Shown piece after piece: positions 1-64,000 of a stretch of 64,000 bases of DNA. The stretch spans positions 224,001 through 288,000 of the forward strand of contig CAWAOD010000005.1 of NCBI GenBank assembly GCA_963783575.1, given 5' to 3'. The position numbers were made by a program, and so were the translations under genes. Below the pieces are notes generated by a model that was given only the letters and a program-made list of their open reading frames with translations, searched no databases and was not told the DNA's origin. The stretch's first letter is position 1; every line of letters begins with the position of its first letter. Source of the stretch: an uncultured Spirochaetota bacterium (GTDB taxonomy: Bacteria; Spirochaetota; Brevinematia; Brevinematales; JAOACQ01).

Positions 1-2
1 AT

Positions 3-329
3 TTAATTGAATCTTATATAGCCGGAAAAAATAGATTTTATCTGATGTTCTCCGCTAAAGCGAATGACAATAATCAACAGGACCTTTGTTATGCTATGGC
101 TGATGATTCCTACCCGCCTATTTGGGTACCGCCATATACCTTCACATACAAAGGCGTTATTATGCCGGGTAAAACTGGTGTAGCGAGCAGTAACTGGACC
201 GATCATGGTTCTATTTGTATGACTTATGCTAATGGTGTTATGAAATATGTTTTATTCTATCATGAAGGTGATCAGACACCGGCAAATGGTCATGCCGGGA
301 AATCTAAGGCATGCATATATGAAGGTTAG
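3..329 (+). CDS. C-terminal part of a GH43-family glycoside hydrolase (5'-truncated by window edge)
   Basis: Frame is open from position 3 (LIESYIAGKNRFYLMF...). YLMF..LCYAMA..YTFTYKGVIM..WTDHGSI..YVLFYH parallels the C-terminus of the downstream GH43 (YCLYF..IAYATA..PYTYQGVIM..SIQASI..WSFYYH). Confidence 0.7.
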   Translation, partial: LIESYIAGKNRFYLMFSAKANDNNQQDLCYAMADDSYPPIWVPPYTFTYKGVIMPGKTGVASSNWTDHGSICMTYANGVMKYVLFYHEGDQTPANGHAGKSKACIYEG

Positions 330-421
330 TGACCCATTTTTTAATACTACTGATGGAACAATAAATGTCCCGATAAATCCTTAAAAGTTGTATCAATAAC
401 CTTTTTATTAACCAACCCGGA

Positions 422-449
422 AGTTCATGCGGTTCCGGACGCATGAACT
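422..449 (+). terminator. Hairpin after first GH43 gene, possible terminator
   Basis: AGTTCATGCG-8nt-CGCATGAACT is a perfect 10-bp stem; no strong U tract. Confidence 0.4.
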
Positions 450-697
450 ATCTACATTGGTGCTTTACATATGGGTGATTTAATATTGCAGCTGAATATG
501 GGAAAGCAAGTGAATAATTTGTATTAATCACTCTTATTTTTATGCTCTTAAAATTATTCGGATAATTGTCTTATTAGATGATTATTTTATGGAAAGTGAT
601 ATATAAGAAAAACCGGATGATTTTTAATAAAAGGCTTTAGTTTAAAAAAGTCATGATCAGGCTATATATTACCACCAATTTCTATAGGAGGAAAGTT

Positions 698-1756
698 ATG
701 AAAAAATCTAGGTTGATTTCGTTTGGCGGTTTTATCTTGATTTTAGCTCTCATAGTAGGGTGCAGTATTTTTAACCAAAGTGTGAGCAACCAGAGTGCGA
801 AAGAATATTCGAATGGAAACATGCGCGCCGGTTCCATAACCACATACGGTAAACCGTTATTTCCTTACCCAAATTCTTCAGACCCGTCGGTAAGGCACTT
901 TTATTATTTACACCCCAAAACCGGCGGCGAGCTTTATCTTTACACTACAAGCGATTTAAACGGCCACGCCTTTCCGATTAGCAATATTTATGTTTATGAT
1001 ACTGTTGATGAGGTCTGGTGGTATTATCTCGGTACTCCGGTGTTGACCGAAACAGATTTCAAATGGTGTTTGCCACAAAAGCACTTATGGGCTCCCGATT
1101 GTTACCAGAATCCTCATAATGGTATCTATTATCTGTTTGTACCCGCAATGGACTCAAACGGAGTGTCGAGAATAGGTATTGCTACAAACAACAACCCCTT
1201 GACCCATTTTACAGCTCTTCCGAATTACCTCCAGGGTATAGAAGGCTATGCCAGCGATCCGGGAATATTCTATGACTATTATAGCGCCAGCGACTACATA
1301 GTTTATAATACCGGCCCTGCTCCCTATGGAACAATTGCCATGGCAGTATTAAGCCTGGATTATCAAAGCGCAACTCAGATTGAATTAACGATAAACGGTG
1401 CTCCTGACACATACATGGAAGGCCCGGCACTGGGTTCATTCGTTGGTAATACCTACTGTTTATACTTCGCAATGTATACCAATGCCCCCTTCAACAAAGA
1501 ATGTATAGCCTATGCGACGGCCGACAAAGTCACAGGCCCCTATACCTATCAAGGTGTGATCATGGATCCGAATGCCAAAGAAGGGTCCATTCAGGCCTCC
1601 ATTATGTGGTGGAACAATCACTGGTCCTTCTACTATCATGATAATCAGGGCTCAAGCCCCGGATACAACAGGAAAGTATGCGCCGAATATCTGACCATTA
1701 ATCCCGATGGCACAATTCCAAAAATTTACAGAACAACATTAGGGCTTACAAATTAA
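698..1756 (+). CDS. GH43 family glycoside hydrolase (xylosidase/arabinofuranosidase-like) lipoprotein
   Basis: AGGAGG RBS before ATG 698; lipobox IVGC; SDP, LWAPD, SDPGIF and MEGP motifs give the GH43 catalytic D/D/E. Confidence 0.85.
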   Translation: MKKSRLISFGGFILILALIVGCSIFNQSVSNQSAKEYSNGNMRAGSITTYGKPLFPYPNSSDPSVRHFYYLHPKTGGELYLYTTSDLNGHAFPISNIYVYDTVDEVWWYYLGTPVLTETDFKWCLPQKHLWAPDCYQNPHNGIYYLFVPAMDSNGVSRIGIATNNNPLTHFTALPNYLQGIEGYASDPGIFYDYYSASDYIVYNTGPAPYGTIAMAVLSLDYQSATQIELTINGAPDTYMEGPALGSFVGNTYCLYFAMYTNAPFNKECIAYATADKVTGPYTYQGVIMDPNAKEGSIQASIMWWNNHWSFYYHDNQGSSPGYNRKVCAEYLTINPDGTIPKIYRTTLGLTN

Positions 1757-1778
1757 GCTCTTATAACCAAATAAATAT

Positions 1779-1812
1779 GCGGCTCTTGCGGTAATGCAAG
1801 CGCCGCTTTTTT
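1779..1812 (+). terminator. Rho-independent terminator
   Basis: GCGGCTCTTGC-GGTAAT-GCAAGCGCCGC followed by T6, just after the GH43 stop. Confidence 0.75.
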
Positions 1813-2160
1813 AAGATCTTTAAACAGGGAATAATGATAACATAGTCTGGCATGTCGGCTAAAAAAGTCAATAAATAACCCTTTCAGCCGCTGCCTATCA
1901 CCTGCCAAATGCTGGCAGGGACATAAAAAAACCATAAAGTACGGATTGATATACGCCGATCCTTTTATAAGCAAGCGTATGAATCCTATGCAATAATGGC
2001 CAATTTTCACATTTCATCTGCTATAAATTGGACAGCGGTTATTACACCAGGCTGCAATCAAAAATTTGATACTGGTATGGACTTTAGCTATACGCTTTTC
2101 TAAATGGCCGTGTACCTTTTTTTATATTTTCTTAAGAAAAATAAATAGCTGGTATTAAGA

Positions 2161-2778
2161 ATGAATGACATTGATTATAATAATTATTTTCCCGGATTAA
2201 ATAGCCTTTTTCTTGTATATGATGAATTGGACAGTTTGATAAATACTTATCATAATGGAACCGGTTTGAATTGCAGCTCCGGGTGTGATAAATGCTGCTT
2301 GAAACCCCAGGAAAATATAGAAGCGTCGGTTTATGAACTTTTACCGTTAGGGATTCATCTATGGCGGAACGGTAAAGCTGATGATATTTTGAAGTCTATA
2401 GATGGTGATAATAATGAATTCTGCTCTTTATACAATCCTTCTCCTGGAAATGAAAAAGGCGGCTGCCGGTATTATTGTTTCAGGCCGCTGGTTTGCAGGC
2501 TATTCGGGATATACGGTTTTTATAATAAATTCGGTGTCCTGAAAACCTCTATCTGTAAATATATTAAACCTGACAATAATGTAAATTCCTTATGTAATAA
2601 AATTGAAAACTTCCCTCCCGTCAATACATATTTTTATCAAAAAATATCATCCCTTAATCCCTATCTAACGGCTAATATGTATCCAATTAACCAGGCAATA
2701 AAGCAGGCAATTGAAAAAACATGGATTTTTAACCGCCTGACTTCTCAAAACAGGAATGAAATATTAACGACAATTTAA
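2161..2778 (+). CDS. YkgJ-family cysteine-cluster (putative Fe-S/Zn) protein
   Basis: CSSGCDKCC ... CSLY ... GCRYYCFRPLVCRLFG pattern. Confidence 0.85.
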   Translation: MNDIDYNNYFPGLNSLFLVYDELDSLINTYHNGTGLNCSSGCDKCCLKPQENIEASVYELLPLGIHLWRNGKADDILKSIDGDNNEFCSLYNPSPGNEKGGCRYYCFRPLVCRLFGIYGFYNKFGVLKTSICKYIKPDNNVNSLCNKIENFPPVNTYFYQKISSLNPYLTANMYPINQAIKQAIEKTWIFNRLTSQNRNEILTTI

Positions 2779-3161
2779 GATTATAATTTTATTATTCGGA
2801 TGCACAACATTATAATATTGGATAAGATGAGACTAAACTAGGCATTTCTTATTGAGATATAATAAATTATAATACAATATGTTAATATTTAAAATATATA
2901 ATCAGATATAATATGATATATAACAGTATAAATATTTTAAATGTTAAATTAATAGGGATTAATCATTAATTTTATCAATATAATATTTGCGTTTTTTTAT
3001 TTTTCATAGTAATCTTTATCAGGGTGGGATTTATCTTTTTCTCTTCTATTCCCGGAATATTTTTTAAACAGTTGTGATGTCTGTCGAATATCTGTCCTTA
3101 ATAGTGTTTTATCAAGAAAGAAGGTTTTTATTGATAAAATTTTTATAGGAGGATCATAGAT

Positions 3162-5045
3162 ATGAACAGGATTGTTTTTGCGGCTGTTTTTCTGGCTTAT
3201 ATTATCTCTGGATGCAGTACAACACCTTCATCAGCATCAAATTCTTCCAGTTCGAGCCAGAATATCTCAAGCTCCGCAAATTCGAGTAGTGCAAATTCGA
3301 GTAGTGCGAATTCTAGCACAGCATCTTCAATCTCGGGGGCTGGCTTTACGGTGGCTTTCATTACAAACAATGGAAGCAGTGTTACAAACCTGACGGTTGC
3401 CAGTAATTCGCTATTGGCGGAACCGGTTCCGCCGTTATATTACTGCCATGCCCTCCAGGGATGGTATAAAGACTCCGCTTTCACCACCACCTGGAATTTT
3501 ACAAGCGATACCGTTATATCCAACGTCACAATTTACGCGAAATGGCTTGTTTCAACACCGGGCCTTGCTTTCACATCTATCAATAACATGAACGCATACA
3601 GCGTTTCATGCGGAACAGCGGGCATTAGTAATTCAATTATCGTTCCGGCATACTGGGCGGGCAGAAAAGTAATGGCGATTGAATCAGTGGGATTTACAAA
3701 CGATATGACGCTTAATAACATTACTCTACCGGACAATATTACGGATATCGGCAGTTACGCTTTTCAAAACTGCTCCAATCTGGCCGGCATCACAATTCCT
3801 GCCGGGGTTACCTATCTTGAAGATTACACTTTCTATAACTGTGTAAGTTTAGCCTATGTTTCAAATTTATCATGGGTAGACTCCATAGGAACATCTGCTT
3901 TTAACGGATGCGGAAATTTAACAAATGTGATACTTTCCGGCACTCTGACGAATATCGGTAATAGCGCCTTCAGCGGATGCAGCAGTCTTACCAATATAAC
4001 CATTCCATCAATGGTCCTAAACATAGGGGATTATCTGTTTGAAGGATGCAGCAAACTTGCCAAAGTTTCAATCATGGGAGCTGTTACAAATATCGGAACC
4101 AGCGTATTTCAAGAATGCAGCAATATTTCTAGCCTGACTATTCCGAACAGCGTTCAAAAAATCGGCGGTGGTTTGTTTTGGGACTGCACTAGCCTTACTA
4201 ATGTGGTTCTTCCCTCCGGCATTTCTGACATAGGTTACGGTACATTTTTTTCATGTAGCAGTCTTATGAATATTTCCATTCCGGCCGGTGTCCAGAGTAT
4301 TGGTATTGACGCGTTCGGCTTATGCATTAGGCTGACTAATGTAGCCATTTCTGGCAGTGCTTTGACCAACATCGGCGAGAACGCGTTTTTAAATTGCAGT
4401 AATCTGATCAATATCATGCTTCCGGCATCTGTTTCAAGTATAGGAGGATATGCATTTGATAAATGTGCAGGCTTAACAAACTTTACCCTACCCGCCAGCC
4501 TTAGAATAATCGGGACCTATGCCTTTAATTACTGCAGTAACATCATCAGTTTATCCATCCCCGGAACTGTTGCAAAAATTGAGGAAATGGCTTTTTTTGG
4601 CTGCTATGGACTTACCAATCTTCAAATCGGTTACGGGGTTTCAGAAATAGGTTCAAATTCATTTTCATTGTGCACCAATATTAAAAATTTAGTCATCCCG
4701 AATTCCGTAATGAGCATCGATTACGAAGCGTTCAACCAATGCATCAGCCTTACCAATCTCCAGCTCAGCACAGTAATTACTAATATTGGCGATAGCGCTT
4801 TCGGTGTCTGCCGCAATATTTCAAACCTGATATTGCCGGCAAGCCTTCGAAGCATGGGGAATTATACCTTTGACGGCTGCGGAGGTCTGACAAATGTTAC
4901 TGTTCTTGCAACCACGCCGCCTGTTATCGGAAGTTCCAACTTTGCTTCCAGCTTCGGTCTAATCTCCATTCATGTACCATCAGGGAGTTTACCGGCATAT
5001 ACAAACGCTCCGGGATGGAACATCTATTCAAACATAATACAATAA
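3162..5045 (+). CDS. BspA-type leucine-rich-repeat surface lipoprotein with one InlB B-repeat-like domain
   Basis: AGGAGG RBS; lipobox ISGC; Ser-rich linker; GWYKD..WNFTSDTV..IYAKW B-repeat; many ~23-aa LTxITIP..IG..AF..C repeats. Confidence 0.9.
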   Translation: MNRIVFAAVFLAYIISGCSTTPSSASNSSSSSQNISSSANSSSANSSSANSSTASSISGAGFTVAFITNNGSSVTNLTVASNSLLAEPVPPLYYCHALQGWYKDSAFTTTWNFTSDTVISNVTIYAKWLVSTPGLAFTSINNMNAYSVSCGTAGISNSIIVPAYWAGRKVMAIESVGFTNDMTLNNITLPDNITDIGSYAFQNCSNLAGITIPAGVTYLEDYTFYNCVSLAYVSNLSWVDSIGTSAFNGCGNLTNVILSGTLTNIGNSAFSGCSSLTNITIPSMVLNIGDYLFEGCSKLAKVSIMGAVTNIGTSVFQECSNISSLTIPNSVQKIGGGLFWDCTSLTNVVLPSGISDIGYGTFFSCSSLMNISIPAGVQSIGIDAFGLCIRLTNVAISGSALTNIGENAFLNCSNLINIMLPASVSSIGGYAFDKCAGLTNFTLPASLRIIGTYAFNYCSNIISLSIPGTVAKIEEMAFFGCYGLTNLQIGYGVSEIGSNSFSLCTNIKNLVIPNSVMSIDYEAFNQCISLTNLQLSTVITNIGDSAFGVCRNISNLILPASLRSMGNYTFDGCGGLTNVTVLATTPPVIGSSNFASSFGLISIHVPSGSLPAYTNAPGWNIYSNIIQ

Positions 5046-5064
5046 TAACGGAAATTATAACCGG

Positions 5065-5093
5065 GGGGCTGTCTTTATGACAGCCCCTTTTTT
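5065..5093 (+). terminator. Rho-independent terminator
   Basis: GGGGCTGTC-TTTAT-GACAGCCCC then T run. Confidence 0.85.
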
Positions 5094-5195
5094 CTATTTG
5101 TACAAGCCGATTTTCTAACAATATTTTTTTTATTTCCGATAAATTTATATACTGCCTTAATCTGATTTTCAATGATTTTTTATAAAGGAATTGAT

Positions 5196-6386
5196 ATGAA
5201 GAAAACCGGATTTATCCTTTTATTATTGATCTCGGGCTCGTTTCTTTATTCACAAGTCGCCACCCGAAACGACCCTCAGGCTTATATTGTATATAAACAG
5301 GGTAATGAAATGTACAAGGTCAAAAAATATGATGACGCGAAGAATTATTATCTTCAGTTAATCAACGAGTACCCGGATTCCAAATTTGTTCCATATTCAA
5401 TCTATATGCTTTCATTTATGGAGACTGATTATATAAAAATCATAGATTATCTAAGTCTTATAAAAGATAAGTATCCTGAATTCAGGTATTGGACAAACTC
5501 GGTTGAAAAACTGGCTGATATTTTTTATGTGATGGGTAATCATGTCGCCGCCATCGATCAATACAAAATGATAAACACAGATAAAGCTTATTATATGCTT
5601 TCCCTGATTTATTCCGCGAACGGATACCAGGATCTTGCGTTATCAAATGTTAACAAGCTTCTTATTCAGACTAAAGATAACAGCCTTGCTTATAAGGGAT
5701 TTATAATCGAATCCAAAATTTACCTTGATACAAAAAAATATACGGAAGTTTATCCGATCCTTCAGCAGGCTTTGAAATTACGTAAATGGGCATTTGACAA
5801 TGGGTCGAGAATACTTTTTTATGCGGGGAAATACTATTTTTACAGGAACGAGATTGAGAACCATTTTGAAAAATCACTGTATATATTTTCACTTCTGAAG
5901 ACTAAATTCCCCCTTTCGGTTGAGGCATCGCTGGTAAATCCTTATATTGATTATTTTAATAAGAATAATATTGTAAAAATTGATTATGTCCGCTGGATTA
6001 ATGATGAATTTGCCGCACCAGCTGAGGTGCCGTATCAAAATCAGACGGTAAGCGTACTTGATGAACTGGAGAATAAAGCGGAAAAAGTTTCCTCTGCTGC
6101 GGAGGGAGCCGAGGGTAATATGATAAAAGCCGGCATTCTTGAATATGCTGTCCGAATCGGCGAATATAAAGATTTAAGCGTCGCCAATCTTGTAGCCAAA
6201 GACATTGTTCGCAGCGGTTACAATTTCCCACTCGGTATTTATTATCGCAATGATATGTATTATGCCGAAATCAGGGGGATCAATAAGGTTGATGAAGCTA
6301 AAGATATTGCAAAAAAAATGATCGCTATGGGCTATACTGATACAAAAGTGATTGAATTTACCAAGGTTGTGGAATATAATAAATAG
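5196..6386 (+). CDS. Exported TPR protein with C-terminal SPOR-like domain
   Basis: Signal peptide MKKTGF...; YKQG..Y..KKYDDAKNYY..LINEYPDSKF (BamD/YbgF-like TPR); C-terminal YAVRIGEY..A....Y.....G....EA pattern. ORF track start is 5172. Confidence 0.65.
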   Translation: MKKTGFILLLLISGSFLYSQVATRNDPQAYIVYKQGNEMYKVKKYDDAKNYYLQLINEYPDSKFVPYSIYMLSFMETDYIKIIDYLSLIKDKYPEFRYWTNSVEKLADIFYVMGNHVAAIDQYKMINTDKAYYMLSLIYSANGYQDLALSNVNKLLIQTKDNSLAYKGFIIESKIYLDTKKYTEVYPILQQALKLRKWAFDNGSRILFYAGKYYFYRNEIENHFEKSLYIFSLLKTKFPLSVEASLVNPYIDYFNKNNIVKIDYVRWINDEFAAPAEVPYQNQTVSVLDELENKAEKVSSAAEGAEGNMIKAGILEYAVRIGEYKDLSVANLVAKDIVRSGYNFPLGIYYRNDMYYAEIRGINKVDEAKDIAKKMIAMGYTDTKVIEFTKVVEYNK

Positions 6387-6397
6387 AAGCGGTCAAA

Positions 6398-7144
6398 TTA
6401 TCCGATGTCATTTATTAATGACAACGATGACAATTCTTTTCCAGTATGATCCGTGATTATAATTGCTATTAATTTCATAAGATCGGCTAAAACAGAATCG
6501 GAAAGCTTTTTACTTTCCAATTGTTCAGGATCGCTCATTTCCTCAATATCATACAAAAAACGCATTGTACCGCTACCAAGCTTTAACCTGAATTTTTCAT
6601 AACCGGTTCTATAATGATTTTGCGGATTGTTATTTTCGAGTCTTTGATAATATGGAAGAATCCCTTCATTTTTAATAATTTTCAGGGAAAGATAAAAAAC
6701 ATATTTTTTAAAATCTTCGCATTTTTCCATTTTGTCCATTACGGATAATAGTTTTCCAAATAATGTAAAGTTCGATTCATTAATCAGCAATTTATCAATA
6801 ATTTCAAAGATAAGATATAAATATGAGATTTTATCCAGACGGGAAGTGATTGATGTGTATGATTTGACTATGTTTACTTCTTTTAAAGAAAAGTAATTTA
6901 AATCATTGTTCCTGTACAGAATTCCCGAAACAAGATTTGATATGATTAGCGAGCTTCTCTTTCTGCTGTTTTCTTTATTCGAACCGAATGACGAAAACTC
7001 GATTTTTCCTTTTTCCCTGTCAATTGCCGTAAGGACTGCATTCCCCTCACCGAAGTCATTTTTTTTGATAATTATTCCGAAAAGAGGGATAAACCGGCTG
7101 TTTACCGGTAGTGGATTCCTTATACTTCCATTATGACCGGTCAT
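6398..7144 (-). CDS. recO: DNA repair protein RecO
   Basis: GIIIKKNDFGEGNAVLT..REKGKI OB-fold N-terminus followed by a helical domain; typical size. Confidence 0.75.
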   Translation of the reverse strand: MTGHNGSIRNPLPVNSRFIPLFGIIIKKNDFGEGNAVLTAIDREKGKIEFSSFGSNKENSRKRSSLIISNLVSGILYRNNDLNYFSLKEVNIVKSYTSITSRLDKISYLYLIFEIIDKLLINESNFTLFGKLLSVMDKMEKCEDFKKYVFYLSLKIIKNEGILPYYQRLENNNPQNHYRTGYEKFRLKLGSGTMRFLYDIEEMSDPEQLESKKLSDSVLADLMKLIAIIITDHTGKELSSLSLINDIG

Positions 7145-7710
7145 TTTTCCCTTATTTCATAACTGATTTTTTCGACAATCTCATAATTTTTTAAATGTCC
7201 CCTTTTATCATAAAATTCTTTTACAATTGCAAAATTTCCTGCTCCTATATAATAGATCTTTCTGAATCTTCCGAGTTTTGAATAGTATTCTCTGGAAAGT
7301 TCGCGGATAACACAGTCAAAATGAACAGGCGAACCGGAAATTTTATGATGTACGGAAGTATATTGGTTACGTATAGGCATATTACAGATTTCACAGACAA
7401 AAATACCGCCCGCAATATTTTGATTTCCGCTTAATTCCTTTGTCGCTATTGATGAATTTACGTTTGCCTGATCCTTATTAATGCTGGCTTCCCCGTTAAA
7501 GATTATTTCTTCAGGTATAGGCGAATTAATTTCACTATCTTCAAAATCAGAAACGGGTCCGTTAAAGTCATTCTCCGCATGATTAACTATTGAATTATCA
7601 TCATTCTGATTACCAGACTGAAAATTTTGCGGCATGGGATTTACATCGTTTGGCCCTCTTTTATAATGAGGTTTTGTATTAAACCATTTTTTCTTTTTTT
7701 TATTAAACAT
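7141..7710 (-). CDS. Hypothetical protein with CxxC...HFDC putative Zn-binding domain
   Basis: GGAGG RBS; disordered N-terminus; CEIC..HFDC..IYYIGAGNFAIV; overlaps the recO start (ATGA). Confidence 0.7.
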   Translation of the reverse strand: MFNKKKKKWFNTKPHYKRGPNDVNPMPQNFQSGNQNDDNSIVNHAENDFNGPVSDFEDSEINSPIPEEIIFNGEASINKDQANVNSSIATKELSGNQNIAGGIFVCEICNMPIRNQYTSVHHKISGSPVHFDCVIRELSREYYSKLGRFRKIYYIGAGNFAIVKEFYDKRGHLKNYEIVEKISYEIREK

Positions 7711-7927
7711 AACAACCTCCTGTAAAAATGTGTAAACCTATTTTAAAAACAAAGGATTTTTATGTGCTACATTGTCAATTTATTAAATATTATTTTATAA
7801 TAATATTTAATAAATTGATAATATTTAAATACAAACAAAAATTAAAATAATTAAATTTAATTTATAACCAAACTGATGATTTTTTATATTGTTTTTATTT
7901 GATAACAAGTGATTTCCTTGCATATGC

Positions 7928-8006
7928 TCAGCCGAAAGTCGGTTAGCCGGTTAGTCGTTAAAATAAAATATTGCTTAACTAAAAAACTAACAAACTAACT
8001 GACTGA
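7928..8006. repeat. Imperfect palindrome built of ~8-nt units (REP-like)
   Basis: Left arm (g)TTAGCCGG/TTAGTCG/TTAA, right arm TTAA/CTAAAAAA/CTAACAAA/CTAACTGA/CTGA. Confidence 0.5.
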
Positions 8007-8127
8007 TAATACAAGGCTTTAGACATTGGTGATTGAATAAATTTTGTGAAAATTGCTCAGTTTAGGTTATATTTTAACCGATATTTTCTTATGATATCAA
8101 ATGTTATCAATATGTGAGGTAAATAAT

Positions 8128-9357
8128 ATGCCGGTACCTATCGAAAGGGATCTAAAAAAAATAAAACAGTTGCTGCAGATTACAGAGAATCTGAATCATA
8201 TCAAGGATATAGATTCGTTGCTGGATAATATTTTATTAGAAGCCAGGCTTTTTACAAAAGCCGATGCGGGTACAATATATCTTATTGAGGGCAATAAGCT
8301 TAAATACAGTTATGTTCAGAACGATTCGCTTGCTAAAACGGATGAGGCCAATAATAAATACATCTATTCCATTTTTGAGCTTGAGATCAATGATAAAACA
8401 ATGGCGGGATACGTTGCTTCAACCGGGCAGTCTCTCCTGATTGATGATGTTTATCATATTGAAAAAAATGAATCCTATTCCTTTAACTCGACATTTGATT
8501 CCATTTCATCCTACCGGACAAAATCGGCCTTAACGGTACCGCTGGTAACAAGCCGGCAGAATATTATCGGTGTTATGCAGATCATTAATGCTAAAGACAG
8601 CAAGGGAAATATCGTTTCTTTTACTGATGACGATAAAATTTATGTAACCTTTTTTGCGAACAATGCTTCAGTTGCTATAGAAAGGGCTAAAATGACCCGT
8701 GAAATAGTTCTCAGGATGATTAAAATGACGGAACTGCGCGATCCAAAAGAAACAGGCAATCATGTAAACAGGGTTGGAAGCTACAGCATTGAAATTTATG
8801 AAAAATGGGCAAAAAATAAAGGAATACCTATGCTGGAAATAAAGAAGATGAAAGATAACTTAAGAATTGCCGCAATGTTGCATGATGCCGGTAAGATTGC
8901 GATTTCAGACCTGATACTTAAAAAGCCTGCAAAACTTAATGATGAAGAGTTTGAAACAATGAAGCTGCATACTATTTTCGGGGCAAAATTATTTGAGAAT
9001 GCGGTTTCAGATTGGGACGCCCTGTCGGCTGAAATAGCGCTCCATCATCATGAAAAATGGGATGGCAGCGGTTACATGGGAAAAATAAAAAACATGAATC
9101 CCGATAAAATTAAGCCTGGAAAGGGAAGAAAAGGTGAGGAGATTCCAATCAGCGGCAGGATTGTTGCTCTTGCCGATGTTTATGACGCCTTGATTTCCAG
9201 AAGAGTGTATAAAGAGGCCTGGGATGAGGCTGACGTTTTGAAATACATTAATGATCAGTCAGGAAAGCATTTTGATCCGGAAGTTGTTAAAGCATTTTTT
9301 TCCATATATGATGTAATAAAAGCAATCCGTACGAAATATGCGGAACAAAATAATTGA
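8128..9357 (+). CDS. GAF + HD-GYP c-di-GMP phosphodiesterase
   Basis: GAF (ADAGTIYL, SFNSTFDSISSYRTKS..GVMQIIN); ETGNHVNRV, LHDAGK, HHHEKWDGSGY, RIVALADVYDAL, GKHFDP. GAGG RBS before 8128; track start is 8101. Confidence 0.9.
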   Translation: MPVPIERDLKKIKQLLQITENLNHIKDIDSLLDNILLEARLFTKADAGTIYLIEGNKLKYSYVQNDSLAKTDEANNKYIYSIFELEINDKTMAGYVASTGQSLLIDDVYHIEKNESYSFNSTFDSISSYRTKSALTVPLVTSRQNIIGVMQIINAKDSKGNIVSFTDDDKIYVTFFANNASVAIERAKMTREIVLRMIKMTELRDPKETGNHVNRVGSYSIEIYEKWAKNKGIPMLEIKKMKDNLRIAAMLHDAGKIAISDLILKKPAKLNDEEFETMKLHTIFGAKLFENAVSDWDALSAEIALHHHEKWDGSGYMGKIKNMNPDKIKPGKGRKGEEIPISGRIVALADVYDALISRRVYKEAWDEADVLKYINDQSGKHFDPEVVKAFFSIYDVIKAIRTKYAEQNN

Positions 9358-9369
9358 TAAGGACTATTT

Positions 9370-11541
9370 ATGAAAAAAATAACAAGCCTGAAACAGTTAT
9401 CCGGGATTATAACCGAATTACCGAGGGGCGGGTATCTTGTCGATACATCAGCCGGGTATATACAATTCGGATCACCGCCGGAGACGCTTAAAGATACTAT
9501 CTTTCTTCCGAAAGGAGTTCCTACAATATTCGTGCTTCCTATGGAACATTTTGATACGAAGCAGGGTATGAGTGTTGCCGAAATTGAATTTCCCATCTAT
9601 TTTAATTATTTTTTAAAAAAGAAAAAAACCAGGATATTTGTTAACCCCGATCATATAAATAATATGAAGATCGTGCTTCAGGAGGCTGTTTTCGGCCCGG
9701 TAGAGGTTGATGTTAAAAATGAGGTTGAAAAAGTCGAAGGCTATCATGTTCCCGATCTTATGTCAGAAATGAGATACTTCCGTGCCGGAAGAGTGCTTGA
9801 AGATCTGGTTGATCTTAGTGAACTTAATACAAAAGGTTTCAATATTGAAAATGTTAAAATTACCCAGAATGATGACGGTTCGTTTAATGTTATTGATAAT
9901 GATAAATTTCTTGTAAAAGTACCCGCAAAAATCAGCTTCAAAGCTCTTTACGACCTTGGTACGACATTATCCGAACCTTTCATTCCGCCCGAATTCGGCA
10001 TTACATGCCTTGGGCCTTCTCATGGCTTTGATCCCGAACAGAATACATCCGGCTTTATTTTATGGATCAATAAAGCCGGGATTATGGTTGACCCGCCGGC
10101 GAATTCAACTCTCTGGCTGAAGGATTCCAATGTAAATCCGAAGCTTATAGACAGCATTATTTTCACACACTGCCATGCCGATCATGATGCGGGGACTTTC
10201 CAGAAAATCCTGGAAGAAACAAAAATAACGATTTATACAACGCCGACTGTTATGCAGAGCTTTCTCCGGAAATATTCCGCCCTGACAAGAATACCTGCAG
10301 CGACCCTTCTTGATATGTTCAATTTTTATCCGGTTAAAATGAACGGAGTTTATAATATTCATGGAGCGCTTTTCAAGTTTTATTATTCTCTTCATTCCAT
10401 ACCGACGGTCGGTTTTCACTTCAGTTACCGGAACAGGACTTTTATTTATTCTTCGGATCATTTGAATGAACCAAATATTATAAGAAAATTGCATGAGGAT
10501 GGGGTTCTTAAAAAAGAAAGGATGGAACATCTTGTGAATTTCCCATGGAATTACGATATTATATACCATGAAGCCGGCATACCGCCTCTTCACACACCGG
10601 TTAGTTTTTTAAATTCACTGCCCGAGGATGTCCAAAAAAGAATAACTGTATACCATATCGCAGAAAAAGATTTTCCCAGGGAAACCAATCTTAAACTGGC
10701 AAAGTTTGGAATAGGTGAAACGTTTTATCCGGATATAGAAAAGCACCAGTTTGAGGAACCGTATCAAATCCTTGATGTTTTCAGCCGTATTGAGGTATTC
10801 AAAGATCTTACCTTTGACAAGATAAAAGATCTTCTGCTGATAGTGAAAAAAGAAAACTTTAAAAAAGGGGACTTTATTATACGTAAAGATACTCCGGGAG
10901 ATAAATTCTATGTTATCATATCAGGGAATGTGAGCGTCAGCGGCCTTGATAACAGGGAGATTCAGGATAAGGTTTATACGACATTTGAATACTTCGGCGA
11001 AGCTTCGATAGTTCTTGGCGTTCCAAGAAAGGCTGATGTGACGGCCCTGACAAATGTTGAGGCTTATTCCATTGACAAGTATTCATTTCTCAGGCTTATC
11101 AATAACACCAAGGTTGAAAAAAATATAAAACAGCTCGCAAGCACTAGAAATGAAAGTTCCTGGATAGCTATCAAGTCGAATCCTTTCTTTAAAAATCTAT
11201 CCTCATTCCAGGTAACTCAGCTTGAATCCATTTTAACCCAGGTTAATTTCAATAAAGATACTGTTTTGTTCGAGGAAGGGGAAAAGACCGACCATATTTT
11301 TATATTGATCGAAGGCTGTATAGACATTATGGAAAAGGGTAAACACAGCAGGAATTGCGAAAAGGGTGAAATTGTCGGCGATATATTTGCAATAAAGAAT
11401 AATCAGCCTATCGGCAGGACATACAAGGCAAGCGCAGGTTCCAATCTCTATAAAATCAACGGAAAAGATATAATCGCTTTCCTTGAAGAAAACCCGGGTG
11501 TTTTCATAAATATGATGTTTGAGAAAGGGGCTGCTAAATAG
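9370..11541 (+). CDS. Metallo-beta-lactamase-fold hydrolase with two C-terminal cNMP-binding domains (putative cyclic-nucleotide phosphodiesterase)
   Basis: THCHADHDAG motif, HSIP, SSDH; cNMP domains with GDKFYVIISG..FGEASI..PRKADV and a second IFILIEG..GEIVGD. Confidence 0.85.
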   Translation: MKKITSLKQLSGIITELPRGGYLVDTSAGYIQFGSPPETLKDTIFLPKGVPTIFVLPMEHFDTKQGMSVAEIEFPIYFNYFLKKKKTRIFVNPDHINNMKIVLQEAVFGPVEVDVKNEVEKVEGYHVPDLMSEMRYFRAGRVLEDLVDLSELNTKGFNIENVKITQNDDGSFNVIDNDKFLVKVPAKISFKALYDLGTTLSEPFIPPEFGITCLGPSHGFDPEQNTSGFILWINKAGIMVDPPANSTLWLKDSNVNPKLIDSIIFTHCHADHDAGTFQKILEETKITIYTTPTVMQSFLRKYSALTRIPAATLLDMFNFYPVKMNGVYNIHGALFKFYYSLHSIPTVGFHFSYRNRTFIYSSDHLNEPNIIRKLHEDGVLKKERMEHLVNFPWNYDIIYHEAGIPPLHTPVSFLNSLPEDVQKRITVYHIAEKDFPRETNLKLAKFGIGETFYPDIEKHQFEEPYQILDVFSRIEVFKDLTFDKIKDLLLIVKKENFKKGDFIIRKDTPGDKFYVIISGNVSVSGLDNREIQDKVYTTFEYFGEASIVLGVPRKADVTALTNVEAYSIDKYSFLRLINNTKVEKNIKQLASTRNESSWIAIKSNPFFKNLSSFQVTQLESILTQVNFNKDTVLFEEGEKTDHIFILIEGCIDIMEKGKHSRNCEKGEIVGDIFAIKNNQPIGRTYKASAGSNLYKINGKDIIAFLEENPGVFINMMFEKGAAK

Positions 11542-11555
11542 CCGACAGTATAACG

Positions 11556-12335
11556 TCAGCGTTTTGTCGGCTTTTGTACAACCCAGAAACGGTTTTCATG
11601 AGAAATGCTTTTTACCTTGGCTGATTCCACGCATATTTTATTCCGTAAAGTGTTTTCAACCAGAGTAAAACCGGATTTATTTATACAATCCTTAACCTCG
11701 TCCTGTGTCGGAAAGTGAAGATATAATTCAACTCCCTTATCGATTATCATACGGTCACCGAAATCCAGGAGCCTTTTATCCTGCTCATTATTATTCCATA
11801 TTTTTTTTTCACTTTCCCAATAATTCTGCCATTTATTTTTATCGCGGTCATTGTGGGTTGTGAAAATAAAAACGCCTCCCGGTTTCAATATCCTGCGGAT
11901 TTCCATCATTGCTTTTGTCCGGTTGTCTATTCCCGGGATCTGCATAATGCCGTTAAAGGAAAAAAGAGCTCCATCAAAAGTATTATCCCGGAATTGAAGA
12001 TTAAGTACGTTTCCCTGGATAAAATTGATATTTAAACCGTATTTTTCCGACAGTTCACACGCTTTCCCGATCATTTTCTCAGAAAGGTCAAGCCCGGTTA
12101 TGCGATTATATCCAAGGCGGTAAAGGCCAATAGTAGTCCTGCCGGCACCGCACCCGATATCAAGTATATAACCGTCTTTCCGGAAATACTTGTTTGCCAT
12201 TATCGCTTCTGATTTCCATAATTTAATTTCAACAGCCTGCTTTCCGTATTCTTCTACGACTTTAGGCGTTAAGTAGGCTTTTTTTATATCCTCAATGCTG
12301 ATTTTATTATAACCGGACATAAATTGCTCCAGCAA
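11556..12335 (-). CDS. Class I SAM-dependent methyltransferase
   Basis: ILDIGCGAGRT, GLDLSEKMI, EIRRILKPGGVF motifs. Confidence 0.9.
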   Translation of the reverse strand: MLEQFMSGYNKISIEDIKKAYLTPKVVEEYGKQAVEIKLWKSEAIMANKYFRKDGYILDIGCGAGRTTIGLYRLGYNRITGLDLSEKMIGKACELSEKYGLNINFIQGNVLNLQFRDNTFDGALFSFNGIMQIPGIDNRTKAMMEIRRILKPGGVFIFTTHNDRDKNKWQNYWESEKKIWNNNEQDKRLLDFGDRMIIDKGVELYLHFPTQDEVKDCINKSGFTLVENTLRNKICVESAKVKSISHENRFWVVQKPTKR

Positions 12336-12480
12336 TGCAATGCTAAAGTTTAAATTCTCTAATTATCTACTGCGTTAACACCAGCCACGTTTAAATATTA
12401 AAAAAGCGCGCCAGCATCAAAAGTGTCCATTTATAAAATTAAGTAAATCTTTTTTAATTTTTGTATATAGAAAATAAGCT

Positions 12481-12729
12481 TTATATTTCCATACTTTTAA
12501 CCCTTACTCCCTTACATTCGAGAAGAGCGGTTTCAAGATTTTTTATTTCATCATTAGTTCCATATAAATGGAGCAGAATCAAGCCGCCCTCAGAGCAGTT
12601 CTTTTCAACTTCATGAATGCCAAGTCTGACTTTTATTATGCAGCCATGGTTTGTAAGAACTTCCTGAACTTTTAATGCTTCCTCACGCCTTCTGTCCAGA
12701 AGTACTGCCATTATAACAGTTTGGTTCAT
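12481..12729 (-). CDS. Small ACT-like protein (TM1266 / NikR C-terminal-like)
   Basis: VQEVLTNHGCIIKVRLGIH...GLILLHL pattern; 82 aa. Confidence 0.7.
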   Translation of the reverse strand: MNQTVIMAVLLDRRREEALKVQEVLTNHGCIIKVRLGIHEVEKNCSEGGLILLHLYGTNDEIKNLETALLECKGVRVKSMEI

Positions 12730-12893
12730 AAATTCCTCTTATTTATTATTTGTTAAGCTTTGTTTATAAGTAAAATTTTAATTTATGATCTGTAATTCTG
12801 CAAAATAATAAAGGGTATGCAATTTCATATTTTCTAGAAAAGTTTACCGCAAAATAACTAAGGAAATTGTTGATCAAATCGGTATACCAGGTT

Positions 12894-14021
12894 TTATATT
12901 CCCAGGTCCAGCTTAATCGAAATGAATTTCATTATATCCTTTAGGGTTAAAATACCCATCAGCTTTTCACCTTCAACAACCAAAAGCCTGCTGTTGCCTG
13001 TTTTCTGCATCAGCAGGAGAGCCTTACCGGCGTCAGTATCGGGAGTAATTGTATTAACGGGTGATAAAGCGCCTGCTGTTTCGCCGACGGTTTTTGTTTT
13101 CCATTCGTCGCGCGGGATAGATTTTAACATTCGTGTTGTTATAATACCGGCTACTCGGTCATCTGTAACAACCGGAAACATTTTATAATGGTACTCATAA
13201 ATAAAGTTTTCAACCAGCTGCTCAAGGGTTAATGACTGGCTGACTGTAACTGGGTCTTTTTTCATAAACCTTTCTATTTTCTCGCCTGCAAGGGCATCGC
13301 GGGCCAGAAGTTGCTGATATGAAGATCTGGCGGCGTTCTGAAGGAACATTCCTATCAATACCCACCATAATCCGTTGATAAAGTTGGACATAATGATCTG
13401 CACAATTCCAAAAGCTATGAGTAAAATGCCGAAAACCGACCCAATCCTGGAAGAAATCTTTGTGGCCCATTTTATATTTTTTTTCCATTGCCATAATGCT
13501 GACCTGAGCACTCGCCCTCCATCCAGGGGAAACGCGGGGACAAGATTGAAAGCCGCCAGAGTCCAGTTAATGAATGAAAGATAACCGATGATTCCTTTGA
13601 CCGGATCCGGCCAATTGAGATAATTCCCCCCCATAAGAAAACAGTAAAATATTAATCCCAGTATTATACTGGAAACCGGGCCTGCTATTGCCATTAGAAA
13701 TTCAGTTTTTGCGTTCGGCGGTTCATCCTCCATCTGAGCTACTCCGCCGAAAATAAACAATGTTATGCCTTTAATTTGAAGCCCGTATCTTCTGGCTACA
13801 AGAGAATGGCTCATCTCATGGAAAACGATCGAAAAAAACAGGCCTAAGGCGCCAGCTAAGCCCATCCACCAGTATGTAAACATTGAAAGATTTTTTATAT
13901 AATAAGGGAAAAGCCCCATCGCGAGGGACCAAGTAATGAGAACAGCTATAATTAACCAGCTTGCGTCTATTTTAACCTCAAACCCAAAGATGCTGAATAA
14001 TCTGATTGATTTACCGAACAT
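12894..14021 (-). CDS. Site-2 protease (peptidase M50) with tandem CBS domains
   Basis: HEMSH, AIAGP and NLVPAFPLDGGR motifs; C-terminal CBS pair. Confidence 0.95.
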   Translation of the reverse strand: MFGKSIRLFSIFGFEVKIDASWLIIAVLITWSLAMGLFPYYIKNLSMFTYWWMGLAGALGLFFSIVFHEMSHSLVARRYGLQIKGITLFIFGGVAQMEDEPPNAKTEFLMAIAGPVSSIILGLIFYCFLMGGNYLNWPDPVKGIIGYLSFINWTLAAFNLVPAFPLDGGRVLRSALWQWKKNIKWATKISSRIGSVFGILLIAFGIVQIIMSNFINGLWWVLIGMFLQNAARSSYQQLLARDALAGEKIERFMKKDPVTVSQSLTLEQLVENFIYEYHYKMFPVVTDDRVAGIITTRMLKSIPRDEWKTKTVGETAGALSPVNTITPDTDAGKALLLMQKTGNSRLLVVEGEKLMGILTLKDIMKFISIKLDLGI

Positions 14022-14118
14022 AAAAATCCTCCTGCATACTAAATATTAATAATGAAAAACATTTTTGACAAATCGCTTGTCGAATATACAAAAAATCAGT
14101 TAACTGTGTAATCGATAT

Positions 14119-14895
14119 TCATTTTATAACGAATGATCTCATTGATACCGATCCGTTTTGTATGCCTTCATGAAAGAAAGTTACGGTTTCTGATTTTTCC
14201 TTCAACGCAAGCGCATAAAGCATCGGCAGATAATGATCGTTTGTTGGTACGGCGAGTCTGGCCGGTTCTCCCAATTTTTGATAATCGATGAGCTTTTTAT
14301 GTTCATCAGCAAGAATCAGCTTTTTAACCGTTGAATCGAATTCTAATGTCCAGTCAAAAGGCGCTGCCTCGGTTTCATATTTAATCATTCGGAGATTATG
14401 GACAATATTTCCGCTTCCTATGATTAAAATTCCATTTTCCCTCAGGGGCTTTAATGCTTTTCCCATTTCATAATGAAAATCCGCCGGAGCCCCGACGCAT
14501 AGCGAAAGTTCAATTACGGGGATACCGGCACCAGGGTACATATGGTGCAGCACTGCCCAGGATGCATGGTCCAGACCCCATTTGCCGCATTGTGCATTAT
14601 ATTTTTTGAGCGATTCGATGGCCTCTTCCGAGACTTCTTTTGATCCTTTTGCCGGGTATCTGCACTGGTAGAGCTCCTGCGGAAAACCGTAAAAATCATA
14701 AATCTGCTCAGGAGATTTGTCGCAGGTTACAAATGTTCCTTCGGTTAACCAATGAGCCGAAATAACAGCAATAGCACGAGGTCTGGAAAGTTCCATCCCG
14801 ATTTTTTTTAACGATCTGGTAAAATCGTTATCCAAAATAATATTCATCGGCGATCCATGCCCGATAAATAATACAGGCATCTTTTCATAATCCAT
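14119..14895 (-). CDS. ygiD: 4,5-DOPA extradiol dioxygenase (LigB family)
   Basis: MPVLFIGHGSPMN, ISAHW, GLDHASW, GSGNIVHNL, AVPTNDHYLP. Confidence 0.9.
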   Translation of the reverse strand: MDYEKMPVLFIGHGSPMNIILDNDFTRSLKKIGMELSRPRAIAVISAHWLTEGTFVTCDKSPEQIYDFYGFPQELYQCRYPAKGSKEVSEEAIESLKKYNAQCGKWGLDHASWAVLHHMYPGAGIPVIELSLCVGAPADFHYEMGKALKPLRENGILIIGSGNIVHNLRMIKYETEAAPFDWTLEFDSTVKKLILADEHKKLIDYQKLGEPARLAVPTNDHYLPMLYALALKEKSETVTFFHEGIQNGSVSMRSFVIK

Positions 14896-15106
14896 AAAAC
14901 CCCCTTATACTAAGGCATATCAATAAAATAATGATTATACATAAAAAGGTAAAGTTTTCCTTGACGAAAATACATTGTTATTATTAAACTTTTAAAGAGT
15001 ATTGTATTGATTTCAGTAATCCTGGAGCTGATGATATTAGCAGGTTATTCAATTTACAGGCTGAAATGAAAATCAGGTGAAATAAAGTTTATATTAAGGG
15101 GGTTTT

Positions 15107-15749
15107 ATGAATCTAGTTTTAATCGGCGCAACCGGATACGTTGGAGGTTTTGTTTTGAAGGAGGCATTGGATAGGGGGCATACTATAACCGCTGTATCCC
15201 GGCATATTGAAAAATTGATACCGCATCCTAATCAAAAAGCCGCTAATTGCGATATTTTTAATGAAGATGAATTGGCTGCGATCATATCAGGGGCATGAGG
15301 CCGTTATTAGTTCGTATAACCCGGGATGGAGCAATCCCGATATCCGAAGCCTTTTTGTTAAAGGCTCAAAAGCAATAATCGGCAGCGTTAAACAATCCGG
15401 AATCAAACGTTTGATTGTTATCGGCGGGGCAGGTAGCCTTTATGTCAAACCCGGATTGCAGCTTGTGGATACAAAGGATTTTCCTAATGAGTATAAGGAT
15501 GGTGCGCTTGGCGCCAGGGAAGTGCTTGATATTTTAAAAAATGAAACGGATTTGGACTGGACGTTTGTAAGCCCATCCACAATTCTTGCGCCGGGTGAAA
15601 GAACGGGAAAATTCAGAATTGGAAATGATCAACTGCTTCTTGATGAAAATGGGGAAAGCAGAATTTCGACTCAGGATCTTGCTATGGCAATTATTAACGA
15701 GATTGAAACTCCTAAATTTATAAAAGAACGATTTACTGTAGGTTACTGA
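15107..15749 (+). pseudogene. NAD(P)-dependent oxidoreductase (YwnB/flavin-reductase-like), frameshifted near 15290; probably an assembly indel
   Basis: GATGYVG N-half and GHEAVISS..GGAGSL..DWTFVSP..GERTGKFRIG C-half join if one G is removed from GGGG at 15290-15293. Confidence 0.8.
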
Positions 15750-15776
15750 TAATTATTTTTTACAAAGAATAAAAAG

Positions 15777-15809
15777 GAAGGGATTTAACCCTAATGACTA
15801 AATCCCTTC
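15777..15809. terminator. Probable bidirectional terminator between convergent genes
   Basis: GAAGGGATTTA...TAAATCCCTTC 11-bp stem. Confidence 0.6.
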
Positions 15810-15843
15810 TATTAAGCTTTGAACGGGTTAAATAAATTTATGT

Positions 15844-16728
15844 TTATGCGGCTTTCTTTATCCCGGATTTCTGCCAGCCATGCTTTTTAAGCCAGCTTTC
15901 AAGAGTCATTAATCCCTTATACATCCTGTGAAGTGATTTAATATCAGCCTTATATCCGTAATTATTCAGCCATTCCGACATTTTAAACATCTCATAACTC
16001 AGGCTTTTAATTTGTTCTGCAGGAATTTCTTGATATATTACCTTTCTGCCGGTCACTTTTGAAAAAATCCTTGCTGCTTCAATCATTGTGAATTCATCTC
16101 CTGCCAATTCAATCTCTAAGCCGTTAAAGTCCTCAGGTTTGTCAAATGCCATGTTAACGAAAGCGCCAAGATCTTCCGGCGCTATATATTGAACCTTTTT
16201 ATCCGGATGTGTGTATGATTTAAGGACTCCGTTCAATATGGATTCACGGCTGTCAGGCCTTTCAAAGTTGTACATATAAGAGACCGGTCTGAAGATTGTG
16301 TATTTTAAACCGGAATCCCGAATGTAGAACTCAATTTCCCTTTTACTTTCAAAATGAGGGATTTTTGTATTCCTTTCTGCAGCACCGACCGATGTAAAAA
16401 TTAAATGTGAAATTCCGGCATCTTTTGCGGCATCAACCAGATTTTTTCCCTGGCGGATTTCACCTTCGGTTCCCTTTTCCATAAAAGTTGTAACAAGAAA
16501 AGCCCCATAAACATCCTTTATTGATTTATCAAGAGAACTTTTATCGAAGAGATCGCCGATTACTACTTCGGCTCCCCTTTTTTCCAATGATTTTATTATA
16601 TCATCGGAATTTTTCCGCGTAAGCGCTCTTACAGACCAGCCGTTTTTTATCAGGCTATCCAGAACAGCTCTGCCCTGGTGACCTGTAGCTCCTGTGACCA
16701 ATATGGTTTTATCTTTTTTCCCGGTCAT
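15844..16728 (-). CDS. NmrA/HSCARG family NAD(P)-binding protein
   Basis: ILVTGATGHQG, GKNLVDAAK, PHFESK..IE, YTIFRP. Confidence 0.9.
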   Translation of the reverse strand: MTGKKDKTILVTGATGHQGRAVLDSLIKNGWSVRALTRKNSDDIIKSLEKRGAEVVIGDLFDKSSLDKSIKDVYGAFLVTTFMEKGTEGEIRQGKNLVDAAKDAGISHLIFTSVGAAERNTKIPHFESKREIEFYIRDSGLKYTIFRPVSYMYNFERPDSRESILNGVLKSYTHPDKKVQYIAPEDLGAFVNMAFDKPEDFNGLEIELAGDEFTMIEAARIFSKVTGRKVIYQEIPAEQIKSLSYEMFKMSEWLNNYGYKADIKSLHRMYKGLMTLESWLKKHGWQKSGIKKAA

Positions 16729-16896
16729 ATAGACCCCCTATACAAAATTGCATGTTTAAGATATTATTCATTCTTAATTAAAAATAATAAAATCCGATGA
16801 AAAGTCAAATTCGGTATAAATTAATTCATTATATACTTGACCTTTATTCCAATTATTTTTATATATAATTATATGACTATGCTTTCGGAGGTTTAT

Positions 16897-17781
16897 ATGA
16901 TTGATATAAAAAATAAAACTATTCTTGTAACCGGGGCTTCCGGTAATCAGGGAATGGCTGTGGTTGATAATCTTCTGAGAGTCGGCTGGAAGGTTAAGGC
17001 TTTGACCAGAGGCGGTTCTAGAGAATCTGTCAATAAACTCAGACAAATGGGCGCAGGTATTTATATTGCGGATTTGAATGACCGTTTAACAATCAACAAG
17101 TTAATGAAAAACATTTATGGAGTTTTTGCTCTTACAACATCTCAGGAGCAGGGAACAGCAGGCGAGATTTTCCGTGGAAAGAATCTTGCCGATTCTGCAT
17201 TAAAAGCCGGTGTAAAGCATTTTGTCTATTCATCGGTAGCCGGTTCGGATCAAAATACCAGAATCCTCCAGTATAAAAGTAAAAGGGTTATCGAACAATA
17301 TATCAAGGATATAGGATTGAATTATACTATTTTCAGACCGGTATTTTTTATGTATAATTTCAATATGCCTGAACTAAAGAAATCAATCAGTGAAGGTATT
17401 CTGCGCCTTCCGTTAAAACCGGGTAAACTTTTGCAAATGATTGCTCCTGATGATCTTGGAATTTTTGTAAGAATGGCCTTTGAATCGCCGGAAATGTTTT
17501 TGGATAAATCAATTGACATAGCCGGTGATGAAATGACTTTAAGAGAAGCTGCCGGGATTTTTACTGCCAGGATAGGCTGCAGAGTTGTTTACGAAGAAAT
17601 CCCGATCGAAATGATACAAAATGAGAGTAAGGATGATGCTTTAATGTTCGAATGGCTGAATGACAGTAATTTTAAAGTTGATATAAAATCATTAAAAACC
17701 ATTCATCCTGGTTTGATGACACTTGACAACTGGTTATATAATAATGGCTGGAGCAAGAGTTGCATTATGAAAGCCGCTTAA
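16897..17781 (+). CDS. NmrA/HSCARG family NAD(P)-binding protein (paralogue)
   Basis: GGAGG RBS; ILVTGASGNQG, GKNLADSA, YKSK..IE, YTIFRP. Confidence 0.9.
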   Translation: MIDIKNKTILVTGASGNQGMAVVDNLLRVGWKVKALTRGGSRESVNKLRQMGAGIYIADLNDRLTINKLMKNIYGVFALTTSQEQGTAGEIFRGKNLADSALKAGVKHFVYSSVAGSDQNTRILQYKSKRVIEQYIKDIGLNYTIFRPVFFMYNFNMPELKKSISEGILRLPLKPGKLLQMIAPDDLGIFVRMAFESPEMFLDKSIDIAGDEMTLREAAGIFTARIGCRVVYEEIPIEMIQNESKDDALMFEWLNDSNFKVDIKSLKTIHPGLMTLDNWLYNNGWSKSCIMKAA

Positions 17782-17802
17782 CAAGCGTTCTCCTTTAGTT
17801 CG

Positions 17803-17828
17803 GCCTGTCTGCTGCCAGGCAGGCAGGC
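17803..17828. repeat. Short REP-like palindrome
   Basis: GCCTGTCTGC-TGCCAG-GCAGGCAGGC, GC-rich in an AT-rich intergenic space. Confidence 0.55.
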
Positions 17829-17873
17829 TTCTTGACTATGAGATATATATTAGAATTTATATGTGAGGTTTTT

Positions 17874-18581
17874 ATGAACAAACTTCTGAATGACAAATGG
17901 GCTTTTGTTACAGGATCGAGCCGCGGGATAGGACAGCAGATTGCTCTGGGTCTGGCTCAATACGGATGCAATATTGTGCTTCATGGGAGGGTAAAAAATA
18001 ATGCTTTAAAAACCAAAATGCTGCTCAAAGATTATGATGTTAAAACTGAGATGGTAGAAGGTGAGCTTAGGGATGAAAAAAAAATCCTGAATATGTGCGA
18101 TGAGGCATATAAAGCGGTGGGGCATATCGATATTCTTTATAATAACGCCGCTGTAATGAGCAAATACGATAAAATCTGGAATATACCAATGGCTGAATGG
18201 AAAAGGGTGTTTGAAATCAATGTTTTTGCAATGATTACAATCTGTAATTATTTTATTCCCAGGATGGTTGAAAAAGGTTACGGCCGTATTATAAACATTA
18301 CTTCCGGTATCAAAGACCAGCCTGAACTTTCACCGTACAGCGTATCAAAGGCAGCCGTTGATAAGTATACACTTGATGTTGCGGCTGAATTAAAAGGGAC
18401 AAACGTACTGATATCATATCTCGATCCGGGCTGGCTCCGGACGGATCTCGGATCGGAAAGAGCGCCTTATTCAGTCGAGACTGTTATTCCAGGCGCGATT
18501 GTCCCGGCCCTGCTTGAAGACTTCGGTCCGAACGGCGAGCGGTTCTATGCCCAGGATTATAAGAATCTCAAACTGCAATAA
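17874..18581 (+). CDS. Short-chain dehydrogenase/reductase
   Basis: TGSSRGIG, NNAA, YSVSK, DPGWLRTDL. Confidence 0.9.
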   Translation: MNKLLNDKWAFVTGSSRGIGQQIALGLAQYGCNIVLHGRVKNNALKTKMLLKDYDVKTEMVEGELRDEKKILNMCDEAYKAVGHIDILYNNAAVMSKYDKIWNIPMAEWKRVFEINVFAMITICNYFIPRMVEKGYGRIINITSGIKDQPELSPYSVSKAAVDKYTLDVAAELKGTNVLISYLDPGWLRTDLGSERAPYSVETVIPGAIVPALLEDFGPNGERFYAQDYKNLKLQ

Positions 18582-18583
18582 TA

Positions 18584-19237
18584 TCACATTGGTTTATTAT
18601 GCTTCACGACTTTCCCTTCCTTTATGTAAATTACTTCCTCACATATATTTGTTGAAACATCTGCTATTTTCTCGAGACTTCGTGCAACCCTCAGTAAATA
18701 AAGAGAGCGTTCGATTGTCGACGCATCCGACAGCATAAAAGTAATGAGTTCCCTCGTTATCTGATCCCTTAAATCGTCTACAACATCATCCCGTTTGCAT
18801 ACATTTAATGCAAGATCAGAATCTTCATTTACAATAGAAGTTATACTGTCGTCAAGCATCTTGAGTGTTTCTTCCGTCATCCTGGGAATATCAATAAAAG
18901 GTTTAACTTTTGGCTTATCGCATAAATATAAAGCGCTTTCCGCGATATTCACTGCGTTGTCGCCCATCCTCTCCAGGTCAGAGACCATTTTCGCTATCAT
19001 CATCACTATTCTTAAAAATTTGGCTTCAGGGTGATAAAGAGCTATTACATGGATGCATTCGTCATCCAGGGTAATTTCCTCTTCGTTTACTCTCGGCTCA
19101 TAAACATCAATTACCTCCCTCGCGAGAGCCTCGTCTCTTTTAATTACCGATTCCACGGATAACTCAATCATTTTTTTTACAAGTGTTGCGTATTGAATGA
19201 TCTTTTCCTTAAGTTCTATTATTTTTCCTTCAAGCAT
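18584..19237 (-). CDS. phoU: Phosphate signalling protein PhoU
   Basis: DLERMGDNAVNIA, DDVVD, LEKIAD..TNICE; follows pstB. Confidence 0.95.
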   Translation of the reverse strand: MLEGKIIELKEKIIQYATLVKKMIELSVESVIKRDEALAREVIDVYEPRVNEEEITLDDECIHVIALYHPEAKFLRIVMMIAKMVSDLERMGDNAVNIAESALYLCDKPKVKPFIDIPRMTEETLKMLDDSITSIVNEDSDLALNVCKRDDVVDDLRDQITRELITFMLSDASTIERSLYLLRVARSLEKIADVSTNICEEVIYIKEGKVVKHNKPM

Positions 19238-19246
19238 TATATTCTC

Positions 19247-20038
19247 CTATCCGAATTTTCCAGTAAGATATTCTTCCGTCCTTTTGTCCTGAGGAACAGT
19301 AAAAAGCTTTTCCGAGGGCCCATATTCGATCAGTTCTCCTAGGTACATAAATGCAGTATAATCGGAAACCCTTCCAGCCTGAGCAATGTTATGCGTTACC
19401 AGAATGATCGAGACATTGTTCTTAAGCTCTACAATCAATTCCTCAATATATGAAGTCGCCTTAGGGTCAAGAGCCGAAGTCGGTTCGTCAAGAAGAAGAA
19501 CAGCCGGGTTCATTGCAAGTGCCCTTGCTATGCAGAGTCTCTGCTGCTGGCCTCCGGAAAGGAATGTTCCCCTTCTGTGCAGTTTGTCCTTGACCTCATT
19601 CCATAAAGCGGATTTTAATAGAGATTCCTCCACTATTTTATCGGATTCATCCCTGCGAAGCCTGAACCCGTTTAGTTTATAACCGGAAATGACATTATCG
19701 TAAATACTCATAGTCGGGAAAGGGTTCGGCCTCTGGAAGACCATACCTGTGCTTCTTCTTACGATTATAGGATCAATTGACAACAGATCATCCCCGTTCA
19801 ATAAAATTCTTCCGGTAACTCTTGTCCCGGGCGTAAGCTCATGCATCCTGTTAAAACATCGTATCAGCGTAGATTTTCCACAGCCTGACGGGCCCATAAC
19901 AGCATGCACTTTATTTTGATAATAATCCATGTTTACATTTTTCAAAGCCTGATTATCCCCGTAATAGACATTAAGTTCCTGCACGCTTAAAACAACCGAT
20001 TCGGTTAAATCACCACCGGTTAAAACTTGACTTTCCAT
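19247..20038 (-). CDS. pstB: Phosphate ABC transporter ATPase
   Basis: [47 protein letters not shown]. Confidence 0.97.
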
Positions 20039-20868
20039 CTGCTGACTACCGCCTTAGCAATTAGATTTAATAATAAAACAAAAACAACTAGAATAAAAGA
20101 TGCCCCCCATGCTATATTCTGCAGGTCTTGATATGGGCCTGTCGCATATTTGAAAATAATGTGGGGTATTGTATCTATGGATTTAAACAAATTGAAGCTC
20201 ATATATGGATTACCGAAAGCAGTGAATAATAGAGGCGCCGTTTCTCCGGCTATCCTTGCTATGCTAACAAGAATCCCGGTTATTACTCCGCTAAGTCCGG
20301 CCGGTAATATTACTTTCAAAACCACCCTGTGATAAGGCACTCCTAAGGCATAAGCCGCTTCAACAAGAGCCGATGGTATCATTTTTAATGTCTCTTCGGT
20401 GCTTTTTATCACAACTGGCAGCATCATTATCGACAGTGCTATGCCTCCTGAAAGCGCGGAAAACCCGCCGAATGGCAGAACAACCCAGACATAAGCTATA
20501 ATGCCGATAACAATAGACGGAACGCCCTGTAGAACATCAACGGTTATTCTTGCGAAATCCCCCAGTTTACCGCCCTTGTTTTCAGAAAGATATATTCCGC
20601 ACAAAATCCCGATTGGAATTGCAAGGACACTAGCCGTAATTACAACAATTAAACTTCCTACTATCGCATTCGCTATTCCTCCCCCCAATTCTCCTGTCGG
20701 TTTTGGGAGGCTGAAGAAAAGATCCCAGTTAAGATACGCGATCCCGTTTTTAAATATATAAAAGAGTATAAAAACCAGCGGAAGGAGCGTAATTACTGAA
20801 AGCAGCATTATTGCTGCTATAAAAAGCCTATCCTTTAATATGTTCCAAAAGACTGATTTTTTTATCAT
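20020..20868 (-). CDS. pstA: Phosphate ABC transporter permease PstA
   Basis: [31 protein letters not shown]. Confidence 0.95.
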
Positions 20869-20892
20869 AAATTAACCCATCACAATAATTTT

Positions 20893-21936
20893 TCATTTAA
20901 TAATCATTTTATTGATTAAATACCTTCCAAGAATACCAAAAACAATTGTTATCAAAAATAAAACAAGCCCCATTTCTATCAGTGATGAAAGATACAGCTT
21001 ATCTGTCGCCTCCGCAAACTCATTTGCGATAAGGCTGGATATTGTATGCCCGGGGCCGAAAAGATTCGTGGGAATATCGTAAGCGTTTCCAATGACCATT
21101 GTTACTGCCATTGTTTCTCCAAGCGCCCTGCCGAAAGATAAAAGGATACCGGCCATTACGCCTGAGCTAGCATAAGGAAAAACAACTTTTTTGATGACTT
21201 CATACCTTGTAGCTCCGAGGGAATATGCAGCTTCCTTCAGCTCATTCGGGACCAACGTTATCACTTCCCTCGCAATTGATGCTGCATAAGGTATAATCAT
21301 TATAGCTAAAAGCAGTGATGCGGCAAAAATTCCAACCCCAAGCGGAATAATATGCATTCTAATTTCAAAAGCACGGATGATCGGAACAAGAATAAAAAGG
21401 CCCCACATACCGTAAATTATTGATGGAATCCCGGCAAGCAGTTCTATTGCCGAATTAAATACAGCCGAGAAAAGGCCGGAAGGAAAATATTCTCCAAGCA
21501 GAACTGCAATGGAAAATGAAAAAGGCAGTGAAATCGCTAGCGCCAGTAATGAAGAAATCAATGTGCCCATTATAAAAGGGAGGGCGCCGAACGTTCCGGT
21601 AAAAGGCTCCCAGGTCCTTCCCGTAAAAAATTCTAAACCGAATTTGATTATCGAAGGAACTGCTGAAATAATCAGACTGATGAACATTGCTAATAGCAAA
21701 GCACATACAATAACTACCGATATTAGGATCAGTCCTTTGAAACTCTTAACAAAATAATAAGTACTATGGGGCGCGTTAATAGCGCCCCTTTGAATTTCTA
21801 ACTTTTTTGATATTATAGTTTTTTTAATACCGCTGTTAATAATACTACTGTTTAAAGCCGTATCGGCTGCTATGCTGTTACCGGCAACAGTATTGCCGCT
21901 ACCTGTTGTATTATTTCCTGACCTTTTTGCCATCAT
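20893..21936 (-). CDS. pstC: Phosphate ABC transporter permease PstC
   Basis: ELLAGIPSIIYGMWG, GRALGETMAV, IANEFAEA; start uncertain. Confidence 0.95.
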   Translation of the reverse strand: MMAKRSGNNTTGSGNTVAGNSIAADTALNSSIINSGIKKTIISKKLEIQRGAINAPHSTYYFVKSFKGLILISVVIVCALLLAMFISLIISAVPSIIKFGLEFFTGRTWEPFTGTFGALPFIMGTLISSLLALAISLPFSFSIAVLLGEYFPSGLFSAVFNSAIELLAGIPSIIYGMWGLFILVPIIRAFEIRMHIIPLGVGIFAASLLLAIMIIPYAASIAREVITLVPNELKEAAYSLGATRYEVIKKVVFPYASSGVMAGILLSFGRALGETMAVTMVIGNAYDIPTNLFGPGHTISSLIANEFAEATDKLYLSSLIEMGLVLFLITIVFGILGRYLINKMIIK

Positions 21937-22948
21937 AAACCACCGAATTCAAAATATCTTCCGCCAGAACAACAACACCTTTCGGTAAAACACCGTAATC
22001 TTTACCCTCGTTCAGTTTCTGCCCATCATGGATCATATACCACATAGCTTCAACCATGGCCTGTACCCTTTTCAGGGGCTTTCCGCCGTAACTCTGTTCT
22101 TTATAAAGCAGTATCCAGGTCATAGTTACTATTGGGTAACCGTCTTTAGCATCGGTATTGACCAGGGAGACTTTTGTGTCTGCCGGGATTTTAACATCGG
22201 CCGCGGCAGATGTAGATTGTAAATTAGGTTCGATAAAATTTCCACTTTTGTTCTGTATCAATGCCGCCGGCATTTTATTCTGCTTGGCGTAAGCAAGTTC
22301 AACATAGCCGATTGAACCGGGAACCTGCTTTACATACTGAGCTACACCCGGATTTCCTTTACCGCCGACTCCGGTCGGCCAGTTGATAACTTTATTTGCT
22401 CCGAATTTTTCCTTCCATTCGGGATTGACTGACGAAAGATAATCGGTAAAAACAAATGTTGTTCCGCTTCCGTCTGTTCTGTGAACAACAATTATGTTCA
22501 TATCAGGCAGCGTGATATCGGCATTTGCAGCCGCTATTTTCGGGTCGTTCCATTTTACAATCTTTCCCAGAAAGATGTCTGCTATTACATCCGGAGTAAA
22601 CTTCAATGTTTTGTCCACACCGGGAATATTGTAGGTCAATACGACCGCGCCCAGGCAGGTAGGAAAGTGAAGCACTTCAGCTTTCGCTGCGGCTGATTCC
22701 TTCTCATTCATTGGAGCGTCAGAAGCACCGAAATCAACTGTTTTACTGATCAGTTGCTGAATTCCGCCCCCGGATCCTATACCCTGGTAATTAACTTTAA
22801 CCCCGGTTTTTGCATTATAATCCGCGAACATCGCTGAATACAGCGGTTCGGGAAATGTAGCCCCGGCTGCCGATAATTCCATGCCTTCCGTAAATCCTAT
22901 AGCGCTGAATGCTATAATCATCAAAGCTGCCAATAGTACTTTCTTCAT
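21911..22948 (-). CDS. pstS: Phosphate-binding protein PstS
   Basis: Signal peptide; GATFP, YQGIGSGGG, DFGASD, RTDGSGTT, GYVELAYA. Confidence 0.97.
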   Translation of the reverse strand: MKKVLLAALMIIAFSAIGFTEGMELSAAGATFPEPLYSAMFADYNAKTGVKVNYQGIGSGGGIQQLISKTVDFGASDAPMNEKESAAAKAEVLHFPTCLGAVVLTYNIPGVDKTLKFTPDVIADIFLGKIVKWNDPKIAAANADITLPDMNIIVVHRTDGSGTTFVFTDYLSSVNPEWKEKFGANKVINWPTGVGGKGNPGVAQYVKQVPGSIGYVELAYAKQNKMPAALIQNKSGNFIEPNLQSTSAAADVKIPADTKVSLVNTDAKDGYPIVTMTWILLYKEQSYGGKPLKRVQAMVEAMWYMIHDGQKLNEGKDYGVLPKGVVVLAEDILNSVVYDGKKVRK

Positions 22949-23169
22949 TTTATTCTCCTCCTACAAAAAATTTCGATTCCCCCGCGTCATTCCGATTCCT
23001 TCTTCTTGATTTTCTTATGAATCTCCTTTAATCAATAGGTTTTTTTAATGAGATTCCATATAAGAATAAACCGGAGTTAGAATCGGAATACCATTTTGGT
23101 GTTCCCTTTTCATATTAATATAAAAATAAACAAATTCTATTAATAATCAAAATATTATAAACAATAATA

Positions 23170-23207
23170 ATTAATATAAGGTAAGTGAATTGTTAATTTT
23201 GGGTTAA
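23170..23207 (-). promoter_or_regulatory. Possible Pho box upstream of pstS
   Basis: Minus-strand TTAAC(C) at 23207, TTAACA at 23196 and TTAAT at 23174 (11- and 22-bp spacing) resemble PhoP-type TT(A/T/C)ACA repeats; the AT-rich context weakens this. Confidence 0.35.
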
Positions 23208-24457
23208 GACGGAAAATAATCGAGTATAACAACCGTCATATCGTCGGTTTGGGTTTGGGAACCTCTGTATTTATATATATCAGATAAAATCTTATTCTTT
23301 AACTCCTTTATGCTGACGGCATGATTGATAATTCTAACAATGTTTGCAAATCTCCATTCGCCGAATTCTTCTCCTGCGCTATTTGTTTGTTCAATAATAC
23401 CGTCGGTAATCAGAAAAAGCCTTTCTCCCTTTTTAAGCTTAACCCTGCTTTCAACAGGTATAACCGGCCGTGTAATACCAATCGGAACATTTTCTCCTTT
23501 TGTTTTAAGCCTGAACAATTGTTCTTTTTTCTCAATATAAATATAAGAATGTCCCATATCAAGAACTTTCAGGTCTCCTGTTTCTTCGTTAAAATCAATG
23601 AAAATGCCTGTAACAAATCTCTCGGCTTCAAATGAATTAAAAATATAATCATTTAATTTTATAATATAATCCTGCAGTCCCTTTTTAAAATCATAAATGC
23701 TGGTAATCCCGCTGATACAGGTTGTCAAGAGCGAAGCCGAAATCCCTTTTCCTGATACGTCGCAAACACAGATCATCCAGCGGCAATCCTCATAATTGTT
23801 TATATAATAAAAATCCCCGCCGACTCCTTTTGCCATTGTTGATGCACCTATAATATCGAAGTTTTTGTTATTTATCAGGACTTCATCTTTGACTATACTT
23901 TTTTGAATATTTCTAGCGAGGTTTATGTCAGCCTGGGTAATATTGGAAAGATAAACCAGAATGTCACGTGTTGAAAATATTCCTGCAAAATATTTTTCTT
24001 CAAATGTCAGGGCAAAATATTCGGTTTTTGAATTCTGCATGAATTGACCGATTTCATCCGAAATTGAAAAAATATTACGGTCATAGCCGAATGAAATCAC
24101 TTTTCTCATAACACGGTCCGATTTTTTATGTTTTAAAATATCGCTTCCGTAAGGTCTGCCGAAAATGTCAAAAAGATCTTTTCTGACAATGATCCCTGCC
24201 AGTTCATTTTCATCATTCACAACTCCTACGGCAAGAATTGTTTTATCAATATCAAAATCATACGCCAGATCGCTGATAAGTGTTTTTCTATGAACATAAT
24301 AGCGGCTGCTAACCAGTTTCCCAATAATTTCACCATGAACAGTTCCGAATTTTACTGATTTTAAAACACGAAAACTTTCCGGCACCACCGAAACCTGATT
24401 TTCAGAAATAAAATAATTCAAAGATAATGCAGATTCTTTCATAATTTGAGTCATCAA
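23204..24457 (-). CDS. CBS-domain + SpoIIE/PP2C-type phosphatase
   Basis: VGVVNDENELAGIIVR CBS-like region; VGGDFY, CDVSGKG, TDGIIE, DDMT. Confidence 0.9.
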   Translation of the reverse strand: MMTQIMKESALSLNYFISENQVSVVPESFRVLKSVKFGTVHGEIIGKLVSSRYYVHRKTLISDLAYDFDIDKTILAVGVVNDENELAGIIVRKDLFDIFGRPYGSDILKHKKSDRVMRKVISFGYDRNIFSISDEIGQFMQNSKTEYFALTFEEKYFAGIFSTRDILVYLSNITQADINLARNIQKSIVKDEVLINNKNFDIIGASTMAKGVGGDFYYINNYEDCRWMICVCDVSGKGISASLLTTCISGITSIYDFKKGLQDYIIKLNDYIFNSFEAERFVTGIFIDFNEETGDLKVLDMGHSYIYIEKKEQLFRLKTKGENVPIGITRPVIPVESRVKLKKGERLFLITDGIIEQTNSAGEEFGEWRFANIVRIINHAVSIKELKNKILSDIYKYRGSQTQTDDMTVVILDYFPS

Positions 24458-24522
24458 GGCTCCTTTAAGCGATTATCATGACAGCTGAAACAGGTTAAAA
24501 TTAAGGCGGACTTCAGGAAACC

Positions 24523-24756
24523 TTATTTTTTTTCAGAAATGATAAAAATAAAGAAATAGGTTAAACTGCTTATTATGGATATAATAGAGAATACTCTGCT
24601 GGTAATAATAAATTCATATCCTTTAATAAAATTTAAGGCAATGCTAGCTATCCAGAAAAGTATTCCAAAAACAAAAAGAAACTGAAATTTTTCCGCTTTG
24701 TCCATACCTGATATTCTTCCTCCCGTTAAAACATCAAAACTCATTTGATCCTCCAT
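24523..24756 (-). CDS. Small membrane protein
   Basis: 77 aa with two hydrophobic helices. Confidence 0.5.
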   Translation of the reverse strand: MEDQMSFDVLTGGRISGMDKAEKFQFLFVFGILFWIASIALNFIKGYEFIITSRVFSIISIISSLTYFFIFIISEKK

Positions 24757-24942
24757 AAAATTTTAATGATATATTATCCTTTGCAAATGTGAATAAATGA
24801 TTTGAATTGATTTAATTTTATGTTAATAAGTGGCCGTGAAACAGCCGATCGAACTGCTCAAATTATATTTATGAATATTCATTCTTTCTTTAATAAAACT
24901 TAACAAATATACTTTATCATTATCCTAAATTGGAAGGAAACA

Positions 24943-26709
24943 GTGAGTAAAAAGAAAAAGAAATGGCTGGATATCATCTCAAGTCTGGATTATTCATTTC
25001 AACCGATCATAAATACCTATACCGGTAAATTATATGGACTTGAAGCTCTGCTTATATACTATTGCAAAGCCGGATTTGATAATATATGGGATGTATTTGA
25101 CGCCGCATACAATGATGATTATCTTTCACAGCTTGAATTGTTGCTTATGGAAAAAGCCGTAACAAAATTTTCCCAACTAAATATCCGGGAACCGTTTAAA
25201 CTTTTTTTCAATCTTGACAACAGGAATATTCAGTCCGATAAGCACAATCCGGAAGAATTCGCAGACCTTTTAAAGTCTTATCAAATTGAACCGAATCAGT
25301 TATGCCTGGAAATTTCGGAACGTCATTCTTTCAATGCCTTTGATGAAATTAAAAGTATATTTAACAGCTATAAAAAGCAATCGTTTAAAACCGCAATCGA
25401 TGATTTTGGGACCGGTTTTTCGGGGTTGGAGTTCTTCTACCATTTTGAACCGGATTTTATTAAAATAGACCGTTTTTTTATTTCCAATATCCATACCGAT
25501 CCAAAAAAAAGGTTATTTTTGTCATATCTTGTTAATATTTCACATATGCTTGGGATTTTAATAATAGCGGAAGGAGTAGAATCGGAATTCGAGTATTATT
25601 TCTGTAAAAGCATAGGCTGCGATTTAATCCAGGGTTATTTAGTAGAAAAACCTTACAAAAACTTATCGCTTTTTAAAATTAAATATGATTATATCGAATA
25701 CCTTAATAATATTGATAAAAGAAAGAAAACGGTTGATGATCTTCTTATATACAAGCAGATGGAATGGATAGAACCGATACCGGTCGATAGGCAAATTATA
25801 GAAATATTCGATATTTTTAAAAATAATAAAAAAAATTCTTTCTTTCCGGTTGTTAATAAAGAACTTGAGCCGTTGGGGATAATCCATGAAGAGAGCCTTA
25901 AAGATTATACATATTCTCCATACGGTAAAGAAATACTTATGAATAAGTCATTGAAGATTAATCTAAAACATTTTATTATGAAAAACCCGGTTTCTGAAAT
26001 CAATGCCAGGATTGAAAAAATCCTCGAACTTTTTACGATGGATGAGAATTCCGACGGTATTATAATCACAAAAGAAGGAAGATATATCGGGTTTTTAGGG
26101 GCAAAAGCTCTTTTGAAGGCAATTCATGAAAAGAACATTGAATTGGCGTCTAACCAGAATCCTCTTTCAAAACTTCCCGGGAATAATTCCATCTATCAAT
26201 ATTTATCCCGGGTTCTTGAAGAAACTGATTCGGATCATTTTATTATTCATTTTGACCTGAATTTTTTCAAGCCGTTCAATGACAAATATGGATTCAGACA
26301 GGGCGACAGGGCCCTTTTAATGTTTTCCGAAATTTTAAAAAAACATTCGAAAGAACTTTATGTAGGGCATATAGGCGGTGATGACTTCTTTGCCGGATTT
26401 AAATCAAAAGGATACGATTTTGACACAATTGAAAAAATAGTCATGCTTATACTTGATGAGTTCTCGTCGGAAGCAATGCACTTATATAATGAGGAAGACA
26501 AGCGAAATGCTTGTATTATTGCAGTCAACAGGGAAGGTAAACTGCAGAATTTTCAGCTTTTATCGGCAAGCGCCGTTGTACTTCATATACCTCCCCGTCC
26601 AATTCCTATAACCATTGATGATATCAGCATTATTATGGCTGAAATGAAAAAAAATGTGAAAAATGACCGTGAAAAAATGTTATCAATGTCTGTTTTAAAA
26701 AAATTTTAA
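24943..26709 (+). CDS. EAL-CBS-GGDEF protein
   Basis: FQPI..EAL, DDFGTGFS, IKIDR, AEGVE, QGY; central CBS pair; NPLSKLPGN, FKPFNDKYGF..GD, GHIGGDDF. Confidence 0.92.
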   Translation: MSKKKKKWLDIISSLDYSFQPIINTYTGKLYGLEALLIYYCKAGFDNIWDVFDAAYNDDYLSQLELLLMEKAVTKFSQLNIREPFKLFFNLDNRNIQSDKHNPEEFADLLKSYQIEPNQLCLEISERHSFNAFDEIKSIFNSYKKQSFKTAIDDFGTGFSGLEFFYHFEPDFIKIDRFFISNIHTDPKKRLFLSYLVNISHMLGILIIAEGVESEFEYYFCKSIGCDLIQGYLVEKPYKNLSLFKIKYDYIEYLNNIDKRKKTVDDLLIYKQMEWIEPIPVDRQIIEIFDIFKNNKKNSFFPVVNKELEPLGIIHEESLKDYTYSPYGKEILMNKSLKINLKHFIMKNPVSEINARIEKILELFTMDENSDGIIITKEGRYIGFLGAKALLKAIHEKNIELASNQNPLSKLPGNNSIYQYLSRVLEETDSDHFIIHFDLNFFKPFNDKYGFRQGDRALLMFSEILKKHSKELYVGHIGGDDFFAGFKSKGYDFDTIEKIVMLILDEFSSEAMHLYNEEDKRNACIIAVNREGKLQNFQLLSASAVVLHIPPRPIPITIDDISIIMAEMKKNVKNDREKMLSMSVLKKF

Positions 26710-26798
26710 GATTATTTATCGATTATTTGTACAATTATTTTTTATTTTATGTTATATTATTATATTAAAAAGTAAATAAATAATTCAGGGAGCTTATT

Positions 26799-27482
26799 AT
26801 GAATAAAAAATTCGTATTTACAGTAATGGTTGGATTATCAGTTATTTTAACCCAAAGCGCTGCGTTTTCCAAACAGGCTTCCAATACCGGGAAACAACTT
26901 ATTATTGTTGGATTTATCGGCAAAGCGGAAATTAAAACCGGCAAAAATAAATGGAAAGTCCTTAATATTGAAGATAAAGTCAGCGAAAACAGCGAAGTAA
27001 GGGTCCTGAAAAAAGACGATTACCTTGAGCTTAGCTCCGATGATACAGTTTATAAAATTACCGGAGGTTCATTAATAAAAATAGAAGATTTATTAAAAAA
27101 ACAGGATTCAAATAAAATGAGAACCGTTAATAACGACGACGTGTTCAAAGTTGAGACTTCTGCAGAAGTCGCCGGCGTCAGGGGTGGGGTAACAAAGAAT
27201 AAGAGCGCCGCGGCTCAGGCAGTCATCCTGCCGGCTGAACTGTCATTCGCAGTAACCGGTATTTATCAGGGAGTATGTCAATTCAGAACCGGTGATACAA
27301 ACAATACCAACTGGCAGGCGATCGAATATGGAATAAGGCTGCACTCCGAAGCTGAAATCTTAATACCCGGAACAAACAGCAGCATCCAGCTGAGATTTTT
27401 CGATAGATCCTCAACCAATCTCACGGGCCCGATCCAGGTAAAGCTTTATGATATACTTCTGGAAAAATTGAACTCATTGTGA
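26799..27482 (+). CDS. Exported FecR-like protein (two partial FecR N-terminal modules)
   Basis: Signal peptide; G.AEI....W..L...DKV...SEVRV...YLEL and VAGVRG; a second module QG.CQF...WQAI..GIRL...EILI...SSIQLRFFD.S. Confidence 0.55.
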   Translation: MNKKFVFTVMVGLSVILTQSAAFSKQASNTGKQLIIVGFIGKAEIKTGKNKWKVLNIEDKVSENSEVRVLKKDDYLELSSDDTVYKITGGSLIKIEDLLKKQDSNKMRTVNNDDVFKVETSAEVAGVRGGVTKNKSAAAQAVILPAELSFAVTGIYQGVCQFRTGDTNNTNWQAIEYGIRLHSEAEILIPGTNSSIQLRFFDRSSTNLTGPIQVKLYDILLEKLNSL

Positions 27483-27533
27483 TATTCCCGGTTTTGTTTT
27501 AAATAATTCATTTCCTTCCAAAGGAGACAAATT

Positions 27534-29375
27534 ATGAACAAATTTAAATCTATATTTTTTATTTCAGCAGTTTTTTCAGTAATTGTATTATTTTCGGGAT
27601 GTCAGGTTGCCGCAAATCAGAACAGCAGCTCCCAGTCGTCCGAAAACTATACCGGAACACTTATAATTACTGAAGTTGGGAGCTCATATACTAATGGCTC
27701 ACGCTGGTTTGAAGTCTACAACAACTCAACCAATAATGTGCAGCTTTCCATTTATTCCCTCCGCTGCTATGTAATGGATGCGTCATCATATTCAGTCCAG
27801 GGAATCCAGACTTTCAGCCTGCCGGACACTTTGATTTATCCGGGCTCATACCTAGTAATACGCGGTAAGATTAATGAGGTTAACTATAACACAGGACAGA
27901 TAGTGTATATTGCGAACGGACAAAATATGGTTCCTTACTGGGATTCAAGCGGTTTTATTGAGCTTGTTAATAACGGAAATACTGGGGACTTTGTCAGCTT
28001 CGGCTCCGACAGTACAGCCCCTTTAACCGGAGGATGGAATGGAGGAGACGCGCCTGCCCTTCCTTATACAGCGGCAGGTTTTGGAAACAGCATCGTGAGG
28101 AACGGCGCCAATTCAGACTCAGACAGCGCGTCGGATTGGAGTTTGCATAGTTTTTCAACACCCGGAGGTCCTAATGACGTAACTTCGGATGCCGATTCGG
28201 ACGGCGACGGCATACCGGATTCCTGCGAACAGCCGGGAAGCACCTTTGCCGGCCTTCCTCTTTATGATTGGGGCGCGAGAGCGGGAACAAAAGACATCTT
28301 CATCTATATCGATTATATGGATACAGCCGATCCGGGCGTCATACCTCAAAAGGCAGCCCTGGACAAAGTTGTTGCGGCTTTCGCGGCTCATAATATTGCC
28401 GTTCACTTTGATATCGGCGATCTTTACGGTTCGGGGGTCAACAATTACAACCTGGATAAAAAAAGCCACCGGGTTCCATTTGCTCAAAGCATTGCTTTTG
28501 GAATATATTCCGGATACGCTAATCTTTATGATTACAAATTAAACTACATGGACCTTGCTAAAAAGCAGATTTTTCATTACCTGCTGTTCGCTTTCTCACA
28601 AAATCAAGATGGGTCGGAAGGATCGTCCGGCGTTGCGGAGCTGCCCGGGAATGATTTTATAGTTACTTTTGGTAATTGGGGATTGACAACATCTCCTGCT
28701 TCCGAATTAAACAGGCTGATAAATTATCAGGCTGCTACAATAATGCACGAATTAGGCCATAATCTTGGATTACATCATGGCGGAAATATCGACCTCAACT
28801 ATAAGCCGAATTTTTATAGTATAATGAACTATGAGTATCAGCTTGAAGGCCTCTCAAAAATCGGTGATGCTAGCGAGGGGGACCGGTATTATTTTTATCA
28901 ATATGTATGGGTAGACAGACAGACTAATACATCTTTATTTAAACAGTATTTTCCAGATCCGGACCCGGAAGCCGACTTATATAATGGCCCGACAGGAGAT
29001 CCCAGTCTATGCAAGATAGATTATTCCGACGGTACTGGGGCCGATATCGATGAGACTAATATATCGGAATCGGCCGGTCTCGTAAGATCAGGAAGTCATT
29101 GGGTGGATTACGACGGGAACGGAGCCTTAACAAGCACTAATTTTGCAAAAATTTTAAATAAGTTCCAATACAGCGGTTCCGGAGGGACTATATTAACAAA
29201 AGGCGTTCTTTCTGATTATGACGATTGGTCAAATCTTGACCTCTTCTTTACACGAAATACGAATGGAGATAACACAGGTGTGAAACCGCGTTTTGCATTA
29301 AACATCCGGCAGGACAAAATATTGGATGACCATCAGAATATTATCGTTGAAACCCTTACCCGGCCGGGAAGATGA
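27534..29375 (+). CDS. Lipoprotein with lamin-tail domain and metzincin zinc-metalloprotease domain
   Basis: Lipobox FSGC; LIITEV..WFEVYN..TPGGPN (LTD); DSDGDGIPD; HELGHNLGLHH and SIMNY Met-turn. Confidence 0.88.
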   Translation: MNKFKSIFFISAVFSVIVLFSGCQVAANQNSSSQSSENYTGTLIITEVGSSYTNGSRWFEVYNNSTNNVQLSIYSLRCYVMDASSYSVQGIQTFSLPDTLIYPGSYLVIRGKINEVNYNTGQIVYIANGQNMVPYWDSSGFIELVNNGNTGDFVSFGSDSTAPLTGGWNGGDAPALPYTAAGFGNSIVRNGANSDSDSASDWSLHSFSTPGGPNDVTSDADSDGDGIPDSCEQPGSTFAGLPLYDWGARAGTKDIFIYIDYMDTADPGVIPQKAALDKVVAAFAAHNIAVHFDIGDLYGSGVNNYNLDKKSHRVPFAQSIAFGIYSGYANLYDYKLNYMDLAKKQIFHYLLFAFSQNQDGSEGSSGVAELPGNDFIVTFGNWGLTTSPASELNRLINYQAATIMHELGHNLGLHHGGNIDLNYKPNFYSIMNYEYQLEGLSKIGDASEGDRYYFYQYVWVDRQTNTSLFKQYFPDPDPEADLYNGPTGDPSLCKIDYSDGTGADIDETNISESAGLVRSGSHWVDYDGNGALTSTNFAKILNKFQYSGSGGTILTKGVLSDYDDWSNLDLFFTRNTNGDNTGVKPRFALNIRQDKILDDHQNIIVETLTRPGR

Positions 29376-29387
29376 ATGGAGTTAAAG

Positions 29388-30110
29388 ATGAAGATACTTG
29401 GAATTATTATTTTTATATTAACCTCGGTTGGTTATTTGCAGGCACGGGAACCAGCCAATTTTAAGTTTACCGGGTTGCCTTCCTTCTTAAACAATGTAGA
29501 AATCCTAGACTGCAAGGATGAACATGATTCAATTTCAATTAAAGTGATGATTGAGTCTGATGATAAAGCATCTTCGAGCAATAACCGTGGAGAAGCATCC
29601 TCTGAAATTTCCTCGGAAGGGCCCGGGATAAACCCCGGCACGCTTGTTAATTTCAGCATCAGCCCCTGGCCCGATAATGAGAAGCTGAAAAAAAGAATTA
29701 TCGGCAGTAAACTGAAATCATCAGTGATCTATAATCCCACCGGACCTTCAAGGACTCTTGAATTTTCAAAGGATGGGAAACTTTTTTTAATAATAAAAAG
29801 CAGGGCTTTATACGGCTTTGAAGTTCTAAAAGGTATCTCAATCGAACCGGGCGGAAAGATCAAGCGTATAGGAAACCGCTTCTGGATCAACACGAAATTA
29901 AATTCTGCCGAAGGCAAAAATTATACCGCAAAGCACGGTGAACAGCTGGCGGTTTTTTCAGAAGGCAAAAAATGGCAGTTTTTATTATTCGGTGCTTCCG
30001 TTCCTGAAAGCTTTTTCACCGGAACAAACGGCATAGATTCAAATAATGGCATTGCAAAAGAGGAACCGGGGTTTATAGCAGATTTTATAGTTTATAACGA
30101 AGATTGGTGA
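29388..30110 (+). CDS. Exported hypothetical protein, co-operonic with the metalloprotease
   Basis: GGAG RBS; signal peptide MKILGIIIF...QA; starts 12 nt after the upstream stop. Confidence 0.7.
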   Translation: MKILGIIIFILTSVGYLQAREPANFKFTGLPSFLNNVEILDCKDEHDSISIKVMIESDDKASSSNNRGEASSEISSEGPGINPGTLVNFSISPWPDNEKLKKRIIGSKLKSSVIYNPTGPSRTLEFSKDGKLFLIIKSRALYGFEVLKGISIEPGGKIKRIGNRFWINTKLNSAEGKNYTAKHGEQLAVFSEGKKWQFLLFGASVPESFFTGTNGIDSNNGIAKEEPGFIADFIVYNEDW

Positions 30111-30182
30111 GGTAATTTCTATGAATAAATTATCCCCACAGCAAATAGAAAATACTCAGGAAAATTTATATCCGGATACATC

Positions 30183-30917
30183 ATGCTTGTAAAAATCCTG
30201 GGTAATGGAGGAGCAGTCTGCGACGGCCTGCCGTATAATTCCTTTTTGATCGGTGGTTATTTTCTTGCTGAAACTCCGCCTGACGTTATAAATAGCCTTT
30301 TCAGGGAATCAGTCGATATTTCGGAGTTGAGGGTAATTTTCATCTCGCATTTCCATGCAGACCATTACTTCGGTTTTCCACTTCTGGCACTCCGGCTTTT
30401 TTTCAACCGGATCGATAATAAAATCAGGCTGATCGGTCCGCATGGATTAAAGTCTAAAATTGAAGAAATCTGCAGAACGGCATTCGGGGCCGATCATCCT
30501 TATATCAAATGGGTTGAGGATCATATTTTGTTTTTTGAGATAGGCCCGAATGAAAAATTTGAACTTAATAAAAATCTGGTTTTAGAAACTATTCCAATGT
30601 TTCATTTTACTGAGGCACTTGGATTTTCTCTTTATGAAAACGGCCGGATAATTTTCTCATATTTCGCTGATACCCTCTGGAATGACAATCTTTTAGAAGT
30701 CATCAAACAAAAGCCTGGAGTGATTTTAACCGATCTAAACGGCGAGATTGATGATCCTGCGCCAATCCACATATCCGAAGCTGATCTGATAAAAAATGCC
30801 CTGCCTTGCTGCGATAATACAACAGCATTTTACGGCACACATCTAAAAAAGCAAAAAGATTCAATTCAGGAAAGAATAAAATATGTACGTCCTGGTGAAA
30901 TTATTAAAATAGGTTAG
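30183..30917 (+). CDS. MBL-fold metallohydrolase (RNase Z-like)
   Basis: ILGNGG, ISHFHADHYFG, ADT, GTH motifs. Confidence 0.85.
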   Translation: MLVKILGNGGAVCDGLPYNSFLIGGYFLAETPPDVINSLFRESVDISELRVIFISHFHADHYFGFPLLALRLFFNRIDNKIRLIGPHGLKSKIEEICRTAFGADHPYIKWVEDHILFFEIGPNEKFELNKNLVLETIPMFHFTEALGFSLYENGRIIFSYFADTLWNDNLLEVIKQKPGVILTDLNGEIDDPAPIHISEADLIKNALPCCDNTTAFYGTHLKKQKDSIQERIKYVRPGEIIKIG

Positions 30918-30934
30918 GAATACAATTCTCATTA

Positions 30935-30996
30935 CTTCCCGCCTTTATGCCTTCCTGTGGAAAATAAAATTCACAGGAAGGTGGTAAGGAGGGAAG
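30935..30996. repeat. CTTCCC...GGGAAG palindromic repeat, copy A
   Basis: CTTCCCGCCTT..CTTCCTGTG-loop-CACAGGAAG..AAGGAGGGAAG; related copies at 34634, 36049 and 37415. Confidence 0.75.
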
Positions 30997-31049
30997 AACC
31001 GCTCAACCGCATAAATATTTTATAAGCAGAGTCAATATTTTGTTTGTTT

Positions 31050-31120
31050 TCAGCCACTAATTACGCTAATTGACACGAATAAATAATAAATTAGTGATAA
31101 TTCGTGCAATTAGTGGCTGA
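31050..31120. repeat. Palindromic element with 13-bp terminal inverted repeats and ~9-nt internal periodicity
   Basis: TCAGCCACTAATT ... AATTAGTGGCTGA; internal CACGAAT/TTCGTG units. Confidence 0.75.
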
Positions 31121-31189
31121 TAATTATGCCTGTTAATTTTGCTTTGATAATTATTTTATCATTTCACAAAAAAAACTACAATTTTACTA

Positions 31190-31219
31190 TTGACAATATA
31201 CCGTCACATGACATAAAAT
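31190..31219 (+). promoter_or_regulatory. Sigma70-type promoter with palindrome in the spacer
   Basis: TTGACA-18nt-TAAAAT upstream of GGAGG RBS and ATG 31263; GTCA-CA-TGAC at 31203-31212. Confidence 0.55.
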
Positions 31220-31262
31220 AAATCATTATATTGTGTAAGGGCATAATGGAGGTCATATATTT

Positions 31263-31934
31263 ATGAAAAAAATATTGTCTTTATTAGTTTTTTTATTCAT
31301 ACTATCATTCATACCGGATTTTGCGGAAGAGTACAAAATCTGGAAGGTTAAACCCGTAAAAATCGACAGGAATAAGGCGGCTGAAAAGATGGCCGGTCAC
31401 TACCGCAGCGAGAATAAGGAAACAAAAAACGGTGTGAAAATCTACCGCTACAACGGCCTGGACGGTTCAAGGGTCAGGATCGGCGATGACGGGTCTATAC
31501 AGGTTGTTCAAACCGCCGGGGTTAAGGAAATAAACCAGGAGCTTTTATACAGTAAGATTTCGGATATGCTGGACAGGCTGGAACTGAAAGTGAAGATCCT
31601 CACAAATCAAATCAAATGGACATACCGGGACTACACAAATCTCGTCAGCCTCACCGGTATAAAGCTTGTGGAGGGGCTGGAGGTTGTGAACGGCGACAGG
31701 GTGGAAATCAACGCGATGAGGACGGGGCCTAAAAACGCGGAATTCGATTTAAAGGTGAGATGGTATGAGACGGGCAAAATGACAATTACAAATATTAACT
31801 TAGATCAAAAATCAAAAAATATTGTCAGGAGTATTACAAATACTGACAATAATAAAATCGATAAAAATAAACAAAGTAATTATGTATATAAAAATGGATA
31901 TTATTATCCGGTGATGAGGTTGATTAAGAAATAA
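31263..31934 (+). CDS. Exported hypothetical protein, first gene of the island operon
   Basis: GGAGG RBS; signal peptide MKKILSLL...DFA. Confidence 0.75.
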   Translation: MKKILSLLVFLFILSFIPDFAEEYKIWKVKPVKIDRNKAAEKMAGHYRSENKETKNGVKIYRYNGLDGSRVRIGDDGSIQVVQTAGVKEINQELLYSKISDMLDRLELKVKILTNQIKWTYRDYTNLVSLTGIKLVEGLEVVNGDRVEINAMRTGPKNAEFDLKVRWYETGKMTITNINLDQKSKNIVRSITNTDNNKIDKNKQSNYVYKNGYYYPVMRLIKK

Positions 31935-31976
31935 TAGTTTTTGTTTATATTAAATTGTATTTTTTGGGAGTTCACT

Positions 31977-33290
31977 ATGTGGAAAAATTTGAAATTATTT
32001 ACTTTGTTTTTTCTATTATTTATATCAATTGAAAGTTGTACAATAAAAAGCATTGATGTACCGAAAGTAATGGAAAATGCCAATTATCCCGGTAATAGCG
32101 ACATGTCTTTCGATGTATGGGCATTATCAGCGGTAGTTAGCCCCGGTGATGATTACAATCCAATAAAATTCGGTTTTTATACCCCATTTCCTTTTAATGG
32201 AATAGATATTACTATATCAGGACCAGGTTTTTATAAATATTCTTTTCAAGAAAGTGATTACGGACAATCCGGAAATTTTTTATGGTATGGGACGGACAAG
32301 GATCCTAGTGAGGATTTAAATGATCCAACTAAGATTGAATATGGAAATAAACAGCCTGAAGGATTTTATAGAGCTGAATTCAATCTTTGGCCTCGTTTTT
32401 CGGACTATAGAGTGATAGAAAGAACATGGTTTTATTTAAGCCGAAATGCAAATCTAACAGTAGGTGCCAGTTCTGATGATGACTTACCGGGCGATAATTT
32501 CTCTGGTCTTGTAGTTGAACCGAATTGCGATCCTGATGTAACGTATGTTTATACTATTAAATTATTCTGGCTAGGCGGAGGTTCCGATGATAGTGTAAAT
32601 ATTACAACTTCTATATATTCAGAGTATGGTTCGGGAGGTCACAATCATACTGTTCCCACCGGTACAATTGCCCCAACAAGTACAATCGGGGGAGGTAATG
32701 GAACAGTTTTTTTTGAGTATACACCTCCCGCATATGGAGGGAGGGAAACTCTTTTTTTTGATGTGTTCTATAAAAAATGTCATAATGTCGCCGGATTAAG
32801 AATAGATATTAAAAACCAGGATGCGGATGATTTTCAAAAATTGCCTATTGACGGCACCGGATACCTGTCCAGTGGTGGAACAGCCTCGCATCTTGGCCCC
32901 ACCGCAGTTTCCGGTAATCCGGATGCAAGGCCGATAGACTTCAATCACTGGGGGGTGGCGGGGTTTGTTGATTTTTTACCCGGTCTAGGGGTATCATTTA
33001 ATAATCAATTTAAACAATTATTGCATTTCAACGATATGTCATTACCTTATGGTGGAAAATTTCATACAGAAATGTATTCCGGTAATGAAGACCATGATAA
33101 GGGAACATCCTGTGATACCTGGTATGATGGAATTGGAAATTTAGATGATGCTGATGATTCTAGATATAAGACAATTAAAATAATAATAAATAATAATAAT
33201 CCATCTGGAGGTATTCATGATGAAAGAAATAAACCGGGCATAAAACCTCACCTCCATCTTATGTGGAACAATGGAGGAGTCAATAATTAA
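31977..33290 (+). CDS. Lipoprotein with FlgD-Ig-like N-region and C-terminal LAS/MepA-like zinc peptidase domain (putative peptidoglycan endopeptidase)
   Basis: GGGAG RBS; lipobox-like IESC; WYGTD..EGFY; NDMSLPYGG, H-x6-D (HDKGTSCD) and terminal HxH (PHLHL). Confidence 0.7.
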   Translation: MWKNLKLFTLFFLLFISIESCTIKSIDVPKVMENANYPGNSDMSFDVWALSAVVSPGDDYNPIKFGFYTPFPFNGIDITISGPGFYKYSFQESDYGQSGNFLWYGTDKDPSEDLNDPTKIEYGNKQPEGFYRAEFNLWPRFSDYRVIERTWFYLSRNANLTVGASSDDDLPGDNFSGLVVEPNCDPDVTYVYTIKLFWLGGGSDDSVNITTSIYSEYGSGGHNHTVPTGTIAPTSTIGGGNGTVFFEYTPPAYGGRETLFFDVFYKKCHNVAGLRIDIKNQDADDFQKLPIDGTGYLSSGGTASHLGPTAVSGNPDARPIDFNHWGVAGFVDFLPGLGVSFNNQFKQLLHFNDMSLPYGGKFHTEMYSGNEDHDKGTSCDTWYDGIGNLDDADDSRYKTIKIIINNNNPSGGIHDERNKPGIKPHLHLMWNNGGVNN

Positions 33291-33322
33291 TAGTTAACAA
33301 TTTATAAATTTTAGGAGGATTT

Positions 33323-34615
33323 ATGGATATACATTTAAGAAAGGTTATGATAATTTTAACTTTAATATTAATAATGATGAATATTGGTTTTGGAACAAGA
33401 AAGGAAGGAAAAAGCAAATATAATGAAATGTATAAGCAATACTGGAGTGAAGATAAATTCAAGGATAAACCCGAATATAAACAGCAATTTGAGATTTTAA
33501 AATCATTAAGAAATCAGTTAAAAGGGTTGGGATATAAAACTGCCGTTGAAGATTATAAAAATAAAATAGAACAGAAAAAGCAGATATATAAAAAAACCGG
33601 TAAATCGGAACAGGAAATAAAAAAAATGATAAATGAAGAACTTATTTTTGGGGAAAGTGAAATATTAAATAAAGAAAATGAAATAATCGATGCGAAAAAA
33701 GCAGAACCGAATAAAAAAATATTATCAATTAATAAAGGAAATATAAATGTTGGTAAATTAAACCCTGATATTATGAATAAAGTTATAAAAAAAGCTTCAG
33801 GATATTTTAGATCAGAACTGACAAAAGACGGTGACTTCCGATTTTATTACATGGATGATGAAGGAAATGAGGCATTTACTGTTTTTGAGCCGGGAAATAA
33901 AATAAATGCAATAGTATATGGAAAGATATTAAAAGAAGTTGATTATTTTACATATAATTATATTATAAATAATTTAAAGACAAGCAGCCAAAGTATAATA
34001 ATATTCGCCATTGATTACGGCAATTTTGGTAACATTAAAGAATTTTATTATAATAAAGAATATGTATTTATAAGTAAAAAAGTAATAACAAACAATGTAT
34101 TTTGCTGGTTACTATATAATAAAATAGCAATTCATCCATTAGATACTTCTGATAAAATATATATTAAGTCATCCGATAAACCCGGAATAATTAACTATTA
34201 TCTGGGAGGGAATGGTCAAGATCCTGATTCTCATGCGCCTTATATGCGACAAGACATTTTAGTCAATTCCGTATCAGGTAAAACCCTCGGCCCCGTCAAA
34301 CTCCCCTGGGAAGATACGAACTACGCAGCGCCGAATAAAACTACCGCTATGATTGATAGGCTTACGGGATATATGGGCGAAAGCTATGATGAAGGCTGGA
34401 TAGAGGATATTAATGTCCGCGACGATCTAACAAACCGGCTTGCTGAAATAAAGAATAATTATAAAGCGGGAAAAACATCAGAAGCTAAAGCAATATTACA
34501 GGGCATTCTGGATTATATCGAGCCGTATAAAGACACGGACAAAGTAATACTGAGTGAGGCTTATGGACTATTGAAGTACAATCTGGAGTATGTGAGAGAT
34601 GAATTGTTGAAATGA
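33323..34615 (+). CDS. Exported protein, paralogue 1, with C-terminal FIMAH-like helical domain
   Basis: AGGAGG RBS; N-terminal hydrophobic signal; conserved tail GPVKLPWE...GWIEDINVRDDL..RL...Y..GK..EAKA.L..IL...EAYGLLKYNLEY. Confidence 0.8.
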   Translation: MDIHLRKVMIILTLILIMMNIGFGTRKEGKSKYNEMYKQYWSEDKFKDKPEYKQQFEILKSLRNQLKGLGYKTAVEDYKNKIEQKKQIYKKTGKSEQEIKKMINEELIFGESEILNKENEIIDAKKAEPNKKILSINKGNINVGKLNPDIMNKVIKKASGYFRSELTKDGDFRFYYMDDEGNEAFTVFEPGNKINAIVYGKILKEVDYFTYNYIINNLKTSSQSIIIFAIDYGNFGNIKEFYYNKEYVFISKKVITNNVFCWLLYNKIAIHPLDTSDKIYIKSSDKPGIINYYLGGNGQDPDSHAPYMRQDILVNSVSGKTLGPVKLPWEDTNYAAPNKTTAMIDRLTGYMGESYDEGWIEDINVRDDLTNRLAEIKNNYKAGKTSEAKAILQGILDYIEPYKDTDKVILSEAYGLLKYNLEYVRDELLK

Positions 34616-34740
34616 AAAAATATAATTTCGTTCCTTCCCGTCTTGTGGAAATTATAAGCAGGAAGATGGGAAGATTTATAATAAAGATTGGCAGGAAGAG
34701 TATGAATTTAAAATTATTATTAATTTTATTTATTTCATTT
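34288..34740 (+). repeat. ~450-bp direct repeat copy 1 (paralogue tail + hairpin + RBS + next signal peptide)
   Basis: Near-identical by eye to 35703-36156; the first ~390 bp also recur at 37077-37474. Confidence 0.85.
34634..34673. repeat. CTTCCC...GGGAAG palindromic repeat, copy B
   Basis: CTTCCCGTCTT-GTGGAAATTATAAGCAGG-AAGATGGGAAG. Confidence 0.8.
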
Positions 34741-36030
34741 GTAGTTGTTTCATACGGTTACGGCAAAAGGAAAGAAATTACTTCTGATTTACTGATCAAT
34801 ACAACGAATTATTTTGTGAACCTGAAAAAATATTCATTGGAGATGGAAATACCGAAAGGTAAAATTAAGATTTATGATCACAAAAAACTGAATATAGATT
34901 ACAATAAAGAATATGATAATTTACTAAAGCGCCATTTGACCTCTACCAATTATAATAAGCGGTTGAATGAAAAAGAAAAGGAGAAAAAAGACGTTGATTT
35001 TTATAAAATGCATTTGACCAGGATAAATCAGTTCGCAAAGGAAGAAGTCCTGGCTGATGGAACAATAAAAGTCACATTGGCAACAAGAAAAACTAACAAT
35101 TGGTATGCTCAGGATTTTGGTAATAACATAGTATTTACTATTGGGTGTACGTTTGAAAAAATTACAAATGGAGTTAATAAATATAATTTTAATGTTGCAA
35201 ATGGCAAAAAAAGTAAATATCCTATATCAGAATTTATTGTGGAAGCTCCTTACGGTCGCCTTGAAAAAGTATATTATCCAGAGCCTGATGAAATATGGTG
35301 GAAAGGTTATAATACAAATGATCTTCAAAATCTTCCTACTCGTAATAATCTGAAAGTATTTCAATGGAATACATCTGATTCAAAATTAATAAAAGAAAAG
35401 TTTGGTAAAATTGATCGTAAATTAAGTCTTAAATTAGAAGAAAAGTTAAAAGAAGCGCAGTATGGGTGGGAAAAATATTGTGAAATAAATCCTATGCGGC
35501 CAGGAAATTCAATAGTTTTATCATTTGAATCAAAAGGAATCCCTGGTATCGTATCATGTTTTGCAATTGGAAGTAGTTCCAATCAGGTTATTCATTTTGG
35601 CGGTATAGGCTATATGAATGAAGGCGATCCGGGTTTTATCCTTCCGAGGTCGAGAAATAGATTGGGAAATGGAGATAGCGCTTTTCTTGAGGCCAATACA
35701 ATCGGCCCTGTCAAACTCCCCTGGGAAGAGACGAACTACACAGCGCCGAATAAAACCGCTGCCATGATCGACCGGCTTACGGAGTATATGGACGAAAGCT
35801 TTACAGAGGGCTGGATTGAAGACATCAATGTCCGCGACGACCTCACAAACCGCCTAGCTGGAATTGAGAACAATTATAAAGCGGGGAAGACATCAGAAGC
35901 TAAAGCAGTATTACAGGGCATTCTGGATTATATCGAGCCGTATAAAGACACGGACAAAGTTATACTGACAGAGGCTTATGGGCTGTTGAAAAACAACCTG
36001 GAGTATGTGAGGGACGAATTGCTGAAATGA
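34702..36030 (+). CDS. Exported protein, paralogue 2 (divergent core), with FIMAH-like tail
   Basis: Signal MNLKLLLILF; same tail as paralogues 1 and 3. The frame also extends upstream to an ATG at 34612 overlapping the previous stop. Confidence 0.8.
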   Translation: MNLKLLLILFISFVVVSYGYGKRKEITSDLLINTTNYFVNLKKYSLEMEIPKGKIKIYDHKKLNIDYNKEYDNLLKRHLTSTNYNKRLNEKEKEKKDVDFYKMHLTRINQFAKEEVLADGTIKVTLATRKTNNWYAQDFGNNIVFTIGCTFEKITNGVNKYNFNVANGKKSKYPISEFIVEAPYGRLEKVYYPEPDEIWWKGYNTNDLQNLPTRNNLKVFQWNTSDSKLIKEKFGKIDRKLSLKLEEKLKEAQYGWEKYCEINPMRPGNSIVLSFESKGIPGIVSCFAIGSSSNQVIHFGGIGYMNEGDPGFILPRSRNRLGNGDSAFLEANTIGPVKLPWEETNYTAPNKTAAMIDRLTEYMDESFTEGWIEDINVRDDLTNRLAGIENNYKAGKTSEAKAVLQGILDYIEPYKDTDKVILTEAYGLLKNNLEYVRDELLK

Positions 36031-36156
36031 AAAAATATAATTTCGTTCCTTCCCGTCTTCCTGTGGAAATTATAAGCAGGAATGGGAAGATTTATAATAA
36101 AGATTGGCAGGAAGAGTATGAATTTAAAATTATTATTAATTTTATTTGTTTCATTT
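35703..36156 (+). repeat. ~450-bp direct repeat copy 2
   Basis: Matches 34288-34740 including the intergenic region and ATGAATTTAAAATTATTATTAATTTTATTT. Confidence 0.85.
36049..36089. repeat. CTTCCC...GGGAAG palindromic repeat, copy C
   Basis: CTTCCCGTCTTCCTG-TGGAAATTATAAG-CAGGAATGGGAAG. Confidence 0.8.
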
Positions 36157-37404
36157 TTATTTGTCGCTCATATTTATAGCGAAAGAAAAGAAGGAAGTTC
36201 CCAATATAATGAGAAATATAAGCAATACTGGAATTACGATAAGTATGCAAATCAACCGGAGTTTAAAAAATATATTCATACTTTGACCAATCTGCAAAAA
36301 GCGATAAAAGCGGAAGGATATAAATCCAGAACGGAAAAACTGAAAATCGAAAAGGACAAATATATTAGCAGCTTAAAACAAAAAGGAAAGTCGGAAAAGG
36401 AAATAAAAAATATGATATCTGAAAATTTTATCCCCCCAAATAGCGAGATAAATAAAAAATTATTCGAGACCATTAATGCTATGAAAAATAAAGATAAGAA
36501 GGAATATTCAGGTTTATTACAGAAAATTAAAATAAATTCTGATAGTATTGACCCGGAAACTTTAGATAAAGTTTGGAAAGAAGCTGCCGGAGAATTTTAT
36601 AGATCGGAATTAACAAAGGATGGGGATTTCCGATTTTATTATATCGACGATGAAGGGAATGAAACATTTACAACGATTGTTCCCGCTAATAAAGTTAATG
36701 CTCTAGTAAAAAGTACAATTTCTAATGATGGTACCAATTATAAATATCAGTATGAAGTGATTAACTTAAAAAATAGCAAACAGGCTATTTTAGGATTTTC
36801 TATAGAATATCAAAAAATCCTACTTGACTATTATTATGATAGAAATAAAATAATTTTTTTAACTACAAATGTATTAAAAACTAATATGATACAATGGGCA
36901 ATGGAAATTATTCATATTATTGTTCAAAACAGTACTATGAATGATTTTTATACAATATCATTAGGTATTCCAGGAATAGAAAAATACTATATTGAAGGTC
37001 TCGGAAAAGAAGGAAATTCTCATTCTCCATATTTAAGGCAGGATACTTTTGTTAATTCCGTATCCGGTAAAACCCTCGGTCCCGTCAAACTCCCCTGGGA
37101 AGAAACGAACTACACTGCGCCGAATAAAACCTCCGCTATGATCGACCGGCTTCTTGGATATATGGACGAAAGCTTCAATGAAGGCTGGATAGAAGATGTA
37201 AATGTTCGCGACGATCTCACAAACCGGCTTTCAGAAATAAAGAACAATTATAAAGCGGGGAAAATATCGGAAGCTAAAGCTGTATTGCAGGGCATTCTGG
37301 ATTACATTGAGCCTTACAAAGACACGGACAAAGTGATACTGAGTGAGGCTTATGGACTATTGAAGTACAATCTGGAGTATGTGAGGGATGAATTGTTGAA
37401 GTAA
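36118..37404 (+). CDS. Exported protein, paralogue 3, with FIMAH-like tail
   Basis: Signal MNLKLLLILF; RKEG.S.YNE.YKQYW, RSELTKDGDFRFYY.DDEGNE and H.PY.RQD..VNSVSGKTLGP are shared with paralogue 1. Confidence 0.8.
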   Translation: MNLKLLLILFVSFLFVAHIYSERKEGSSQYNEKYKQYWNYDKYANQPEFKKYIHTLTNLQKAIKAEGYKSRTEKLKIEKDKYISSLKQKGKSEKEIKNMISENFIPPNSEINKKLFETINAMKNKDKKEYSGLLQKIKINSDSIDPETLDKVWKEAAGEFYRSELTKDGDFRFYYIDDEGNETFTTIVPANKVNALVKSTISNDGTNYKYQYEVINLKNSKQAILGFSIEYQKILLDYYYDRNKIIFLTTNVLKTNMIQWAMEIIHIIVQNSTMNDFYTISLGIPGIEKYYIEGLGKEGNSHSPYLRQDTFVNSVSGKTLGPVKLPWEETNYTAPNKTSAMIDRLLGYMDESFNEGWIEDVNVRDDLTNRLSEIKNNYKAGKISEAKAVLQGILDYIEPYKDTDKVILSEAYGLLKYNLEYVRDELLK

Positions 37405-37414
37405 AAACATTACA

Positions 37415-37474
37415 ACTTCGTACCTTCCCGTCTTCCTTTAAAATTATAAACAGGAAGGATGGAAGGCGGGAAGT
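37415..37474. repeat. CTTCCC...GGGAAG palindromic repeat, copy D
   Basis: CTTCGTAC/CTTCCCGT/CTTCCT ... CAGGAAGG/ATGGAAGG/CGGGAAG, 8-nt periodic arms. Confidence 0.8.
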
Positions 37475-37527
37475 AAATAGAATATTCAATTTTATCCATT
37501 GAAATTATGTTAAGGAGAGTATAATCT

Positions 37528-37986
37528 ATGGAAAAGATTTTTTGTTTGATTCTTCTGCTTTTCTTTATTTCCGGATGAAGTATGAATCAAAGCACAGTAT
37601 CAAGCTCATCATCATCACCAAATTCATCATCCAGCGTCGGCAGTATTGATCCGGCAATTATTTCCAACTTAACCGGATGCTGGGTTATGACCGGCATCAT
37701 TCATGTAATGAATTTTACAAATAATGTAATTTTAACTGATTATTGCTACACTAATTCCAACGCGGATTTTTACAACTTTTACAGCGACGGAACATATACA
37801 AACACCGGTTATATGGGTTATTGGTTTATCAATCAGGATAAACTGGAGCTGACAAATAATCAGAATGATCAATTGGCTACTTTTTCATTTCCGTCAGTTT
37901 CAAACATGTCATGGTCATATGTGCGTATTTTAAAGAGAATGGTATCGTCACAGATTACAGCCGTTTTGATTACTGGACAAATATAA
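37528..37986 (+). pseudogene. Lipoprotein gene with TGA at the lipobox cysteine codon (37576-37578)
   Basis: AAGGAG RBS; MEKIFCLILLLFFISG*SMNQSTVSSSSSS is in frame with the 37582 ORF; lipocalin-like LTGCWV..FYSDGTY..G.W downstream. Confidence 0.75.
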
Positions 37987-38078
37987 CAACAGCATTACTT
38001 GGACCGTTTATTACGGATAAAATCATATCAAGATGGGAAGAGTTGGATTTTAATAAAACGAATTGAATGATAAGTTCT

Positions 38079-38116
38079 CCCCTTCTCCACTTGTGGAGAA
38101 GGGGTTGGGGATGAGG
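38079..38116. repeat. GC-rich REP-like palindrome
   Basis: CCCCTTCTCCAC-TT-GTGGAGAAGGGG followed by TTGGGGATGAGG. Confidence 0.7.
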
Positions 38117-38155
38117 CTGAAAATCAATAATAAAGATATCAATTGGAGGCTGAAA

Positions 38156-41100
38156 ATGAAAATAGCATCAACTCCTCTGTGTTTTTTATTAATTTTTATT
38201 TCAAATGTATCATTTTCGATAAACTTGCAGGGGAATATAATCCAGGTTGATAAAAAAATAGACCAATCTTATGTTCAGGGATATACTTTTCAAAAAGTTT
38301 ATGATTCTCCAAAGGGTATTGCATTATGGTTGCTCGATGACAATCAAAAATTTTATAGTGTGGATAGCGATCAAAACTTTAAACAACTGATGTGGGGAGG
38401 CGGTGGTAGTATTAATGATTATGCAAGAAAAGTTATAGATTTGGATGTTCCTTGGGGGTTAGCATGTTCTACCAATGCAGTAAATATATATATCAGTGAT
38501 ATTAATTCTCATCATATTATTAAATATACTCGAAATAGTAATGGTATTGATTTTTATTCAAAAATTGGTACTTATGGTACAGGTTGGGGACAATTCAATC
38601 GACCTAGCGGGATTGCAGTAAGACAATATAAAAAAATGGATTTATTATATGTTATAGAAGCTGGAAATAACCGGCTTCAAGCTTTTTTAAATGACAACCT
38701 ATTTAAAATAGATAGTGATAATTTTAATTGTTTTAATTTAAATAACTCGGAACCAATGGGAATTACAATAATAGTAACCGATGAAACAAATTATAAAAAG
38801 GATAAAATCATTGTAAGCGATACATATGGAAATATTTGTTCTTATACTTATAATCATGATGTAATAAATCATTCAGGAAATCATATTTTATATATCGGCC
38901 TTGAAAAATCCCTCAACCTCAGTTCCATCGTTCCCAACGCCTCACTCTACGGAATAGCCATCGATGAATACAATCACATATTTGTTGTTGACAACGCCAA
39001 TACTCAGATCCATATTCTTGACCAAAACCTGAACTATCTTTTCAGCTACAATATGGCCGCAGACGGCATATGGTCTCCATGGTACATCGACATCTGGAAG
39101 CCGACGGGTAGGCTTGCCCTGACATGGGGAGGTTCCGGGACAAAACCGGATACAAACGACGGGGGCGGGATGGTTTACTGGATCGGCGCGAAGGTCTTCG
39201 GACTGAATACCGTGAATCCGCTTTTTTCGCCGCTCAGCCCGGATCAAAATACCTGCAAGGTTCAATACCGGCTTTTTACGCCGTCCAAAGTGACCGTGAC
39301 GGTTGAAGACCAGTCCGGTAATGCAGTCGCCCAGATTGAAAACGAGGCTTATAAAGATATAACCTCCGGCGATTCTTTCGAAACCGTCTGGAACGGCCTT
39401 GACGGTGACGGCAACCCGGTAACACCGGGAAATTACAAAATCAGGATAAAAGCCGACAGCCTTTACGGCGCTTATAGTTCGGATGAGGCTTCGGCGGATG
39501 TTTCCATTTCCATCCCCCTGGCAATCAATATAACAGGTATCGATCCTTCAGTAATCGATTCGCAGAACGGCACTGCCGTTGTTAATTACGGATACAACTA
39601 CGCGCCGGTAAGCATGAGCGCTTATGTGGAAAAGCAGGATGGGAGCGGCTGGACAATAATAAGGACGCTTTTTCAGAACAGCACGGCTTTTACGGGAAGC
39701 GTAAGCTGGAATGGTAAGCTTGACAGCGGAGCGAACGCGCCGGATGACGTTTATAGAATAAGGCTTACGGGTAAGGACAATTCAGGGATAACATCGGAAT
39801 CCATATGCATGGTTGTAGTTAACCGCCAGCCCATTGTACTTTTAGTTGATAACCCGGTTTTAACCGTAATGAACCCGAACAACCCGGCTTATAATAATAA
39901 TTCCATCATTTTTAACATAAGTAAACCGGCTAAGGTTGATATTGTTATAGACGACGCAGCAGGTAATTTAAAGAAAACCCTGCAGACCGGAATATCCTGC
40001 CCGGCAGGTGATAACAATGTCAGTTTTGACGCCGGCGGACTGGAGAACGGATCGTATAAAGTCGTAGTAACAGCCACACATGTTGTGACAGGCAATGTAC
40101 GTCAGGGAGAATCCCCTTTTTCAGTGGATACGATAGCTCCCGGAATTGTGATCAACAACCTTGATAATCCTTATATTTCACCGGATGAGGCTTCAAGTCC
40201 GAACATAAAAGACTCTGTTTCATTCAGCTTTACGGCCGATGAAAATTCAACCGCGGATGTTTCAATCATTAACAATGGCGGATCGATAGTCAAAAATATT
40301 TTTCAACAGCAGGTTATGACCCCTAACAATTCAATGCCGCTTAACTGGGACGGCAGGGACGATTCCGGTAATGTTGTACCTGACGGGGATTACAGGATTT
40401 TTGTTAAAGCTGTGGATTCGGTTGGGAATGTAGGATTAAAATATAATAAAGTGGTCGTAGATGATAACAATTCTGTTGAAAATATAAATTATATCGCGTC
40501 AACATCATTGATTATGAATATGACGGAAAATGATTTTAATTTTTACTGGTCCAGGCAATATAAAAAATATGTCTGGGTTAATACAAACTTGTTCAGCATA
40601 GTTTTGTCTGGGGAAGACGGAAATAACATTAAGACAATCCAGGGGTCGGGATCTTATACAATTAATGGTATATTATCGCCAAAAGAAAATTTTTATGGGG
40701 TTCTTGTTTGTACTAATTTTTACTTTAATGAATTTGAAGAGATAATATGTATTTATAGATTTCTTGATATTGCCGGTGAAAATCTAAGTGAAAATGAATT
40801 AACTAATATCTATCCTTCTGGCAAATATGAACTTGAAAATTCTATTTATATGCCATATTCCTTTAAAATTAATCAAGGCATAATGGAGAATAAAATAATT
40901 TTTGATAGTAGCTGGATAAACTATGGTAACTATAATGATCCATATCATATAAGTATAGGTATAAGAGATATTTTAAATACATCATATGAATATTTTGCAG
41001 ATTATGAAGATAGTCGTGAGCATAGTCTTGATTATCCTATCAATATTGGTTTTTTAACAAGCTCACCGGATGATAATTATATTATTTGGTCATGTTCTTA

Positions 41101-44100
41101 TGATTATTTACATGGTCAAGGTCAATCATTATATATTTATAATTATTCCAATGGACAAACCAAATCAATACCTAATATGTATATATTCATCAAATGGCTG
41201 GATAATACTAAATTTTTGGGTTTGATGAATAACCATCTTTATGAAATTGATGTAGCTTCCTTAAATGCGACTGACATCGGACCAATAAATGCCACCCCGG
41301 TTGAATTGAGTTTCGACGGTAAGTTATTATTATCGACAGACGGACAAAATGTATATTTATATTCTATGGAAAATAAATCGACTTCTTTTCTGTACAATTT
41401 TGATTCAATCTTCGGTTTTCAAAACTCGGTCGAACCGAAAAAATATGAATTGTTTTTCTCACAGAATGGGAATTATTTTTTAGTTTACGGCATTAAAAAT
41501 GGTGTAAGAGGTATCTACCGTGTTGATATAACTAAAACAGCCTCCAAAAACCTTACAGCCAGCCTCGACTATCCCAATTCCGGTATGGATCACATCGAAG
41601 GAGTTATCCAGGTTAGGGGAAGCGCCCTGGATTCGAATTTCGATAAGTATCAGCTTTATTATAAGCTGAGTACGGATGGTTCATGGACAAAAATTTGCGA
41701 AAGCTCTTCGCCTGTAAATCAGGATGTCCTGGGAACGCTTGATACAACAGCTTTTTACGATGGCAATTTTGTTGATATTAAATTATCGGCATATGATAAA
41801 GCGGGAAATGTGAGGGAAAGCGTCACGGAAAACAAGGTCATAAATAATGTTTCTTATCTCCTCTCCGCCGTTTCAGTGAACGGAGGTTATTTGACTCCAA
41901 ATAACGCTATTATAAATTACAAACTGAACGATACCGCTGACAGCGTTCAGATTACAATAAAAGACGCCGGCGGAAATACACAGATTCTGAATAACCAGCC
42001 TACAACAAGCGGACTTAAAACAATCAATATCGGAGGCAGTCTGAACTTGCTGTCCGATGGAAGGGTAACATATTCCGTCGTGGCGGTAAAAGATGGTAAA
42101 GGCATAACTTTAGGGGGCGATTTTATCCTTGATAAAACCCCACCGGCCATCACTATCGATAATCCAACCGGTACAGTCACTTCAAACAGGCAGGTTGATG
42201 TTACCGGTACGGTTAATGACGCGAACCTTTCGTATTACGATATCTTAGTAAACAATTCAAAAGTCAATACTGTAAGCGGTATCTCAGGCGGGTCTGTGAG
42301 CGGGAAGCTCGCTTCAATTGACTTACCCGATGAAATAACTTACACGGTAACCGTAAAAGCTTACGATAAAGCCGGAAATTCTTTTGATAAATCCATTAAC
42401 ATCATTGCCGACAGGACCCCGCCCATCTGTTTAATTAATTCTCCGGTTCAGGGTGAGGGGATCAGTAAAACTCTGAAGGCAAATGGAAGTATAACCGATC
42501 CGAACCCGGACAAATTTGATCTTTATCTAAATGATAATAAAATATATACCGGGAACCGGCCATGAAACGGAGAACTCAGTTTCAACACATCCTCCTTACA
42601 GGGCAATTATGTTTTGAAAATAAACGCTTCGGATACCGCAGGAAATACTGCTGTATTGACCAGGAATATTGTGGTTGACAATAATCCGCCCTCAACAGCG
42701 GTGACGTCAAGAGGAAAGTCTTTCAATGATGTTGTTTATAAAAACGGTTCGCAGAACCTGATAAACGCCGATACGCCGTTTGATTTTACATCGGTCAGCG
42801 GAGACGATTATTCTACAGTTGTAAATAACATGCCTTTTGTCTCAATCAACGGCGGGAGCTATACGCCTCTGGGAAGCGTTCATTTCAACGAAACCGTAAA
42901 GAATACCCCGCAGAATGTATCATATTATGCCTCTGACAATTTCGGGAATTCCGAAGCTGTTAAGTCTTTTACAGTTATAGTTGACAGTACTCCGCCGGCT
43001 GTAACCAATCAAATTTCCCAGCCGTTTTATCAATTAAACGGGGTAGTTTATATACCTCAGCAAAATAATATAACCCTATCAGCATCGGACGACCTGGCCG
43101 GTGTAAAAAACATTTATTATACAGCCCCCGGTAATGAAGGTTTTTCCTTATATGTACCGAATCAAAGCGGCCTGGCTTTAAATAAACCGGGAGAAAATAA
43201 AATATCTTATTATGCCGAGGACAATGTCGGCAATAAATCGGAACCTCAGACCTTGAGCCTTTTCCTGGATTCCATCCCGCCTTATACATCTTTAAATAAG
43301 GACGGGCAGGTATTTACTTCAGCAGATAAAATATATTATAAAGGAATCCTGCAATGCGTATTGATTCCGGTCGATTTCGGCTGCGGTGTAAAATCTTCTT
43401 TATATCGGCTGGATGGCGGAAACTATATCAATTCTGTGAATATCCCGGCTTTTCCGGCGAATATTAACGGTACTATCCGTCAGCTTGAATATTACAGTGT
43501 TGATTTTGTGAATAATGAAGAAAACCATAATAAAGTTACAATCGTTAATGATGAAACTCCGCCTGTTTCAACTTTGACAATCGATGGGGTTTCTTATACA
43601 AATAACTATGTTTATTGCCTTCCTTCAAATAAATTTAAAATCGAAGCCTCCGATTTCCTTTCAGGTGTAAAGGATATTTATTATAAAGTAGATACCGGCG
43701 ATTTTACCAATTATTTCGATGAATTAAGCATTAACCCTGGCGCATACGGTTCCTCCCACACAATTTATTATTATTCAATGGATGACCTCTCCAATTTAGA
43801 AAACGTTAATAGTATCGAAAAAATAATAATTGACGGAAATCCTCCTGAAACCTTAATTTCAGTTAAGTCCGGCAGGGTGATAAACTTCAATGGAAGTAAT
43901 TATTGCACAACAGGAACCATTTTTACTTTGAAAGCAACAGATGATTTGTGCGGAGTCGGGTCAACAATTTTTATTAAAAACGGTATTTCCAACTCCGGCA
44001 CTGATATAACCATTGACCGGGCAGGGAATTATAATCTGGATTATTATTCTATCGATCATCTTGGTAATATTGAGCAGGCAAAAAATTTGCAGGTTGTTTC

Positions 44101-46264
44101 CCCTATACCGGATACGACTCCGCCCGTTGTGGAATTAACATACAGCGGGATTACATATTCAACCAATAATCTACTTTACGCAAATACAAACCTGGTGATT
44201 TCAGTTACTTCTACCGATATAGCGCCGGCTTGGGAATACCCGACTGGCGTTTCAAATATTTTATATTCCATTAATGGAACATGGAAGGTAATACCCGGGG
44301 ATAAAACTGAGATTTTATTGCAGCCGGGGAGTATTCACATTTTATATTATTCCGGCGATAATGCCAATAATATCAGCGTTACAAATGAGTTTACCGTGAT
44401 TATTGATGAAAAGTCACCAATAACTATTTGCGATTATTCCAGTACAAATTGGACAAATAAATCCATATTATTAAATTTCCAGGCTTTGGATATGCCGGCA
44501 GGATTTTCAAGTGGCGTTAGTCAAACCTCATTAAGGATAGGTAATATTATCCTGTATTCTAATACTTTACTTATTCAGGACGATGGTATAAATAATATTT
44601 ATTTCAATACAGTGGATAATGTGAGCAATCGGGAAGCCGATAAATTGGTTACAGTAAAATCGGATTTCACTCCTCCGGCAATAAATATTACCGGTGCCAA
44701 TAATCTTACAAAATATGGAAAAAATGGTGTTAAACCAATAATTTACTTAAGCGATAGGCTTCCTGGAAGCGGGTTAGGAAGCATGGAACTGGAAATTATT
44801 AAGAATAATACATCATTCTTATACATATCGACAAATTTTGAGGGTATAACCTCATCTGAAATTGATCTGGATAAAATAACCGGTGAAGGCGATTACGTAA
44901 TGAATGTCAGGTTATATGATACAGCGCTTAATTTTTCAGGAGCTTCCATTATTTTTAAAATCGATACAACTCCTCCGGATATTCCCACAAATGTAAGGCA
45001 TCTATTTGACGGCAATGCAGAATACCTTGAATGGGATAAAGTCACAAACTTGGATTTAATGCAGTATGATATTTACCGTGATAGTAATTTTATCAATTAT
45101 TCTACCAATTCCGGATTTATAGATACTTATCATGAAGGGGCTATTCATAATTATAATATTTCTTCAATGGATAATGTCTGGAATGAAAGTGGAAAATCGT
45201 CAAATGAAATAATCAATACATCCACTGCTTTTTCTTTAGTCCATCCGTCAACAAACCAATTCTATAGAAATCACCTATGGATCAGGGCGGATTATTATGG
45301 AGATAATAAGAATAGTAAATTAAAGTTCTGGGATTTCCATTATGAGGATAACGATGAAGATAATATTTGCAACAATTTTGAACAATATATAATACCGTAT
45401 TGGGAGTTTCAAAATAGCAGGAATGATACTTTACAGGATGTTAAAGTAGAAATCGCTTTAAGCAACGCTCTTGTACCGACAAATTTCATTGTAGTTTTAC
45501 ATAAAGATTCTATTCAAAAGCATATTTTTATAAACCTTGATTTAAGGCAAATGGAAGAGGGCAATTATATATTGAAAGTAAGCGGCGTAAAAGACAATAT
45601 CCCAAAACTTGAAGATGCTATGTGGTTTGGGATTGATTCTACTTATCCGGTTACTTTCTTAACTGTAGACTCGAATATTTTAACAAATATGGAATCCAGA
45701 CAAAAAATTTATATCCCTTCTGGATCGACAATTGGTTTAATAGCGATAGACCCCATAGTTAATAATTCATCTTCCGGTGTAAAGCAAACCTATTTTTCAT
45801 TATCGGGAAATAAAATTAATACCGGGTGGTTAAATTATACTAATCAAAAATTATGTTTAAATAATGGGGAATATCTTTTATCATATTACAGCTGCGATAA
45901 TACTCACTTTTTATTTGAAGATTTTCCACAGGACTGGGTATTCCCTAGAAGTAATATTGAACCGTTAAAAACGATTGAAATTTATGTGGGGAATTATTTG
46001 CTTACAAATTGTTTGAATATTTGTGATGCCAAAATACCGGAATTTATTGTGAAAGGCATCTATGATTACGGGAAGTATAAAGGAAAAGCGGAATTCAATT
46101 TTTCAGTAACCAATGTTGTATCGTATGATGCGGAATTAGACGGTAAGAATGTGGCTTCTCCCCAAAAAATAACAATAAAAGGAGATCACAGGTTAAGAAT
46201 AAAAGCAATGGATAAATCGGGTAATATATTCATAAGAGATATTGTTTTTGAAATTTCGGATTGA
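38156..46264 (+). CDS. Giant exported multidomain surface protein (NHL/beta-propeller, FlgD-Ig, Ig-like and OmpL47-type repeats), interrupted by one in-frame TGA at 42563-42565
   Basis: GGAGG RBS and signal peptide at 38156; GQFNRPSGIAV..NNRLQ (NHL); WNGLDGDG..PGNY, WNGKLDSG..DDVY, WDGRDDSG..PDGDY (FlgD-Ig); many D.TPP and YY..DNVGN.E repeats. Track ORFs 38063-42565 and 42614-46264 are in the same frame with no other stop between. Confidence 0.8.
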
Positions 46265-46282
46265 ATCCGGCATTGCGGAATT

Positions 46283-47305
46283 TTATAACCCGGCCGCAGG
46301 GGCTTTTATTATCAAAATATTTCCATTTCCTGGAACGGCATCGAACATAATATACTTAACGGAATCGATCTCAATTATTTGTGAGGCGGTATCATTTCCG
46401 TTTTGTTTAACATTACAGGAAGACCAGCCGCTTGGCAGCGGACGCCGGATAGTAATGGGACACGAATAAACTGAATTATCAAGATTATTCGTTATATTAA
46501 TTAAAATACTATCGGATTTGCTTGAAATTTCCGTAAGAGTTACAGAATTTCTTTCAATTATATAGCGGACCGCATTTCCGAAACCTGTCACCCAGAATTT
46601 GTCTTTATTATTATTCAAATATTCAAGCCCGGCCTTAAGAACCGGAGAGGGAAGCGGTGAATAACCGCCGTCATCATCAATGCCATGAATCAAATAAACG
46701 CACCACCCTTTAAAACTGGCGGCTTCATTGTCATTACTTATAAAATCGGCAGCTGTTCTGACAGACCCCTGTCTTCCGCAGATTATCGAGCTTATATTAT
46801 ATAAATCCTGAGGAGTCCTTGATTCGATATATCCCTGGCAGCCTCGCGCGGCAATATAAAATTTGCCGACAATCGATGGTTTCCCAGTAATGCAGTTCGG
46901 ATATGAAAGAGTTAAGTTTTTTTGACCGTTGATATGAGCATTAATCGCGTCCATTGAATTTTTAAGTTCATCGGTTTGTAAAGCATCGGAAAGAATGCCT
47001 AAAGAGGCATGAGTAGCAGTGTGGCTTGCAATTTCGTGCCCATGAACCGCCGCATCCTGCAGGCCTGGCCAGTCCGGCATCCAGCCTGTGACGGTAAACA
47101 ATGTTGCCGTGAAACCAAATTCATTAAACATAGGGATAGCAAGAAAAAGCTGGTTCGGGCAATTGTCGTCAAAAGTATAGCTTATTGCCGCCGAGCGAAA
47201 TCCCTGCCAGACTCCGACTTCGTAAGGTTCAGCTATAGTTTGAGAGAAATTCAGGCAGAATGTTAAGAATAAGCCTATCATTGCAATACCGAACAATTTT
47301 ATCAT
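46283..47305 (-). CDS. Exported polysaccharide deacetylase (NodB/CE4)
   Basis: Signal peptide; SYTFDD, GHEIASHTATH, LSYP, YLIHG. Confidence 0.88.
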   Translation of the reverse strand: MIKLFGIAMIGLFLTFCLNFSQTIAEPYEVGVWQGFRSAAISYTFDDNCPNQLFLAIPMFNEFGFTATLFTVTGWMPDWPGLQDAAVHGHEIASHTATHASLGILSDALQTDELKNSMDAINAHINGQKNLTLSYPNCITGKPSIVGKFYIAARGCQGYIESRTPQDLYNISSIICGRQGSVRTAADFISNDNEAASFKGWCVYLIHGIDDDGGYSPLPSPVLKAGLEYLNNNKDKFWVTGFGNAVRYIIERNSVTLTEISSKSDSILINITNNLDNSVYSCPITIRRPLPSGWSSCNVKQNGNDTASQIIEIDSVKYIMFDAVPGNGNILIIKAPAAGL

Positions 47306-47446
47306 AACAATTTCCTCCTGCTAATTAACAATATAAATCTATTATTGACATTTTACAAATTAAACTGCAATTAAGCAAATTATTGGAATTTATTAGAATA
47401 ATGATTTGAAAATCGTAAATTAGAGATAATCTGCAGAGATTGAAAT

Positions 47447-49195
47447 TCAAGATTTTATTAGCGGTATATGTATAATAACCTTTGTTCCCTTTCCTTCGCT
47501 GCTTTCCACGGAAATATTTCCATTGTGCAGAATTACAATATGTTTAACAATGGACAAACCCAATCCGGTGCCTCCGGTTTTTCTCGAGCGGGATTTATCT
47601 GCCACATAAAACCTTTCAAAAATCCTTGGCAGGTCTTTCTTAGAAATCCCTATGCCGGTATCTTCAATGATAACTTCGGAAAGATCATTTATAAAACTGG
47701 TAGTAATTGAAATTTCACCTTCCTCAGTATACTTTATAGAATTATCGATTAAATTAATAAAAAGCTGTTCCAGTCTGAATATGTCCCCGGGTACCGGTGG
47801 AAGACCGGGTAAAAGATTCAGTCTAATGCTTAAACCCTTATGCTGAATACGATTTTCAAAAATTTTTAATATTCCTTCAATTATATTATTAAGATTTACT
47901 TTTTCAAAAATAATGTCGGGCTTTTCATTTTCCAATTCCGATAAAGTAAGCAAGTCATTAACTATGCTTATCAGGCGGTTTGTATGACGCAGGACAATAT
48001 CCAGGTATTTCTTCCTGTCAGTTTCACCGTCATCCTGAAGTGTTTCAACATAACCCTTGATTGCCGTAAGCGGTGTTCTTAATTCATGTGATACATTTAC
48101 AACAAATTCCTTTTTTATTTTCTCCAGGTTTTTGATATCGGTTATATCATGCCAGATTACAACAACTTCTTCCTTGAATGGAATAAAACTGGCAAAGCAG
48201 AGATAGATTTTATCAGATATGTCAAGTTCTTCCGACAAACTTTTCTTTTCATTTTTAATTCTGTTTAGAAATTCACTGAATATTAAATTACGGAAAACCT
48301 CCCAGTGATATTTTCCTTCAGGGTGATTTTCATTGATAATCTTTTTAAAACTATTATTACAGAAAGCTATTTTTCCGCTTTTATCCAGAACAAACAATCC
48401 CTCCTCAAGGGAATTGATTATTGTAAATATTTCATCATTCCTGTTTTTCAATTCCTGAAAAAGGGACTCAATATTAGAAACCATATAATTAAAATGATCG
48501 GCAATCAGCTTAAATTCGTCATCATTTTTGAGGAAAATCCTTACCGAAAAATTGCCTTCTGCTGTTCTGCTAAATGCATCAGTAATCTTGTTTAGAGGTA
48601 AAACAAGGGTTCTGGAAAGAATAAACACAGTTATCAATGAAATAAATATTAAAATAATGCCGAACATTATCAGTCTTAAGTTCATTTTATTCAATAATAA
48701 ATCGATCTCTTTAATATATAAGCTTGAACGGATAACTGCAATTATTTTGCCTTCACTCCTTACAGGATCGGCAACATAAAACATTTCTTCTCCGATTGTA
48801 GTGCTGAAATGCTCCGAATGCCCCGTATCTCCTTTAAGAGCTTGCATAAACTCAATCCTGCCGATATGATTTTCAATTATATGCGGATCTTTAAGTGAAT
48901 CTGCAAGAACAACTCCATTTGTATTGATAACTGTTAATCTAGCATGCAGTTCTTTGCCGAGCTTTTTAACAAAATCATCCATTTCATCATATTTTTTTGT
49001 TTCCAGATATGGAAGGATATCATAACTGGAAGTGATATTTATATCGATAAGGTTTTTGGTGACCGTATCAAGGTAATAGCTTTTTATTATCCTGAAAGAA
49101 TAAATCAGTATCAGGAATAATATTAAAAAAGTTGTGAGAAAGCTGCCGAAAAATATTTTGTATATAACCGAATTTTTTAAAAATTTGTTTCCCAT
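47447..49195 (-). CDS. phoR: Phosphate regulon sensor histidine kinase (HAMP-PAS-HisKA-HATPase)
   Basis: ENHIGRIEF periplasmic motif; NVSHELRTPLTAIKGYVETL; RIFERFYVADKSRSR..GGTGLGLSIVKH. Confidence 0.9.
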   Translation of the reverse strand: MGNKFLKNSVIYKIFFGSFLTTFLILFLILIYSFRIIKSYYLDTVTKNLIDINITSSYDILPYLETKKYDEMDDFVKKLGKELHARLTVINTNGVVLADSLKDPHIIENHIGRIEFMQALKGDTGHSEHFSTTIGEEMFYVADPVRSEGKIIAVIRSSLYIKEIDLLLNKMNLRLIMFGIILIFISLITVFILSRTLVLPLNKITDAFSRTAEGNFSVRIFLKNDDEFKLIADHFNYMVSNIESLFQELKNRNDEIFTIINSLEEGLFVLDKSGKIAFCNNSFKKIINENHPEGKYHWEVFRNLIFSEFLNRIKNEKKSLSEELDISDKIYLCFASFIPFKEEVVVIWHDITDIKNLEKIKKEFVVNVSHELRTPLTAIKGYVETLQDDGETDRKKYLDIVLRHTNRLISIVNDLLTLSELENEKPDIIFEKVNLNNIIEGILKIFENRIQHKGLSIRLNLLPGLPPVPGDIFRLEQLFINLIDNSIKYTEEGEISITTSFINDLSEVIIEDTGIGISKKDLPRIFERFYVADKSRSRKTGGTGLGLSIVKHIVILHNGNISVESSEGKGTKVIIHIPLIKS

Positions 49196-49213
49196 TTTTT
49201 TATTACCAAGCCT

Positions 49214-49888
49214 TTATTCCATTTTATAACCGATTCCCCGTGCATTTTTAATGCGGTTGCCGGATTGTCCAAGTTTGTCACGGAGATTTTTAATATGTAC
49301 ATCAATAGTTCGATCCAGAACGGCTTTTTCATTCCCCCAGAGTTTATCCAGAAGCTGATTTCTGGAATATACTCTTCCAGGCCTGGCTGCAAGTATTTGA
49401 AGAATCCTGAATTCTGTAGTCGTTAAATTAATGCTTTCCCCTCTAATCTTAACTTCAAATTTTTCACTATCAATTAATACATCTCCCAGCCTTATAATAT
49501 CTTTTTCTTCAGGCCTTTCCGCCCTTCTCAGCACAGCTTTAACCCTTGCGACAAGTTCTTTCGGGGAAAAAGGCTTTGTTATATAATCATCCGCGCCCAG
49601 CTCAAGGCCAAGGACTTTATCAGTCTCATCGCCTTTCGCTGTAAGCATAATAACCGGTATATTTGAAAATGTGTTGTCCTTTTTCAGCCTTTTACATATT
49701 TCAAGACCGTCATCATCGGGAAGCATCAGGTCTAAAATAATGGCGTCGGGTTTTTGTTTTTTTAATGAATTCATTAAAGATTGAGCCAAAGAAAATTCCT
49801 TAACGGAGAAACTCGCTTTTTTGAGATGTATTGAAACAAGCTCAAGAATATCCGGCTCATCATCAACAACATAAATCAATTTATTCAT
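49214..49888 (-). CDS. phoB: OmpR-family response regulator, PhoB/PhoP-like
   Basis: VVDDE, LDLMLP, GADDYITKPFSPKEL, DRTIDVHIKNLRDKL; adjacent to phoR. Confidence 0.85.
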   Translation of the reverse strand: MNKLIYVVDDEPDILELVSIHLKKASFSVKEFSLAQSLMNSLKKQKPDAIILDLMLPDDDGLEICKRLKKDNTFSNIPVIMLTAKGDETDKVLGLELGADDYITKPFSPKELVARVKAVLRRAERPEEKDIIRLGDVLIDSEKFEVKIRGESINLTTTEFRILQILAARPGRVYSRNQLLDKLWGNEKAVLDRTIDVHIKNLRDKLGQSGNRIKNARGIGYKME

Positions 49889-50220
49889 AAAATTGAACTC
49901 CGTAAATCTGTTATTTATTAATATTTCTATATTTATTATTTTAATACCTGTCGATTATTTAATCAATCAATAATTTAAAGAAATATATATTTTTGATTAT
50001 TATACAGCAGTTTTTAGGTAATTTACAAAGAAAAGATATTAGTTATTCTATTCTTTCAAAACACACATAACTTTATATTCATTTGCTTCAATGCAGGTAC
50101 AAGTTTATAGCTTTATGAATTTTAAAGTTGGCTGTATTATTAAAATAATAATTAATTATAAATAAAAATAATTATTTTTGGATTAGAATTCTGTTAAGAA
50201 ATGGTTTATTTTTATAAGTT

Positions 50221-50718
50221 CTAGTCCATAGAAATGCGTAATTGAAAGTCATGTTTTTTGAAATCGTATATAATTTGTGTATCTCTTCTAAATATCTTCA
50301 TCTCGCTCATATGCCTTTCTATGTCGAAATGCTTCACCCATATAAGTACGATAGATATAATACGCTTGCTTTCCTCCGGTAACCGTAAAGAATTAAGCCT
50401 TTCGCATTCCTCTTGAATCCTTTTGATTCTGTCTTTTACAAGTTTTAAATTATCCGATTGAGAAACTTCGATCATATACTGAACAATTTTATCGCCCAGT
50501 TTTTCTCTGAATAAATCTGAGATGTTTACATTTTCACCCAATTTTTTTGATTTTTTTTTCTTTTTATTTATAAACCGGAAAGGGTTTTTCATTAAAAGAA
50601 ATGTGTCAAAATTTTTTTTTCTTATAACAACAAAAAATGTAATAATTAATAATATTCCAAGTAATGAAAAAAGCCAAATAAAAAGGTAAATAATAAATTT
50701 CTCATATGGATAGAGCAA
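50221..50718 (-). CDS. Hypothetical membrane-anchored protein
   Basis: N-terminal TM helix; GAGG before TTG start. Confidence 0.65.
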   Translation of the reverse strand: MLYPYEKFIIYLFIWLFSLLGILLIITFFVVIRKKNFDTFLLMKNPFRFINKKKKKSKKLGENVNISDLFREKLGDKIVQYMIEVSQSDNLKLVKDRIKRIQEECERLNSLRLPEESKRIISIVLIWVKHFDIERHMSEMKIFRRDTQIIYDFKKHDFQLRISMD

Positions 50719-50908
50719 TAGTTTCCTCGATATATATTATTATAATAAATTATCGGTAAAATCCTGACAAAAAAATATAGCGCTAATCTAATGTTAACAA
50801 AACAAATCTCAACTAAGCATGAATATTATAGTTTCTTGCAATATAAATTCTTATCATATAATATTTATTTATTATTAATAATAAATTCTCAAAATGCCGG
50901 AGGAAATC

Positions 50909-51412
50909 ATGGCAAGAATAATGCTGAATGGATCTCCTATTCATACTAAAGGAGAACTCCCGGCTGTCGGCTTCTACGCTCCAAATTTCTCTCTGGTTAT
51001 GCCGAATCTTGATGAAATAAAATTAACTGATTTAATAGGCAAATTTGTTATATTAAATATATTCCCCGGTATTGATACACCTGTTTGTTCGGCTTCAGTC
51101 ATTAAGTTTAATTCAATGCTGGAAAATATGGAAGATACGGTTGCTGTAAATATTTCTTTAGACCTTCCCTTTACACAATCCCGTTTTTCTGAGGCTGAAG
51201 GTTTAAACAGGGTAATAATGGCATCTGCTTTTAGAAGTCCCGAATTCAGCGAAAAATATGGGATTAAAATAATCGATGGTCCTATAAAAGGTCTTCTAAG
51301 CAGGGCAATAATAGTAATTAATAAGGAAGGTAAGGTGATTTATACCGAACAGGTGCCTGATATTACTATAGAACCTGATTATAAACAAGCAATTGAGTCT
51401 ATTAATTTATGA
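50909..51412 (+). CDS. tpx: Thiol peroxidase Tpx
   Basis: GGAGG RBS; LNIFPGIDTPVCSAS, ISLDLPF, GLLSRA, EQVPDI..EPDY. Confidence 0.92.
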   Translation: MARIMLNGSPIHTKGELPAVGFYAPNFSLVMPNLDEIKLTDLIGKFVILNIFPGIDTPVCSASVIKFNSMLENMEDTVAVNISLDLPFTQSRFSEAEGLNRVIMASAFRSPEFSEKYGIKIIDGPIKGLLSRAIIVINKEGKVIYTEQVPDITIEPDYKQAIESINL

Positions 51413-52573
51413 AATCATTAATTCCTTGTTATATATGGATATATTGTTTTTACCGGATCTTTTAATTTGATAAAGTGCTTCGTCGGCATGATTGAAAAGA
51501 AAATAACTTTCTTCCCCGTCTCTTGGAAATTCGGAAATACCCATACTTAGTGTAAAATAAAAATCTCTTCCATCATCTGTCTTAATTTTTTTCTTCCTGA
51601 CTAAATTTAAAAGCCTTTCGGATACCCTGTATGCATTTTCGGCGGTCGTATTCGGGAAAACAATTACAAATTCATCTCCACCGTAGCGTGAAGCTATATC
51701 AACATCCTTTCTGATGGTTTTTCTAATACAGTCGGCAAGCCCCTGAAGGGCTTTATCTCCGGAACTATGCCCGTAAGTATCATTTACATGCTTAAAATTA
51801 TCAATATCGAACATCACAAGAGAAAATATCCGTCCGTAGCGCTTGCTTTTTTCGATTTCATCATTTAATTCTTTATAAAAATAATGGTTGTTATACAACC
51901 CGGTTAAACTATCATGAATTGCCCACAGGAATAATTTTGCGTTTTCCAGGATTGTTGAAGCGAAATTGGCAATTATCATTATAGTTTCCATATCGTCTTT
52001 TGTGAATGGATTTTTGGTTTTTGCATTTGTTATTTCAAGAACAGCTTCAATTTCATTATCGATTTTAAGCGGCATTGCGATAACCGATCCTATGTCGACC
52101 TTCATTATTTCACCCACAATCGGTTTATCGAAACCGCTGCCGTCGATTTTATCTATTAGCATCGGTACGCCTTTAAGATATGCTTCTCCGACAATGCCCT
52201 CACCCGGTTTCAGATGGATATCAAGAAGATCCCTATAACTGTCGAAAATATTCGTATCCAGAATAATTTTATTATTGGTATCATAAACATATGTATCCTG
52301 ATATTTAAGTACATTTAAGGCCTTATCATAAACAATAAGCGAACCTTGCGATGCTTCCACGGATTCTATCGCAAACCTGACAATCATAGTTTTAAGTATC
52401 TCGCTTTCCCGCAAGTCCAAAACCCTTAAAAAATCACTCATTTCTTTAATGATTTTTATTGCCCTGTCTTTTTTTATAAATTGATAATCAAGAGGAAATT
52501 TATCAGAAATGATTATTCTATTAGAATAATTTGTTTTTACCAACGACTTATTCGACTTTTTTCGGCCAGCCAT
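51407..52573 (-). CDS. GAF + GGDEF diguanylate cyclase
   Basis: GEGIVG GAF; HDSLTGLYN, DIDNFKHVNDTYGH..GD, RYGGDEF. Confidence 0.92.
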   Translation of the reverse strand: MAGRKKSNKSLVKTNYSNRIIISDKFPLDYQFIKKDRAIKIIKEMSDFLRVLDLRESEILKTMIVRFAIESVEASQGSLIVYDKALNVLKYQDTYVYDTNNKIILDTNIFDSYRDLLDIHLKPGEGIVGEAYLKGVPMLIDKIDGSGFDKPIVGEIMKVDIGSVIAMPLKIDNEIEAVLEITNAKTKNPFTKDDMETIMIIANFASTILENAKLFLWAIHDSLTGLYNNHYFYKELNDEIEKSKRYGRIFSLVMFDIDNFKHVNDTYGHSSGDKALQGLADCIRKTIRKDVDIASRYGGDEFVIVFPNTTAENAYRVSERLLNLVRKKKIKTDDGRDFYFTLSMGISEFPRDGEESYFLFNHADEALYQIKRSGKNNISIYNKELMIS

Positions 52574-52634
52574 TTTAATTCCTTAAAATAATCATGAATA
52601 TTCGGCATCTAATTTATTTATTAATATATATGCT

Positions 52635-54560
52635 TTATATGCTACATTCATTTAACAATTCTAATATTTTATTGTTAATTTTTTGGGATGTCAAGGAATA
52701 TCGGTTTAATAATTCAGCCCTTGTGCCTATTGACGGATATTCATCGGGAATGTTGATTGATCTAATAATTTTATTTTTATTTCTTGTATATATTTCATCG
52801 ATCAAATATTCGGCTATTCCACCATTAAAAATTCCTTCCTCAAGTATCAAAACCGGCCTTGAATCGCCCGATAAATATTTCAGAATATTTTCATTTATCG
52901 GTTTGGCAAATCGAAGGTTAAATATTTCTATATCAACAGAATTTCTACCTCTTACGGTATTTGCAGCGGTTTGATATCCTTTCTTTTCTGACAGATTCTT
53001 CTTTACTTCAAAAGCTTCTCCCAGTAAGGTACCGGTTGAAACAATTATAAAATCACTGCCGGATGCTACTATAACCCCCTCACCTCTGGTAATCGGATAA
53101 AGTTCAGGGCTATACCAGGGATAATCCAGAGCTTCATCTTTTGGATATCTTATGCAAATCGGTGAATTGAGATTTTTAATTGAATTTTCAAGCATCATTA
53201 TAAACTCATTCTTAGTTGCCGGCAGCATTATTGTAAAATTAGGAATCATCCTGCAGTATGAAATATCAAAGATACCCTGGTGAGTTTCTCCATCACCGGG
53301 TACAAGTCCGGCCCTGTCCAGGCAAAATAGTACTTTACCTTCTGCAATGCCAATATCATGAATCATTTGATCCAACCCTCTTTGTAGAAAAGTTGAATAT
53401 ATAGCCACAACAGGTTTTATTCCTTTTAGTGAAAGCCCAAATGCCATATCAACAGCATGCTGTTCGGCAATTCCCACATCAATAAATCTTTCCGGAAATT
53501 CTTCCGCAAATTTTTTAAGTCCGGCGCCGCTCTTCATCGCAGCTGTAATTGCAACTACTTTTTTATCAACTCTTGCAATATCTGCAAGCGCATTCCCAAA
53601 AACACTTGAATAACTCAGGCTTTCCTTTTCAATTGGTATACTTCCATCACCGTTTATTGACACACCGGAAATACCATGATACTTGCCAGGATTGTCCTCC
53701 GATGGCTTATAACCCTTACCTTTTGTTGTAACAATATGAATTATGATCGGTTTATTGATTCCCCTGATTTCATGAAATACCTCAATAATCTTTTTGAGAT
53801 CATGCCCGTCAATTGGCCCATAATAACTGATGCCCATATCCTCAAAAAAATTTTTCCTAACCAGGATTGATTTGAACAATTCCTTAATTCCGTACATTAT
53901 CTTGACCAGGTAACCGCCGACTAAAGGCACTCTTGTTTTCACAACCTTTTCAAGCCGGTGTTTAAACCTTAGGTAGGAATGAGAGAGCTGGAGCTTTTTC
54001 AAATACCTTGAGATTCCGCCTACATTCTTGGAAATTGACATGCCGTTATCATTCAATATAATAATAACAGGAAGATTATCATGTGATATATTATTAAGGG
54101 CTTCATAGGCAATCCCTCCGGTAAAAGCGCCGTCTCCGATTATGGCAATTGTATCGGAAATCCTGTTTTTTAAAATTTTTGCCTTGGCCATACCGGCAGC
54201 AACAGACAGCGAAGTGGAACTATGCCCGGCATGCACGCAGTCATATTGGCTCTCTTTAGGCGACGGATATCCGGAAAGCCCGTCCATCATCCGCAGGGAA
54301 TTGAACCGGTCTTTTCTGCCGGTAAGTATTTTATGAATATAGGATTGATGCCCCACATCCCAGATAATATCATCTTCCGGGCAGTTGAAAACATAATGAA
54401 GGGCCACTGTTAACTCAACAACACCAAGGTTCGGTGAAAGATGGCCACCTGTTTTCATCACATTTTCTATCAAAAACTTACGAATTTCCTCCGATAGAAT
54501 CTCCAGCTCTATTAAATTCAGCTTTTTCAAATCATTAGGCTTATTTATTTTTTCAAGCAT
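52635..54560 (-). CDS. dxs: 1-deoxy-D-xylulose-5-phosphate synthase
   Basis: GGHLSPNLG, WDVGHQSY.HK, GDGAFTGG..EALN, DVGIAEQHA, DGETHQG. Confidence 0.97.
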   Translation of the reverse strand: MLEKINKPNDLKKLNLIELEILSEEIRKFLIENVMKTGGHLSPNLGVVELTVALHYVFNCPEDDIIWDVGHQSYIHKILTGRKDRFNSLRMMDGLSGYPSPKESQYDCVHAGHSSTSLSVAAGMAKAKILKNRISDTIAIIGDGAFTGGIAYEALNNISHDNLPVIIILNDNGMSISKNVGGISRYLKKLQLSHSYLRFKHRLEKVVKTRVPLVGGYLVKIMYGIKELFKSILVRKNFFEDMGISYYGPIDGHDLKKIIEVFHEIRGINKPIIIHIVTTKGKGYKPSEDNPGKYHGISGVSINGDGSIPIEKESLSYSSVFGNALADIARVDKKVVAITAAMKSGAGLKKFAEEFPERFIDVGIAEQHAVDMAFGLSLKGIKPVVAIYSTFLQRGLDQMIHDIGIAEGKVLFCLDRAGLVPGDGETHQGIFDISYCRMIPNFTIMLPATKNEFIMMLENSIKNLNSPICIRYPKDEALDYPWYSPELYPITRGEGVIVASGSDFIIVSTGTLLGEAFEVKKNLSEKKGYQTAANTVRGRNSVDIEIFNLRFAKPINENILKYLSGDSRPVLILEEGIFNGGIAEYLIDEIYTRNKNKIIRSINIPDEYPSIGTRAELLNRYSLTSQKINNKILELLNECSI

Positions 54561-54617
54561 AATTTCTCCATCAAAGAACAGATAAGTATTATTAAATTAT
54601 GGGTGTTTATTTATATA

Positions 54618-55370
54618 TTACCGGAAAAGAGCCTGGATAATGAAATTGATATAATTAATCATTATTTCTTTTTTCTTGGTATCCTGTATACCTTTAAATT
54701 CAAGTTTAAAAGCAGACATATTTGTTGAAACAACAATATTGGTAAAAACACCATTATTTGTAACATTTTTATTTGTATCAATCATCTGATTTGTAATTAC
54801 CTGATTTGTTGTAATCTCTGTAAAATTGGTCTGGAAAGCAAGATCGTTTTCATTGAAAACCGCGTTTTCAGCAGGTGATTCGTTCTGGAGTTTAAAATCC
54901 AAATTATATATATCCGATGATAAAACTGAAAAATCGGCGCTAAGTGAATCGAGCGGAAAATTACCTGAAATATTAATTTTAACAATCTCTCCGTTAATGA
55001 GGCTCGAGTTATTGCCCTGGATGGCAACCATTCCATTATCAATTCCTGTGATTTTTGCCGGTATTATAAATTTATTTACATTGTTGACTGTAAAATTATT
55101 TTGATTCCTGGCGTTGTCATTTTCATCAACCTGAGCGTTTGGGAAAAAACTGAATAATTCACCGCTTCCTTTCTTTCCTTTGATATTTTGATAATTATTC
55201 AGTTTTGCTTCCATTTTATAATTCATAATCATAGTATCCGAGAATTTGATTTTAATAATGTCCCCTTCTTTAACATTTAACCTGTATATTTCAGAGCCGT
55301 TGTTCCAGAGTGATTTTCCATAAAGTACCGCCGAAAATCCAATCATAATTAATAGCCATAATTTAATCAT
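54618..55370 (-). CDS. FlgH (flagellar L-ring)-like exported protein
   Basis: Signal then KSLW, GDIIKI, IPAKIT...G.VAIQG...INGE...I.ISG......S.D.SVLSSDIYNL, matching the FlgH layout; no lipobox Cys. Confidence 0.6.
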   Translation of the reverse strand: MIKLWLLIMIGFSAVLYGKSLWNNGSEIYRLNVKEGDIIKIKFSDTMIMNYKMEAKLNNYQNIKGKKGSGELFSFFPNAQVDENDNARNQNNFTVNNVNKFIIPAKITGIDNGMVAIQGNNSSLINGEIVKINISGNFPLDSLSADFSVLSSDIYNLDFKLQNESPAENAVFNENDLAFQTNFTEITTNQVITNQMIDTNKNVTNNGVFTNIVVSTNMSAFKLEFKGIQDTKKKEIMINYINFIIQALFR

Positions 55371-55544
55371 AATACTGCCTCTAATTTTAAATTTCCATAA
55401 TAATATTTTCGGCATTAATTTCTTCCGAAACAGTATTATAATTCAAATTAATCTATAGATTGTGTTTTAGATTAAATGAGGCTGACTTTATGTTGTAAAT
55501 ACATTGTTAAAACTGGTACTTAAAAATAGCTTTAAATCAAATTT

Positions 55545-55874
55545 TCAATGAATCTCAATGTTTTCCTCATCTTTAGAATTACTTTCCAAGTTCAGTTTTA
55601 CGCTCTTTTCATCCGTATGTTTCTCTGCTATTTCAATATAATTAAACCGCAATGTATCAAGAACCATGTTCAAAGTTTTCTGTTCTTCACTGCTAAGATT
55701 CCCTTTCGTTTTTTCTTCCAAAATTTCCAGAAGCTCAATTATTCCTTTTGCTTCTTCCAATTCCACAAATATCTTTTTTGTTGCAGGATTTTCAATTTTA
55801 CCAAGAGCCATCAGCCCTGACTGGTACATCATAAAAATATAGGTAATAAAATTCAGCTTTTGTCTTTCCTTCAT
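55545..55874 (-). CDS. DUF1844 family protein
   Basis: LMALGKIENP...LEEAK..IELL..LEEKTKGNLS.EE...L...L..LRFNY. Confidence 0.85.
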   Translation of the reverse strand: MKERQKLNFITYIFMMYQSGLMALGKIENPATKKIFVELEEAKGIIELLEILEEKTKGNLSSEEQKTLNMVLDTLRFNYIEIAEKHTDEKSVKLNLESNSKDEENIEIH

Positions 55875-55895
55875 ATGACTTCCTCCAGGGATTTA

Positions 55896-57815
55896 TTAAT
55901 TACTTGCCTCAGATTTAGCCTTTTTTCCTAAACTTTCAAGTATAGGAAATCTGTTCTTATCCGTTTTCCCTAAAATCTCATTCAGCTGGTCAGAATTCAA
56001 TACTTCTTTTTCCAATAAAAGATTTGCCAGATCGTCCAGCTTCTTCATATTTTCAGTCAACAACTTTTTAGCTTTTTCAAATGCCGACATTATAATTTTA
56101 CCTACTTCTTCATCGATAATCTCATGAATTTTTTCACTGAAGTTCTTTCTTGCAACCAGATCTTTACCAAGGAATACAGGGCCTTCTTTCTCACCGTAAG
56201 TAACCGGTCCAAGAACTTCACTCATACCCCACTCGCAGACCATAGAATTTACTATCTTTGTAGCCCTTTCAATATCATTCGAAGCACCTGTAGAAACCCA
56301 GGCCTTTCCGAACTTTATTTCCTCAGCAGCCCTCCCGCCGAGAAGAACCATTAGTTCTTGAAGCAGATGCTCTTTTGTATAACTTTTTCTTTCGTCAATC
56401 GGAAGCTGCATGGTTACTCCAAGAGTCCTGCCCCTTGGAATAATAGTTACTTTATGCACCGGGTCGGTCAATGCTAGTATATGGCTTAAAATGGCATGCC
56501 CGCTTTCATGATAAGCGGTAGTCATTTTTTCTTCTTCGCTGATAACGGCGCTTCTTCTTTCTGGTCCCATCAAAACCTTATCCTTTGCGAACTCAAAGTC
56601 AGAAAGAATTACTGTCTTTCTGTTTTCACGAGCTGATTTTAATGCCGCTTCATTGACAAGATTCTCCAGATCTGCTCCTGTAAAGCCTGGCGTACCTCTG
56701 GCAATAACACTTAAATCCAGATTTTCTTCAACAGGCACTTTCCGGGTATGTATTTTCAAAATTGCCTCACGCGCTTTAACATCCGGTTTATCCACAACTA
56801 TTTCCCTGTCGAAACGGCCGGGACGCATCAAAGCAACATCCAGAATATCCGGGCGGTTTGTTGCGGCTAAAATAATCAAGCCCTCCGAAGAATCAAAGCC
56901 GTCCATTTCCACAAGAATTTGATTAAGGGTCTGCTCCCTTTCGTCGTGAGAACCTCCTACGCCGGTTCCCCTTGAACGGCCGACTGCATCAAGCTCGTCC
57001 ACAAAAATGATACATGGCGCGTTTTTTCTGCCCTGCGCGAAAAGATCCCTTACCCTTGCTGCGCCAACTCCAACAAACATTTCCACAAATTCAGAACCAC
57101 TGACGCTGAAGAACGGTACATCCGCCTCTCCGGCAACTGCTTTGGCAAGAAGGGTCTTACCTGTACCTGGCGAACCGACTAGCAACACCCCTTTCGGAAT
57201 CCTTGCTCCAAGAGCGCTGAATTTCTTGGGGGTTTTTAAGAACTCAACAATTTCTTCAAGATCCTGCTTGGCTTCTTCACACCCGGCAACATCGGTAAAT
57301 TTAACTTTATGATTAATTTCTTTATGCAATCTTGCTTTACTCCTTCCGAATGACATAGCCTTTCCCGGATCTCCCCCCTGCATTCCCCGGATCAAAAAGA
57401 GCCAGAATATGAACATAACTGCGGATATTATTATAATCCACCAGATATATCCAGAACCATAGGAATCTTTAACCTTTTCCCCGGTAATATCAACATTATG
57501 GAGTCTTAAAAGCGGAAGAAGGTCTTTATCATCAAGAGGTATAATTGTTTTAAAAACCTTTGTCCCATCTATTTCCTCTTTATAAGTTCCCTTTATTGTC
57601 TGGCCTTCGACGCTTACTGAAGCAATGCTGTCATTCGAAACTTTATCTAAAAACTTGGAATATGAGATTGGATTTTCTTTCGGAGAATTTGTTAAAAATA
57701 AAAATATGAACATCCCTAGCAAAACCAATAAAAATATACCAAAATATCTACCCTGTTTATCTTCGTCAACAGGCAGGAGATTTTTTCTCTTCTTACTGCC
57801 TTTATTATTTGCCAT
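55896..57815 (-). CDS. ftsH: ATP-dependent zinc metalloprotease FtsH
   Basis: Two TMs; [34 protein letters not shown]. Confidence 0.98.
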
Positions 57816-57875
57816 GAATCACTCCTCATTTAAATCAAAATCGATGCTTAAGAAAAAATATCATTATTAATAAAT

Positions 57876-58417
57876 TTAACAATTATTTTTATTCATGTCC
57901 AGAATAGCTATGTAAGGCAAATTACGTAATTTTTCGTTATAATCCAGTCCATAACCGATTACGAATTTATCTTCGATGACAAAGCCTACAAAATCTACCT
58001 CGACTTGAACTTTTCTTCGGGAAGGCTTGTCCAGTAAAACGCAAATTTTTATACTGGAGGGTCATGCACATCTTTAATATAACGAATTAAATGGTCAAGA
58101 GTCAAGCCGGTATCCACAATATCCTCTATTAAAACTACCTTTTTATCCTTAATATCTATACTTAAATCCCTTGTAATTTTTATGGTGCCTGTTGAGCAGG
58201 TATCGGAATAGCTTTCGGTCGAAATAAAATCAATGCTGATATTCCTGCTTTTAAGATTCCTGACAATATCGGAAAAGAAAATAAAAGACCCTTTAAGGTT
58301 TGCTATCAAGACAACTTCTTCTTCTCCGATATATTCCTCAATATATTTTGAAAGCTCTTTGACTTTCTGATTTATACCATCTGTTGAAATATATTCTTCA
58401 ATCTTCCAATCGTTCAT
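57876..58417 (-). CDS. hpt: Hypoxanthine phosphoribosyltransferase, apparent 1-nt frameshift near 58060 (likely assembly error)
   Basis: [18 protein letters not shown]; a second frame continues [35 protein letters not shown] to TAA at 57876. Confidence 0.9.
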
Positions 58418-58453
58418 TAACGTTTTTTCTCCTGATTATTATCGAACTGCTCA

Positions 58454-59896
58454 CTAATCATCAATAATTGAAATTCGCCAGACTATATTTTCTCCAACGC
58501 TTTTAATATAAAAATCCTCGGATACCCGGAAACCGAAATCCGGAATAAAAAAGGCAATAATTGAATCACTATTATCTAACTTGGCTTCGAATATAATGGT
58601 TTTACTTCTTTCAAAGTAGTTAAGCTTGCGGTCAATAAAAATATCTTTTAATTTCTTAGATTTATTGTCCTTAATCCTGATTCTGTCACCATCATTTCTT
58701 GATCTGATCTTTAATTTAACAATATTTTTGATATTTATAAAGCAATAAAACAATTTATCTTTGCTGTCTGCCTTATATTGATCAAGCCTCGAAACGACCG
58801 GTTCAATCGATATACGATATCCCATAAAGTCAAAATTTATAGTTCCATTTAGTTTAACATATTTTGCAGGATTAGGAAATATTTTCGAAACTTTATGAAA
58901 AATAACTGATTTGTAAGAGGATACAATTATGAACATTTTTGTCCGATGAATTATTTTATTTCCATTATAGTTTTTTCCCGATTCAATTATCTTATTAATC
59001 AATCCAAGATTTGGATAATAGTTTACATCAACCATATCCCGAATTATTGATCTGATAAATCTGCGGATGAGTGAAACTGGTATATTCTCTTCTTCCATAA
59101 ATATTTGTTTTTTCAAACAGATTTCACCCCCGGAAATTTCAATAAATTTTTTTAAGCCATCCAGCTGCTTATGCCACAGTTTTTCCTCTTCATAAGCGAT
59201 ACGGTAAAGTTCACCGATTTTTCTGCGAAATCCGGGGAATCTCTTTTCAATAACCGTTATTAATGAGTGCCTGATATAATTCCTGTCATAATCTTTATTG
59301 AGATTTGATGAATCCTCTACATATCCGATTTTGCTGGTTTTTAGATAATTTACTATATCCTGTTTTCTTGAAAAAAGAAACGGGCGGATGAAACAATCTC
59401 TTTTAACCGGAATCGCTATCAATCCGGAGAGGCCTGTTCCTTTAAAAATACGGTATAGCATAGTTTCAGAAAGGTCATCCAGATTATGGGCAGTTGCAAA
59501 TTTCTGCGATCCGCTCTCTATGAGAGCTTCCTGGAAAGCTTGATATCTCAAGTTACGGGCGGCTAATTCGATGGAAAGTTTTTCTTTTCCGGCATGTGAT
59601 TTAACATCAATTTCCTTTAAAATAAATTCAAAACCATATTTTTCAGAAAATTCTTGACAAAAAGAAGCATCCCTAACGCTTTCTATGCCTCTTAAAGAAT
59701 GATTTATATGACATACTGTGATTTTTGGACTAATTTCCAGATAACTGGAATAAATCTTGAAAAAAAAAGCCAGTAATACAGAATCTGCACCGCCGGACAA
59801 GCCAATAATTATTTTATCATTTTTATTTATCAAACCATATTCATTAATGGTATTTAAGAATTGCTTTTCGAGTATTAAGCCTGCATTGGATTTCAT
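58454..59896 (-). CDS. tilS: tRNA(Ile)-lysidine synthetase
   Basis: SGGADS, ARNLRY, TAHNLDD..ET, EDSSN...RNYIR. Confidence 0.95.
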   Translation of the reverse strand: MKSNAGLILEKQFLNTINEYGLINKNDKIIIGLSGGADSVLLAFFFKIYSSYLEISPKITVCHINHSLRGIESVRDASFCQEFSEKYGFEFILKEIDVKSHAGKEKLSIELAARNLRYQAFQEALIESGSQKFATAHNLDDLSETMLYRIFKGTGLSGLIAIPVKRDCFIRPFLFSRKQDIVNYLKTSKIGYVEDSSNLNKDYDRNYIRHSLITVIEKRFPGFRRKIGELYRIAYEEEKLWHKQLDGLKKFIEISGGEICLKKQIFMEEENIPVSLIRRFIRSIIRDMVDVNYYPNLGLINKIIESGKNYNGNKIIHRTKMFIIVSSYKSVIFHKVSKIFPNPAKYVKLNGTINFDFMGYRISIEPVVSRLDQYKADSKDKLFYCFINIKNIVKLKIRSRNDGDRIRIKDNKSKKLKDIFIDRKLNYFERSKTIIFEAKLDNSDSIIAFFIPDFGFRVSEDFYIKSVGENIVWRISIIDD

Positions 59897-60457
59897 TTAA
59901 GTATTGTAAAGACTCATGGAGTTATCTATTTCACCGTTAACAATCATTTCAATCGCCTCGCAAGCCTTGTCCAAAGATGGTTCCAGAGCCTTCAGTTCTT
60001 CAGGTGTAAATTTGTCAAGCACAAAAGATTCCAATTTCTCGGATTCTTGGGGTCCGCCAACTCCTACCCGTACTCTCGGAAAGTTATCGGATCTCAAAAA
60101 CTGTATTAATGATTTAATTCCATTATGGCCGCCGCTGGAACCGTATTTTCGAATGCGTATTTTACCTAGCGGTAGATTAACATCATCGCAAACCACAATA
60201 ATATTCTCAGGCATAATCCTTAAGAAGCTAGCCATATAAAGCACTGCTTCACCGCTTAAATTAACGAATGTTTGTGGTTTTAACAGCATAATCCGTTCCT
60301 TGCCAAGTCTGAACCTGCCTATCATGGATTTCTTTTTCTTAATATCGACAAAAGTACCATATCTGGCAGCCAATCTATCCAGTACCATAAAACCGAGATT
60401 ATGCCTTGTACCCTCATAAGTTTCTCCCGGATTACCCAAACCAACAACCAGTTTCAA
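59897..60457 (-). CDS. pth: Peptidyl-tRNA hydrolase
   Basis: GGAGGA RBS before TTG 60457; GLGNPG, TRHNLG, KPQTFVN, GGHNG. Confidence 0.97.
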   Translation of the reverse strand: MKLVVGLGNPGETYEGTRHNLGFMVLDRLAARYGTFVDIKKKKSMIGRFRLGKERIMLLKPQTFVNLSGEAVLYMASFLRIMPENIIVVCDDVNLPLGKIRIRKYGSSGGHNGIKSLIQFLRSDNFPRVRVGVGGPQESEKLESFVLDKFTPEELKALEPSLDKACEAIEMIVNGEIDNSMSLYNT

Positions 60458-60616
60458 AGTTTCCTCCAAAAGAGAAATTATCATAATAAAACTTAAGAAT
60501 CAATTTTTTATACAGCGATATCCTCATAACTATTATATAATAATCAATTACATGGACTCTAAATAATAACTTACATCTAAAATATAAATAAACTATTAAT
60601 AATCGTAAAGTAGATA

Positions 60617-61165
60617 TTATTTAACCTCAACTAAAGCTGTCCCTTCGTGTGTTAAGATTTTAAAATTAACCTTATCAATATCTCTGACAATAAGGTATTG
60701 ATTGGTTTTTAAACTTGAAATATCCACATCAACAGCTGAAGGTAGGTGCTCAATATCTGTATAGATTTTAAGCTGGCGCGTAAAAACATAAAGCCCGCCG
60801 CCTTCTTTCACTCCGATAGGTGTTCCAATATAATTTATCGGAACTTCCGTGGAAAACATCTTTTTAGAAACAAAAGAATAAAAATCGGCATGAAGAAAAT
60901 TTCTTGATATAGGATGTATTTTATAATCCTTAATAATTACCGGATACTTTTTCTTTCCGATTTGAATGGTTAAGATCCGATGCTTCCCCAGAGCCCTGAA
61001 TGCCTTTTCAAATTCTTTGTAATCTATGGTGATATAAAGATTTTCCTTTAATTCAGGGCCATAAATCACTGCGGGAAGCCGCATAGTATTCCTTATCTTC
61101 ATAGCTTCGGATTTTCCAATCTTTTCTCTGCTCTCAGCCTTTAAGACAAATTCGCTGTCTGACAT
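60617..61165 (-). CDS. rplY: 50S ribosomal protein L25 / Ctc
   Basis: GAGGAGG RBS; LPAVIYG, HADFY, GVKEGG. Confidence 0.93.
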   Translation of the reverse strand: MSDSEFVLKAESREKIGKSEAMKIRNTMRLPAVIYGPELKENLYITIDYKEFEKAFRALGKHRILTIQIGKKKYPVIIKDYKIHPISRNFLHADFYSFVSKKMFSTEVPINYIGTPIGVKEGGGLYVFTRQLKIYTDIEHLPSAVDVDISSLKTNQYLIVRDIDKVNFKILTHEGTALVEVK

Positions 61166-61237
61166 TGTATTTTCCTCCTCACAATCAGCCAATTACTATT
61201 ATTTTCATGGAATTAAAATTAATTCATTAAATTTTGC

Positions 61238-62206
61238 TTAAATCTTATTCTCGGTAATAAACAATGAACTTACCGATAAATTAAGATGTATTCTTTCTAT
61301 TGCCTGACCGAATAATTCATAAACGGTCAAAATGCTCATTTTTTCACCTAATATTCTTATCTTTTCCTCGCCAATTGGAACCGTATCCGTCACAAACAAA
61401 TGATCAATGTCCGAATTCCTGATTCTTTCAGGGGCATCGCTTGATAAAACCGCGTGAGTTGAATAAACATTTACCGATTTTGCTCCATTTTTCTTTAATA
61501 TGGTTGAAGCCTGAACGATTGTGCCGCCGGTATCAATCATATCGTCGATCATTATAACGTTTTTATCTTCAACATTTCCAATAAGATGTAAAACTTCCGC
61601 TTCATTCTTTTTTTCTCTTCTTTTATCCAGTATTGCAATACTTACACCAATTTGTTTTGCAAAAAACCTTGATCTTTCTACACCTCCGGCATCCGGTGAA
61701 ACAACTATATAATCCGAAGTATTGGCAACATCTTTAACTGTATTCAGAAAAACAGGAGTCGCATAAAGATGATCAACCGGAATATCGAAAAATCCCTGAA
61801 TTTGAGCAGCATGAAGGTCCATTGCAAGAACTCTGTCTACACCGGCAACAGTTAACAGATTCGCTACTAGTTTTGCCGTTATAGGAACTCGCGGCTCTGC
61901 TTTTCTGTCTTGCCTCGCATAACCAAAATAGGGCATTACTGCTGTAATCCTCTCCGCAGAGGCTCTTCTGAGTGCGTCAACTATTATCAGCAATTCAACC
62001 AGATTCTTATAACCTGGATTTGAGGTGGGTTGTACTACAAAAACATCTTTTCCCCTGATATCTTCATTAATCTTTACAAAAATCTCACTATCTGCGAATT
62101 CAGTTATCAGCACATCTACAAGCGCAACTCCGATGTAGGAGGCTATCTTATTTGCCAATTCAGGATTAGCCCTACCAGAAATAAGTTTAATATTTGAAGA
62201 TGCCAC
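61238..62206 (-). CDS. prs: Ribose-phosphate pyrophosphokinase
   Basis: PYFGYARQDRK, DLHAAQIQGFFD, SPDAGG, DDMIDTGGT. Confidence 0.98.
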   Translation of the reverse strand: MASSNIKLISGRANPELANKIASYIGVALVDVLITEFADSEIFVKINEDIRGKDVFVVQPTSNPGYKNLVELLIIVDALRRASAERITAVMPYFGYARQDRKAEPRVPITAKLVANLLTVAGVDRVLAMDLHAAQIQGFFDIPVDHLYATPVFLNTVKDVANTSDYIVVSPDAGGVERSRFFAKQIGVSIAILDKRREKKNEAEVLHLIGNVEDKNVIMIDDMIDTGGTIVQASTILKKNGAKSVNVYSTHAVLSSDAPERIRNSDIDHLFVTDTVPIGEEKIRILGEKMSILTVYELFGQAIERIHLNLSVSSLFITENKI

Positions 62207-62333
62207 CTAAAGACTCCATTCATTTTATAATTAATTTATAAAGTAATTATAAAGATCATTTAAATTTTATAAATATATAATTGATTTTTAATTCCCATTA
62301 TAGAAACATTAGAAATTTATCATATTTATATTG

Positions 62334-62407
62334 CTGGGGCGGAAGGACTCGAACCCTCGAAATGGCGGGACCAAAACCCGCTGCCTTACCAACTTGGCTA
62401 CGCCCCA
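62334..62407 (-). tRNA. tRNA-Gln(UUG); CCA not encoded
   Basis: TGGGGCG..CGCCCCA acceptor stem; anticodon arm GCGGG-TTTTGGT-CCCGC; T-loop GTTCGAGTC. Confidence 0.95.
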
Positions 62408-62414
62408 ATAATTA

Positions 62415-62666
62415 TTATTCGGCTTGATAAGCTTCTAAGATTGCATTCTGGACCTTTTCCCTGAATTGAGAATTAATTGGATGAGCGACATCCTTCATTT
62501 CACCGCTTCTTGTCCTTCTGGACGGCATAGCAATAAAAAGACCATTATTACCCTGAATAACTTTAATGTTGTGAATAACGAAGCTGTCATCGAAAGTTAT
62601 TGAGGCATAAGCTTTGAGTTTGTTTTCACCCTCGACTTTCTTAATTCTGATGTCAGTAATTTCCAT
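62415..62666 (-). CDS. spoVG: SpoVG family nucleic-acid-binding protein
   Basis: [35 protein letters not shown]. Confidence 0.97.
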
Positions 62667-62798
62667 AAAGTTTTATCCTCCTGATGAAATTTGAAACACT
62701 CACTTATTACTGACATATTAAACAATATTTAATTTTGCGATAATAAATGCAATATTAAACCTTCAAACTGATGTCAGTAAGCCCACTTTTATCAGGAA

Positions 62799-63645
62799 TT
62801 ACCTGTAAAGAGGGTCGCACAAAAATGCCTTATAGCCATTATACTGAATATTCAAAAGCTCTAAATCCTTTTCAGCTTTATACCTGTCATCATAGACAAA
62901 AACAAACGATGAGCCGCTTCCGCTCATAAAATAAAACCGGGAATCAAGATTCTTTTCCAGATACAGTTATAAATCTCGAAAGATCACTATTATATTTTAA
63001 AACAAAATAATAGAATTTATTATAAACTATTTTCTCAAAAAAATCAATATTGATCACTGAAAACTTTGAAAATTCTTCAATGTACTCCCGTTTATTATAA
63101 TTATCAATTAAAGAATAAGCCCATTTTGTCGATACGGAAATACCCGGATAGACAATTATAAAACATATTCCTTCCAGCTTTTGACTTAAAGGAGTGACTA
63201 TTTCACCTTTTCCTTGAACCCTGCATAAACCTCCATAAAAGAAAAATGGCACATCACTACCAACCATTGATCCGATATCTAAAATCTGACTTATTCCGAT
63301 GCCGTATTTTTCCGCAAGAGTCATTAACAGGTAAGCTGCATTTGAACTTCCGCCGCCAAGACCGGACCCGGCCGGTATATCTTTTTTAATATGTACTTTG
63401 AAATTATCATTAATACCGAACTTATTTTTAAAAAGGTTTAATGCCTTATCAACGGTTGAATTCCCGGGAGTTTCCATGTTTTCAAAAATTATCTTATCAA
63501 AGCCTGTTTCATTTTTTTCAATCTCAATATTATCATAAAGAGTTATTTCCTGGAAAAGGCTGTCAATATAGTGATATCCTGTATCCGGATCAATTCCTGT
63601 TACATCAAGGAATAAGTTAATTTTAGCATACGATTTAATGAACAT
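62799..63645 (-). CDS. ispE: 4-diphosphocytidyl-2-C-methyl-D-erythritol kinase, apparent 1-nt frameshift near 62970 (likely assembly error)
   Basis: AKINLFL, KDIPAGSGLGGGSSNAA, GSDVPFF; the conserved MSGSGS motif lies in a second frame ending at TAA 62799. Confidence 0.9.
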
Positions 63646-63647
63646 GT

Positions 63648-63998
63648 TTATTCTATCGGGGTACCATGAGAATTAACATATTCTTTAAATTTTTTGCTTA
63701 GTTCAATGGTAATTTTCCCGGGTTTACCGTCACCGATTAATCTTCCGTCAATTTTTGTTACAGGTACTATTTCAGCCGCCGTTCCTGTAAGAAAAACCTC
63801 ATCGGCAATATACATCTCTGCTCTTGAAAAGAATTTTTCTATCAGTGGAAAATTAAATTTTTCAGCAATTTCCATGACTGTAAACATCGTAATTCCCGGT
63901 AAAGCGCCGGCTACTATCGGTGGAGTATAAATCTTGTTGTTTTTTATCATGAAAATATTATCGCCCGAACATTCGGCGACATAACCTTCATTATTTAG
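63648..63998 (-). CDS. ilvE: Branched-chain amino acid aminotransferase (class IV), C-terminal part
   Basis: EGYVAECSGDNIF..LPGIT..ADEVFLTGTAAEIVPV..IDGR.IG.GKPG; truncated by the window edge. Confidence 0.9.
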   Translation of the reverse strand, partial: LNNEGYVAECSGDNIFMIKNNKIYTPPIVAGALPGITMFTVMEIAEKFNFPLIEKFFSRAEMYIADEVFLTGTAAEIVPVTKIDGRLIGDGKPGKITIELSKKFKEYVNSHGTPIE

Positions 63999-64000
63999 CA

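Follow-up and report, generated by a model that had tools for sequence, protein, structure and literature searches.

The window that we analysed, a stretch of 64,000 nucleotides from an uncultured Spirochaetota bacterium (GCA_963783575.1, contig CAWAOD010000005.1, positions 224,001-288,000 of the forward strand), carries at positions 30935-37474 five genes that were all called as open reading frames on the plus strand: orfA, a lipoprotein gene, and an array of three paralogues, F1, F2, and F3 (Table 1). The positions of the lipoprotein and the three paralogues agree with an original prediction made on the same DNA. The starts of F2 and F3, whose longest open reading frames begin further upstream, were set by a common RBS and signal-peptide block; the database protein P0002 has 428 aa. 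A single operon with a promoter at 31190 had also been proposed; the candidate there is indeed the best consensus site, but 43 consensus promoter sites were found versus 35.6 expected by chance, and this count leaves the promoter and the operon plausible rather than demonstrated.

Table 1. Features of the locus (positions in the window; residues are those of the lipoprotein)
Feature	Position	Strand	Remarks
Hairpin, strong	30935-30996		Dispersed REP-like family, related to hairpins after F1-F3; z -7.3
Intergenic hairpin	31047-31123		Second dispersed family; 37 blastn lines in genome, self-hits included
Sigma-70-like promoter candidate	31190-31219	+	11/12 consensus positions; consensus match only
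orfA	31263-31934	+	223 aa; exported; family unassigned
Lipoprotein enzyme	31977-33290	+	437 aa; Cys21
Ig-like domain	residues ~42-157		
Intimin/Big_1-like Ig domain	residues ~160-280		Invariant GGHxH
MepA-like LAS peptidase tip	residues ~286-433		Profile and fold matches
Predicted zinc site	33093-33257	+	H373, D380, H425-x-H427; alignment columns
F1	33323-34615	+	430 aa
Constant block	34289-34776	+	Spans the FIMAH tail, stop codon and hairpin (34634-34673) plus the next gene's RBS and signal peptide; 86-88% identity to next copies
F2	34702-36030	+	442 aa
Hairpin copy after F2	36049-36089	+	z -1.6, weak
F3	36118-37404	+	428 aa
Hairpin copy after F3, array end	37415-37474	+	z -4.3

orfA, which had been drawn into the system, gave no usable Atlas match, and tblastn across 240 loci did not find it either; no relative was found, and it was rejected as a component. 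The hairpin that opens the locus is probably not system-specific, and those after the paralogues were rejected as system-specific signals since weaker copies occur elsewhere in the genome. Downstream of the array, two genes bear in-frame stops; stop-codon recoding was rejected, as there is no TCA-anticodon tRNA and such stops use all three codons.

The lipoprotein has an Ig-Ig-LAS peptidase architecture. NDMSLPYGG, H-x6-D (H373-x6-D380), and HxH (H425-x-H427) are present as originally described, and the LAS/MepA-like C-terminal fold expected from them was borne out by a profile search reaching MepA at E 6e-5 and by a structure search in which MepA was the best match of the LAS-domain model (Z 9.5, rmsd 3.4, 136 residues aligned), followed by ShhN (Z 8.6). 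The tip thus has, in the predicted model, the Hedgehog/DD-peptidase core fold; VanY-like peptidases also have the LAS fold. The mean pLDDT of the enzyme model was 68, with the LAS domain above that mean, and a Foldseek search with the whole model returned a list filled by Ig matches, with no LAS fold among them. Scores were below the cut-offs for Pfam M74 (PF03411; 19.6 bits versus 25) and NCBIfam PRK09429 (20.1 versus 272), but the M74 assignment is backed by the profile and fold matches. A word-based homologue search returned only the enzyme itself, and HMMER returned 53 proteins. E. coli MepA (peptidase M74, PDB 1tzp) and the window enzyme have the LAS fold and the NDMS..GG..H-x6-D..HxH motifs in common, whereas the latter falls below the family cut-offs, carries a lipoprotein Ig stalk, and is of a kind with a fixed partner gene and a patchy distribution.

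Among 40 aligned LAS sequences, the predicted zinc ligands were found at the following frequencies: H373 in 40/40, D380 in 39/40, H425 in 39/40, and H427 in 22/40. Their predicted roles follow the MepA alignment and the biochemistry of MepA. At residue 370, three positions N-terminal to the first of these ligands, the window enzyme has Asn, and MepA and 39/40 aligned sequences have His; N370 may lower catalysis.

Each paralogue is exported and consists of a variable beta-sandwich core and a FIMAH four-helix tail, and F1 has a lineage-specific helical extension between its signal peptide and core. The tails are ~89% identical (96-98 of 109 aa in pairwise comparison), and the core identities are 72/159 (45%) for F1/F3, 39/150 for F1/F2, and 35/99 for F2/F3. 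Pfam FIMAH scores in the window (21.2-22.7 bits) lie below the cut-off of 24.8, and those of relatives (39.9-44.9 bits) lie above it; the former are backed by profile and fold matches. The top fold match of the tail, already taken for FIMAH in the original prediction, was the C-terminal bundle of 7nsn (Z 13.5, rmsd 2.1, 94 aligned; next match, 11.6), and we hold the assignment with moderate confidence, as helical bundles score high by chance. Our literature search for FIMAH returned fimbrial matches only. The tail has its fold in common with FIMAH (PF22888) of the GH92 enzyme in PDB 7nsn, but there, in the available part of the report (PMC10167667), FIMAH is a glycosidase accessory domain with no assigned function, whereas here it is the C terminus of candidate immunity proteins. 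For that enzyme, the only solved one bearing FIMAH, the same part reports that bundle deletion halved yeast-wall binding and lowered the Tm from 60 to 53 C.

Among F1-F3, dS was 0.48-0.85 in the tail versus 1.4-1.8 in the core, dN in the tail was about 0.05 (at dS 0.5-0.8), which indicates strong purifying selection there, and GC3 was 0.21-0.24 before the tail and 0.44-0.58 within it (genome median, 0.38). In the core tree, which contains two long branches (F2 and P0006) and one partial sequence (P0007), the window cores group with foreign proteins and not as one clade, and a simple recent tandem duplication of F1-F3 was rejected on this basis. The F2 core, the most divergent, groups with P0006 of another organism (support 97/93), and F3 is of the same type as F1. 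Each of the three genes joins a core of old lineage to a homogenised tail, and this fits one cognate and two orphan immunity genes. By gene order, F1, which adjoins the enzyme, is the probable cognate immunity protein; F2 and F3 are probable orphans. The constant block (Table 1) is a candidate recombination anchor.

Neighbourhood searches showed that the enzyme-partner pairing is kept across phyla, as had been anticipated. Searching from the partner, we found a LAS gene directly upstream in 47/75 loci, another gene in 21/75, and a truncated neighbourhood in 7/75. Searching from the enzyme, a partner lay downstream of 36/45 LAS genes, a count biased by an enzyme model (A7) built from partner-adjacent genes and made with the weak host-phylum matches G039 and G094 excluded: 25/25 in the class of G305, 5/8 in the phylum of G303, 6/8 in the host phylum (the other two truncated), and 0/4 in G018. 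The loci occur in the host phylum, Bacteroidota/Ignavibacteria, Nitrospirota, and deltaproteobacteria, and their distribution is patchy (9/301 host-phylum genomes; 0/11 other host-family genomes). Partners without any enzyme occur in G012, L054, and L081; the G012 pair (L204/L205) is the closest F1/F3-like one, with no adjacent LAS gene and no LAS match in that genome, and fits both orphan immunity and an independent function.

Besides LAS tips, the FIMAH tail ends the partners of lysozyme-like, C39, and HExxH tips. Counting LAS, the system has at least four tip classes and is broader than originally described. In a set of 133 distinct tail-bearing genes, the partner head goes with the tip class. 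LAS tips (n=57) go with core-only heads, in which 51/52 cores begin at residues 18-71, the exception being F1. Putative lysozyme-like tips (n=18), so labelled from a GLxQ motif and sub-cut-off SLT matches in 3/18, gave an empty PDB profile search and no Pfam score over the cut-off; their partners always have an extra ~200-aa domain, and all 18 retain the core, which implies that the core is not solely a LAS inhibitor. C39 tips (n=7; Pfam C39_2 match in six, above the cut-off in five) have a different head, and HExxH tips (n=12) are accompanied by four further head clusters, two members being HEAT-like. A signal peptide and a QVxIxExxxI start were found, in a count without background control, on 28 enzymes of all tip classes; this common motif and a third gene with a T9SS tail occur in Bacteroidota/Ignavibacteria.

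The polymorphic-toxin-like layout that had been proposed was likewise recovered. In relatives, we found a constant N terminus with variable C-terminal tips (the 28 enzymes), a downstream partner whose type follows the tip, and orphan tip cassettes, some of them truncated, with poly-immunity runs, of which the window array is another example; within the window there is a single enzyme, and orphan tips are absent. At G305, L043, L075, L032, and L070, we found arrays in which a junction is repeated and cassettes lack a signal, and P0064 is a tandem partner fusion.

Across 40 pairs, the LAS domain co-varied with the partner core (rho 0.53) rather than with the tail (0.18) or its own Ig region (0.25), and within taxa the values were 0.68 and 0.83 for the core versus -0.13 and 0.04 for the tail. 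Such LAS-core co-variation is also expected of one contiguous DNA block and need not imply contact.

The partners appear to be exported, since a hydrophobic N terminus was predicted in 119/128 versus 5/126 internal controls, and a T9SS-tail gene lies downstream of 44/133 of them. The host genome has the lipobox on the enzyme and one secretin. The original prediction had seen no T6SS in the window; consistently, a search for VipB in the host genome, which is 90% complete, found no match. A search of the same genome for SprA gave no match, its control being silent too.

We consider it reasonably probable that the locus belongs to a polymorphic toxin-immunity system that is directed against other bacteria and acts in the periplasm, on the cell envelope. 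The lipoprotein, with its Ig stalk, would carry a zinc endopeptidase of the MepA-like kind; it would be exported, probably surface-displayed or vesicle-shed, and would cut peptidoglycan cross-links of neighbouring cells. F1 would be a Sec-exported inhibitor whose variable core, given the co-variation, may bind the LAS domain, and F2 and F3 may be orphan inhibitors against LAS alleles of other strains. The FIMAH tail would play no role in specificity and be a constant tag on every partner, with a protein role probably in localisation or stability, and its DNA would act as the downstream recombination anchor, so that the exchanged unit would be the enzyme tip plus the partner head, between Ig stalk and tail. 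It counts against a toxin that an anchored lipoprotein would have to reach the periplasm of another cell.

A rather unlikely alternative is that each enzyme tip is accompanied by its own chaperone, activator, or subunit for secretion or targeting, and that the enzymes serve scavenging or predation with no immunity involved. Strict pairing and co-variation suit any obligate partner, and the core common to partners of two unrelated tips, the T9SS-tail genes, and the reduced binding and Tm on bundle deletion all speak for it as well. However, divergent orphan copies (the window, L043, and G305) are not expected of chaperones, nor are the partners without an enzyme, and cores from other lineages suit immunity arrays better.

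A housekeeping wall-remodelling endopeptidase with regulators, comparable to MepA or to TagX, a LAS enzyme that makes an opening for an apparatus in the wall of its own cell, is less probable still. The available parts of the literature describe MepA as a self-acting endopeptidase (PMC6403190) and TagX as a LAS enzyme required for T6SS assembly (PMC5061870), and a lipoprotein anchor fits action on the own wall; the patchy distribution, tips interchangeable with C39 and HExxH domains, truncated orphan cassettes, and the lack of conserved apparatus genes around the loci displayed all argue against this.

According to the original prediction, all three paralogues dock through the constant tail; in that reading, substrate or target specificity would come from the variable part. 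We now regard this as very unlikely: strong purifying selection on the tail and its presence in almost all partners speak for it, but LAS varies with the core rather than with the tail, leaving docking through the tail unsupported, and one bundle would have to bind four enzyme folds. Equally far-fetched is a degenerate window enzyme beside an immunity array still maintained, for which N370 and the broken downstream genes could speak, as its reading frame, lipobox, and predicted zinc ligands are intact.

Beyond the toxin-immunity reading of the window, we tentatively suggest that several phyla share a class of polymorphic toxins that attack the envelope and whose immunity proteins, though unrelated in fold, bear one constant FIMAH tail; tip and head may be swapped together by recombination between stalk and tail anchors, and the Bacteroidota/Ignavibacteria toxins may exit via a small T9SS-tail adaptor. 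We found no description of the system in the literature searched, which left most subscription papers outside. We know of no earlier protein that naturally inhibits MepA-type LAS peptidases. If this suggestion is correct, the tail would mark new wall-lytic enzymes and their inhibitors, including inhibitors of MepA-like wall peptidases and of several unclassified wall-lytic or proteolytic tips; FIMAH would gain its first biological context and could be used to find toxin-immunity pairs in phyla that have been little studied. The cassette design would be a mirror image in which the immunity gene carries the constant part at its end, and the toxins would be a candidate case of adaptor-mediated T9SS export.

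Three known systems are comparable, as far as the available parts of their descriptions go. Polymorphic toxin systems and their poly-immunity loci (Zhang et al. 2012, PMC3482391) likewise have a constant N terminus, variable C-terminal enzyme tips, a partner gene directly 3', orphan cassettes, and partners that are fused or stand in tandem; here, in contrast, partners of unrelated folds bear one constant C-terminal domain, and recognisable tips with exported partners suggest extracytoplasmic action. MepA is not named in the 300,000 characters, of 357,715, of that paper that were searched. TANFOR toxins of Bacteroidetes (PMC7073777, in part) are also Sec-exported, with variable tips and no T9SS tail of their own, beside T9SS-substrate genes, but the tips named there are chiefly nucleases, whereas here a short Ig and T9SS-tail gene comes after the partner and the system occurs also in other phyla and in a host without an SprA match. 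The TANFOR domain had no match in 11 proteins against NCBIfam at E 0.1, the presence of the model in that library being unconfirmed. Cystatin-like lipoprotein toxins (PMC12419801, in part) are lipoproteins with exchangeable tips, including a VanY-like peptidase, each with a linked immunity gene; their N-terminal domain is cystatin-like rather than Ig-like, and one related immunity family serves all tips, whereas here the head follows the tip and the tail alone is common. LAS domains were also found at the C terminus in another cassette array (G018) and in an RHS-like protein (L242).

The lipoprotein enzyme of the array carries a lipobox at Cys21, as do its two full-length relatives (P0010 and P0011; 35 to 38% identity). 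It matched Pfam M74 and NCBIfam MepA below the cut-offs, and a profile built from 37 of its relatives matched MepA with an E value of 6e-5. As anticipated by the original prediction, the C-terminal domain was modeled with a Hedgehog/DD-peptidase-type fold: the best structural match of the predicted model (mean pLDDT, 68) was MepA (Z, 9.5; rmsd, 3.4; 136 aligned), followed by Sonic hedgehog (Z, 8.6). Ahead of it, residues 42 to 157 were modeled as an Ig fold, and residues 160 to 280 resemble intimin-type Ig domains. Among 40 aligned sequences, H373, D380, and H425 were invariant or nearly so; position 427 was His in 22, with H427 in the window enzyme, and Glu in 13; position 370 was Asn in the window enzyme and His in the other 39. 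From MepA work, we presume that H373, D380, H425, and H427 are zinc ligands. The enzyme is presumably MepA-like in its working but is not filed as M74. Besides, both His residues of a GGHxH motif in the Ig domain preceding the LAS domain (residues 222 to 224) were invariant in all 40 sequences, and this motif is possibly a second metal site or a latency element.

Features of the array and its surroundings (window coordinates)
Feature	Coordinates	Strand	Description
Lipoprotein gene	27534-29375	+	Not related to array; lamin-tail domain and weak match to a reprolysin-like HExxH metallopeptidase
AT-rich hairpin	31047-31123		Member of a dispersed family
Sigma-70-like site	31190	+	Good match; five + strand genes downstream
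orfA	31263-31934	+	
Lipoprotein enzyme	31977-33290	+	Ig-Ig-LAS
GGHxH motif	32640-32648		In Ig domain before LAS
F1	33323-34615	+	Partner
F2	34702-36030	+	Partner
F3	36118-37404	+	Partner
Small gene	37528-37986	+	Lipoprotein-like; in-frame TGA at expected lipobox Cys position
Two ORFs	38063-46264	+	1500 and 1216 aa, sharing one frame
TGA	42563-42565		Single stop between the two ORFs

A 109-residue tail is common to F1, F2, and F3, with 96 to 98 residues identical pairwise, and the regions ahead of it differ; the partner family comprises at least 152 proteins. The F1 model (pLDDT, 88) consists of a helical extension, a YcnI-like beta-sandwich core (Z, 8.9, which is middling), and a tail of four helices. 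The FIMAH fold foreseen for this tail was borne out by its best match, the C-terminal bundle of the GH92 protein 7nsn (Z, 13.5). Deletion of that bundle, to which no function has been assigned, halved yeast-wall binding (PMC10167667). Partner cores from the host phylum were divergent yet homologous to the others (hhalign, 98.9%).

The pairing was found to be conserved in other genomes. We examined 76 loci, drawn from the 80 best-scoring among 187 confirmed stretches, and in the 75 with a core match a LAS gene lay directly upstream of the partner in 47, something else in 21, and a truncation in 7. Starting from the enzyme, with a model built from partner-adjacent genes that biases these counts upward, a partner was present behind 25/25 LAS genes from the class of G305 (a complete genome), behind 5/8 in the phylum of G303 (the three misses being weak matches), and behind 6/8 in the host phylum (the other two being truncated). 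The system is patchy, occurring in 9/301 (host phylum), 16/151, and 11/251 genomes. G018, a relative of the host's order, has four LAS tips, each with a non-FIMAH partner type instead; they lie among many others in a separate cassette array of >50 kb (L102 to L104), where each tip is followed by an exported non-FIMAH partner.

Across 133 distinct tail-bearing genes, the partner head type tracked the class of the upstream tip. Behind LAS tips (57/133), partners were core-only; behind GLxQ-motif tips (18/133), they had an extra domain of ~200 aa ahead of the core. The GLxQ tip may be lysozyme-like, judging from its motif and three sub-cut-off SLT matches, an assignment that a PDB profile search left unconfirmed. 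C39-like tips (7/133; Pfam C39_2 match in six, above the cut-off in five) had a different head, and the 12 HExxH tips had four further head clusters, two members of which gave sub-cut-off HEAT matches. For the remaining tail-bearing genes, what precedes them is a contig end, an unrelated gene, or a further tail gene. Among the enzymes of Bacteroidota/Ignavibacteria, 28 that together cover all these tip classes start with a signal peptide and QVxIxExxxI, a motif that was picked by eye and has no background control. Behind 44/133 partners lies a short gene bearing a T9SS sorting tail (Pfam confirmed the tail in 3/3 checked). The 14 tails of G305 lie within arrays of signal-less tips opening with one common junction; its loci L143 to L148 hold HExxH and lysozyme-like tip arrays, accompanied by a T9SS-tail gene and by partners that are HEAT-like, tail-less, or of another kind. 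Ig-LAS fragments lacking a signal peptide lie behind partners at four loci (L043, L075, L032, and L070), and partners occur without any enzyme in G012 (L204/L205), L054, and L081/L082. Two core-plus-tail units are fused within one protein in P0064 and at L194 (G341), resembling a poly-immunity fusion.

In 40 natural pairs, LAS distances correlated with those of the core (rho, 0.53) much more strongly than with those of the tail (0.18) or the enzyme's own Ig domain (0.25), and the nearest LAS neighbor was also among the three nearest for 30/40 cores, 7/40 tails, and 10/40 Ig domains. The LAS-core correlation persisted with near-duplicates collapsed (0.32 to 0.51) and within two broad taxa (0.68 and 0.83; LAS-tail, -0.13 and 0.04). 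Thus, tip and core travel as a unit, flanked by a stalk and a tail that stay constant. This co-variation marks the exchange unit, not contact, since linkage by itself yields the same pattern.

In the window array, F1 to F3 tails differ by a dS of 0.48 to 0.85 (dN, about 0.05) and cores by a dS of 1.4 to 1.8; GC3 is 0.21 to 0.24 before the tails, within the lowest 4% of 1885 long host ORFs, and 0.44 to 0.58 in the tails. A conserved DNA block extends from the tail, across a hairpin, into the signal peptide of the following gene. A tree of the cores was built from 31 rows of the source set, A6 (8 were picked, and every fourth remaining row was added); in it, F1 joined the partial protein P0007 (96/86) and F2 joined P0006 (97/93), a placement weakened by long branches. 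The three tails are 89% alike mutually and ~60% like those of P0006 and P0007. This pattern fits an orphan immunity array in which foreign cores were recruited to the local tail.

The analysis itself showed the predicted folds, motifs, gene order, co-variation, and cassette structure. We regard a toxin-immunity system as fairly probable, although the core is kept beside a non-LAS tip, the window enzyme has N370, and the route into another cell's periplasm is unaccounted for. The LAS enzyme would be delivered via surface display or vesicles, cleave the cell wall, and serve an antibacterial use; the partner core would inhibit it, F1 being the putative cognate partner of the window enzyme. There is a smaller chance that the partner acts in chaperoning or targeting, and it is rather unlikely that the enzyme serves housekeeping remodeling. 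Docking through the constant tail, as originally proposed, is very improbable, since LAS co-varies with the core and hardly with the tail; a relic enzyme is scarcely to be expected.

The toxin-immunity system would be a provisionally undescribed one: keyword searches, covering few subscription papers and no supplements, turned up no description of partners with a FIMAH tail or of MepA-like tips. The array is laid out as in polymorphic toxin systems (PMC3482391). TANFOR toxins have a T9SS link in common with this system (PMC7073777), the lipoprotein-plus-peptidase theme recurs in a cystatin-like lipoprotein system that includes a VanY-like tip (PMC12419801), and MepA (PMC6403190) and TagX (PMC5061870) serve as comparison enzymes.

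The 90%-complete host genome gave no second copy of the enzyme or tail and no VipB match, extending the earlier observation that T6SS genes are absent from the window; SprA gave no match in a search without a positive control. One secretin and four FlaA matches were found, the latter suggesting a spirochaete. Homologue searches found no relatives of orfA, whose GC3 is 0.60 over the first 170 codons and then 0.25, a shift that suggests a recombination join. No sign of stop-codon recoding was seen in the host genome when checked for the small lipoprotein-like gene. The two ORFs of 1500 and 1216 aa probably represent a single surface protein of ~2730 aa (FlgD-Ig, Big, and NHL repeats), broken or mis-assembled. 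Members of the AT-rich hairpin family are scattered over the genome, several of them on C5 and C13, and some adjoin the REP-like hairpin.
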